Position numbers and translations under genes: made by a program. A stretch of 62,749 nucleotides of DNA, filler included, from Bipalium vagum (lineage: Eukaryota): assembly GCA_037834085.1 (NCBI GenBank). It is 3 parts of 3 records of this genome, joined end to end, with 100 filler letters (N's around TTAATTAATTAA, not from the genome) between each part and the next. Parts side by side here need not be neighbours in the genome. Positions count along the whole stretch, not along the records: positions 1 to 16,591 come from JBBMKC010104045.1; 2 more parts are not named here. One strand, 5' to 3'. The notes under the pieces are model-generated. The model saw only the letters and a list, made by a program, of their open reading frames with translations. It did not search any database and was not told where the DNA came from. Positions 1 through 62,749 of the stretch are shown here, in pieces (the stretch's first letter is position 1; the number at the start of each line of letters is the position of its first letter).

Positions 1-122
1 ATCAAGATAGCCATTATTCTTAAAAAATTTTTCTCTATTTATTTCCGTCTTTGGGTAAACATGGAATATTAACCAAATTTAATAATAAATTTAAATATTT
101 AAATCCACACAATAAGTCTTAC

Positions 123-689
123 TTAAATATTAAATTATATATATATTTTTTCAGTAATTCTAATGTATAATAAAATTAAATCCATACTTGGGAATATACG
201 TGAAATTGTTATCAATTTCTTATCAATGAAATCAGAAACAACAGAAACCACTTCACCTGGACCTTAAAGCTTTTTTCGAAAGACTTAAGCCTTGAGGAAG
301 TATCACTTTAAATATCATACCAGATAATGCATTTATTTCTAACGATATTATAATAATAATGCAAATCTGACATGATTAATGTAAATGATAAAATAAATTA
401 ATACATTACCATGATTAAAGCATCCATTTCTTGGCCAGATTAATGCATTTACATTTTTTTAATGAAAGTGCACATCTGACCAAAAATCCAGACGCTTTAC
501 AATGTCAAGCAATGAATACAAATGAAAAATACTTACCGAACAATGTAATTTCAACGAAAATAACGAATTTGAAATAATTTTCTATTAACTAAACCAGATT
601 GTGCCGGATGGGCTTTTATAAATATATAGCATAAAGTACTGTAACCATGCACAAAATGAACAAACAATAGTGAAAACAATTCTGCGCAT
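123..689 (-). CDS. Possible short-exon gene of unknown product (model uncertain)
   Basis: Several GT/AG-bounded short open segments on the minus strand: GPGEVVSVVSDFIDKKLITISRIFP (~188-261), LIENYFKFVIFVEITLF (~537-588), and a hydrophobic MRRIVFTIVCSFCAW start at 689. I could not join all phases consistently. Confidence 0.2.
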
Positions 690-2352
690 TACTGATCATA
701 TTTGTATGAAATAAGGTCCTCTCACTCAGTCAATTGTTAGAATTTTGCAACTTGACATAGATAACACACAATTGTGCACATCAAAATTATAGAGTTACCA
801 ATATTTATAAATGTACTGCTTACAAGTGCAATCAAACACGATACCTGAGCATGCCGGACTTAACCAGCAGAGACCATATTCTACCAAGCGAATGGAATTG
901 GATTTATAGATAAAATGTGCCTGTTGCTATGCGAAATAATGTTCAATTGGCAATACACAATACACTTATTCAATGGGTGCATTGGTCTGATAGCATTGAA
1001 CACTTTGATGTTGTATGTGTGCATTGTGTTGTGTCCTTGGTTTGTGTGCACACGCCAGTAGCGAAGTGTGTCGATTGTGTATGTATGACTGTACATAAAA
1101 CAGCTGTGAACACGTCATAACGCTGGAACTCTGTTATTGACTATTTTGGCTTGTATTTTGATTCTGCCTATTTAGTATTTAAACCACAACAAATTAAGAA
1201 ATGTTTGTCTACACATTAATATAACTAATCTTTTATTGATTAATACTATGCAGATTTTTCCGTTCTTTCCTTATTTGTGTTTTAAATTCTTTAGTTTGCA
1301 GTTTTTCAGGAAATAGCCAAAAAGTCATTTCTAGTCGTAAATGTAAACAGAGCGAAAAAGGGACTTACTTTTTGACAATTATTCCTTTTAGACAAGTACA
1401 GATGTTGTAATGGAAGAAAGCAATTATAAATAATAAATTTAAAATCTATACGATTTCAAATTACCGATATCGATCTGTGATATTTATTAAAGTTTTGTTT
1501 TGTTTTGAGGTCTATTTTGCCATTTCTTAAGCAGTGGGTTGGGTTAATAATGGTTTCCTGATCTCATGTTTTGACCTCAGTTAATAAAATAGCTTTCTTT
1601 TATAAGAACTCTAGGGTTGTTGCTTTGTACGTCGTCATGTGGAACTGTTCCTCCCCTCAATGTACTTTGATTTTAATCATTTTCATTAAAATTTTTAATT
1701 AATTAAATTACATTAATTGATTATATAAATTAGAACAGAATGAAATATATCGTTGTATATTAATTGTATATAAATTATATTTTATTGCTGTGGTTTTTGT
1801 TTTATCATACACAAAACTGAAATACGTGTAACAAAAATATTTTAAAATATTTATTTTTAATAATTTCTTGAAAAATAAAATAATTTAAAAATATACATTA
1901 AGATTTTTATAAATTTATAATGTTAAGGTTATTGAACTTTGGGTCTCATAAAATACCAAAAATTTTATTACATTTTCTAAATAAATTTATTAAGGATTTA
2001 TTGTACGGTATTTTGAAAAATTTTATTTATTTATTATTAATTGAAAATACACGATAAAAAATAATTGAGTTCTCAATCAAATCATGTATAAATGATTTTA
2101 AACAAGTGCAATATTGTAGGAACTTTTAGTAGAAAACTTTATTTTATTTGGACATATTTAATAAATTAAATTGATTAAATTTATTATTTTTCTTATGGTT
2201 CTTCTAACCAGATCACAAACTTGTTGAAAACAATTGGGATTCCTATAAAAAAAATCTCTGTTTGAGCTACAATTATTTTCGCACTTCAATTCTTTTTTAA
2301 ATAAAGAACTTTTTTCTTTTACAATTTAACATTTTTAGGACCTTTAATTAAT

Positions 2353-2424
2353 CGGAGATACCGGGATTTGAACTCGGGACTTTCACATACACATGTACTG
2401 CTCTGACCGCTGAGCTACATCTCC
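2353..2424 (-). pseudogene. tRNA-Ala-derived core of the 3' LTR (not a functional tRNA)
   Basis: 72 nt: GGAGATG TAGCTCAGCGGTCAGAGC ... CCGAGTTCAAATCCCGG TATCTCC G. Acceptor stem, D arm, A box and B box are recognisable; the anticodon stem does not pair. Confidence 0.75.
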
Positions 2425-2449
2425 CGACTAATTTTCAATTTATCTCACA

Positions 2450-2462
2450 TACCCCCTCATTT
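2450..2462 (-). promoter_or_regulatory. Polypurine tract (PPT) of the TRIM
   Basis: AAATGAGGGGGTA immediately upstream of the TG of the 3' LTR. Confidence 0.7.
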
Positions 2463-2551
2463 AAATCTCACATCCATACCCTTAACCGCACCGAGTCTCT
2501 TTACTTTCATTTCCATTCCATTCCTTTACATTTTTACTTTCGCTGGTTGGT

Positions 2552-2569
2552 GTCCTGGTGTGGTCGCCA
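2552..2569 (-). promoter_or_regulatory. Primer-binding site (PBS), probably tRNA-Arg
   Basis: TGGCGACCACACCAGGAC directly after the LTR-terminal CA. Its complement ...GTGGTCG-CCA resembles the 3' end of metazoan tRNA-Arg(TCG); the isoacceptor is an inference. Confidence 0.75.
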
Positions 2570-2602
2570 TGTTAATTGAAAATTAATCGGAGATATTGGG
2601 AT

Positions 2603-3036
2603 ACCAACGTACAATATTTTATTTAAAAAACAAGTTTTTTCTTTCACGAACTTAATCGTTTTCACATAAATGTGAGCATATTATGGCTTTGCTTCATCTT
2701 CATTTTGGAGCAGGTCATTATCGCAGTCGTCGAGATTTTCAGCAGCATCATCAGACAGGCATTGATTTTGGTCGTCATTGAGGTTTTGATCTTTAATTTC
2801 ATGGAGCTCGGAGAAATTTACTGATTGTTTTCTAACATCTCTGTGAAATTTCCAATGCGCAGCACTCCATTTGATATTAGACGCCACGCAGAACTTTCAG
2901 ATTTTGGTTATTTGACATTTAGGAAATTGGAGACTTCTCAGAATTTTCTCATTTCACTTTTACCATGATCCAATGCAGCTGACTGCGAATGTATCTAGCA
3001 GAACAGTCCAATCTGTCAGGGCTTTTTGGTCTGGAC
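2603..3036 (-). mobile_element. 3'-terminal fragment of a NeSL/Utopia-like RLE non-LTR retrotransposon, inserted in the LTR tRNA core
   Basis: One frame reads ...DWTVLLDTFAVSCIGSW*K*NEKILRSLQFPKCQITKI*KFCVASNIKWSAAHWKFH..., matching the post-endonuclease C-terminal pattern of NeSL-clade proteins (GSW-x3-NE-x-L ... VS-x2-I-x-WS). Stop at 2681, then a short 3' UTR with AATAAA, then an abrupt return to tRNA sequence at 2602. Confidence 0.75.
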
Positions 3037-3959
3037 TGCACATGGACTGCTCTGACCGCTGAGCTACATCTCCCGACTAATTTTCAATTTATCTCACAAA
3101 TATATTAACATGATAATGTTATTATGTGTCATATCCTAAATGGGGAAAAAATAAAGAATAAAAGAAAGAATCTGGTTATCGGTAGTCATCTTTGTTATAT
3201 AATAATGAAAATAAATACTTTTTTTCCCAAATACAATTTTAAAAAGAATGAATAAAAACAGATATACTTTTTAATCTAACAAGTCCAATATTATCTTTAT
3301 TTTTTAATAATATTAAACTACAAATAAAATTTATTCAAAATATTTTTTCATTGTAATCTTTAGACTAATAATTAATTAACAAAATCAAATTTCGATATTC
3401 GACCTATAATTCTTATTTGATGTTTTTTGTTTTAATGTTCATTTTCAAACAAATCTTATTATTAACCTTGTTATTTTTATTTCATCACTGCTAAGGGGTT
3501 CAAAAGAATATTCCGTCTATATAATCACTCTGAACATTGAAACGAACTTCAATTTTAAATTAAAGGGGGTTTTTAATTTAAAGGGCTTTAAATCACTCAT
3601 TATTTAAATTTATAAATGAATAAATATTAGTTACAGCTTGGTTTTATTATGATTAATATGTAAATATAAAAGGTTGGTTTATTATTATCTTAGAAAGTTA
3701 CTTTTACCGACAGTTTCAAGGTTTTTGTATTGATAAATAAAGAATCTTAAATTTAGTTACAAGACCTATTTTTATTCAATTAAACTTGCACATTATAACA
3801 AAAGTTCCACAAACTTTTTTCTAAAAATTAATGAAAACTTTTGAGGAAATGATAAAAATGTATGCAATATTGTAAAAATAAATATTTATTGAGAAATTAG
3901 AGATTTTGATCATTAGTATAGTTTTCTGAATAATATTTTAAAACTTTTGATCAATTATA

Positions 3960-5208
3960 TTGGGTAATCCGTAAAGTTTTTTTCGCTTTTTATCCATTAG
4001 AATATTATTGTTTGTTGTTTAAATAATAAGAGCACCATTTGATTTCTGTGGGAACATTTTGAAAGAATATAAGTAAGGCTCTAAATTAATGAAATTTAAA
4101 TAAATAATTTTTCTTAAATATTGATTATTTATCTAGATAAATATGTACATAACAAAGGAGCATTTGAGATGGATAATGTACTACTTCTTTCGGATGGGAG
4201 AAAAGACAACTGTTGCAGCTCATTCTATATGTAATATTTATAAGGAAGGTGTAATATCTGAACGAGTAGTGCAGTATTGGTTCCAGAAATCTCGTTATGG
4301 TGAAACATCGATAAAGGACGCTAACCGGTCAGGTAGACCCACTGTCATTGACGATGACGTTTTGAAGGAGCTGGTAATATCAAACCCTGGAATGACATGT
4401 CAGGAAATTGCTAAAAAACTTTCAATCTCCAAAACAATTGCAAATGACCAGCAGAGGAAAGGCTTTGTGAACAAACTGAATTTTTGGATTCCGCATACAC
4501 TCTCAGAAAGTGATTTGATTTACCACATCAACATCTGCGAATCATTGATAAAAAAGTATGGCTAAAATGGCTAAAAATGAGGTTCAGCCATTTTTGAAAC
4601 AGATGATGAAAGTTGGAACCTTTTATCGAAATGTTACGAGAAAAAGATCCTGGCTAAAAAGGAGTGATCTTCCACTACCGACACTAAAGACGCGATTACT
4701 ACTCAAAAAGGCAATGGTTTCATTATGATGAGATTGAAAGGTCCTTCTATTATGAGCCAATTCCGACCAATGAAATAATAGATTCAGAGATTTACTGTAA
4801 GTAATTGCAAAATTTACAGACTGCTATTGTAGAAAAACGATTTTATTTGGCGATTAGAAAAGGTGTTGTATTCTACCGGGACAATGTCAGACCCAACGCA
4901 TCAATAATCATTAGAACGAAGCTGAACGAGTCTGGCTGGGATGTTTTGCAGAATTCCGCAAACTCACCAGACCTTTTACCAATTGACTTCCATTTCTTTA
5001 AATATTGGAACCACTTCTTAAGAGATAGATATTTCAGGAGATACTAAAAATAATTCCAGAACTCCGGAATTTTACATTATTGATATAAAATAAAATTGGA
5101 CGAAATGTATCCAATCGAATGGTTTGTATTTTGATTAATAAAGTTTCGTTTTATTAAAAACATTTACATTAAAAGTTTAAATCCGGCATTTACTTTTAAG
5201 CAACCTAA
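3960..5208 (+). mobile_element. Degenerate mariner transposon
   Basis: TA-flanked imperfect TIRs (TTGGGTAATCC.../...AAGCAACCTAA). Transposase fragments 4143-4565 (RSGRP, WIPHTL) and 4805-5047 (DNVRP, SPDLLPIDF) with stops and frameshifts. Confidence 0.9.
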
Positions 5209-5872
5209 TACATTTTTGTTATTGTATGATAAGAAACAATTTCGTAATTATAATTATTAATATATAAAAAAAGTTCATAATATACGTAAATTGTCCTACA
5301 CAAGTTAACATTTATAAGGTTAACATTGGGTTGGGAAATCTTTCAGATTATTCAAACAAGTAAAAGAACTTCAAAGACATTCTTCATGGATAAAAGATGT
5401 GTCCGATTTATAATTAATTCTTAATTAATTCTTCTTAAAAGAAAATGTAATTTCATAAAGGAGGTTAAAAATTAAGTACAGCTGAGCATCTACTTTTTAT
5501 CAGACCTATAGAATTCTTTTTGACAATTCACACTTTCGGAATCTTATAATTTTATAATTTATGATTTTTAGTTCTGGTAGATTCTGGTAGAACTGAAAAA
5601 AGTAGAAACTATAACTTTTGAAATAATAATATCGATTATTTTTAAAAAAAATTGTGAAGTAAAATAATAAAATTCAACCAATGTATAATTGAAATGCTTT
5701 TGAAATAAAATGAAAAAGAACAATTTTTCTCTCATTGAAGAAGTATTTAAAGTTTGACTGAATTATTATATGAAACCCATTTGCAATTATACATAGTTCA
5801 CAGAATTGCATCAATTAAGAATAAACTCCCTCATTATAAAAATATAAATATTTTTGTCAGTTAACCATTTAC

Positions 5873-7583
5873 CTCAGCGACATCGGGTTCTGCTCCTGCA
5901 AAAATAGAGAATAAATTAATAAATAAATAAATGTGCATTTAAATTAAATCTTTAACTAAAAAAATTAAAAAAAACAATATTTTGGCTATATGCTAAATTA
6001 TGACAATTGAAGATAAAACCAAACTATGACTTTTCTGTAACCACCATATTATATATTGACCTACTTATATTAAATCAGTTATCCACTTTCCTGATTTAAT
6101 ACCTTTGATTCGTCGATATGATGATCATTTTTATCATTTATTCCTGAGACTTTATTAAGATCACTTAAATTATCTACATCGTCAGGTACATCTTTGACAC
6201 TGCTGACATCGTCATTTGAATCTTTCAAAGTTTCTTCATGTTCATCTTTTAAGGTTTCCTTTTCTTCTGTATTGTCATGAACTTTTTCAGTTTGGACAAT
6301 ATCAGAACTATGCTCTTCTTTTTGTTCCACAGATAATTCAGAAAAATCGTTATCATTATCATTTGCTGGTTTATTGTCGTCAGAAGATGTGATTTCACCG
6401 AATACGGAATCATGAGGATTTTTCTGGTTCATTAAATCCTCATTGTCAATTAAAGGGGATTTCTGATCAGATTTGTCATCTAAATTTTCATTTTCGTCTA
6501 TATTTTCGTTGAATGTTTCAGTGGAAAAATTTTCAGAATGCATGTTACCATTATCTTCCATTGGTAATTCAGAATAATTCTCCACGGGATTGTGGTCTTC
6601 AGCATCAATAACTTCACTATTTAATACTTCTAAAATGTTTTGGTTTGGAAATTCATCACTTTGAATCGGAATTGATTCATTATTTAATATTCCCATTTCA
6701 TTATCAGTAATACCACTCTCACTTGTATATTTGTTTTCTTGATCTTCGGTTTCGATCTCATTCAATATATTTTCTATTTGTAAAACATTATTCATAGTAT
6801 CTACCAGTTGATCATCATCTTTCACGTCTTCCGTGCTCATTTCGGACTTTTCACGTAATTCCTCACCAGATTCTTTTATATCGACATCCTTATCTTCACT
6901 TTCTACTAAATCTGGTACTTGACTATTCACTAGACTTGCATCTTTCCTATCTACTGATTCTTTATTTTCATTTTCTCCATCACTTTTAACACCATGGATA
7001 TCCTCATTATCTAAAATACCTTCTTCACAATTCTCATATTTTTGCACATCGTTTTCCCCGGTTTTATTTACTTGAGACATTTCATCATTCATTTCGAGCG
7101 ATTTCAGGTTAATCTCATCAGAAATATTTTCCAACTGATTAGAATTATTATCTACATTTTCTTTTTCAAAATTTCTAAAATCAGCACTAGATTCACTTAT
7201 CTCGCCTTCCATAACCTTTTCCGAGCTGTCCTGAACATCTATTTCCTTTACATCTTCGTTTTCACATTGATTGAGGTCTTCACTATTTATATTTCTATTA
7301 ATTACTCCATTGACCGTTTCAAAATCGTTTTCTAATTTGGATGCTGTATTTTCGTTGCTTTTAACTATAGAATCATAGCCAGAATGTTGTTCTACACTAC
7401 TTTCAGGTATACTTTTTGTCGTGTTCATGTTCACGTCCTCAATATCAGTTGTAGCAGGAAATTTATTAGTAGGACACTTGTCAGGCACTTTACCTTCGCT
7501 AATATTTTCATGACCATCTTTTTGGCTTGTCAGAATCAAATTGCTGTTTAAATTTGACGACGACGCTGACGTCGATGATATAT
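5873..7583 (-). CDS. Large acidic low-complexity (D/E/N/S-rich), probably disordered protein; internal exons
   Basis: 523-codon ORF 6079-7650 whose coding-like composition starts at the TTTTAG acceptor (exon from 7583). A phase-compatible 23-nt exon lies at 5895-5873 (TTGCAG|...|GTAAAT). No recognisable domain. Confidence 0.7.
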
Positions 7584-10500
7584 CTAAAATAAATTTCAAA
7601 TAATTAATAAAACTAATTATAATTATTTTATATAAAAGATAATTTATCAATATTTCATTTATTTGTTAATTTTTTTTTCAAATTAATTAATTAATTTTAA
7701 TTACAATTTATAAAATCTTCCGAAAATATTTTAAAAATAATACAATCAATAATATTTATTTTTATTAAATTTCATTATTGATATATTTACCATATTTGTA
7801 TATCTGATGTCTGTCATTGAGATTTTTAATGACATTTGTTTAACTAATCACTTTTAGGAGATCTGTAAAAATCAAATTACATTTTAAGCATACTATCGGG
7901 CCACTTCGACTTGAGGAATGGAGATTATTTTAAAAGAATTAAACTTGCAATTTGAAACATGTTTTAAGAAAAAGCTATTCTTTTGTGTTGACGGTATCTT
8001 CCAAGAGTTTATAAGAGTGTCAAAAATATTTTAAACATATTATAGTGAAAATATAACTAAAAGTTATTTAACTAAATGCAAAAGATTACAATTCATTTAA
8101 GATATATTTATGTAGCAACAATAATAAATTATTATAATAATGAATAATAATAACAATAATCATTTTTTATGGATCAAGTCATCTTGACTTTGTTTTTCCA
8201 ATTATATTCTTTTTTAACCACTTCTTTTTAACTGTTTTATTATTTAATTTTATATGAGTTGTTTTAATAACTGAATTTATGATATAAAAAACTTTTAAAG
8301 CGGATAATTATAATTTATCTTAAAATTCAGTTAAAGAATGTTATATTATAATCAAAGAGATTATCGATCCCTTGAGAAATAAATGTCATCAAAGAATATA
8401 AAAGCATATATCAAAAGACTTACAACTGAGTTTGACAAGTGATGTAGCATAAAATATATAATTATAGATCAAACGTATAAGACATTTATAAATTATTCAA
8501 AAACCGAATCTCCATAAACTAAAATGCTATATATCCCCAAAAATAGAGTATTTACTTTAAAATGAAAGGCAGGTTCGCGGTATTCAGTATCACATCAGAA
8601 AGCAATGTTAGAGAGTAAAAATTAATATTGTTTGGGGAAAACATTTTTCGTAATTTATTGAAACTTTGAAAATCAATATTATATATATATATATATAATT
8701 AACTGTTAATGTTTTATGTTAAAATATATAAGTGAAAGATTTGTGTTAATATTATCATATTGTGAAGTAATTACGAATATTTTGTAAAAGTTGGTATGTT
8801 TTTTAATTTTTTGTCAAAAATAAATTTTGTCTAAATAAAAAAACCACAAGAAATTCGATATAGATTTTCATTTAACAAAATTATTTTATGACTGCTGTGA
8901 TTTTAAACGGATCAGTTTTATGAACTCTTGCAGTAAGTTAAAACAATTAATTCTGACCTGAATGGTAACCAAGTAACAAAATTAAATCAAATGATCGAAA
9001 AACCTATATTAAAGTTAATAACAAAAAAAAACCGTTTTATTCTAGCAAGACATATCTATGAAGCACCGACACAAACTAACCAAATTTGGTTGGTAAATAA
9101 TGATAAATTAACTATAAAATCCAGATATTACGCGGTCAGATTATCATTCATTTAAATCTCTACAGAACTCTCAAAATGGAGCATCTTAGTGAAAAAATCT
9201 TCGGGTATATACAGGAATTTTGAAGAAAATTTTTTGATAAAACTCAAAGAAATTTTTTAATGAAGTAATAATGACCACTTGAAAATTTCTGAAATCGTAT
9301 AGATGTAAAAGGTGGATATGCGGTTTAAAATAAACACTTTCATATCACTTGGTCTATTCATTTTCTCTTTTTTAAAATAAGAAACAAATTTCCCCACCTA
9401 ATAGTTAATTATCATATATTATATAATATTATATATTATAATTATATATAAAACACCAGCCAAATAATAAAGAAAAAATATTATTTAAAGAAATGATTAT
9501 AAAACATAATAATTAAAAATACTACAGAAGCCAGTAGTAGAACTTAATGATAATAATATTGAGGATGAATAGAGACCACTTAAAGCAAAGTAGGCCTACT
9601 GGACTTAATATAAATGTCTAAAATAGGAAAGAAATAATTTAAGCTTTTCACTTACAAAAATTTTCATTCTCTTCATATTCTGTGGTCTATTACATAAAGT
9701 TAATAAAATTTTATTTATTAAAAAAATAAAAATTGTGAGAACAGATAATAGATCATTAAGAATTTAGGAAAATAAATAAATTATAGTATGATTATAATGT
9801 TGAGAATATTAGATTTAAAAATAGATGAGTTAGATAAAATGAAGACGAATATTTTTAGTATAATAAAGGACATCATTAAAATTATTATTTTATTGAAAAT
9901 TGAAAAAGTGATAAAACATTTAATATTTATTATTGACAGAATAAAGATAACATTTCAATGATTTTCCAAAGAATTAAGAAAAATAATCTACTCCAATTTG
10001 TATATATAAAAAGAAACGAAAAGATCTTGAATAAATCAGAAATTATTAAAAAAAAAAGCAAGGATAACCTTAATATTATACACTGGACAAGGGAACCTTT
10101 TTAATATCGAACTGGAATATCTTAACGATATTTACTGAATGATATAAGTACAATATGAAATGGAAATAATATATATATATACCTGGACAAAAAATTGTTT
10201 TCCTCAAGAATACAAAATTTCTTACCACTTCACTGGGAACATTTAAGGAAAAGAAATAATTTCATAAACTCAATATTTTCTCTACAGGATTCTTATAATA
10301 AAACACTAGGTGATGGTGTGACATTTCTTATTTCGAAAATTATTTTTTATTTTTTTACTTTTCATCTTATGTTACTTTTAAATAAAAGTAAAATGAAAAA
10401 AGTTTAAATTAGAAAAATAATGTCTTTTATAAAAACAATATTTTTATTTTGAATGTCAGAGAATGACTTTTAAAGTAAAATTTAACTTTTTGAAGAAACC

Positions 10501-11180
10501 ATGGGGATGAGGTATCTGTAAAGATAGGTGTACATTTAAAAAGGACATCAAAAAAGGTTCTACACATTTTGAGTAGAATATTGGACGAGAATTTAAAAAT
10601 GAATTCAATATTGAAATTCATCGGATAAGTTACATTTGATAATTCGTCAAGGATGACAATACTTAGTTCCATACTTATTTTAGCCAAATATATAAATGAG
10701 GATGAATATTATATATATTTATATAATAAAAAATAAAATGGCTGGTTGGCGATACGAATAACTCATAAAGTACATTTAAATTTAGTTAGTAATTTGACAA
10801 TAAAAATTAATTTTTTCGAAAAAATTTCTTTTTTCATTAGTTTGTTTTATGAAAAAATATATTAAGTGTGAAGATTTTCACTTTTGTGACAATTTACTCT
10901 GATAACAATTTGTGATTGTTCGTGATATTATTTTAATTCTGTTATTATTTTATTAAATTTAATTGAGTTTTTTTTTATGTTTAAGAAATCTTACATAATA
11001 ATCACAACTAAAATTAAAATAAGGAAAATATTAATAAAAAAATTATTAATATCTCTTTATATTAAGAAATATAATTATTACTATTAATTTCTATAAAAGA
11101 AAAAAACTGTTATTAATAAAAATTATATTAGAAACATCTACTTACAAAAGCAGATATTAAAATTTTAAGAATACAATATA

Positions 11181-13066
11181 CACTATCTGCAAAAAGTATT
11201 CGTACGATCACTTTTACATTTAGAAAAAGTTACATTTAGAAAAGGCAAAGAAACTTATGAAATAAAACAAAGTATTTATATGCAGTACTGATGTAACTGC
11301 TTGCATTTAACAAAACTGTTTATAAAATTTAATTATAAAACAAAAAAATTACATAGAATAAAATTTATACGAATATTTGTATTCTAACAGTATTGTTCAT
11401 ATAATTTTGTTTTAATAATATTTATTGACCCATATATTTCAAATGAAGATAAATGATTATTATTAACTTATTATTAATTTTGCATTACAAAAACATGTAA
11501 TCTGAATGAATTCAGATTTCTTTAAGAAATGAAAATATTATTGTTAGCAGGTATTTCAGTAAAGTCACTCATAGTTTCAAAAATTTTATTATTCCAATAA
11601 AAATAAAAATACTTAAACAAATTAAATTAATTATTTAAATAAAGTGTCTCTTATTATTTTTTTAAAAAAATATTTTAAAATTAACTAATACATTAAATTA
11701 ATGAATATTCATATCGAATTTTAAAAATGACACTTTATAAAAATTTAAAAATTCGAAAATATGTTCAAATACTCACAATTATAATGGGGCATAGGTCAAA
11801 AGAACACTCAGTTTATTTCAGAAATGCAAATCTAAAATTAAGAAATGATGGAATTAGCTTTGGTCAGATCTCTGCCACGTTGCAATGTTCAAAGTCAACT
11901 ATTCATTCCAACGTGAATAAATGTTTCCTCTTATCTCTACCTCTGAGTGGTCAGCGAAGAATAACAACTGTCAGGGAAGATCTGATTATTTAGAGATACG
12001 TCAAAATGAATCAGCGGACGCACTCTATACAATTGAATAAGACAAATAATATAATTTCCAGACGATCAACTATCAGAAACTGACTAAAAGAGATATGTTT
12101 ACACGGTCGAATGGGCAAGAAAAAACCTTTCATTTCTAAGAAAAATGTCAAAGAAAGGGTGAAGTGGGTGAGAAAACTTCTGAGTGATCACTATGGTCGG
12201 ACGAAAGCAAGTTTGATGTATTTTGGAACAATGAAAAAGTTACTGTATGGATGTATTGAGGTCATGAAATGTGTTGATCAATCACCGGACATAAACTTAT
12301 GGGCCTACTTGAAAAGAAAACTAAGGGAGAGAGATAACCGGAAAAGAAAGGTTGAAAGCATGTCTCATAAAAGAATGGCAGAAAATTCTTTCTGATTTCT
12401 GCAAAAAACTTACCCAATCAATGCATAATATATGTCAAATGGTACTTAATAGGAAAGGAATAACAATAAAATATTAAACATGTCAGATACATTTAATACT
12501 TTTTTGTTTATATGTCATAAATATAATCATACGAATAATTTATGTGGTCTTAATTTCTTGAGGTTTCCAAACCTAAGTCGATCGATTTTTGAAAATTTTT
12601 TTTATCTTTATGCTATTTGATACTTACATATGACTTTGCTTGTTCCACGTCATTTAAAATTGTTTGTGATATTTTACATTCTTCTGCGTTTAGATCCTGC
12701 AATTTCAAATTCCACACCACTCTCTTTGCTTCGTATAATTCTTCCCACAGTATTTCTATTTATGTCAAGTGCGTCAGCAATTTACTTAATTGTATGACCA
12801 TTTTGAAACATAGTCAATACTAAGTTATATATATTTTTGAGATTTCTTTTCTGTATTTTCTTGCCATAATGTAAATGAATCAATATCTATAATTTAAAAT
12901 ATTATTAATAATAAATACTATTATGTAATACTATTAATTTGCAATACCCTGTAATATGATGTAGATTTGATTACAATTATTTTTCAATTAGTAAGTGCCA
13001 TACTGCTTTATAAACCAAAATATTTTATAAATGAAGAGATTGTATGAATAATTCTTGCAGATAGTG
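11181..13066 (+). mobile_element. Degenerate Tc1-family transposon (IR/DR type), internally deleted
   Basis: TIR CACTATCTGCAAAAAGTATTCGTACGAT (TA-preceded) pairs with ATTGTATGAATAATTCTTGCAGATAGTG. Transposase remnants at 11783-12420 (HTH, KKKPFISKKN, QSPDIN, LWAYLKRKL). Confidence 0.85.
12630..12867 (-). mobile_element. Nested remnant of a second IS630/Tc1-like transposase N-terminus
   Basis: MARKYRKEIS.../LTMFQNGHTIK*IADALDINRNTVGRII: HTH-like, with a frameshift and a stop. Confidence 0.5.
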
Positions 13067-13852
13067 TTTGAACAACACGTTTTTTTTTATAAAAAAAACT
13101 ACTGAATTTTATTCCGATTGCTTTTATTCTTTGATAGATAGATGGCAGAGTATTTGACACTAATGGAGAATATTTAATCAATTAACATTTTTATGTTAAT
13201 AATAAAAATTATTTTGAAGTCTTGTTGATTAGGGGTTCCTAATTAAATTGGATTCCTAATAATAGATATAATAATGCAAATAGGATCAAAAAAGATCAAT
13301 ATTTGAACCACATATATTATTTTAATTGTTGCAATTGCTTCCGACAAATTACGAAAATTACGTCGAAGAAGTTATAAATAGACACGAACTTCGAAGATCG
13401 ATGAACACAAAAAAGATCACACTAAACAACATAAGAGACAACAAAAAATAGACAAAAAGAAAACAGAGAGAACCAACGAAGCATAAAATAGACAATACAT
13501 TTTATGATATTTAAGAGCAACATTTATTTATTATTAAATTACGCAAATGGCTGTATCAATATGTTTTACTTACCGTATGCTAAAAGTCACCTAAATTAAA
13601 TTAAACAAATAATTAATTATTAGAATTACATTATTTTAAACACCAATAATTTTTTATTATTGAGCATTAAATAATCTAACCAACCTTTATTAATATTTTA
13701 TAATAAATTATCCTAAGATCAATTAATTTTATTTTTTCGCTTCTTCTTTTCGAAATTTTTTTTTTAAGTTCACATACTAATTAGGATGTAGGATTCTGAG
13801 AAACTGATACAAATATCGTGGGAGATGTTTTATGCTTCAATTAATTGAAATA

Positions 13853-14691
13853 CAGGGTAGACTGAAGAACTTAAATCTAAAATAACTTTTAGTAAAACAA
13901 GTTTATAGATCCAAATAGCTTTTTGAAAGATACGAGCTTAAATTTATTTTTTTCATAGTCCGGAAAATAATGACTTTTAAATGGCCACCATTTTCTTGCT
14001 CATAAAGAATTTCCCTCTTTAGGGCATTTTCCATCACTGCATCCAATATCTCCTGGTTCAAGAGACTTATCTCACTTCGGATATTTTCTTTTAGCTGTTG
14101 AATTGTTTGAGGATTGTTCATATAAACCTTCTCTTTCAGGTAGCCTCATAAAAATTAATCCGGACCGCGGGGAGGCCGGGAAAATTCAAGATTTATGGAA
14201 ATCAATTTTTCACCAAGACTTCGTGCAATAGATTCATTGTTTGAGTGGCAGTGTGTGCAGTAACATCATCTTGTTGAAACCAGATTTCTTCGTTGTCTTC
14301 AACTACCAGTCGTAGAAAATTCCCAATCATTATTCTGTAGGCAGCACCAGTAATTCTTTCTGGATGCTCCTTATCATCTTCGAAAAATAAGGGTCCAATA
14401 ATTCTGTCAAATATAACCTCACGCAAAACGGTGTATTTTCGAGAATACAGTGGATGCTAGTTTAAAATAATAAATTCAATAATTTTTACTTTATTATTAT
14501 TGTTGCATTTGAATATTTGAACTGCAACTATGGAAATATTGATTAAGCTTAACAAATAACTATAACAACAAATTTGTATTTATAAACTTCAATAAATATA
14601 TATTCATAAAAATTCGAATAAAATTTAATATCAAAACTGTTGTAAAAGTTATTTTAGATTATAATTCTTCAGTTTTCCAGCGCCCTCCCTG
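13853..14691 (-). mobile_element. Degenerate Tc1/mariner element (rosa/Tc3-like), internally deleted
   Basis: TA-CAGGG...CCCTG-TA ends. IIGPLFF, WFQQDDVTAHTA and NNPQTIQQLKENI segments (ORFs 14202-14426 and 13903-14121). Confidence 0.8.
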
Positions 14692-14949
14692 TATAAATTT
14701 GCAAAGTGATATTGATTAAATGGTGCTTTTTATATCGAATATCATTTGTGAATATTAACTCAGTCATTTAAACTTTTATCGAACACGAATAAGACTTTTT
14801 AACGTTAAATTCTGTGTTGTTTGATTATTTGTCCCACAATATTAGAGAAACTTGACATGGGTTATTGCTTATGATATGTCACTTTTATAGATGAATTTTA
14901 ACTTCGAAAATAAAATGAAATATTAAAAAAAAGTTTATTCAGATTTATG

Positions 14950-15975
14950 ATATTTCTTCCAGAGTTTAAGTAGGCACAGAATTTCAGTGAATTAATATAA
15001 AAGAAGTCTGAAAATATTAGAGAAACCCGCAATATAACCGAGGCATTTGTCACAAATGCAGCTATATAACGAAAAATTCGACGATAGTTCAAATGGTTTC
15101 GAATTGGAAACGAAAGCCCTTCAATTTGAAATACATACTAACCATAGGTACTTGTCAAGGACAAATTAAAGGCATTAATCGAAGTCGATCCACCAACAAC
15201 ACCCACAGATATATGTTAAAATATTCATTTCAAGACATCCTGCAGTCTTGAATCATCTCAAATCAATGAGAAAAACAAGAACTTGACAAATAGATCCCAC
15301 ACGAATTGAAGGTAAAACAAATAAATTTCCATGAAGTATTATTATTATTATTATATTATCAATTAGTAACATTTATAACCCGATTTTCAATCCTTTTATG
15401 GCTTGTGATAATGATCAGATCAGTTATTGAACTAAGATGAAGAACCAAAATATTTTCCAAAACAGAAATTGCATTTAAAAGGTAATGTTAACCTTCTAAT
15501 GGTCACAAACCGGCTTGATTCATCACAGTAACGATTATGACGGAGAAATACGTTCAGAAATTCAAAAAAAGAGATGAAATAATTTAATGAATGTGGTCAA
15601 TATTAGTCTGCAGAAAGACCCCAATACTTTTACACTACAGCGATCGTCAAAAATTTTCAAAATTGACCCTATAAAAATTACCTGAACCAGTATATTCGCC
15701 AAAAGTTGCGCTAATGGTTTACAATTTCTACAAACAGCTTAGATTATTCTATTTTTAAGATGTTTCAAAAACCAAAGTGATGATGAAACAACCTTCAAGA
15801 AGGTGGTCGACTCCAGAAATACTGATTTTAAAGGTTTTGAAATTAACCAAATTGTTTTTAGATGGTAAAAGTGTGTACATATTAAACGATTTTATTTTAA
15901 TTAATTAACTTTATGAAGTGACTTATTTGCTTTTAAAATCAATCAGTAAAATCCATTATTATTATTTACCAACAT
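14950..15975 (+). mobile_element. Highly decayed mariner remnant (approximate limits)
   Basis: Residual IPHEL and YSP-type motifs in mariner order; no intact ORF. Confidence 0.6.
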
Positions 15976-16410
15976 ATTACTTATAAAAAATTCTTTCAAT
16001 TCTTTATAACTGAAATCACAGATTTCACAAGCTTTTTCTTTTTAGAAAACAATTTTATCACTCACTTTATTTCTGAAGACTTTTCTTGTAAGAAATTCTT
16101 CAAATGTTTTGGTTAAACTTTACTGATTTATTTTATGACTTTATAAATTAAAAGATATTAAAATTTTAATAATTTAGACAAGAAATGATTATTTAAATCA
16201 ATAAATAAACTAGCTCCAATATTTTTGGCGGTTTATAGATATTTAAGTCATATACAAACAAAAATATTGATTTCGTTCACAAAATCAATATTTTTAATAT
16301 AAAAAATTAAACATCTGATTAAATTTTCATTTTATAAATAAAATCTGAAAAAATATAACAGATATTTAAGTAAGAATACACAACAAATCAATATGTATAT
16401 TATTATTATT

Positions 16411-16543
16411 NNNNNNNNNNNNNNNNNNNNNNNNNNNNNNNNNNNNNNNNNNNNNNNNNNNNNNNNNNNNNNNNNNNNNNNNNNNNNNNNNNNNNNNNNN
16501 NNNNNNNNNNNNNNNNNNNNNNNNNNNNNNNNNNNNNNNNNNN
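16411..16543. other. Assembly gap (N run)
   Basis: 133 consecutive Ns. Confidence 0.99.
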
Positions 16544-16591
16544 GTATTATTGTATTATGATTATATTGTTATTATATTATTGTCATATTAT

Positions 16592-16691
16592 NNNNNNNNN
16601 NNNNNNNNNNNNNNNNNNNNNNNNNNNNNNNNNNNTTAATTAATTAANNNNNNNNNNNNNNNNNNNNNNNNNNNNNNNNNNNNNNNNNNNN
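16592..16691. other. Artificial contig spacer
   Basis: 44 N + TTAATTAATTAA (stops in all six frames) + 44 N = 100 nt; identical to 36679-36778. Confidence 0.95.
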
Positions 16692-17799
16692 TTATTGAAT
16701 GAACCTTTAAATATGCTTTGAACTATCTAATCAATGAAAGATTTACATTTATATAATAAAAAATAAAATAAACTATACTTGTTTTTCTTCTTTCATTTTA
16801 TTTCCGAAAATATCGCACGCACCGTATATATATATAATTAAACATATTTTTTATCTCAAAATATCGTTATTTTAAACGAGAATTGTATAGAAGAAAATTT
16901 TGAAATAATCTAAAAATATATTTAATTATTAATCAACTTTAACTGTTTTATAAATTTGGAATTTTAAGAAGAATCAACGAGGTTTGGTAAATATATTCAA
17001 AATTAACAAAATATTTTTTGTTCTGATCTCTAACTCACTTTCTGATTAAGATTATAATGTTTCATTTAGGTTTCGTTATAAACTGGAATGGGATATGATG
17101 AGTTACAGGTTAGCGGGATTCTTCTGGTAAGCTAAGTAACCGCACACAATATTAAAAATATTACCCAAAGTGCCACATAAAATGAATACCACAATTTACA
17201 ATTTAATACACAATACTTATAAAAGTTTCATGTACAAGAAGACCAATGACAATTTTTAATATAAGATAAAAATAATATGAATTGTGACAAAAATGAGAAC
17301 ATTAGATTTATTACAAAAAATATTATCATTGATATATGGTTTTCACTGCTAACGGTATTTTTTCATCCAAAATCAAAGAAGCCCATTTTCCTCGATTTCA
17401 GACATTAGTTCGGCTACAATTTTTAAAATCTCATTTTTTTGTCTTGAAATGAAAGGAAGATTAGAACTTTAATAACAATTGAAACTTCGGAAATTTGAAA
17501 AGATAAACGACACCATGTTAAGGCAATCAACGCAATTTTTGACATTTCGCAGTTTATCTTAGGCATATCATGTTGAATGAAAAATTATCCAATGTTAATT
17601 GATATTATCCATTTCTTTTGCTGTTATGTTCTTTGGTATTATATGTCTCATTTTGACATTTCTTTTTAATGTATGCGCATTCCTTTGATATTCTGATTAA
17701 ATACAAATTATTGTAAACATATTTTACAAATTGCTTTATACTTTCTATATCATATAAATCTGCATAATTTGAACAACTATTCAAAGATCCATTTCTAAT

Positions 17800-18380
17800 T
17801 TGTTTTTGAGACATGCGATAAGTGGGTTCCTTATGACAACAGAAAGTGTTCACTCAATGGAAGGAGAGTAAGATTTGTCCCCGAAACAATTTTTCATCAA
17901 AATAAGAACATGTTAACTGTTTCTTGAAAAAAAAAGCATCATTAACAATAACTTTACGTAAAGTTGTGAAAACGGTCACAGCAGTGAAGTATTCCTAAGA
18001 TCTCGGAAAAATGAACCAGGCACCTAAGTTTTTCCTGCATTTGTCAACAAAAAGAACCCAATCTGTTCGCAAAATATCTGACCACAAGTTGGGCAAATGA
18101 CGCAACAGAATTACGTTATGAAATTCTTTATCATTCACCATATTCACCTTTTTAAGCATCTTGATCAATTCATGCAGAAAAAATTCCAAAGAAAGGCCAG
18201 CGGTTGAAAATACCGCCCTAATCAAGAAATCAGAACTTTAATGCTATCAGACTAAATAAGCTTTAGTCTGAATATGGAATTTAATGGATAGTTTTAGTGA
18301 AGATAACTTTGAAAGATTTATATTGTGTTAAGGTTAGTATAATACATAAATAACTTATAATTATGCAAGAAACTTGATAT
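17800..18380 (+). mobile_element. Decayed mariner remnant (approximate limits)
   Basis: TCDKWVPYDNRK (catalytic D1 region), followed later by a PYSP-like segment. Confidence 0.6.
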
Positions 18381-18769
18381 GTTTAGAATGTAATAATAAA
18401 ATTAAATTCACAATTTTAAATAAAAAATAAATAAAATCTGCATATATTGACTTTTTACTCGGAAACAATGATAATATTAGAATTAAACATATTTATGTTA
18501 ATATTCTCAAAATTAATACGGTTTCAATGTGGTATCAACATTTATTAAAAGATTATACTTATTAAACTGAATTTTACTCTTACAGAAGCTGGAAAAATAT
18601 AACACTAACTAATTGGCAAATATTTTAAAGAAAGGTTTTAAGTATTTTATAAAAACATTGCAATTGAAATTATATTCATTAATTGTTAATGTTTTGTTTT
18701 AAAATTTAAAGAAAAAGAATTGTTTAAATATTGATTCTGATCAATATTGTGATCATTTAACAAGATTTA

Positions 18770-19140
18770 AGCAAGGGATTGAAAAAAACAGATTGAAGGT
18801 AAAGATCATTGTATTCCAATACGACAATGATATACCACACACATCTTTGAGATCCCAACAAACATTGAACGAATTTGGCTGAGAAGTAATGATGGTTCCA
18901 TCATGCAGTCCAGATCAAGCACCATCAAATCCTTTATTTATATCTCAACAGAACTCTCTCAATGGTTCAGGTCTGGGTATGAATGTGAATATTTAGTATA
19001 CTTTTCCACCAGAAAATTCAAAAACACTTTATCTGAAAAATGGCAAAAGATTATGAATGTGGTTTAAATATTTTTATTCTACCTTTTCTATTCAATTTCA
19101 ATGCTTTTAATATACTAAAAAACTAACTATTTGAGCGAAA
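18770..19140 (+). mobile_element. Decayed mariner 3' remnant (approximate limits)
   Basis: VFQYDNDIPHTS and SPDQAPS segments, homologous to the element at 27597-28881. Confidence 0.6.
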
Positions 19141-19208
19141 ACATTTTATTGAACGAAATATTTCACAATTGAAATTACAACCAAAAAATTAAAAAACAAA
19201 CAACTTAC

Positions 19209-19735
19209 TCGATGGAGTTAAGATATGAAGAGTGTAACTTGTTGTTATAAATGAGCCCATTCGTATAACGCTTGCGTTTGCCTAAAGACCGTCTTTCTCT
19301 GCGACATGACTTCAAAGTGTCATTCATTAACAAATCATTGTCAATCTGCATAGACATTAGATTTTTCGACTTTTGACGTCTTCTAAACAGCAATATAAAT
19401 TATTGGAAAGATATTGAAATATAGTCAACCTAACAAGCTTTTTACTTGTATTATGCTGCGGACCTCCATAATCAGATTCGACAATTCGTTTACTGCCATC
19501 ATATAAGGTAAGTTTTTCTATAGCTCTACTAGTCAAAACACCCTCGCTGTCTGATTCACAATTTGGCTCGGATGATCTATTCGAATAGGAAAATAAGAAG
19601 TTTCGATTCTTAGAAGAAAGTCTGGAACTGCATTTTTTTGAAGATCCTTTAAATAATATAAAACAACTTAAGATTAAAAATATAAGAAAGGATAACTTTT
19701 ATAAGTGTAGTCTTCATTGCAACTAGAAGGTGATT
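19209..19735 (-). CDS. Three internal exons of a Ser/Arg/Lys-rich, probably nuclear protein (weak resemblance to the GPATCH2 N-terminal region)
   Basis: Exons 19735-19697, 19646-19430 and 19382-19209 with short GT-AG introns splice into one open frame: ESPSSCNEDYTYKRSSKK...VESDYGGPQHNTSKKLVRRRQKSKNLMSMQID...LGKRKRY. The family assignment is tentative. Confidence 0.65.
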
Positions 19736-20429
19736 CTAACATTACTTTAATAATATTAATTTAAGAATAAGACTGATTATTTAACAATTAAATATTAGAT
19801 TATATAAATATAAATAATGAACTTAAACAAAAAGTTTTAAAAGAATTAATTAAAACGTATTATCAAAAAATTTTATTTTCGAAAATTATATAATTTTAAC
19901 TAAGGCCTACATTATTATTATTTTTATTAAAATCAGAAAAAGTCAAAAAACCATCAAAATACAAATGTAATTATATAAACAAAGAGAATTAACTTAGAAA
20001 TTGTTTTCTGTGAAATATTGTATTATTATGATACATTTTAAGATGATACGTATTTTTTCAAGAAAGTTTTATAACTTTTGAGAAAAAAATTATTGCTTCA
20101 TTAAATTAGTATAAATCTATTGTGTTAAGCATCTTGGATGTTTAATTAATTAATTAACGATAATAGTGATTAATTAAATTGAACTTAAAAATTCTGATTC
20201 TGTTAGACTTAAAATATGACTATTGAAAACCATAGAAATTCTACTGATGATAAGAAAAGTTTTACTTAAAATTTTTATATTAATTAGAGATATAGTCATA
20301 GTAGAAATCAAATTACGTAATTTTTGATTTTGCTTTTACACTTTAAATCACTTTTTCTACTTATGTAAAATAGTACAGATTTATATTTGATATAAGTTCT
20401 AATTAATAAAATAATCAATTCATTTGAAA

Positions 20430-20690
20430 TTTATGAACACGAGTGGATTGTGTGTTAGCCAGTGACTTCAACCTGACTATGGGATCGAGATTGGAGAGTT
20501 CCGCTTCAACCACATATAGTTAATCACCAAAAGATTTTATTTTCGTGGTGTTGATAAATACCAAAGCTTCATGATCCGTTCTCAGAATGAACTGTTTTTT
20601 CATATAGATAATGCTTGAAATGGAGAACAAATTCATAGATTGATAACATACTTTTTCTGGTCACACAATATCCCAATTCATGAGTAGATA
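20430..20690 (-). mobile_element. Decayed mariner fragment (approximate limits)
   Basis: HELGY...KSMLSI and HEALVFINTTK segments positioned like the central part of a mariner transposase. Confidence 0.4.
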
Positions 20691-20726
20691 AATGTCTAGA
20701 GGCATAAGCAATCACTATTTAACTTC

Positions 20727-22609
20727 CAAATAATAATATTAAGAAAAATGATCACAATAATCCTGATGAGGATGGCTTTACTATGGTAAAGAATAAAGAG
20801 ATCAAGATTTGATATGAACAGCTTTAATATTCCAAAGATTATTAAAGTAAATGATAATAAATCATCCATTATCAACAACGCGAATAATTTTGTTGTCAAT
20901 AAAGTTCGTATCAATGATGATACTTTTTCTATTAATAATATTAATTCCAATCATTTTATAAATTTTTATCATAAAAAATCAATAAAAAATTCTGAAAATT
21001 TCAGTAATTTTAAAAATTTAAATAATGCTGAATTTTAAATTGATTTTAATAAAAGGTCGATTAAAAATAAAAGAAACTCTACTAATAACAAAAATTATAA
21101 CCGTAAAATATAATTTCCAAACAATATCAGTCACTTCATCTCTTTTGATAATAAATTTATTGAATATTACCAACTTTCTGAATCGGGCTTTATTAACAAA
21201 AGTTGTTGAGGTTCCCCCGTCAATCTCCAAATTGTTATTCTCACTTTCAAATGATTTTTCGAAAACTTTTTTTCTTTCAGACGTAGAGAAGAGGACTGGG
21301 GAAATAAATAACATTGGTAATAAATTATTAAGAAATTAAGACTTTTTGATTAGAACAAAACTAAGATGTGTTAATGGAAAACTCTTTTTTTTGAATTTGG
21401 TTCCATCTAACCGTGTCATTCCTGATAGAATTCATAAATCCTTAATTCAACTACCACGAAAAAATAGTTAAGCTTCAGCAATCGTTTCCTATTCTAAGCA
21501 AGCATTTATTTTTACAAAATTACTCTAATCAAATTTGTGATCTCATTTCTAAACTTAAAATTAAAACTAGTTTCTCGTCCAATGTTTCATTCTGTGATGG
21601 GGAAATATTTGAAATTTCTGATAAGCTTCATTCATTTGAAAATTTAAAAAATTCTGATTTCTTGTTTGATTTTGGCAAAATCCATATATTGAATTTATCC
21701 AAGTCGGATGAGAAACTGAACCAAATTCTGAGACGGGATAATTGTCTTATTAAACCATTTTTTGATAACACTTCATCTGAACTATCTCTTCTTGAAAAAT
21801 AAACTTTTTTTCAGAAAATTTTCGCACACTGATTATGAAATGAACTATATTCGTAATCTAGGTTAATTTTTTCGATTAGATCATTAGATAATCTCAACCC
21901 TCTTTCAATGACCGATTCTGTATCACTGGGTGATGAAATTGTGTACAAATTAAACATAAAATCTAAATTATACTCAAAGACGATTAAATTTCTGGTTCTT
22001 TCTCAAGATCTTTTTAGGTCCAATAGCGTACTAACCCCTGAAATGATATTAAAAATAAATTCGTTCATGAGATTTATAGAGATAAATAGTGATGACATTC
22101 TCACCCAATTTGAGACAGTGTGCCAATGCAGTAATGCGATTGACGCTTTCAAATCTCAGCCTGAAAATACTGAGAAAACAGAGTGCATCAAAATCGTTTC
22201 CGAAAACTTCATAATAAGTAAATATCTTTCTCTGGTGAGGAATCTCGAAAATTAGTAAATTAGTTAATTCAGTAAATTAATTTGCTCATCAAAAATCTGG
22301 ACAGATGTCAGAGAATTAATTGACTTTTTGATAAACTTCCTCACTGATCTTTGGGAACAAAATCCTTCTTTCCAATCATGCTGTCTGCCAATGAAGAAAA
22401 ACATGACTAATGATTCGAGTTTAAACCTTCTGCAAACCTTCCTGAAAAAACTTGGCACCGTTCCACCCCGGAAGTGTTGTAAAATCTGTAAATCAGATAA
22501 ACTGTTGGATAAAATTATAATTTAAAATGAAACTGAGACTTTCTGTAAGCCTTGTATTTTACTCATAAATAGACATGCTGAAAAGACCAACAAAAATCGA
22601 ATCAATTAA
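20727..22609 (+). pseudogene. Long disrupted intronless ORF with a C-terminal CxxC...CxxC motif; unidentified, probably element-derived
   Basis: Successive ORFs (20814, 21025, 21908, 22328) chain through isolated stops and frameshifts from NPDEDGFTMVKNK to KCCKICKSDK...FCKPCILLINRHAEKTNKNRIN*. Confidence 0.45.
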
Positions 22610-24839
22610 TGCAAAATTTTGTTTTTGTTAAATTTTAATTCATATAATAAGCTTGCTTAGTGAACAAAGAAATAACAGAAGGAAAACTTAATACAAAACA
22701 TATATGTAGCATAATTTTAATGATATTATATTTAACCATTAAAATTTTTATCCTAACCAAAAGTGCATAATGAATGAGCATCATCATGATGAATTCAGAA
22801 ATATGTTACAAAATCCACTATTTTTAATAACTCAAAACTTTTTAAAGATTGTAATAAAAGGAAAATATAATTTTAACTTTATTAAATAAGAAAAAAATCT
22901 TGAACTATATTTAAACGTCTTATGCTTATTTTGTTTGTATAATCCATTGTAACAAATCAGATTAGAGAACAATTTCAAAATGTGTTTTAATACTCATAAC
23001 TAAATGCTTAACGATGCCAATGAATCTCTTATGAAATATAAACTAATTTTTAACAATCTTAAGGAATGCTACAAAATTATTCTAAATTTCATTTTCAAGA
23101 GGATTTTATTTATAGTATTATTATTACTATTCTCAATTTTATGGTAAAGAAAATTTTCTTTAAATAAATAAATTTTTCAAAATTGTCAGTCCATTCAGTA
23201 AATCTAAATACCATGTCTTCTTTATAATCCTAATTTTTTTAATGTCTTAAATGATAAGGATACTAAAATGATACAATAATGTAAGATTATTATAATCCAA
23301 CAACACTATGTCATGAAGGTGATCAGATAGTATTATGTTACCCAATCCTTTGACTTAAGTAATTATATCTATAAATAAATTTGTTAATTTTAGATGAATT
23401 ATGCTTTTTGTTCAAGACATTTCGACTTTGAAGATTGAACACTTTTATAAAATTTCAAATGAAATATAATACTAAAAAATTATTAATAAACATTGTTAAT
23501 TATCTGAACTTAAGTTCAAATAGCTCAATTTATTAATTGCAATATTATATTGAAAAATACAAGTGAACACTGATCGGTATTATTGGATTATTTCTAAAGT
23601 TGATCATTTTTACAATAATCTTACAATGGAAGCGTTTTGTTTTTGGAACACATTTGTCTTCGGTATTTATTTATTTGGTATATATCAGGAGTGGAGAGCT
23701 GAAAGATGAGAACTTTTTCCGACAATTTCAAACGTTGAGAGAAAATTAAAACAAATAAATAGGTGGTTTTATATAAATATCAATAATTTACCAACCAAAT
23801 TTGACATTAAAATACTGGTATTTTATATCTCTCAACAATCATATAGCGTCCAGCACAATGACGATATTGTAATATATGGATCTTGTGTTTTGCGCACCAG
23901 ATAAAGAACCTAAATCCTTTCTCGCAATGAACCCTCAATTTCTGATCTTTTTATCTTGGATCCTGAAATTTGTTTTTTCTACACTGCTATGATTAAAAAT
24001 ATTATGTTTATAATATTCTTTTTAATAATTTTTTAGAAATTTTGGATGGTTTTTTATTATTTAATAATAATAATAATAACAATAATAATAATAGTAAAAA
24101 TTAAAAATAATACAATAAAGATTGAAAGCCTGGAATTTTTTATGCAATTGTAAGTTCAAAGATACATTACTTTTAAGTTCAGGCCAGAACGAATCCTCTA
24201 CCGTATTGTCTTGGTTGTTGAGAAGAGAGAATAAACCCTCCAGCTTCTCCCAATTTATGAATGCCTTTTGCTAATCGTTGTTTTTTTTATGATAAATACT
24301 AAAACAATAGATATCTACACCAAGAATTTTTACTGAGGACTCTATCGAGATTGAAAATTGTCTTATAACCAAAAGAAAACAAGTAGAATATCGAGGAACC
24401 TGAGTTGAAGTCAACAAAAATAATTCATTATTGTTATTTAATATCTCAATTTTCTTTTTGAATAATTTGGTTTACTTAAAAAGAAATAAATTTATTAAGG
24501 TAATTTATTGTTAATATTATGTCAAATTATTTTTCATAGAATAATCTGAATCAATCATGTTACACTGGTGGTGATTATTGACTTTTTAATAATACGAATT
24601 CTAATATGATAAATTGTAAATTAAATTTTTAGGTAAAATCTATATAAAAGACTCTGATAATTGTTAAATAATTAATTATATTATTAAGTTTAAAAAATAA
24701 TGTCGGTTTTACCTTCAACTCTTAATGTATATATGTCAATAAAAACAAAACTTTGATTAAAATTACCATTTAATTTTTTAAAATTTTTTACATTTTGATC
24801 AACAAGACAAATTTTTATTTTTGCGAAAATGATGATGTG

Positions 24840-25600
24840 GCATGATTTCATAGTATAACTTGTTTAATTTTGGTAGCGTCAATTATGAGGCTGAGCGTTG
24901 TGAATCAGAATGGGTTCTTTTCCATTGACTAAACCTGGATGATGTGGTGGAAGTTTTAGGCGCATTTCGTCATTTTTGTAACAGTATATGTCTATTGTAG
25001 TCTTTTCCTTCAGATTATAGAAACTATGATGAATGAGACTCTAGACAGGCAACCAAACAGTCATCATTTTTGTTGTTGTAATCTTAGGTTTGGAAAATAT
25101 TGTCGAGCCCGATTATAGTTGAATCATTGAGCTGACATCCGTCGGTTGTCAAAAATTATCTACTTTAATGGCAGATCGCAATCCGACAGAGAAGAAGATC
25201 ATTATCGTTGAGCCACACGAGCATAGACAACAAAATTTGACAGTTTTTCTGATTTTGTTTAATTCGTGTTGAACAAACTTTCAATCTTTTTTGACTTACA
25301 CAGTTCTGCCAGGTGCTTCGAAATTACTCTAATTGAAATAACAAAATCTGCTAAGTTCTCAAACTGGTGTACAAGGATTCAACTCGACCAAATCCTTTAA
25401 TTAATCATCATTTAAGTCCTACTTCATCTTTGATTTATTCATCTCCATAACGAAACTATTAGAAAAAATGTTGTAGCGCACACTCGTTTAGCAAATAACC
25501 CTTTAATGTTGCTACTTGCTACTCTGCTTTGTTACCAATTTTAAACTTGAATAACAAAGTGATGTGAACTTGGTTATTTTCCATATTATCTTTTAAAATT
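24840..25600 (-). mobile_element. Decayed mariner remnant (approximate limits)
   Basis: Minus-strand LSDCDLP, RPVSSLI-type and downstream transposase-like fragments; no intact ORF. Confidence 0.45.
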
Positions 25601-25899
25601 AATAACCACGTAATCTAAGATTAAATAATTACGCAATACCTACAGAAATATATTGGAAATCGAACATTTTAAAATGATAAACAATATGAATTAAAATATT
25701 ACTAAGGATGTCAAAATCAGGAAAAACACTGAGTTAATTCTGTTGATTACTTTGTTTTGTATTTATATCAATATCAGATTGTTTTATGCATTTAATTTGT
25801 CTTATTTTTAAAACTTCGATATTAAGGCTAGTATTTTCAAATTAATAACAAACATAAAATATTAAACTGATAATTTCATATTTTTAGAAATTAAGAATG

Positions 25900-26520
25900 T
25901 TAATATGAGCAAGCAAAAGAAAATTTGCGGTATTCCATGCTTCTATTATTCAGAAAAACTCCAGATGAAAGCCATCGTATAATTTTGGAAGCATATGGTG
26001 ACCTTACTCTTTCTTAAGATACCTTTGAACAATGTTCAACATATTTTGAAATGTGATTTTGACTTAAAAGATAAAGAATGTCAAAGTTGAACAGAATAAT
26101 TGGAATCCGATTTGGCAGAGAATACCAAAACACAAAAGAAAATAAGCAAGTAGTTAAATGTCTATCAACATTCCAGTTGCGAACCCGGTGAAACAGCAGA
26201 CAGTAATCTTTATGCTCAGTAATTGCTAAAATTGAATAAATTATTGAAGCAAAAACTACCAGAATTGATTAATAAACAGAGTACAGCGATTTTGTTCCAT
26301 GAAAATACTCGATGCCATGTGGCTTAATCTGCCAATGAATCGATAGAAATGATAGTCTCCAGATATAGGCTCATCAACATATAATAATCTCTTGTTTAGA
26401 TTGATGACAAACAGACTTCATGATAAATGCTCCCATAATTATGAAGAAATCAAAAAATAGCTGTAGGAATAGATTTTGGCAAATTTTGCATCTAATGATG
26501 GGGAATATCATTAATTAAAA
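25900..26520 (+). mobile_element. Decayed, internally deleted mariner (approximate limits)
   Basis: EAYGDLTLS, FDLKDKE, ILFHENTRCHVA and SPDIG fragments. Confidence 0.6.
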
Positions 26521-27596
26521 TGTAATAATGTTTTAAAAATATCAGCAGTCTCGTCCGGATAAAACAAAATCAATTTTTATTTCGAAAAATTGGCCATTAC
26601 GAAAAAAGTTACTGGCAATAGCTTCTAAACAAAGAATAATATATTAATATTCCGAAATCGGTTATTACGAATATTTTTGTGGCTCATGAAAAGTTTTATA
26701 TGAAGGACGAATTTTAGTAAAACCTAATATTTATGACAAAATAGTTAAAATAAATGATTTTATATTTTTTTAAAACTCCGCAGAATTACCTGGTAAATCT
26801 AGGAAATTATATTTATAAAATAGAAATTATTTTTTTAAAAAGCTAATAATTATTAAATGCATATGGTATATGGTATATTGTTATTATTATTATTATTATC
26901 ATTAATTTGATTACTATTATTTTTATAATTATTAATAATATCACATTTATTGTTATTGCTATTATTGTACTATTTTATTACAATATGATTAATTCTGTAA
27001 TAATATTTAGCATAAAAATAATGAGGATGAGGAAACCCACTTTATATGTCTAATTAAGATTGTTTTTATCATAATTAGGTAATTCAAAACGCATTGAATA
27101 AATAAAATAATTAATGAGGTGCACATATGTGATGAAATAATTAAAAAAGTTCAATTTGATTTGACTCTGATTAATTTAATGTCGGGAATTTCTTTAGAGC
27201 TGTTGGTGAGGTAGGATGATTGTAAGGAGAGAAACGGCAGTGAAATTATTTCACAGAGGTTTTTTCATGATCAAGCGAAGATCTTAAGAGACTGGAATAT
27301 ATTTTTTTTATACATGAGCATTATGTTTCACTATTTAATAAGCAAGACTAGATTAGATTTTGAGTTGGAAGAATTTAACTAAAAGATCTAAAGGTAAACC
27401 TGAATACCATTTTAAATAAAGAAATTACAGGTTCGAAAATGTTCCTCAATACAAGAACAAAATAAATTTTCAAGTACAAAAACAACGCCTAAAGTATAGG
27501 ATACCAATGGTTTTATTCAAGGAAAACGTTTTTTGGACATTATTAGAAAAATCTACAATCTTAGGATGATTTTTAATGAAATCTTGAAAGCATATA

Positions 27597-28881
27597 TTAG
27601 GTAGTCTAAAAATTTCCGGCGATTTTGTTAATAGACGGGGAAAATGTTATTTATTTAGTTTGATTGAAATTGATTTTGTTCTAATATATCATTTTATAAT
27701 TTATTATAATCCTAGCATTCAAATAACTTTAAAAAGTAGGCATTTTGATTAATTAATCAAATTTTATTCATCTTTAGAAATGGATATAAATAAAGAAGAA
27801 ATGCGATACATAATGAAATTTTATTTCTTGAAAGGTAAAAATGCTACACAGGTCACTAAAAAGATTAATGTTGTTTATGGAGTGGATACTGTTTCGGATA
27901 GAAAAGTCCGTGAATGGGTAGCTAAATTTCGTTCCGGAAATTTTGATGTCAAAGACGCACCTCGTTCTGGTCGACCAATCTGTGAAAAAGTCGATAAAAA
28001 TAATTAGGAAGGTTGAAGAAGGCAGGAATAGAAGCAACCACGAAATAACTCAGGAATTGGGGATTCATCATCAAACAGTTTTAAATCATTTGGAGAAATG
28101 TGGATATATAAAGAAAGTGGATATATGGATACCGCATAATTTGACTGAAAAGAATTTGAAAGACCGAATTTCAGTATGCCAAACATTGTTGAATAAAAAC
28201 ATGATCAATCCATTTTTGAAACGGCTTATTACATATGACGAAAAATGGATCAAGTACGATAATAACATACAAAAAAGGTCTTGGACAAAATATGGTACTA
28301 CCACACAAACTGTGGCGAAACCAAAAATGACTTCAAGGAAGTTAATATTCTGTGTCTGGTGGGATTACAAGGAAATAGTTCATTATGAATTACTCCAACC
28401 AGGACAAAAATAAACTCAGTTATCTACTGTAAACCGTTGACAAGAGTACATCAGGAAATTGCAAGAAAGCGTCCAGAATTAATCAATAGGAAAGGCGTTG
28501 TGTTTCACTATGACAATGCCAGACCACATGTATCTTTCAAGACGCAGCAAAAATTGAAGGATCTTGTATGGGAAATTTTGTTGCATTCTCCATATAGTCC
28601 TGATATAGCACCGTTAGACTATCATCTTTATCGCTCATTGCAGAACTCCCTTAATGATGTAATATTAAATTCAAAAGAGGATTGTGAAAAACACTTATCT
28701 CATTTTTTGCCAATAAATCAAAAAAGTTTTATAGTAACGGAATTTTGGTTTTACCAAAAAAATGGCAATACAATGTCGATCAAAATGGTAATTATGTAAT
28801 TTAATAAAATTTTCAATTCAACTTTATTTTTCTAACTTTTTTATTTTAACAAAATCGGCGGAGCTTTTTTAGACTACCCAA
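27597..28881 (+). mobile_element. Full-length mariner (DD34D) with frameshifted transposase
   Basis: 1285 bp, TA-flanked, TIRs TTAGGTAGTCTAAAAA.../...TTTTTAGACTACCCAA. ORFs 27780-28007, 27943-28413 and 28437-28799 carry RSGRP, WIPHNL, TYDEKW, HYDNARPH and YSPDIAPLDY. Confidence 0.95.
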
Positions 28882-29059
28882 TATTTCCAATTATTTTGCA
28901 AGGGATACATTTTTTGTGCTGAATTTTTTCATCAGTATTCAAATTCTAATTTTGAAGTGATCATTAACAAAATGATTATATTTTTATAATTCGATTTTGA
29001 AATATATATGATATGATAATAAAGACTTTAGCTGTACAAATTCAAAGGTAAATAAGACA

Positions 29060-30310
29060 CAATAAGCCATATTTCATTCCTCAAAGTAGTCACCACTACC
29101 TTGAATGCACTTAATACATCATTTATGCAAAGCGCCAAAACTTTTTTTCGATCGCCTCTTTTGAAATACCTTTCAGTTCGCTTGTAAAATTCTTCTGAAT
29201 ATCCTCAATATCTTAAAACAATAATATCTTTTTAAATAAATCTTTTTAAATATCTTTTAATAAACAATATCTTTTTTTAAAATATAGCTTTCAGCTTTGG
29301 GAACTGCATAAAACCTACTCGATATGGTGTTGAATATCGTGGATATTTGATCACCATAACTCTTTTTTCAGCCAGATTTTCAGAATTATCCAGTCATGAG
29401 AAGATGCGTTATCATGTAGCAAATTCAAGCTTCCTTTAGTAGTTTTCTGAGGTCTAATTCTGCGAATTCTTTTCAAAAGCTGAGACATCACTTTTTTGTA
29501 ATAAAAAATTGACTGCTTTATCAGAAGGTAGAAATTCTTTGTAAATGACCCCATCAGAATCAAAAAATGTGATCAGGAGAATTTTAATATTTGATTTTTG
29601 TAGTCGCAACGTTTTTGGTTTTTGAGAACTCTTTTAACACAAATGCATACTCTGTCGCTTAGTTTCAGGATCATATTAAAAACACCATGATTCATCACCA
29701 GTAAAAATTGATTTGATAAAATTTGGGTCAGTATCACAAACGAAAATGAAATTTCTGCTATTGTCCAGGATTCAAGCTGTGAGGAACAAACCTTGAACAT
29801 ATCCTTTTCTTACCTAAAACCTCAATCAACATTTTCCGAATCGATTTTCTATTGATTCCAGTTTTATCGTTCAGTATTCTTAATGTAATACGTCTATTGG
29901 GTTCAACAATTTCTTTAATTTTGTCCATTTTTTTTAATCCTTTCTGGAGGTAGAAAAACGGTCACTTCTGTTATTGTCAAAAGGATCACCACGGCCTTCA
30001 TGAAAGCGAGAATACCATTAAAAAATCTAGATCTTGACAGTGTATTGCTCCCAAAACGATTTTCAGCATTTCTTAGTTCTCCATAAGTGTTTTGCCTAAC
30101 TCATAGGAAAATTTAATATCCACTCTCTCTTCCATTCTAAAATTGTGATGATACTTAAAATATTAGCAGATTAAGTAAACAAATTACATCAGATAAACAA
30201 ATAGCTAGTTAAAATAAAATATTCAGAAATTTTCATGAACTGTGCTGCCAACATAAGCAAAATTCATTTTACAACTGTTATAATTCACTTTATGAAAATA
30301 GTCCTGGATT
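29060..30310 (-). mobile_element. Degenerate mariner (irritans-like; approximate limits)
   Basis: KVCSSQL, TGDESWCF-like and LLHDNASSH segments; C-terminal CIQGSGDYFE. Confidence 0.75.
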
Positions 30311-30932
30311 ATTTTAATTATTATTATTTGGTATTCTTAAATATATTTTAATCTTTATTAAAATTATTCATAAAAATTCTATTTATAAAAAATCAAATTG
30401 ACAACCAATTTTTAAAATAAAATTTTAAATTGAACAAACATCTTATTTCATTTAATATTTTATTTTTCAAAAAAGGTAATAATTTTCGAAAAATTCCTTA
30501 GTCCTGGATTTTACACAAATTGACATTGTCAATTAAGAAAATTAATTAAAAATTAAAATATCAGATTTTTATTTATAACATTTTTACATGTCCACCTTTT
30601 AAGTAATTTGTCGTAAATGAAAAAAAACTCGGAAAAAATTTAATTAACTCATAATAATAATAAAAGGTAAAATATTTTAAAATATATAAAATATAAAAAT
30701 AAAAAGATTCAATACAAAATAATATAAATCTTGAGGAAAAAGTAAATACTGATTCAACAAATATATCACTGTAAATTTACAAAAATACTAATTGTCATGG
30801 AAACCATTCTAAGTAGATAAACGATAGCTCTAGACACGCCCTGCATCTCAGTCAAAGGACCAATTAAAAATATTATCCTTCGTTATAATCAAAATAAATA
30901 AATAGTCTTAACATTGTCCCATTTCGTAAAAC

Positions 30933-31877
30933 ATGACCGGTACACATTGGGTAATTGAATTATTTATTATATTTATTTTTGTCGTGGGAATTATTGGGAA
31001 CATTCCTATGATTGTCTATTTCTATAAAGACAAGAACCTGAGAATATTTTCCAAATGTTTGCTTATCTTTCAAACCCTTTGGGATATCATGGTGGCAATT
31101 TTACCTGTCATGTACAAAATGTTGTTGTTAATTATCAGAACGGATTTGAGAATAATATTCATTGATATGTTTTGTCCGGTTCATTTGTTTTTGAGCGAAA
31201 TGATTTTGGACCTTTCCAACTGGACGTTTATGTTTCTGGCCATTGAAAGATTGTTACTGATTGTATTGATCAAAAATTACCGTCTCAATAACCTTACATT
31301 ATGTAACAGTTTTATAATGATGCTGGCACTAATTGCTATTTTAGGAACAAAAAACGGTCTCTACCTACTGTCCGTAAAGGAAAACGGGAAATGTCAATTA
31401 CCGCATGGGTACAAGATCGACGTATATACGTGCATCAATATGGTTTTTAAAATCGTTGTTCCATCATTAACCGTTACTGCCAGTTCAGTCGGGATGATTG
31501 TTATTGTGAAAAAAAGTCAACAAAAGTTGGATAAAGACGTTTCTCAAATGAACTATTCTTCTTTTCATATGACGAGAAGGAAAATGCTTACCGCTGTCTA
31601 CATAAGTTTTGCATGGGGGCTATACTTTGCACTTAGTAGTCTTCCATATGCCCTGAGTCAGATATATATCGTTTGGACTGATAAGCAGAACATAAAGATT
31701 TCCACAATGTCTTTAATTGAAGGTCTCGAGATTCTCTTCTTTTCAAACTGTTGTGTGAAAATTATCTTTCATTTATTCATATCATCTCAATTCCGAGAGA
31801 AATTCTTTCATTTTCTGGTGAAATTGTACAAACCCCAAATAAAGCTCTTATCTCATCTTTCAAGAAATAATCAGTAA
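30933..31877 (+). CDS. Intronless rhodopsin-family (class A) GPCR, peptide/chemoreceptor-like orphan
   Basis: 314 aa with seven hydrophobic segments. TM1 GN, TM2 D, TM3 Cys and LAIERL (DRY position), ECL2 Cys, TM5 P, TM6 LPY, TM7 N, helix-8 SSQFR. Confidence 0.9.
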   Translation: MTGTHWVIELFIIFIFVVGIIGNIPMIVYFYKDKNLRIFSKCLLIFQTLWDIMVAILPVMYKMLLLIIRTDLRIIFIDMFCPVHLFLSEMILDLSNWTFMFLAIERLLLIVLIKNYRLNNLTLCNSFIMMLALIAILGTKNGLYLLSVKENGKCQLPHGYKIDVYTCINMVFKIVVPSLTVTASSVGMIVIVKKSQQKLDKDVSQMNYSSFHMTRRKMLTAVYISFAWGLYFALSSLPYALSQIYIVWTDKQNIKISTMSLIEGLEILFFSNCCVKIIFHLFISSQFREKFFHFLVKLYKPQIKLLSHLSRNNQ

Positions 31878-33149
31878 AGTCACATTTTGACATGCCGCTT
31901 ATAAATCTATAATTTTATTTTTTAAAAAATTAAATGTTCATTGATATTAACTTTTGTTATGAAATTCTTAAACAATAAATTTCAAAGAAAGTTATGACAA
32001 TAAAAAATGAGAAACTTTTTGGTCTGACTACGGAAAGAAATTGTAATTTTTATCGCACTAATTTATTTTTTAGTCTATTTTTTATTCATTTAATTTTAGA
32101 TAATTAATTAATGATTAACCTAATACTCCATAAATAAAAACAAAGTCCTGTTAAATAACTTTAATGTAATATACAAATTGTTTAAATGACTTATTTTAAC
32201 TTATTAAACAAATCAAGATCTTTTATTAAATTTGAAAGTAACATATATTGATAATTTAATTTCAAAAACATATTGGTGTTTCTTAATTTGCAAAAATGAG
32301 GAATTGGTTGCTTCTCTGCTGCTGTTTAAAAAGATCCATCTACCCGTCTTCCAAATTACTTAATTGTTTGAGTGTGATATTGATTATGATTATTATTATT
32401 TTACTTATTAAATTAAAATAGAAATGAGGGATTATAAATTTTATATATCTATTATTTGCTATGGTATGTAATCTAGATAAACATAAAAAATAAATTATTT
32501 ATTTTATTTTTAAAATAAATTTTTCAATTAAAAATAAAATAATAAAATAGTTCACAAAAAATAAATATTAATATAAATAAAGAAAAAGATCCTTTCAGAG
32601 CATTGAAAAAAATTTGATTGATAGTTCCAAAAATAAATTTCTTTATTGAATGAATGAAAATATGTTAAGCCAAAAGTATTTTTGACTAAAAGTAAAGAAA
32701 TTTTCTTTCCAGAAAGAAATCTAGTAAGACTATCCACAGCAGCATTTTTCGTATGCAGAATATGTAGAGATTAAATAATTTGATCAATTTTCATGAAAAA
32801 TCAAAGATGATTTTTCTGATTATATGATAAAATCCAAAACAATCAGTTTTTTTAAAGATTTCTCTGACAATTTTTAACAAAAAGTTGCTTAAATTCGAAC
32901 ATCTCAAACTAATATAACTCTCCTGAGTAATTAGACCACCAACTTTATATTATAATGTGATGGCTTTATTAATATTTAAAATAATAACTATTTAAAATTT
33001 AGATTATTTTATTTTAAATGTTGATGTTTTTTATAATATTATGTAACCAAAAAAAATGTGGTGCTTTTTTATGAGAAAATATAGAGTTTAATTAACGGAA
33101 CAATATCAAATTTTATTCTTCGAAATAATTACCATCACACTAAATGACT

Positions 33150-33924
33150 TTGATAATGTGCCACCATTTTTTGTATGCTTTTTCTGTAGAAATCCAAGTA
33201 TTTTGAATAAAAAATTATTGGACCACATTTATTATCTCAATTGAGTTTGAACTGCTTTTGTCTCATAAAGTTGTCTAGAAGAGCTAATAAAAATTGGTGA
33301 AATCACAGGAAAATATGGAAGGTGTGGCAATAATTCTCACGGAACTAAGAAATATTTTGCGGTATGTGGTCTGGCAATGTCCTGTAAGAAAAGCACTTTC
33401 TTTCTATCGATCAAAGCAGACTGTTCCTTGACGAACTGTTTACAAAAAATTTACTGATGCTGATAGTTGGTTTATTGAATAATTCCAACCTTATATGTTT
33501 AATGTAACTAATTTTTTTGAAATTTCGAATAAATCTCATTATTGTTTTTTTAGAGTTATTTTTTTTACAGTATTTTACAAGCCAAATCGACTCGCGACCA
33601 TATATATATTATATACATATATAAAGCATATAATTGAAAAAAAATTTATTTTTAATCTAGTGAACAATATTTTTTTCTTTTTGTAATGTTGCAATCGAAA
33701 TGGATTTATTGCTTGCTTTTCGAATAATCAACCACTTATATTTTCTTGAAGGCTTTTATTTGGTGCCAGACTTTATTTTTTCCTTCTCCATTTTTCAAAT
33801 AATATCTAATTGTACTTTCATTCCTGTGGATCTTATTTGCTATCCATCTGTTTGATTTTAAAGCATCATGGTAGGCCAGGATCATTACTTTCTCAGAGTC
33901 GGACATTTTGCTTAAATTTCCCAT
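33150..33924 (-). mobile_element. Composite Tc1/mariner remnants (approximate limits)
   Basis: Tc3-like HTH ORF 33736-33924 (SNRWIANKIHRNESTIRYYLK) and a mariner 3' part (QDIARPHTA, LPHLPYFP). Confidence 0.6.
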
Positions 33925-35789
33925 ATTAAAAATTTACTAAGCACTTAAAATAATTTTAATAAATATGAAAATTCCTTTTAATATTTTGTAAAAATATTAC
34001 CTTTAAAATCTAAATTTATAAAGGTACTCCAAACTTAAATTAGTGCGGCAATTAACTATATTAATTAAAATTTTCTATACCTATATTTTTTGTGGCATAA
34101 ATTTGATCGGAGAATGTTTTAAATGAAAATTTCTGAATCAAAATTTTTAAAGCCGATTCAACTTAGGCATCCTATAAAGATCCTACCTTTTCCGATTCAT
34201 ATTTGCATTAGTGTTGCAGTTTCAATGTTTGCTTTGTTTTTAATCAGCTTACATAAAAGAGGTTTCGAAATCTTTAAATTACGTGTATTTATTTTATCTA
34301 TCTTATAATAGGACTCTAATATTATTTTATTTTTCATTTAAGGACAAATTTATTTTTGAATCCACAAATTTTAAATTGTGTGATAATTCTGTTTAATATT
34401 TAAACAAATGTGATTGATTTGTAAAATTCTTTATTATATGATAAAATTTAATTTATAATAAATTGATTACAATAAACAGCTTATTTTTAATTAATTTATA
34501 GAAAAAATCTGGGCCTGATATTTTTGATAAAATTAACCGATTTATAACATTAAACTTGATCAAATTACGCGGACTCTATTATATATTATCAAATTCATAA
34601 TTTATTATCATATTCATAATTTATAATTTAATGAAAACAATCAACTAATAATTGTAAATTAGTTAAATGAAGTAAGAAGTAGTTTATTTCTGTAAAAGTG
34701 ATTTAGAATATATAAAAATATTGCGTATACTTTTCATTATCTAAAATTAGCAAATTTTTTGCATAGAGAATTATTTTATTCCCACAAATGAATAATCAAA
34801 TTCATTCTAAATTATATAAAAATATTCAAATAGGAAAATATGTTCATTATCTTGATCACCTTGCATTTTTGGTAGTGAAAAATTATATCAAAAATAAAAT
34901 CAAAAAAATTTACTGAAATAAAAAAAAATTATGAGAAAACCTTATTATTTATTTTTTTCTTTAGCTTCAATAAATATAAGATACAATTATTATACAAAAA
35001 ATAATATAGTATTAGAAAATTTTATTTATGAATTAAAATGAAGAATAATGACATTTTCAGCATTAAAAATAAAAAAAATTTAGATTTTATTAAAATAATT
35101 GAAAATGATAAATTTAATAAAGCTTATAAAATAAGTAAATACAAAAGTTTAATGAAGAAAACAAACAAAATTTGAAAAATTAATCATATAATTATAATTA
35201 TAAAAATTATATATATATTAAGAAATAATAAAATAAAATAATAATAATAATGAAAATCAGAGAAGCGTCTCAGAAAAATATTTTGATGAAGTCAATTGTA
35301 ATTGATTTTAGAAATATATTTTTTGAATTCCTTTTTTAATTTCCCTCATGAAATTTTCCAAATAAAAGTAAACGGTTACATCGACATGATACATATCATT
35401 AGTATTCAGGAATGAAGAAAAGAGCCCAGAAATCATAACATTATAATTATTACTCTGATATATAAAGCATACATGGAATTATTTGCAACAAACCTACATG
35501 TTGAAATATGATCCCGCAAACCAGCAATGAGATTTTAATTCTTATGAAATTGATTACAACAATTTTGATCTCGTCTGATAAACCTGATCTGATGTTTTAA
35601 CAATCACTACTCGGTTCTGTGGATTTTGTGCTGTTTATAAACCTTGAATGTTGCAGAATATGAAAGACTGGTTTATCATTGATAAAGTAATACTATGGAA
35701 TGAAAATATTTGATTAGAAGCCTTCTTAAAAATTGGTTATCAGTGTCTATAATAATAATAATCCTATAAATTTGACGGATGACAATTGA

Positions 35790-36678
35790 GAAACCAAGGA
35801 GTATTAAGTTACTTTGATCGAATTTCAACAGAAAATAAAAAATAAATTTATTTTGAAAATCCTAAACTCACAAATCATGAGTTAAACAAGTCCAAACGTC
35901 AAAACAGATTTTAATACCAGGCCGTTTGGAATCATGAAAAGGTGTGGTGTGCCATGAGCTTCTTAAGCCAGGTAAAATTGTTAGGCCTGAGTGCTTACAA
36001 AAAAAAATTAATGTTATTCATAAAAAACAAGAATGGGTCAAAACACATAACAAATGACATCACTACCAAACACTTCTAAACCAGTTAAAAGCGTGTTAAA
36101 AGACATGGCCTCGGAAGTACTCACGTACGCTTCGTATTCACCAGATCTTTCAAATTTGTTTCTATGGACTTTCTGTACAGTACTTCATAAAAGACGCTCA
36201 GAAATTGGTTTCTCAATGGTTTGCTTCGAAACCAGCGAAGTTCTTTTGAGAAGATATCTATATATTGGGTTGTCTGGAAAGTTAGTTCCGAATTTTAATT
36301 AGAAATTAAAAAGTAAGACAATGCAATTTAAATACATTTATTAAAATACATATGTTCCATTTTGTTCCATAACTTTTTTCTTTTCTATCAGAAAAGTTGA
36401 ATATTCCATCCTTCCAGAATTTCTTATATTTTCATCGAAAAAATTATCCAAGTGACTTTTGATATCGACCCCATGCGTTCTTGAACTTCAAGGCTAAAAC
36501 CGCCATCTTCAAATCTTGCAAACCCCTTCCGAACAGCTCTGCCAGATATTGGTAATTCACCATAAACACCGCATATCTTGTTTGCTGTTTTTGTAGCACT
36601 ATTACCTTTCCGGTAGTAGAAGAGCATTAAATGGCGAAAATGTATTTTATTTGTATCCATCTTTGAATTTGTTCAATA
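35790..36678. mobile_element. Two mariner remnants (plus strand ~35790-36300; minus strand ~36350-36678, cut by the contig end)
   Basis: ORF 36054-36302 (EVLTYASYSPDL) and ORF 36424-36660 (HFRHLMLFYYRKGNSATKTANKICGVYG, a mariner N-terminal HTH). Confidence 0.75.
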
Positions 36679-36778
36679 NNNNNNNNNNNNNNNNNNNNNN
36701 NNNNNNNNNNNNNNNNNNNNNNTTAATTAATTAANNNNNNNNNNNNNNNNNNNNNNNNNNNNNNNNNNNNNNNNNNNN
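36679..36778. other. Artificial contig spacer
   Basis: 44 N + TTAATTAATTAA + 44 N. Confidence 0.95.
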
Positions 36779-36806
36779 TAATCTTTGACCCAAGTTTTGG
36801 ATTTAG

Positions 36807-39800
36807 AAAGCTCTGCAATTAGCAGAAGAATTCAATTCAAAATTGGAAGACATGAGAGCATGGTTCAGGAAAAGTGAAAAATTATTAAAAATGAAATCGT
36901 TACCCAAGTTTCAAAACGAGACTGAATTGATCGAATTAATTAAGAAACACGAGGAATTCATGAAAGCTCAAAATGATATGAAGTCCATAATGACCCAGTT
37001 TAATAGCCTTGGGAACCTTATTCTTAGCAGCTGTCATCCTGTTGCAAAGAACTACATGAATAGAGTAATCTTTAGTACTGGGAATCGGTGGAATCAGGTC
37101 CATTGTTGTGATTTGAGAGAGAAATTGAATTTCAGATTAAAATTTCTTTCTAGATGATTCAAAGAAGCAAGGATCGAACGAAAAAACTCAATGACGCTCA
37201 AAAAACACTTCGAGGCAGTTCGGCTTTGATTGAGGATTTGATATTCAAAATTGGTGAACATATAAACAAAATTGAAACCGAAATGACCGATAACCTTCCG
37301 GACGACATTTCTCAAGTCAGTGATCTCAGCAGTAGGCACAAGGTAGCACTTATTTCTGATATCATTATTTTCTATTTGTAAATTAAATTTTTTTACTAAT
37401 TCCATTTATGACTGATAATAAATTTATTAATAAGTTCATTTTGAGTGTAGCCGCTTTTTACATTTCAATAGTTTTAAACTCAATTATTTTTTATTTCGAG
37501 GATCAGTCAAAAAGTAACCTTAAATTAAAAAATTAAAACTGAAATTTGAATGTTTGCCATATCCTGCTTATTCTCCCGACCTCGCTCCTTGTGATTTCCA
37601 TCTGTTTGAACCACTTAAGGAGGCACTAGGAGGAAGAAAGTTCGAAGCAGGTATATAGCTCAAAAAGTAGTGCATCAGTGGATTCGTAGTCTGCCAAAAG
37701 ATTTTTTCTCTCATGGATTCTAATTAAGAGGTATCGTATTTGCATTGAGCGTGGGCTGGACTATGCTGAAAAATGACATGAACGCTCAAATGTGAATTAA
37801 TTTTTTAAATAAAATAAATATGTTTCAAGGTTACTTTTTGATTGGCCTTCGTATTTATTTTTCTGCCATAATAAGATCTGAATATTTAAACATGTTTTAA
37901 TTTAATTATTTTTAATTTAGTTATTTAATTAATTATTTATTTAATTTAACTATAAATTTATATGCAATAAAACCTCGTTAATTCGACCTGTCTTAATTTG
38001 AAAACTGTTGTAGGTCCCAACAGACATATGTTAATAAAGTCGATTGATTCAAAACTCAAATATTTTATTACAAACTTTTGTGTCCCGCGAGTTTTGAATT
38101 AACGAGGTTTCACTGTATATATAAAAATTGATTAATTGTAAAATCATATAACAAAACTTTCAAGGTTTTTAATGATGGTCTCGAAGAAATGGAAAGTCAA
38201 ATAAAAAAACTAATCAATGCTTTCAAAGCTCAATATTTGACTTCGGCAAATAATAACCAGCCGAAAAAGTTTCACACCAGAGTTCACAATCTAAAAACTA
38301 TTTGGAGAGGTTCGAAAAATAGCTTGGGTAAGCCTTTTGTAAGTGCACAACTTTAGTAGAGTGTTCGTCTAGATCGGAGCTGTGATGATCTTACAGGAAA
38401 CAGTCGACTGAACTTTTTAAACAATCAATTCAATAAACTATGGAAGATGTCTGTAACTAGAAAGGATCTGCTGCGAAAGCACTTGATGGAATTGAATGAA
38501 GTACTTTTTGTGGAAATATTTCTCTTACTTGTCTTTTACTTGTCTCCGAATTAGAAAGAACAATTACTCAAGTTTGATTTTCAAACATGGAAAACAGAGT
38601 TCCTAAGTTTTATCAAACACAAAGGTCTGAGATTAAACGACCTGTTTCGACGACAACAAGCCGCCAAACCGGGTTATCACAATCTTAACGAATTTATATT
38701 GTGCATCTCAAAATCTGGATATCCAGTCAACAAATCGGTCTTAGAGGAAGTTTTCAATAGGTTCAACAAAGTCAACAAAAATGAAATTTCTTATCAGGAT
38801 TTTATTGATTCTATGAAGTCCGACCGACGAACAGTACTTTTAATTACCTTTTATTATCTGGTTTTATGGGTTTCTCTTTTTAGTCCACTTTAGATAAGGT
38901 GAGATTTATACTTTTTCTTTGATGTCAAATTCTGTTAGTGTTCAAAGTCATGGTAAAATTAAAATCAGTATGAAATATTGAAAGCATGAAATATTAAATT
39001 ATCATTATATTAATCATCCTATGTTCAATTTAAATATGGAATTTTTTTGTTGAATTAAACATATTTTTATAAAAATATTCATTTGTTTAACTAAGCTAAT
39101 TTATCAATAATATTAATTATTAACAAATAAATTTTATAATTTTAAATGACTTCAGAATTCGATAGAAAATCAGAAGTACTAAAACGCTCAGAGATGGGAG
39201 AAAACCAAAAATACTAATTGGCTTAACTATTTAAAAACCAGAGATTTAAGGTAATGACTCCAAAAATATGGCTGACCTTGGGAAAAATGAAAATAGTCAA
39301 GTTAATTGTTAGTGCAGTAATATTGTAAAATGTTAAACATCTTGAACGAAGGCATTCCTTTACAGAAAATAGTTAAGCCGTAGACTTGACGTCACTAAAG
39401 AGCATGATAGAACTGTATCTTACAAGTTTTTTTAATATGTAGAATACTTCTTTCTACATATATGTATATATGCATTCTAAATGTTCAGTATCTGTTTTGA
39501 TATTAGTTTTCATCCTGTGAAGTTGACGTCATGTGTTCTCAGTTTTTTGAAGAATAACTGGTAATCTTCAGAGACATCAAGATACTGGAGACAGCTGTGA
39601 AACTGCGAATCGTCTAGGTAACCGTTTGAAGAAAATTTTTCAATAAGACTTTAATCCGACTCATAATGTAAGGATCACTTGCCATAGATAAGCCGATTTT
39701 TGACAGTTCTGAGTTAATTGTTTTATTTTTTCTATAAAATTCCATATTTATCCTGAAATCCCTGTGTAAGAATGTGAAGTCATCTGAATTATTTTACTTT

Positions 39801-42800
39801 TACTTCAATCTACATTTATTATACAAATATAACTCAAGACTAAAAAGTTTTTCTTACAAATATTTATTCTAAACATGTTCCATTGATAATGATGGTATTT
39901 GCATGTCTTTCGAATGTCAATTTCCCTAGATACAACACCTTAAGAAGAAATACAGTTTGTTGTCTGATTTCGAATGTTTTGAGCAGAACTGAATTTATTC
40001 AGAAAGTGATAATAGTAAACCATAACCCGAAATCATATCTGACGAAGACGGTGGGTCATTTAAGAGTTTTCTATTTGCTCCCTGTTAACCACAGAAAAAC
40101 ATCGTTATCATCAAATATATCTGTTTATTTTGTCATCTCCATTCCTTTTTGAACATAACTTTCCTAAACGAATTATAGTCGATTTCGACCCTTAATTATG
40201 GTTTGTGATTATTTCAGTAGTTCAAAAGTAGATGACACATTAACCACCCACTCTAGATACATATCATAAATTAACCATGTATATTATATGCTGTGGTTTA
40301 TTTACCTTTCCCATCTAGCTTCACTTAAACTTCTTTGTGTTTTTGATTGTCTTACTGAATTGCCTCCTGTGGCCATTTAATAATAAAACCCTTTTTTCTG
40401 TCTCTAAAGGCTTCCATAAAATATGTTAGCCGTTTACTCTCTTTCTGTCTATTTATGTAAGAACCAATCGGTACTATTTTACTTTAACAACCCTGTGTTA
40501 TAAGCAAACCAATCATAACACAGGGTTATTTTTAGATATTATTTTATATAGATCATTTATGTTGTTAAAGTAAAATAGAACCTAGCTATGTCATACAAAT
40601 CATTTTTCTAATATGGTTCCTTTGAAATGATAACGGGTTGGAGAGCACAGCATAGTTTATTTGGTTATGATCCTTTATGAGAACCATTATAGATCGGGAT
40701 GATTTAAAAGAATTTATTACCCAAGTACTCAGGCATGAAAATATTGATTTAAGTGGTTATTTTCGCAACATTAGGCGGCTTATAGAAAAAGCCTTGGCGA
40801 GACAAGAATTTCTTTATGTATTTCCACTCGTGCATTTGTTATGAAATTTTGTTTTCCTATATATTTTGAATATTTTTCTATATATTTCTGAATAGCCCTG
40901 TAGTGTGGATTAAGTGCGTGATTTTAATGACTTAAGCTGGAATTTTAAAGCCAATTTTAAACTCTTACATTGTTTGAAAATTTATTTTAAAATTGGAAAA
41001 CCAATTTTTAAAATCAGAAATTTCATTTTAAAATTTTTAATATTGCTGATATTATCTGTAAAAAGTGAGACAATTGTTATGTGAATAGAGAAGCTTTATA
41101 CTTGTACCCTTTGTATTGTGAAAATGTATCTTAACTATTTATACTTTAAGTATTTAAAAAATGATCTTTCAAATCCTGTATTTAAAACAGAGAGAGAGAG
41201 CTTCCATTAAACTCTGATATTCTTATTAAAAATCGAATGTAATAATAATTTTGACACATGATCTGAATGAAAGGATCAAGGAAAGCGGAATTTTTGTTTA
41301 CAAATTATTGGTGCTTGGTTTATTCAATTTAGAAACCTACAAGTATATTATCAATGCCTTTCATCAGACCACCGAAATTTAACAGTCATAAATATTAATA
41401 AGAATTTTTTATTTTTTTCATCATTTTAAATAATTCCGAACTAATCATATTTAAGAAAATTAATAAATCCTTGAATATTTATAAAATATAAAGTTTGAGA
41501 GCATAAAAATAATATGATCCATTATTTTAATGAAATAAATTATTAATATTATTATTATTGACTACTTTTTCCAGTCTATTGATCCAAATGATAAGAAAGC
41601 GATAACCGTCATTATACATGACATAATTGAACGGGAAATAGCAGAATGTCGTTGTAAAGAAAGATTTAAAGTGGTAAATGAAGGAAATAATAAATATCGA
41701 GTATGAATATTTAATTTTGTCAATTGAATTAACTAAATTGTCAAGTTGGGTCACAACAATAAAATGTATATGGTTCGATATTTAAACTCAACTGTCATGG
41801 TCCGAATCGGAGGTGGGTGGCAAACAATTACCGATTTTTTGAAGAAGAATGATCCTTGCAGAGGTAACATATTATAAAATATTCCATTCCATTTCAATTT
41901 ATTATTTTAATTATACCGGCTTTAGTTGGAACATCATACAGTAATGATTTTAAGTTTAAGACACCCCATATAAAACTGAATTGTAATTCATTTATATCAT
42001 TTTCATATTTCATTTAATAAGCTATTTTTAATCATTTAATGATTTTTTTTTTGAATTAAAATTTTATCACTTAAAATTAAATCTTTTATTATTAAGTTAA
42101 ATCATTTAAAATACCATTTTATTATTTAGAAATTTATATGGGTAAACGAACAATAGACAATTCATTATACTGGCAAATTATTGGGGCACATAGTGTCGGA
42201 ACAACTAAGAAGTGCATAGCAGAAGTTTTACAAGTATCCAGGACATGTGTTTTGCAAACAATCCGTCGATTTGAAGAAACAGGAATGGTCAAACACCGTC
42301 CTAGATCTGGGCATCCAAAGCTATTTACTTTTCGAAATGAACGATACTTATATCGTATATGCAGACAGAGTCTTCGTGCAACATCGGCAGAATTGAGGAA
42401 AGCATCGAGTATTAATATATCAGAATCACATGTCCGCAAATTTTTGGTTAAGTACGGACTTAGAGCTAGGACTAGTTATAAAGTTCTTATGTTAAGTGTT
42501 GATAATAGACGGGCTAGAATCCAATGGTGTTCCAGTAGATTAAGTTGGCAAGCAGAAAATTGGAATCGAATTATCTGGACCGATGAATGCTTCTTTGCCT
42601 TGTTTCCTCAAAATCGTTGCTTTGTTGTTCGTAGGTTGTCGTCAGAGACATGGAATCCAGATTGTGTCGTTATTAAGGCTATAAGTGGAGGAAAATCTTT
42701 CATGGTTTTCGGCACAATGACTTTTAGCGGTGCTGGTGTTCTCCATGTCTTCAGTAATAATGTCAAGGCTGATGACTTCATTAAGGCATTAGCGAACTCC

Positions 42801-43750
42801 TTAATACCATCTATTAAATTATTCCAAATCCCAGATTTCATTATTTTTATGGATAATAGCCCTGTTCATAAATCAAAAAAAGTTCAGCAATGGTTGGATT
42901 GGAGATTGGATTCCTGTCACACAGATCCAAATTTTTTTTAAAAACTTGGGATAAAAAATTTTCCTTTCTGATAAGTAAAATATGCTTCAAATGTGTGTTC
43001 CGATCTTCTATAATAAAGCTGACAAATAAAATACGAAACAAACAAATTTGTGAATTTAAGTTGAATTCATCAGTTGATTGAAATTTGAATTCACCAAATA
43101 TCTTTATTATAATTTTTATAATATTATTATTATGTTATTTAAATGATAATATTTATAATATTACTTATAATATTATTTAAACATTGATTGTTTTATTTAA
43201 CATATAGTTACATTGAATTTGTGTATTAATTATAATAAAATCATCAATTACTTTTTTTCCAGCCCAATAATATTAATGGTGATACTGATTTTATTATAAA
43301 AATTATAATAAAACATATTTTATGTGACATTTTATAAAATGAAAATTCCGTACAAAAACTCTTGTTTGATTTACGATTTCTATGATATACTTTTTCAAAC
43401 AATTTCTTTGAATTAAAACATAATTTATATCCTCACAGTGGAGAAATTCGTTCTGCCGGAAGGTCGAAAAAGCAAATCCCTCAAATCTCCGCCACCTTTG
43501 GGTAATAACACAGGAACGATTATTGTAAAACCGAAAACATCTATAAGTAATTTTTATTCGTAGTTTAGAGATTGTATGTCATGGTTTTTCAGGTGAAAAA
43601 TCCCCCAACAACGTTGCCCGTCACCAGCAGTCAGCCTCACCTTTTTCAAGTAAAATCTTACAATTTTACTATTGTCCTAAAATTTAATTAAAAATTCCAT
43701 AAGGCAAAATACCCTCTTCTAACATATCGAGGTCTTCAACTTCCAATTGA
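36807..43750 (+). CDS. Spectraplakin (MACF1/dystonin/short stop-like), 3' part: last spectrin repeats, EF-hand pair, GAS2/GAR domain, SxIP tail; 5' part absent
   Basis: Exons 36807-37097, 37154-37342, 38165-38327, 38373-38500, 38555-38833, 38884-38898, 41575-41700, 41746-41863, (41926-41940 possible), 43439-43546, 43593-43649 and 43704-43750 splice in frame. Motifs CHP, FDFQTWK, CRCKERFKV, STVMVRIGGGW...KNDPCR, EKFVLPEG and SKIP. Confidence 0.93.
37497..37851 (+). mobile_element. Internally deleted mariner (irritans-like) in a spectraplakin intron
   Basis: TIRs CGAGGATCAGTCAAAAAGTAACCTT / AAGGTTACTTTTTGATTGGCCTTCG; retains PYPAYSPDLAPCDFHLF. Confidence 0.85.
37965..38115. mobile_element. pogo/Tigger-like MITE
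   Basis: 151 bp; TIRs CAATAAAACCTCGTTAATTC / GAATTAACGAGGTTTCACTG, followed by TA. Confidence 0.75.
40470..40582. mobile_element. Small fold-back element / MITE
   Basis: 22-bp terminal inverted repeat (GGTACTATTTTACTTTAACAAC / GTTGTTAAAGTAAAATAGAACC, 1 mismatch) plus an internal AACCCTGTGTTAT/ATAACACAGGGTT hairpin. Confidence 0.65.
41939..42941 (+). mobile_element. Tc1-family transposon, 3'-truncated, in a spectraplakin intron
   Basis: Left end TA-CAGT...AAGTTTAAGACACC. 267-aa ORF 42138-42941 with paired HTH, RPRSGHP, IIWTDEC and MDNSPVH; the SPDLNPIE region and right TIR are missing. Confidence 0.85.
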
Positions 43751-43889
43751 TTGACCAAAATGGATCAGCGCTTTATTCTTTGATTAGTGATACCGAAAAT
43801 GGTTCAATGAATTATTTTGTTAATTATTATTTAATAAATTTATAATTATGAAAGTATTTTTCCAATGATTATTAAGTCAACAAAATTAT

Positions 43890-43923
<34 letters not shown>

Positions 43924-46900
43924 TTTTAAAATTATTATTACTATTATTATTATTATTATTATTACTTTTAAAATTATTATTACTATTATAATTATTATTA
44001 TTTACTAAATCAATTATTAGAAATTTCATCGTTATATTTATTCCAAAGCATCTAAAGAAGAAGTTTTGAGTTTAAATAAATCTATGTTGGTGGCATTTGA
44101 AATTGACTTAATTTCCTGTTTTTATATTTAGTTAGTTCAAAAATAATAATTTTGGAAATTAAAAATTTTTCTACATTTTCTAACATTTTTTATATAAATG
44201 ATAGAATTTTTGAAAGTTAAATTTCCAACTTATTATTATGAAATATTAAAAGAAATTAATGAAATAAAAATTCAAATAATTGATAATAATGGTCTATTGG
44301 TAGATTTTGATAAAAAGAAATAAGCTTGTCTGTTCATTTAAAACATTAAATAATTTATAAATGAATGACCCTTTTTGGTTTTTTATTAAATAACACTAGT
44401 AAAATTCTGATCCTCCACAACCAGAAATAAATTTATTACATATAAATTTGGTAATTAATTAAATTGAATTGATTATGATTATCTTTTCTGAAACAGTTTT
44501 TTAAAATATCTTTTTAACTTTATGAGACTGTTTAGATTATGGATTTTCTACAAAAATGTAGATAAGGCAACATAAATAGAATCCAAATTTTAAAGAAGAA
44601 TTTGATTTTTTAAAGATAAATTAAAGTTAGATCAAGAAAAAAAAATAGAAGTGAAGAACGCTTTCCACCAGATAAATTATCTAAAATGTTAATTATATCA
44701 AATGATTTAATAAATAAAAAAATATCGCATGAAAATGTTTTTATTAGACAGACAACAAATGTTCAGTTATATTTCTTTCAATCAATTTTGATTTACATTT
44801 AAGAAGTATAAGAAACAATTCCGTTTTAAATTTATTTTAAATTTCAAAACAAAATAAAAATCAAATTTATTCATATTTATTACTTCATTTTTTGAGATTT
44901 AACAAGATTTAGTTACGTAACCTATTTAAACTCTAAAAAATTATAATCTTTCAAGAAAGTTTCACATTATCAGCAATTTCCTCGGCCTTCACGGCAACCA
45001 CGATTGACATTGATCTATTCCAATGAAAGAATTATTTTGCGTGCCTCATTTAATATTTGACAAGAAGTCAAGATGATGCAATGAAATTGATGATTTTTTC
45101 TGCAGTCCCAGTTTTGATAAAATTTTGCTGTCCCTCTTTGGCCATAAACCTAAACAACTAATGGCAAAGATACTTCATTGTGGATGTGGTTTCTGATTTC
45201 ATTCAGTATATCGTCTCAATGAGATAGATAACAATACATGCTTTATAATTGTCAAATTGGCAATTCACACTGATCAGAAATAGTTTCTTCGACTTTACAA
45301 ATTCAATTTGAAGATCAGCCTCAACATGGACATCTGGTTTAACAAACGTTGAACTACATAATTTTGTATGAAGTTCATTCTAGCATAGATAACCGACTGA
45401 ATATGTTCATCATTATCTATTCTAAAAAATTAATAGTCTGAAGAATTTTGTAACAGCATTAACACATGTATCTATTCTCTATCATTCAGGACACGAATAC
45501 CAGCTTTCATGCAACTGACCAATTTTTTCACAATAAAGATTTTTGAATTCAAACAATACCAATAATGTTTGAGTAACTAAGAAACTTCAAAAAAGTTTAA
45601 AGGGAAGAGAAATCTTAAAAGCAAGTATTTAATGGGGATAATATTTAGATTTCAGATTTAACTTTTGTATCTTATGCAAATTCAGAAGTCTAGAAACTCC
45701 TGTAGAAAGAGATTACAAAATAATATTACCAGTTATACAGGTGCGGACTGTTGTCTGTTCATAAATGAGTTATATTTTATATTTATAAATATAATATAAT
45801 AATTAATCTTGAAATTTCAGTTCTTTTTATTTTAAAATTTGTTACGAATTAACTATACACATTTAAGATTTATATTAAAAGCCTTTTTTGCTATATCTTA
45901 GAAGAATAAAATATGGTTTTTAATTACAAATGCTTTTGAAAAAAATATTTGAAACTTAACAAAAAATTCCTAAAAAATATGGATTGTTAAAAGAACAGAA
46001 ATTCATTATAAAACATTTTTAAGGATTTATGATAATGATGAATTAGAATTTTATTCAACAAAGAATAAATTAAAGACTGCTGTGATAGAAAGATATAATA
46101 AAACCTTGAAGAATATGCAGTTAAATTTCCAGAGCAAGGTAATAAAAACTGGTAAAAATTAATTACCAAATTGAAAATTTTTATAATAGTGAAACTCATT
46201 CGATGATTGCAATATCTGCTAATGAAGTTACTAAATTACCTGAAAAAATTTCAAAATTAAAAATTATAATTATAAAGCGAAGAGGCCAAAATTTCATAAA
46301 AACATAAACTACAGAACAATAATTTTTAATGTATATATATATTTATTTATATGCATTTATTCAATTCTTTATAAGTTTAATAAAACAAAGTCTACTAAAA
46401 GTATATATTATATAAGTACGATATTTTGTTAGCTTTCATTAAAAAATTCCGGGCAAAATCGGTTCAATGATTATATTTTGAAAAGTTTTTATAATTAAAA
46501 TTAATGAAATAAATGTAACTTTTACTTTTATTTTATATTAATTAATCTAGCTAATAAAAATAAATTAAAAATTCTTTGAAGAGAAAATCTATTCAAGTTT
46601 CATTCTTAAAAAAATCAGATAGTTGGTACACTTCTACAAACTTTTAATTAAGAACACTTTAATTAATTAATTAATCGTAATTAAATTAGAATTAAAATTA
46701 TTAAAAAAATATTCCACAATGAAATATATTTCAGTTGATATATAATTTATTAAAATAAGAAATATATTTGTTTTATTAGCTATCAATTAATTAAACTTAA
46801 TTAAAATTAATCAAACCTCTTTAAAAATTAAAAACTTTTACAAAAATTGTCATTTGTTTCGCTCTCATTCAAACTATTTTTCAAAAGAATCAATTGAATG

Positions 46901-48239
46901 GTTTGATAAATACTTTAATATTAGTTCACAGTGTTCAATAGCTTTACGAAACTAACAATGGTAAGTGTTCATAATAACAAATGTAAAAGATGTGAACATA
47001 TTCGAATTCAATTAAATTGAAGAAAAACAATGTTATGATATGTATTAACGCCGTAATTTAAATAAAGTGTTGTAAATTAATGTCAATGAGTTTTTTCGGC
47101 TTATGACATACATTTTTCCAATAATGGCGAACCTAAATTTCCAAGATTAGATCAGGGTCCGCAAGGAAGGACCGATTTAGAATTGTCGTCACAAGTGGTG
47201 AGAGTACCTTAATTTTTATTCATTTTTTTCTTTTTAATTAACCCTTATGTACGAACATTTATTTGATATTGATATTTAATTATTTAATTGATTATTACCA
47301 TTTGATTTTTCTTTTTGTGTAAAAACATTTGATTGCAGACATTTTATTGATCATTTGAAACATTTTTTTTACTGTTTGTATTGCTATTTTAGCAATAAAG
47401 TGTTGTTCATAATTGTTTGATTTATTCATTTGTGTACACGTATAGGCAAAAGTGAAGGGGTCAGTAACTTTGCGATCTAAGGTTACGACAGTGTTCATAG
47501 TGAGATAATATCGTAACAATATGAATATTATATGAATTAGTTAATTACATTTCTATTACATAAATTTAATCCTTATACATATTTGTATATACCTGTTAAG
47601 TTTTCATCAATATCTATTCGAAAAAATCTAGTCTTGGAAGACTAGTGTGAAAGCATTAATACAGTCACCTATTCTAGTATAATATGTTCTTAATAAATCT
47701 ATTCATTGTGTGCAAAGACATTATGCCTTTTAGTTTAAATTTAGGTTATTTACTCTCACACACATATAAAGTGAAAGTCGGTTAATACGATATCCCTTAA
47801 CACGATTATGTAGATATTTCGATATAATTAATTGGGTATAAGTAATCAGGGTACTTTGCGCAAATTTATTTTCAAAGTTATGGAATTTAAAATTTGTCGA
47901 AAATAATATAATAATTTCGAAATAAAATTTTTTGTAAGCCCCAAACTACCTTTAATTGAATAACTAAAACAAGAGGCATAAATTCGGGGTAGCTAATGTA
48001 CAAGTACGGTTTTTATATTAAGAGAGGAAAGATATAACAAAATTACAATAGCAAAAAGATTCCATTTTTGATGTAGACAATGATATTGATTCCTCTGACA
48101 AGTTGTTTGACAAGAGTTTTCAGGTTAATTTAATCAAATAAAAATTTAATTTCAACTATATTCAATTCAACTTAAACTTTATCCAATTTAATTTAAATTT
48201 TGTTTAAAAATTTAATTGCAAGTGCTACATTTCAAATTT

Positions 48240-49020
48240 CAAAATGACAAAAATTCTAAAAAACAATTAGAAGATTATTCGAAAATTTAATAATGGAAAA
48301 TGATGATAGTAGAAGATTTAGATGTAAATTTCAGTACTGTGAAATCCGTGATTTCTCTATATAAAAAAGTAAGGCTAGATAGGTAAATTTATTCAATTTA
48401 TAATTCTTTATAATTGAAAGAATTCACGCTATTAAAATAGAGTACCGAGAGAAAAGAAATACAGTCGAATCTTATCAGTATATGGATGATCGCATAGTTG
48501 AATATTGCAGTGTAACATTGAAAATTTTGCATATTCACGAGCTGCCACAAATGTACTATTTAATCAAGAAAGTAGTACTGGTTTCTGTCGTGAGAAATAG
48601 GGTAAAGAATTTGATTATCCGAGAATGCTATTGCTCTGATTATCTGCTGCAAAATTAATCAAGTATGGTATTTTTCGATGAGTTTGGCATTAGTTGTTCC
48701 ACAAGATTCAATCACGAAGGAAGCCTTATGGGAACAGCAAGAAAAAGTGTTCATGCAATAAGATAGAAAAATATATCGGTTTGTGCAGCAGTAACAAATT
48801 CCAGATTGATCTCTTTTATCATACTGGATAAAGCGTACAACTCTGAAAGCTCTAATGCTTTTTAGTGGAGTATAAGGGTGAAGAAAGAGACAAAATTTTA
48901 AAAAATTTCAAAGCCGTATGAAAAAAAAAAATTATACAGGTAATGGCGAATCTTGATAAGGATTTAAGTAGAATAAGCGCTCTGCGTTCTTATAGAAATG
49001 TTTTGAACAATGAGTTTTAA
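48240..49020 (+). mobile_element. Decayed IS630/Tc1-like transposase remnant (approximate limits)
   Basis: HTH-like EDLDVNFSTVKSVISLY, then VFFDEFG and NISVCAAV segments, with many stops. Confidence 0.55.
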
Positions 49021-49719
49021 GGAAACCAAAAGAGTTAATGAATAAAAATACAGGTCATAAAAAATATTTTGGTCATTATTGATCGTCACAGTAGCTTAAT
49101 TAGATTAATCGTGATTTCAAGATAAGACGAGCGAAATGCAATTCAAAATGCATGTATTTTGACGTTGGAGTACCTCGAGAAATTTTTGTGTAAATTATAG
49201 AAAAGGGTTTGACTCAAAAGTGACAAAAATGTTCATAGAAAATGTAAATGTAAAAGTGTATTTTTCTAGTCCTTGTCACTACCGGACAAGCGGGTTGATC
49301 GAAAGTTAGTTTAGAACTGTAATGGAGGTACTTGCAGTAACCCTTAAAGAGGAACACTATGACACTAGATTCCAAGAGAAAATTTTTCGGAAAAAGAAGT
49401 ATTTCGCGAAAAATGGCTATCAGTTGATCACAATAAAGAATTCACAGACTAGGTCATGCAGCCAGTATTAGAAAAAAAATTGGAGAAAAATTCATTGTAA
49501 AACTGAAACAGAGAAAGAAAAATCAGGACAAATTGAATGTCCTTTTGAAATTTAATGAATATTTATGACAGACGTTATCGTCTCAGAGATGGTCACGGAC
49601 GGGAATTAGAAAGAAATGATAAGTTACGTCGTTTTATAAAGGAAGGAAATATGAGATAACTTAAAATTAATAAATAATTGTTGATATTTTAATTACGCCA
49701 TAATTGAGGTTGTTTAATC

Positions 49720-49722
<3 letters not shown>

Positions 49723-49782
<60 letters not shown>
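49723..49782. repeat. (TAA)20 microsatellite
   Basis: Perfect 60-nt TAA run; explains the spurious poly-Tyr ORF at 49689-49895. Confidence 0.95.
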
Positions 49783-49783
<1 letters not shown>

Positions 49784-49977
49784 TTTTATCGTTAAAAAAA
49801 TAAAGTCTTTTAATGTAATTAATATAAAATAAAACATTTATTTTTATTATTTTCATTTTCATGATTTCTATACTAATGGCTTTATAGTGATTCATAATTG
49901 ATGAGATTTATTGTGAAAATTTATTAGTATTTCACTCTCAGTCAAATGCATTTAACCTGGGTCTATAAAATACAGCT

Positions 49978-50091
49978 TGTGAGATATCTTGAAAATTAGT
50001 CGGGGGATGTAGCTCAGCGGTCAGAACAGTGCATGCGCATGTGAAGGTCCCGGGTTCGAATTCCTGTATCTCCGATTAATTTTCACTAACA
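49978..50091 (+). mobile_element. Solo LTR of the tRNA-containing TRIM, with a 5-bp TSD
   Basis: 114 bp TGTGAGATA...TTTTCACTAACA, flanked by CAGCT at 49973-49977 and 50092-50096. tRNA-Ala(CGC)-like core at 50003-50074 with A box TAGCTCAGCGG and B box GGTTCGAATTCC. Confidence 0.88.
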
Positions 50092-50652
50092 CAGCTCATG
50101 ACGCTCCAGTTGAAGGTAAATGAATGAAAGAGAATTATTAACCTATATTTTCTGTTCAAGTGGTCACTGTCTTTAACATTTTTAACTGTGATTTAATTAT
50201 TTTATTATACTAAATACATATCCAAAATAATAAAGTTATATTTATTTTCTTTAGTCATTATAATTAAATGATTTTTAATATTTATTAAGTTAACTTTTCA
50301 TTAAATTTTTTTAAGTGTTATAAAATCATTTTTTGCATTTTCTTCAAAATATGAAATGCGGAATATGAAATGCGGAATATGAAATTAGTGAATATAAATT
50401 TTTACAGTTTCAAGCAGAGTTTTGTTTAATGATATTATAGGAAATGAGTATTTATTTTTATATTTTCTGTTATTAACTTTTATCTAGAATTAAATTATTT
50501 ATCAAATTTTAACTTAGAAAATTTCTTTAAATTATGAAAACTAATATTTTTTTACTATTTTTGAAATTTCATATATAAATACTGGAAAAAATATTTGTTT
50601 AAATAAATCAATTAAATTAAAAACTTTCACCAACGAACTTATTAAATTAAAA

Positions 50653-53600
50653 ATGAATTACAATATAGAAGTGCCCGAAGGTCTAACAGAACTATTGCAG
50701 GATTTCACCATTTCAGTATTAAGAAAGAAACCATTTAATCTTACTAGATATGCATTTGAATATTTCAAGGACTTAGCAAGTGAGAAATTTCTTTCCACTA
50801 TTTTCAAACGAAAATATTTATTTAAAATATCTATCTCGAGATAGACAAGTGGATTAGAATTATTCTCATTTTTAAGTACCTGTACCTTTTATTTAGCAAA
50901 ACAACAGGATTATCATTACGACAACACATGCGACTCTGAAGATTCCGATCACGACATAAAAATAAGTAAGATTTTAATATAATTTTCTGTTATTAAAAGT
51001 GACATATAATGGATTTGGTTATCATCAAACTCCACATAACAAAGAACATTGAAAAGAAATCACAAACGTCTCTTGTTTCATTGGAAATTAAGAGAAAAAC
51101 CGCTTGGACCTGACGAGGTCATGACTTTGACATGACAGATCCTTTCAAGCAGAACAACGCGCTTGTTGACAAAGTGTCAAGATAATTGGTGCTGCTAATC
51201 TTTACTACTGACACAAGGTCAGGCCGAACATCTTTTATTGCCTTTGTTTTACTGTTTGTTTTGAATTCAATCATCACTCACCTTGATCCTTTCGGTTTTT
51301 AAACTGAAATCAATTTTCGATCTATTCTTTTCACTTCATTGTTCTTATCGATCTTTGGTCAAAGGTCTTGATCAATTTTTGCCTTCCGCTGTCAACTTAA
51401 AAGATCTGTTCAAGATTAAAATCGATTTTTTGTAAATTTAAATTGATTGTCGATTTTTTGTAATCATACATTTTTATGTAATATTTTCATTGATTATGCT
51501 ATCACCATGGTGAGAGGAAAATTAATTTTTGATAATCCACTTATGAATTCAATTATTCATAAATTTATTGAAGAAATCAATATTATTGATTTGAAATAGA
51601 AGTTTTATTTTTATTGATCAAATTGTCTTTCAAATATTGATTGAAATTTAATCTTTATTTTTTTCATCGAAAATAAAAGAACCAAAAGCATATTTTTATC
51701 TTTATCCTCGTTTTTCTTCTGTTCAGTTTTCTTTTTTAGATCTTTTCTCTTATCTTTCATTCCTTTAATCCTGTTAACTTTTTGCCGTCAATCTGTCTAC
51801 ATCTTCCATTTCCTTTTCATTCATCCTAATCTTTCTACATTCCTCCAATATGTCTTCTTTTCCCTAAATTTTTCTTTCGATTGTGTCCATTAACCTTTAT
51901 TGGTTTTTGTGATATGAATCGATACTATCCTATCAAATCGTATAATGACAAACAAATAAAAACTAAAAAATCAAATACTTTTCCGTTGTAAAAAAATTGT
52001 TTCTTTTGTTTTTTAATGATAAAAGTATCATAAAAATCGGATAATACTGAGACACATCGGTGACAAAGACTCAAGAACCATGTCGAAACAGGCTGGGGAA
52101 TCTCTATTTGGGTTTTCCATGGAAATAGTGAACATTTTTAAAATGGTTTTCAAAAGAGAAAGCAAGAGAGCAGAGAGAGATAATATGTGAGAAAGATAAA
52201 GGAAAAAATGCAGCAGAATAGTGTGAGAATGAGAAAGAAGTTTAGTGAGAGAGAATAAGAGAAAAAAGGAAAAGAATATACAAAGAAGAGAGTGAGACAG
52301 AGAAAGGAATTTAGTAGCAAAATAAGAAAAAGAAAAGTTCTGTGTAGTCTGTGTGATGGAGAATGAAGTTCAGAAGGAAAAGGAAGAGTACAAGAGGCAC
52401 ATGAGAGCATAGAAGCAATCTAATGCAAAGATGAGAAAGAAAACAGAGAAAGTTGAATAGTATATCAGATAGAGAGTGAGAGAGAAAGTGTAAAATGTTC
52501 TAAGGATCCTCGAAAGTTATTCTTGTAAGAAAATCTTCACATTTTTGTCCAATTTGATTAACATTTCTTCTTTTTCTCTCCTTCGAAATCGATATTTAAT
52601 CGCGACCAGCTGACTGGTCTCACACTCTAATCTCAACTCTTATCGCTTGGTTCTTCTTATCAATTATTTGATCTACTCCAGCAAAGTCCTTTTCGAAACT
52701 CGGTTTTACTGAAAATCGATTTATAAATCTCTTTAAATACCAATTGGGAACAAACCATGGTTTTTATTGATTTTTTAATATTTAAATTTTTTCAAATGGT
52801 TTTGTTTAATAAAGTTAAATATTTTCCATAAAAATTAAATTTTAAAAATTAATTATCAATACAATAATCGATAATTAAAATTATTAATTAATTTAGAAAA
52901 TTTTTAGTGATTTTCCTCATTTTCATTTTCCATAATCGATATTTCCGTCTCTGCGATTTGGAAATGTTGAGAAATTTAACGTTTAACTTTTGGCCCTGAT
53001 TGAGTGGTACAGTTGGCTATTGATTTTGGAAAGGGTATGGTTAATATGGTATTGATCGAAGTGATTTCAATATTGATATTTTGATCGCGTTAGTTTTCCA
53101 TTCTTATTTCCCAAGTCAAAATCGAAGAGTATTAAAAAAGCGCACCAGTTTTCTGATTCCGTCACGAAATAAGTTTCAACGACCTCGTTTCACTGTCGCT
53201 CTCTTCCATTCTAACGTTACAGAGGTCTTCATTTCAGGACAGCTTTTTTCATTAACAAAACCCCGTCTCCATCGCGGTAGCGGTCTTAGCGAACGGTGAT
53301 GGTTGTTGTCACAAGCTGAGTGATTGAAAATTGATTTCATTTGGCTTGACTTGTTTATTTATGGATATCTTATAATAGATGCTAATATATTGAGTTACAC
53401 TAAATAATCAATAGTTTATGAAAGAGAATACTTGTCTTCATGAGCGAAATCGATATATCAAAAAATCAGTTCTTGTCTCAAAAGCACATTGGTCTTAATG
53501 AAATAAATGATTTATTGATTTTCACACAAGCCTTTTTTCTGATGAAAGAGGGTGGAATTTCAATTTCAATCAATTAATTTGTCTTAATTTAATTATAATA

Positions 53601-56600
53601 TTAAAATAAGCTTATAAACATTTATTTATATATTTACCTAATTTTAAAATTATAGTAATAATAATAATTCTTATTATTATTTGTTAATTTAATTTTGTTC
53701 ATATTAATATTTAATAAATTAAATTTATTATACTAATAATATTAGTATAATAATTAGGTCATCTTAATACCGGGTGTATCAAAACAGAGGAAAAAAGTAA
53801 AGTTTATCATCAACGAAAAACAAATAAAGAAATAGTAAATGCAATACAATAGATTTTCGTATATTATTTTCTCGAAATGATTTCTATCAACAGATATCAT
53901 TAACTCAATTCTTCCTGCAAAGGACAATATTGTAGTTTGCAGTTCTTCAGTAGTAAAAGGGAACATTATTCGTTTTTCTATTCCAACTAGACTTCGGTTT
54001 TTGGTAATGGAAAACCACTGCCTTAAGAGTACTCCAAAACCACAAATCAACTGATGTGAAGTCATAATTGCAGGTTTATGGGAAATTCCATTGTCATAAT
54101 AACATCGAAGTAAATCAATTTTCAAGTTAAGATTCATACACAAATTTAAAATACCAGTTATTCATTTAAGTAAAGCTTTTATATAGTTTCTAAAAATATA
54201 CGATTTAAATAAAATATATTTCCATACAAAGTTGAACGACAAGTTTGTTTTAAACGGTTTTGATACAACCGGTATTATTGGATGTTGTTATTATTTTAAT
54301 TTTATTATTTTTCAGTTATTCTTGATTGATTCTTATCCCCATATTTATTGGATTTTTCTTTTCTGTATTATATCAATTTAAATATTTCATTTTTTTGACT
54401 TTTTATTATTTTATCAGTGAAAATTAATGATTATATTTTTAGCCGTAGCTATTTTTAATAAAAGTTGATGGCCATTTTTACTAGTTATTCTCATTTCGGA
54501 TCAATCAAAGGATTAGTGTAAATGTGAAATTTTAATGAGATCAATTAAATAATTTTTTATTAATTACACTATTTCTCAAGTTTATTATAATTTAATTGGT
54601 TAGACAAAGTTTTTAGGAATCTCACTTTTACTCTTGACCCATTTTTCACAAAAATATCGACTAGTTTTTTCCAACAGTTCTTTTGGCCTACGGTGTATTC
54701 CTTTGGGATATTCCCGGAAAGATAATCGTCAAAATACAAATCTATTTACGCTGTTCCTTAATCATAATGATCGTAAGGAAAGCGTCTCCATTTTAAAACC
54801 ATTACCTTTTGTCGAAATTAAAATTTTAATGTACCTTCAGATGTCATAGTAATAATTAATAGTAAATGAACTAGACTTTTAAAGTTTTCCATATTCCATT
54901 AAATACGAAAAATTTCTTTACATTTATTATCGATATTTTCAATGAAAAAATCCCTGTGAACAGTCAAAAGAGACACTGTCAAATTTAAGAAACATGTAAT
55001 GAGAGAAAAACGATATTTTTTCATGGATTTCATTGACTTTATTTTGAAAAAAACTGTTTTTATTCATTTTATCTTTGTCAATTTGGAAACGTAATTAAAT
55101 TTCCCTATAAACCCAAACAAAAAAGACTTCTTTTCGTCACTCTGCCTCGGTAAAGCTCTATCACTGATCGGTTGGGCTTGTGTTGATCGATAATTGCTTG
55201 TCGGAAAACATTTTCTTTTGCGATATTGTGATCAAGGTCTATTAGAAAAATGTTTAAATGTATATTATTATTATTTTTATTTTTTAAAAAATTATTTTAT
55301 TATTATTATATATTTATTATTAATAATAATTTATTTATTTATTTTTTAATTTTATTATAAAAATATTATTATAAAAAATTTTGTATTATTATTATTTTTT
55401 ATATATTTATTGTTATGATTATTATTTTTCTAAATTCATTTTTTTCAGTAGAAATTGATAATTAATAAAAATTATTTAAATTAATTTATTAATAAATATT
55501 TATTGATCTTTTATTATTAAATATTGATTTTTATTTTTTCATTTCCGGTTCTACGGAAAATTAACGACATGCAAAATATTATATAATTAAAGTAAAAAAG
55601 ATTACAAAAATTAATGATCGACTTAATAATTTTCATCAACTGTTGAAAATTTTCAAGTTTTCACTAATATAAAAATAAAATAAAAAATAGATAAGAAGAC
55701 CTTAGGGTGTACAAGATCGACGTGGTTGATAATTGGAAGTCCGATTTCTGTTCGTTGGTCGGCTCAGTTTATAACGTCAACTGCTGATAGAACTGATATC
55801 GGATATTAATGTGCAACTTGATTAATTAGTGAATAAATATTTCTGCTTAAAAATGTGGATTGTTTTTCATAAATATTTAGAAACAATCTGCCTTTCTAAA
55901 ATTTTTATTTTATTTTTAAAGGTTTTTCTTATTTTTTAAAATTTCTTCATCATTTTCATACATTTCACACAGAATTTATGATATATAAGATTTACTGCTT
56001 AACCTGTGTCATTGAAGAGGTTCAATATTTTACCTTTTACTTTTACATTTATTTTCCTTGCTTTATTATTTGTAGTTTTCTTTTTAAATTAATTTCTTTA
56101 GGACTGATGAGCAAAATCCCTCAAATCGTATGTTCTTCGTAGCTCTTGTCATTTATTCCTCGGATATTTATAAATTATGCATTATAAAAATGGTGATAAT
56201 TAATAATATTATCGATTTTTTTGTTTATAATGAAAATAAATTAGATTATAAGAAAATATTGATTTTCTAATTAAAAGTTCTTTTGTAATAAATAATAATA
56301 ATAATAAATATAAATACAAAATTACGAAAACAAATTAAAATTAAAATATTATTTCCAGACAAAGTATTGTTTATTTCTTTGAATATTTCAAAGTGAGCAT
56401 TTCATCGATAAAACAAATCTGAATTAATTTCAAGCTGAACCCCTAAACCACCGCGAACGACTGCCACAGTCGTTTCCAGTCAATGTCTCAGCTTCGCAGA
56501 CCTGACTAAAATTTTTATAATACACATTCAAATCATTAATTCACGACCGGTCCTGATTTTCGTCTGTTTCTGTCACCTGAGAACGTCGAAATGAAAATTA

Positions 56601-57420
56601 ATTTGCACTGAAACTCAATTTTTTCAAGAGATTTACATATTTTTCGTTAATTAAAAAGAAAAAAAATAATATTTCCCGGTATCTAAAAATAATTTGAAAA
56701 ATACTATTGTTGTTATTATTATTATTATATGATTGTGAGGAAAGGTTGTCTACTCTTACCTAACCTCTATACTTGAAAATTATGGAGAAGAGAAATCTTT
56801 TATCACTTCCTGAAATCTAAATTTAATATTATTGATTATACCAATTATTAATTTATGCTCATTTTTCCTCGGTCTTATTTACAGTGCTCCAATATTTTCA
56901 GAGAAGCAAATCGAAAGAGGTCGGCGTCAAAGCGGTAAGATAAAAAGATTTATTAATTTTTATGATATTTTTTATAATATCACTAATTTTAACATATACC
57001 AATAACTCTTACAATAACCAATTATAAGTAGTAGTAGTACTTCTTTTTTCAACATTTAACTCAAATATGATGGATAAAAGAACGGTTCAGTGAGGTGGAA
57101 CCAAATGAAATGTGGAAAACAATTGTTACGATGGATGAAGTAAAAAACGTCAATGATATTCATTGAAAATAGAATATATATTATTGATTCGAATCAGAAA
57201 ATGTTTCAGATGATAATTTAATCATCATAAATCTCTTGGAAATATCGATAAATATTAAAAAAATATAAGATCACTATAATTATTTTATGTAAATTTTGAT
57301 TAGCGAAGGCTGTCAATAGAAATTGAAATGGTCATATAAATATTTCTCTAAAATCATCAATAATTCTTTTCATTATATCAGAACTAATTATTTTTAAAAT
57401 AATTTGATATATTCTTTAAA

Positions 57421-57451
<31 letters not shown>

Positions 57452-60400
57452 CGACAAAAATATTAAAACATTTATAATAAATTATTAATTTTATTAATGT
57501 TTATAATAAATTATTAATTTAATTAATGTTTATAATTATTTTTAATATTTATTTATTAATGATTTTATTGTTTATTATTAAGTATTATATATAATGCGAA
57601 TTAATTACTATTTATCTTAATTTTAACTATTAATAATTTAATATTATTACAATTTTTGTAATGACTAAAAGCAATTATAAATAAATAAACATAATCATTT
57701 GAACATTTAAACATATTGAAGCAATATTTAATTTTCAGTTAAGAAATCTGTAGTTTTTTATGTTTATAATAAATATGTTTATATCTTCAAAAAATATTAT
57801 TTATAAATTTTGCATTTGAAGTTAATCCAGATTTCTAGTTATAACCGGTTAAAAGGCATTGGAGTCCTTAATGGACTGCTACTAAGTTATTCAGAGTTTT
57901 TCTTTCTGAATTATTATTATTATTACGTTGAAGAAGCCATTATTTTGTAGAAGCCGTATCAGTAGAAACGTGTAATATTTATTTTTTCATATTTTCGAAC
58001 GATATTAACATAAGTGAAAGAGTAAGTAAAACAATGAGCTAGGCGTTACGATAATTTTCATAGTAATATAAAGCGTAACAAATGAACTGTTTAGAATTAT
58101 TATTACTAAATATTCTATTTTATTTGCTTATCATTGTTTGTGGAAGTCCTGATTATAGTTCAAATTTTGTCTTCGGCTGCCCATAATTTATATTTACAAT
58201 ACGATTTTTGTGTATAAAAAAATTTTCATTAAAAAATCTCTATGTTTTCAACAAACTGTGCCACAAATATCTTTCTTAATCAATGTCCGATATTTGACTT
58301 CACACAGACCATATTCATTATATTCACACATCTCTGATGAACAGCAAAATGGAATTTATACTAATACAATACTCTCAATGTGATGATGAAGAAGATGATA
58401 ATAATGATGATGATGAGTGTTATTATCATTTATTATATTTGAAATGTATGCTGATTAGCGACGTTCTCTGAAATGGAAAGAATGCCAAAATAAAGAAATG
58501 AGAATGAAGACTTCTTTCATACCGAAATTAAAAGTCATGGTGTTTATAATTATATGAAATAATTATACGATTAATATTTTTTAATTTGACCTTTATTACT
58601 TTCAATATTTTCATAATATTAATTATATTTTAATATAATTATAATTTAATAATAATTTAATAATCAATAAATATTATTAAAAATTTATCAGGAAAATAAA
58701 ATTAATATTAATTAATCATAATATATATTTTATTAGTGCTAATCATTTTCATATTTTTAATTTTAATAATTATTATTGATTAATTTAAGATAAACAAATT
58801 AAATATTATATAATAATTATTATATTGTTATAATAATAATAATAATAAATATATATAACTAAAATGAATGAGAGGGACAGAAAAAAGGCATAGAGAGAGT
58901 GCAAAAAGAGAAAGATAAAATATGACCATATTTTTAAATAAAATGAATTTAATATCATGAGAATTTATTTCCACAATCGATCAATGTTCATATTCTATCC
59001 ACTAAAATTGACTTTCTCCCCAAGTGGCCGCCGAATGCTTCAATCCAGAGAAAGATGACGACGAAGATGATGACCTGCCGAATGTTTATTCCAAGACAGA
59101 TTTACAAAGAAAGAGATTGATAGAAGCCATAAAACCGATTTTTCTGTTTCGAAATCTGGATGAAGTAAGGATGGAGTTGTTCGAATCGACTGTTATAAAA
59201 AATGAGTTCCAGGAGCAGCGAAGCAAAGTGATCGACTCTATGAGAGAAATGGCCGTTGAATCCAATCAAGTCATCATAACACAGGGTGATGGTGGTGATG
59301 ACTTCTACGTTATCGAGAAGTGGGTACACTTTGAAAATTCTTCGCACTGCACTCAATTTTCATTGGTTTGTTGATTTACGCAGACGATTTTGTGTTCAGG
59401 GGTATTTTCGACATTTTTGTCGATGAAAATAAAATCGGAACGTACAACAACTCCGGATCGTTCGGTGAACTAGCCTTGATGTACAACACGCCGCGCGCCG
59501 CCACCATTGTGTCCAAATCCAACGGTATTGTTTGGATCATGGATCGGAAAACTTTTCGGCACATTGTCCTGAAGGTACCTATCGATTAGTTACCCTTTAT
59601 TTTGTAAAATTCTTTAATGATATTTAATTTCTTTATTATTTTCTGTATCATTAACATAATAATAATAATAATTATTATGAATAATAATTAATCATTAAAA
59701 AAAAATAAATTGACGAAAATTTTAAAAAATAAAAGAACAAATAAAAAAATTCATTGTAAAATAATTTCAGAATGCTTTCAAAAGACGAAAAATGTACGAA
59801 GGTCTTTTGGAATCGGTTTCTCTGCTCGGCGAGCTTAGTCCTTACGACAGAACGAATCTGGCCGACGCCTTAGTATCACGAACGTATGATGACGGAGAAA
59901 TGATTTTGGAGCAAGGCAAACCGGGCTTGGAAATGTTTTTCATTGAGAGTGGAGTGGTCAGAGTGGTTTGTGACGTGCAAGTGAGAAAATTGGTCTTTTT
60001 CCAATGTTATCGTCTTTTCAAGTCTCACTTCTCTCCTTCCTAACATTTTGTTTTCTTTCGTTCTTCTCTTCATTCTCTTTCTGATTTTCATGCACAACTA
60101 TCTTTTCCTCTTCATCCAAAATTTTTGGACATTGATTGATTTGTTCATTGATTTTCATTATTAAAAAATTCTCATCTATCTCCTCTCTTCCTATCTTTTT
60201 AAAAAATCAATTACATATTTTTATTGATTTTTATAATTTATAATTTATTGTTGATTGTGATTTTTTATTTTATTATTTAATTAATGTTTTTTCATTTTTT
60301 TAAATAATTAAAAATAAAAGCCACAGAAATCTGCTTAAATTAAAAAATTATAACATTTATTATTATTGTTCTTTTATTATTTTTTATTATTATTTTATTT

Positions 60401-61344
60401 TTATTATTATTATACTTATTATTTTATATTATTTTTTTGTTTTATATATTTTTTAAAATTAAGTTTTAATAATACTTATTCTTATAATAAATATTAGTAT
60501 AATTATTTTATTATTATTATAATTATTATTACTGAATTATATTTATTATTATTGTATTATATTAATTATTATTAGTGTAGTAGTAGAAGTGGAAATAGTA
60601 TTTTTGTGCTTCTATTGTATTGTCTGTCTCATTATTTTTGTTATCGATTTAATAAAAACAATTTACTTTTTAAAATAGTTTTCATAAATAATTGATCAAT
60701 CATCGATTCTTCAAATATTTCTGAAATGTGAGATGAATTTGATCGAAATGCGAAATGAAGATCAAAATAAAATATTTTTATAATCGACTGTCATCAATTA
60801 TTTATGATTTTTCTTTTGACATTTACAATCAATTTTTTTCAATTAATTATTGATTAACTCCAGTAAACCTTTTCAAATTTATGAAATAATCGATTTTTTA
60901 TTATTTTAAATCATAAATTTCAAAAATTCAATTTTCAATTTTTTATTTTAATATATAATATATAAATATAATATAAACTTTTTTTATTTTTAGTCTACAC
61001 TAAAAAATATTTTTATTACTAAAAAAATGATAAGAAGCAGCTCCACTGTTCACCCACAAAATGAGCGGCTGCACTTCAGCCTTTGTGTGGTATTGTTTTG
61101 GTTATTGTTCTTCGATAAAAGAACACAGTGGAATAATTCCCACACATTTTTCATATTGCACCGCATATCTTGTCTCTTTTTTCTGGTGCTCATAAGACAC
61201 ATTGACTTATATGTTTTACATATTTTTCATTTATTACAAAAATTCATAATTTTTTACATTTATTTTAAATTTATTCGTTTTTTTTTCAGAATGGTGACGT
61301 TCCGATGGAAATTAATCGGTTGGAACAAGGAGATTACTTTGGGG
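50653..61344 (+). CDS. PRKAR2: cAMP-dependent protein kinase type II regulatory subunit; 3' end lies beyond the window
   Basis: Exons 50653-50779 (RIIa D/D domain, [18 protein letters not shown]), 50897-50965, 56902 (or 56885)-56934, 59025-59164 (RRQS|VAAE substrate-type inhibitor site), 59213-59319, 59400-59574 ([15 protein letters not shown]), 59771-59980 and 61290-61344 (GDYFG). Confidence 0.95.
53770..54272 (-). mobile_element. Internally deleted Tc1/mariner derivative in a PKA-R intron
   Basis: TA-flanked TIRs CCGGGTGTATCAAAAC / GTTTTGATACAACCGG; transposase C-terminal-like remnant [14 protein letters not shown]. Confidence 0.75.
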
Positions 61345-61574
61345 GTAATTTTTAAAATTCTTTTTACTAAAATAAATTTATTTAATTAAAACAAAATCTC
61401 ACAAATAGAGTCCATTGAAAATCAATATAAAATCAATAAATTTTAAAATGAAAACATATTTAAAACAAATAAATCATTAATTTTTTAAACTTAATTAATA
61501 ACAATTCGATTTTTAGTGATTTTTTTATTATTTGAATTTAATTGAAAAAAATATTTACAATTATGATTTATCGA

Positions 61575-61644
61575 TGTGAGATAAATTGAAAACTAGTCAG
61601 GGGATGTAGCTCAGCGGTCAGAGCAGTCCATGCGCATGTGAAGG
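61575..61644 (+). mobile_element. 5' part of a tRNA-containing LTR, interrupted by a non-LTR retrotransposon
   Basis: TGTGAGATAAATTGAAAACTAGTCAGGGGATGTAGCTCAGCGGTCAGAGCAGTCCATGCGCATGTGAAGG, breaking off just before the T arm. Confidence 0.88.
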
Positions 61645-62749
61645 CACTCCATTTGATTTTCACGCAATTAAATGTGAGACATTGAAGGATAATCTAAAGT
61701 CATGTAAGAATTCGGCTCCTGGTATCAGTAATATCACATTCTGACATCCACTTTTGGAACTACGTGGTCTTTTATTTAATAGATTTTTGGAAAATTTGTG
61801 TCCTCCATCTCGTTGGAAATCATTTTCTACACTTCTTTTTCCAAAGCCCATGAAAAGAGGAGAATATGGTGATATAAACTCTTGGCGACCAATTTCTTCT
61901 CTTGAATGTGCATATAAAATATTCGCTTCTGCTTTAACTTCACAACTTTCTGGCTGGCTGAATGCTAATAATCTTTTGCATCCGATGCAAAAAAGTCTTG
62001 GTCCGTTCAACGGTTGTTCTGAACACAATTTCGTTCTTCGCGATCTGATTGATCGACATCGTCGAGAACTGAATATGCCTTTGCATATTGCATTTCTTGA
62101 TGTTGATGACGCTTTCGGCAGTATCGATATTTTCTTCATTACTGGTTGTCTCCGGCGAATGGATGTGGGCTCTCGATGATGCCAATTGATAGAAACTCTG
62201 TATAGTGATTGTCAACCATATTTCATGTGCGGCAATGTTACTACTGAGCCTATTGCTATCAACGTTGACGTTCGACAGGGGCGTCCACTTTCAATGTTTT
62301 TATTTAATGTTGGTATGAATCCGATATTAAATAGTCTTGATCAAGTGTTGAGTGGTGGTGTACTGATTCGTGAATATCGGTTGAGTGCGCTTGCTTATGC
62401 GGATAATGTAGTGCTTTTAGCTACCAGTCGTCCACACATGCAAGAGCTCCTGGATCGCGCGGTTCAGGTATCATCTTGGCTCCACTTGAAATTTCGGCCT
62501 TCAAAGTGTGCTTTTCTCCGTATTCCGCAGGTGCAAAATGCATACTCTTTGAAAATTTGTGATTCTTCCATCTGCAAACTGAATATTGATGAAACGTACT
62601 GATATTTGGACGCTGATTTCTGTGAAAATCTCCATTCTCCACCGAGATCACTGTTTGCAGAAATTATTCATTAGTTGAAGGTTATCTCCGAAAGCATTCT
62701 ATATCCTTGGCAGAAATTGAATGCATATCAAGTCTTCATTCATTCTCGA
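61645..62749 (+). mobile_element. 5'-truncated NeSL/Utopia-like (RLE-clade) non-LTR retrotransposon, RT domain, inactivated; continues past the window
   Basis: One frame with stops: KNSAPG, NSWRPIS, YKIF, QK..GCSEHNFVL, AFLDVDDAFGSI, VRQGRPLS, LAYADN, LKFRPSKC and thumb-region SILYPWQKLNA. GCxEHNF and LxPWQK are characteristic of NeSL/Utopia-type RTs. Confidence 0.9.

What the first reader, a model, noticed from the sequence alone, without database searches (positions are those of the whole stretch)
2570..3098. Candidate site-specific RLE retrotransposon targeting the tRNA core of a TRIM LTR: 3' junction
Seen: the 5' LTR is split by a 434-bp insert. LTR sequence stops in the anticodon region (3037) and resumes at ATCCC.. 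(2602), inside the T-loop/B box (consensus GTTCAA^ATCCCGG), with about 20 nt of target lost on the 5' side and no TSD. The insert encodes a NeSL/Utopia-like C-terminus plus 3' UTR, in the same orientation as the tRNA. Established: R2/NeSL/Utopia RLE elements insert by target-primed reverse transcription at fixed sites in multicopy RNA genes, giving precise 3' junctions and truncated 5' ends with target deletions. Inference: this family cleaves the T-loop of tRNA-Ala-like sequence and uses the dispersed TRIM LTRs as landing sites, a transposon parasitising a transposon. I recall some tRNA-associated NeSL-clade families from planarians, so novelty must be checked against Repbase.
Basis: partly seen in the sequence, partly recalled or inferred. 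Interest (0 to 1): 0.9.

Follow-up and report, generated by a model that had tools for sequence, protein, structure and literature searches.

The report
Retrotransposon that targets another retrotransposon's tRNA-like core
The 434-bp insert is a dead, 5'-truncated copy of a site-specific R2/NeSL-type retrotransposon that inserts, hundreds of times in this genome, at one fixed point in the tRNA-like T arm carried by the terminal repeats of a miniature LTR retrotransposon: one mobile element living inside another.

Summary
On the minus strand, a miniature LTR element (TRIM, 3098..2346) has its 5' LTR split by a fragment at 3034..2608. The fragment is the last 117 codons (three in-frame stops) plus a 73-nt 3' UTR of a roughly 6-kb non-LTR retrotransposon. 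That element encodes a Ulp1-like protease, a reverse transcriptase, a CCHC knuckle and a restriction-like endonuclease (RLE).

Genome-wide:
- 372 element 3' ends abut the LTR T loop (reversed-pattern control 0), against 1240 uninterrupted sites.
- All 100 listed exact 3' ends continue into LTR-type sequence. None enters a genuine tRNA gene.
- 9 of 11 true 5' ends in the DNA I hold have the LTR 5' part directly upstream, at nine different points in the element. These are independent insertions.
- At least three lineages, diverged to about 66% identity, share the site and the terminal AAAATTTTGTWCG.

- The 3' junction lies at the T-stem/T-loop boundary (G^TTCGAAT, window 2608/2607), not inside the loop.
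- Full-length copies lose only 4-5 target bases. This copy loses about 15.

NeSL-clade elements specific for tRNA genes and tRNA-bearing TRIMs ("Helenus") are each published; I found no report of the combination. It is a new variant of a known kind. RT phylogeny and the host species remain untested.

The parts
3037..3098 (-). 5' LTR of the TRIM, 5' part: 24-nt leader plus acceptor, D arm and anticodon region of the tRNA-like core, including the A box
   Evidence: 98% identical to the matching part of the second LTR. The same sequence starts intact TRIM copies elsewhere.
3035..3036 (-). two bases (GT) at the 5' junction of uncertain origin
   Evidence: They match neither the LTR nor other copies of the element at this position. 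Such extra bases are usual at 5' junctions formed by target-primed reverse transcription.
2608..3034 (-). 5'-truncated copy (427 nt) of a ~6-kb RLE-type, NeSL-like non-LTR retrotransposon
   Evidence: At least 40 scored copies (233 candidates) at 84-93% identity. Other copies continue further 5'. It corresponds to the last 7% of the reference copy L031.
2681..3034 (-). remnant of the ORF's C-terminus: end of the RLE domain plus an acidic tail; 117 codons, three in-frame stops, then the natural stop
   Evidence: tblastn against the intact relative L039 ORF, aa 360-422: 52% identity, E 5e-20. That stretch of L039 aligns to the RLE C-terminus of solved R2 proteins.
2608..2680 (-). 3' UTR ending ..AAATAAAATATTGTACG, with no poly(A)
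   Evidence: The terminal AAAATTTTGTWCG is conserved in three lineages whose remaining 3' UTR differs.
2570..2607 (-). 5' LTR, 3' part: T loop (mutated here), 3' T stem, acceptor 3' strand and LTR tail ending ..TTAACA
   Evidence: The same sequence follows the element's 3' end in 372 places and ends intact LTRs.
2450..2569 (-). TRIM internal region: PBS-like TGGCGACCACACCAGG at 2569 onward, purine tract ..GAGGGGG.. at about 2463-2450
   Evidence: Conserved in TRIM copies genome-wide: 1757 candidates, 85-90% identity.
2346..2449 (-). 3' LTR of the TRIM, uninterrupted, lacking the last ~11 nt
2353..2424 (-). intact tRNA-like core of the 3' LTR, i.e. an empty target site
   Evidence: ARAGORN. Rfam RF00005 at 45.3 bits, E 5e-7.

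Best explanation
The insert is a relic of a site-specific non-LTR retrotransposon of the R2 group. Its architecture is NeSL-like: Ulp1-like protease, reverse transcriptase, CCHC knuckle, restriction-like endonuclease.

Its target is the tRNA-like T arm inside the ~115-bp LTRs of a Helenus-type TRIM.

Shown by sequence:
- The element always lies in the tRNA/LTR orientation.
- Its 3' end (..TTTTGTWCG, no poly(A)) abuts T54 of the T loop (TTCGAATCC..).
- Upstream, the LTR runs to ..GTGAAGGTC(C). The 5' strand of the T stem (CCGGG, 4-5 nt) is therefore lost and no duplication is made.
- 5' ends are full-length or truncated at many different points.

Inferred from R2 biochemistry:
- The protein binds its own 3' UTR and recognises the T-arm DNA.
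- The RLE nicks the bottom strand at the T-stem/T-loop boundary and the RT primes cDNA synthesis from that nick.
- The top strand is then cut a few bases upstream.
- Abortive reverse transcription gives truncated dead copies such as the one in this window.

The insertion separates the A box from the B box of the LTR's pol III-type promoter.
For: Anatomy in the window.

Domains:
- Peptidase_C48 in the window's own family (L031:5788-5979, 23.6 bits against a cutoff of 20.7).
- Peptidase_C48 in the relative L036.
- RVT_1.
- R2 structures are the best PDB hits (E 7e-46).
- CCHC + RLE aligns with domain E-values of 1e-5 for L036 and 3e-12 for L039.
- L039 sits in the same LTR site.

3' junction:
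- 372 matches at up to 3 mismatches, reversed-pattern control 0.
- 26 of 30 fetched copies carry the LTR tail and then unrelated flank or the PBS.
- 100 of 100 listed exact 3' ends continue into LTR-type sequence.

5' junction:
- The LTR 5' part lies directly upstream of two full-length copies (L034, L038), one near-full copy (L031) and six copies truncated at different points (L014, L030, L016, L021, the window, L012).
- L031 sits in a 3' LTR and the window copy in a 5' LTR.

Empty sites: 1240.

The target is a genuine LTR element: TG..CA ends and 5-bp duplications in 8 copies.

Three lineages diverged to about 66% identity share the site.
Against: - Two of 11 true 5' ends (L003, L020) have no LTR sequence upstream.
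- The 3' LTR tail alone cannot be told apart from an element-borne tail.
- No cleavage or TPRT assay exists.
- No HDV-like ribozyme or other Rfam family was found at the 5' junction, so how the element is transcribed is unknown.
- N-terminal DNA-binding motifs were not identified.
Confidence: 0.85

Rival explanations
1. The ~38-nt T-loop-to-LTR-end tail belongs to the element itself. The element would then insert at random, and the TRIM LTR (or a SINE-like unit) would merely share or have borrowed the LINE's 3' tail, as SINE/LINE partners do.
For: In most copies the tail is followed directly by unrelated DNA. Two 5' ends lack any LTR upstream.
Against: - Nine of 11 true 5' ends have the LTR 5' part immediately upstream, always ending in the same few bases before the T stem.
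- Upstream and downstream LTR parts together rebuild one LTR minus 4-5 nt.
- PBS and internal TRIM sequence follow or precede in register.
- Chance expectation for such a flank is below 1e-3 per site.
Confidence: 0.05
2. One or a few ancient insertions into an LTR were later multiplied as a composite, either by TRIM retrotransposition or by segmental duplication. The many copies would then not be independent site-specific events.
For: About 20 of the 100 listed exact 3' junctions share an identical LTR variant (..GGTGTCTCCAATTTA), often at similar contig positions. Part of the copy number could therefore come from duplication.
Against: - There are nine different 5' end points with different outer flanks.
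- Insertions occur in 5' LTRs, in 3' LTRs and in LTRs with no TRIM interior beside them.
- Three lineages diverged to ~66% identity occupy the same site.
- That LTR variant exists as 190 exact copies with varied flanks, so it is a second LTR family and not one duplicated locus.
Confidence: 0.06
3. The LTR-element junctions are chimeric retrocopies made by template switching from element RNA to TRIM or tRNA-like RNA during reverse transcription, like U6-L1 chimeras, and were inserted at random sites.
For: The 5' part always has the tRNA-like sequence in sense orientation directly joined to a truncated element.
Against: - A template switch would copy the tRNA-like RNA up to its 3' end. Here it stops before the T stem, and the missing T loop and acceptor strand reappear exactly at the element's 3' end.
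- The neighbouring PBS, internal region and second LTR show that the target was a resident TRIM.
Confidence: 0.03

Closest known systems
tRNA-gene-specific NeSL-clade families: NeSL-1_TV (tRNA-Pro), planarian LIN15_SM (tRNA-Arg) and LIN25_SM (tRNA-Glu) (Kojima & Jurka 2015, PMC4640811)
   Same: RLE-type non-LTR elements with a fixed 3' junction inside a tRNA sequence, in the tRNA's orientation, using a multicopy small-RNA sequence as a safe landing site.
   Different: - Those families sit in genuine tRNA genes. Here every 3' flank examined is the LTR-specific version (..TCTCCGATTAATTTTCA..), and the exact variable-loop and T-arm sequence of the target occurs only in LTRs.
- The junction is at the T-stem/T-loop boundary, whereas the LIN15_SM junctions shown in that paper's supplement lie further 5' in the tRNA.
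- The LIN15_SM junction is absent from this genome.
NeSL-1 of Caenorhabditis elegans (Malik & Eickbush 2000, as cited in PMC4640811)
   Same: Ulp1-like cysteine protease upstream of the RT, C-terminal zinc knuckle plus RLE, and site specificity for a multicopy RNA gene.
   Different: NeSL-1 targets spliced-leader genes. Phylogenetic relatedness was not tested here.
R2 (28S rDNA-specific; solved structures 9nl2, 9dou, 8gh6)
   Same: Best structural-database matches across the RT and the CCHC + RLE domain. Precise 3' junction, variable 5' truncation, a small target deletion, and no poly(A).
   Different: Only 23-26% identity to named R2 proteins. There is an extra Ulp1 protease domain, a different target, and no HDV-like ribozyme detected at the 5' end.
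Helenus / TRIMp3 (Kojima 2024, PMC10886601): the target element
   Same: A TRIM of ~350 bp whose LTRs carry a tRNA-like sequence, with PBS, PPT and target duplications.
   Different: It makes 5-bp duplications, whereas animal Helenus are reported to make 4-bp ones. That paper does not mention non-LTR insertions in Helenus.
Tx1L, an APE-type LINE that inserts into the Tx1D DNA transposon (my own knowledge; 'transposons' are listed as LINE targets in PMC4640811)
   Same: A retrotransposon whose specific target is another transposon.
   Different: It uses an APE endonuclease and belongs to the Tx1 clade. Its target is a DNA transposon, not a tRNA-like core of an LTR.

Membership tests
RLE-type (R2-group) non-LTR retrotransposon | Reverse transcriptase of the non-LTR type | tested here: met
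   RVT_1 in L031, L037, L038 and L036. R2 proteins are the best PDB hits at E 7e-46, against 1e-15 for L1 ORF2.
RLE-type (R2-group) non-LTR retrotransposon | CCHC knuckle followed by a PD-(D/E)xK restriction-like endonuclease, C-terminal to the RT | tested here: met
   CRKC..H....C, then R-I-D-L .. I-D-I/V-K .. H-Y, aligned to the R2 RLE (domain 2, E 3e-12). The window's peptide aligns to the end of this domain.
RLE-type (R2-group) non-LTR retrotransposon | No apurinic/apyrimidinic (APE) endonuclease domain | tested here: met
   No Exo_endo_phos hit in any piece or in the 1223-aa open frame. The L036 frame is cut by the contig end at its N-terminus.
RLE-type (R2-group) non-LTR retrotransposon | Fixed 3' junction, variable 5' truncation, same target on both sides | tested here: met
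NeSL clade | Ulp1-like cysteine protease domain N-terminal to the RT | tested here: met
   Peptidase_C48 in the window's family, in L036 and in five metagenomic homologues.
NeSL clade | RT groups with NeSL-1, R5 and Utopia in a phylogeny | not testable with these tools
   No reference NeSL, R4, HERO or CRE sequences could be obtained. The only named homologues were R2 proteins.
NeSL clade | N-terminal zinc-finger DNA-binding motifs | tested here: inconclusive
   No significant Pfam hit in the ~2 kb upstream of the protease. The copies are degraded there.
Helenus / TRIMp3 (target element) | Two short LTRs, each holding a tRNA-like sequence | tested here: met
   Rfam tRNA at 45.3 bits. ARAGORN finds cloverleaves in both LTRs of L046 and L056.
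Helenus / TRIMp3 (target element) | PBS next to the 5' LTR, purine tract before the 3' LTR, target-site duplication, no coding capacity | tested here: met
   TGG.. follows ..CA, GAGGGGG precedes TG.., and 5-bp duplications are seen in L046, L049, L050, L051, L053, L056, L061 and L065. Total length is about 350 bp.
SINE/LINE tail-sharing pair (rival) | Element copies flanked by unrelated DNA at their 5' ends | tested here: not met
   9 of 11 true 5' ends are flanked by the LTR 5' part.

The most novel reading that the evidence does not exclude
A whole radiation of NeSL-like lineages has left tRNA genes for a mobile, self-multiplying copy of a tRNA.
- At least three lineages, diverged to about 66% identity, are involved.
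- They recognise only the tRNA-like T arm, because they also hit a second LTR family with different flanks.
- They occupy roughly a quarter of all target LTRs.
- By splitting the A and B boxes they disable the TRIM's pol III promoter.

This would be a three-level parasite chain (host, autonomous LTR element, TRIM, NeSL) in which the hyperparasite's niche grows by retrotransposition, and a natural example of retargeting an R2-like enzyme to a new short DNA site.
Probability: 0.3. Interest if true: 0.7.

Novelty: new variant of a known kind. Interest (0 to 1): 0.6.

Why it matters
Site-specific RLE retrotransposons (R2 and its relatives) are the model for target-primed reverse transcription. They are also being developed for RNA-templated gene insertion, so how such enzymes acquire new targets is an open practical question.

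Here a lineage with NeSL architecture uses a 20-30-nt tRNA-like T arm as its address, but only in the version carried by a miniature LTR retrotransposon. Its landing sites are therefore dispersed, dispensable and able to multiply.

The genome offers hundreds of natural insertion events, several diverged enzyme lineages on one target and two LTR families carrying that target. This is good material for mapping the determinants of recognition.

It also warns annotators that tRNA-like hits, split LTRs and LINE tails in such genomes can be parts of one nested structure.

Tried and rejected
I then used only pattern counts and the roughly 70 loci already held.
- An Rfam search of the full-length 5' junction (L034) for an HDV-like or other ribozyme found nothing at E <= 1.
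- Host identification failed. Sequencing-run names are coded and the protein atlas and homologue sources give no taxon. The planarian LIN15_SM/tRNA-Arg junction from PMC4640811 is absent, so the host is not close to Schmidtea by that test.
- ORF1 of the metagenomic relatives (L070, L071) has no detectable homologue in the window's family.
- No N-terminal DNA-binding domain was found.
- The 'unrelated upstream' seen at first in L005, L006, L015, L017 and L022 turned out to be internal deletions, not 5' ends. This raised the share of LTR-flanked 5' ends from 6/12 to 9/11.
- My early idea that the 430-bp unit plus tail is a solo LTR of another element was dropped once copies were seen to extend 5.9 kb upstream and to encode an RT.
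- I made no RT tree, because the only named reference was R2.

Full report
**What is in the window**

The window is AT-rich (21-35% GC). All features below are read on the minus strand.

| Window coordinates | Feature |
|---|---|
| 3098 | LTR begins TGTGAGAT |
| 3098..3037 | LTR-like sequence |
| 3036-3035 | two bases (GT) of unclear origin |
| 3034..2608 | foreign sequence (the insert) |
| 2607..2570 | LTR sequence resumes and ends ..TTAACA |
| 2569 onward | PBS-like TGGCGACCACACC.., then about 120 bp of internal sequence ending in a purine tract |
| 2449..2346 | second LTR, lacking its last ~11 nt |

- The second LTR has an uninterrupted tRNA-like core. ARAGORN places it at 2353-2424. Rfam tRNA scores 45.3 bits against a threshold of 29.
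- The two LTR 5' parts are 98% identical over 60 nt.

**What the insert is**

- The genome holds at least 40 scored copies (233 candidates) of the insert at 84-93% identity.
- Other copies run on upstream of the window's 5' junction.
- The longest held copies span 5.9-6.1 kb: L031, L034 and L038.
- All copies of this particular lineage that I hold are degraded.

Their pieces, and more intact relatives in the same genome, give these domains:

| Domain | Evidence |
|---|---|
| Peptidase_C48 (Ulp1) | L031:5788-5979, 23.6 bits against cutoff 20.7; L036 |
| RVT_1 | |
| zf-RVT | |

- A 1223-codon open frame fills contig L036 from end to end. Its best PDB matches are R2 proteins (E 7e-46). A second aligned block covers the CCHC knuckle and the restriction-like endonuclease.
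- The intact 550-aa C-terminal ORF of L039 aligns to the same R2 domain at E 3e-12.
- The window's insert, read in one frame, matches L039 residues 360-422. Identity is 52% and E is 5e-20. It carries three in-frame stops and then the natural stop at 2683-2681, leaving a 73-nt 3' UTR.
- The insert is thus the last 117 codons and the 3' UTR of an RLE-type ORF.
- Ulp1 protease plus RT plus RLE is the architecture described for nematode NeSL and one Utopia family (PMC4640811).

**Is the element site-specific?**

*3' side*
- In 26 of 30 fetched copies the element ends ..TTTTGTACG. It is followed by TTCGAATCCCGGTATCTCCGATTAATTTTCA(A)CTAACA, and then by unrelated DNA or by the TRIM's PBS.
- A 31-nt pattern across this junction occurs 372 times at up to 3 mismatches. 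The reversed control occurs 0 times.
- 205 places carry the exact 18-nt junction. All 100 that were listed continue into LTR-type acceptor and tail sequence, and none enters an unrelated tRNA end.
- The exact variable-loop and T-arm 21-mer, followed by anything other than the LTR's next base, occurs only 7 times. All 7 are mutated LTRs.
- The landing sites are therefore LTRs, not genuine tRNA genes.
- On its own, the 3' side cannot exclude that the tail belongs to the element.

*5' side (decisive)*
- Five of the copies that first seemed to have unrelated upstream DNA are internal deletions (L005, L006, L015, L017, L022).
- Of the 11 true 5' ends in held DNA, 9 have the LTR 5' part directly upstream. 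In each case that part ends within ..CATGTGAAGGTC(C):
  - two full-length copies (L034, L038);
  - one copy about 200 nt shorter (L031);
  - six copies truncated at different points (L014, L030, L016, L021, the window, L012).
- L031 lies in a 3' LTR, with PBS, internal region and LTR start upstream. The window copy lies in a 5' LTR.
- Two ends (L003, L020) lack LTR sequence upstream.
- With at most a few thousand LTRs in 440 Mb, the chance of such a flank at a random site is below 1e-3.
- These are therefore independent insertions into one site.

**Junction anatomy**

- The target reads ..GTGAAGGTC CCGGG TTCGAAT CCCGG TATCTCC G.. In order these are the variable loop, 5' T stem, T loop, 3' T stem, acceptor strand and discriminator base (Rfam alignment).
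- The element replaces CCGG(G).
- Its 3' end abuts T54, with one G ambiguous. The upstream LTR ends at GGTC(C).
- The result is a 4-5-nt target deletion and no duplication.
- The window copy has lost about 15 nt on the 5' side.

**Scale and diversity**

- 1240 uninterrupted sites match the equivalent 31-nt pattern.
- By these two like-for-like counts, roughly 23% of detectable sites are occupied. Both counts are lower bounds.
- Most exact junctions belong to a TTTTGTTCG lineage. Its coding and 3' UTR sequence is only about 66% identical to the window's lineage (L058).
- L039 is a third lineage, about 67% identical.
- All three end in AAAATTTTGTWCG at the same site.
- About a fifth of the listed exact junctions lie in a second LTR family with a different tail (..GGTGTCTCCAATTTATTTGAACCTAACA). 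That family has 190 exact copies with varied flanks.
- This suggests that recognition rests on the tRNA-like core.
- A protein fragment of the family finds more than 1600 candidate places, so related elements are abundant.

**The target element**

- The target is a genuine LTR retroelement with TG..CA ends, a PBS and a purine tract.
- Eight complete copies have 5-bp target duplications, and there are at least 1757 candidate copies.
- It fits 'Helenus' (TRIMp3), the TRIMs with tRNA-like LTRs described by Kojima (2024, PMC10886601).
- Animal Helenus are reported there to make 4-bp duplications.
- ARAGORN finds a cloverleaf with an aberrant anticodon loop and assigns no amino acid. 'tRNA-Ala-like' therefore remains unverified.

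**Mechanism**

- By analogy with R2, the protein would bind its 3' UTR and nick the bottom strand at the T-stem/T-loop boundary.
- It would prime reverse transcription from that nick and cut the top strand 4-5 nt upstream.
- Only the junction geometry is shown here. The biochemistry is inferred.
- No ribozyme was detected at the 5' junction, so the mode of transcription is open.
- The insertion separates the A box from the B box of the LTR.

**Comparison with what is known**

- Kojima & Jurka (2015) already reported NeSL-related families specific for tRNA genes. These are NeSL-1_TV (tRNA-Pro) and the planarian LIN15_SM (tRNA-Arg) and LIN25_SM (tRNA-Glu).
- Targeting of another transposon is known for APE-type Tx1 elements.
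- I found no report of an RLE element specialised on the tRNA-like core of a TRIM LTR.
- Repbase could not be searched.
- I rate this a new variant of a known kind.

**Limits**

- I built no consensus and repaired no frame.
- Clade placement by phylogeny and the host's identity remain open. The sample of 5' ends is small.
- The nearest database homologues are unnamed metagenome proteins with the same protease-RT architecture.

Noticed in passing
G000, e.g. C71995:6952-6985, C73181:6966-6999, C26040:658-706 (not in the window): A second LTR family ends ..CCCGGTGTCTCCAATTTATTTGAACCTAACA. It has 190 exact copies with varied flanks, and about a fifth of the listed exact NeSL-type 3' junctions lie in it. 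Several sit at similar contig positions, so part of this set may be duplicated composites.
   Followed up: partly
L058 (G000:C96192), L043, L048, L052, L064; L039 (G000:C236217): Two further lineages of the element are only about 66-67% identical to the window's lineage, yet end in the same 13 nt and sit at the same LTR site. L039 keeps an open 550-codon C-terminal frame with a long Asp/Asn-rich acidic tail.
   Followed up: partly
L070 7760-7800 and L071 (JGI metagenome contigs): The closest database relatives (39-41% identity) have two ORFs: an unannotated ORF1 of about 1100 aa, then protease-RT-RLE. L070's 3' end also reads ..AAATTTTTGTAC, but it is followed by sequence that is not tRNA-like, so it may have a different target.
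   Followed up: no
window 4143-4565 (+): The N-terminal part of a mariner/Mos1-type transposase (HTH_48, E 3e-13): another transposon relic 1 kb from the TRIM.
   Followed up: partly
window 12111-12395 (+): A short ORF with a weak Tc1/Tc3-type transposase HTH match (E 0.009), probably a degraded Tc1-like element.
   Followed up: no
window 6079-7650 (-): A 523-codon open frame, very acidic and Asn/Asp/Glu/Ser-rich, with no Pfam match. It could be a low-complexity exon or a chance open frame in AT-rich DNA.
   Followed up: no
L041, L044, L047, L057 and others: Many TRIM copies have a 5' LTR that lacks its first 30-60 nt (truncated at varying points) while the 3' LTR is complete. The cause is unexplained.
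   Followed up: no
L003 (G000:C230168) and L010 (G000:C74538), just after the element's 3' end: Two copies share the same foreign sequence (..CACTTGTCTTCTATTTCC..) in place of the LTR tail. This suggests a further element inserted at or near the same junction.
   Followed up: no
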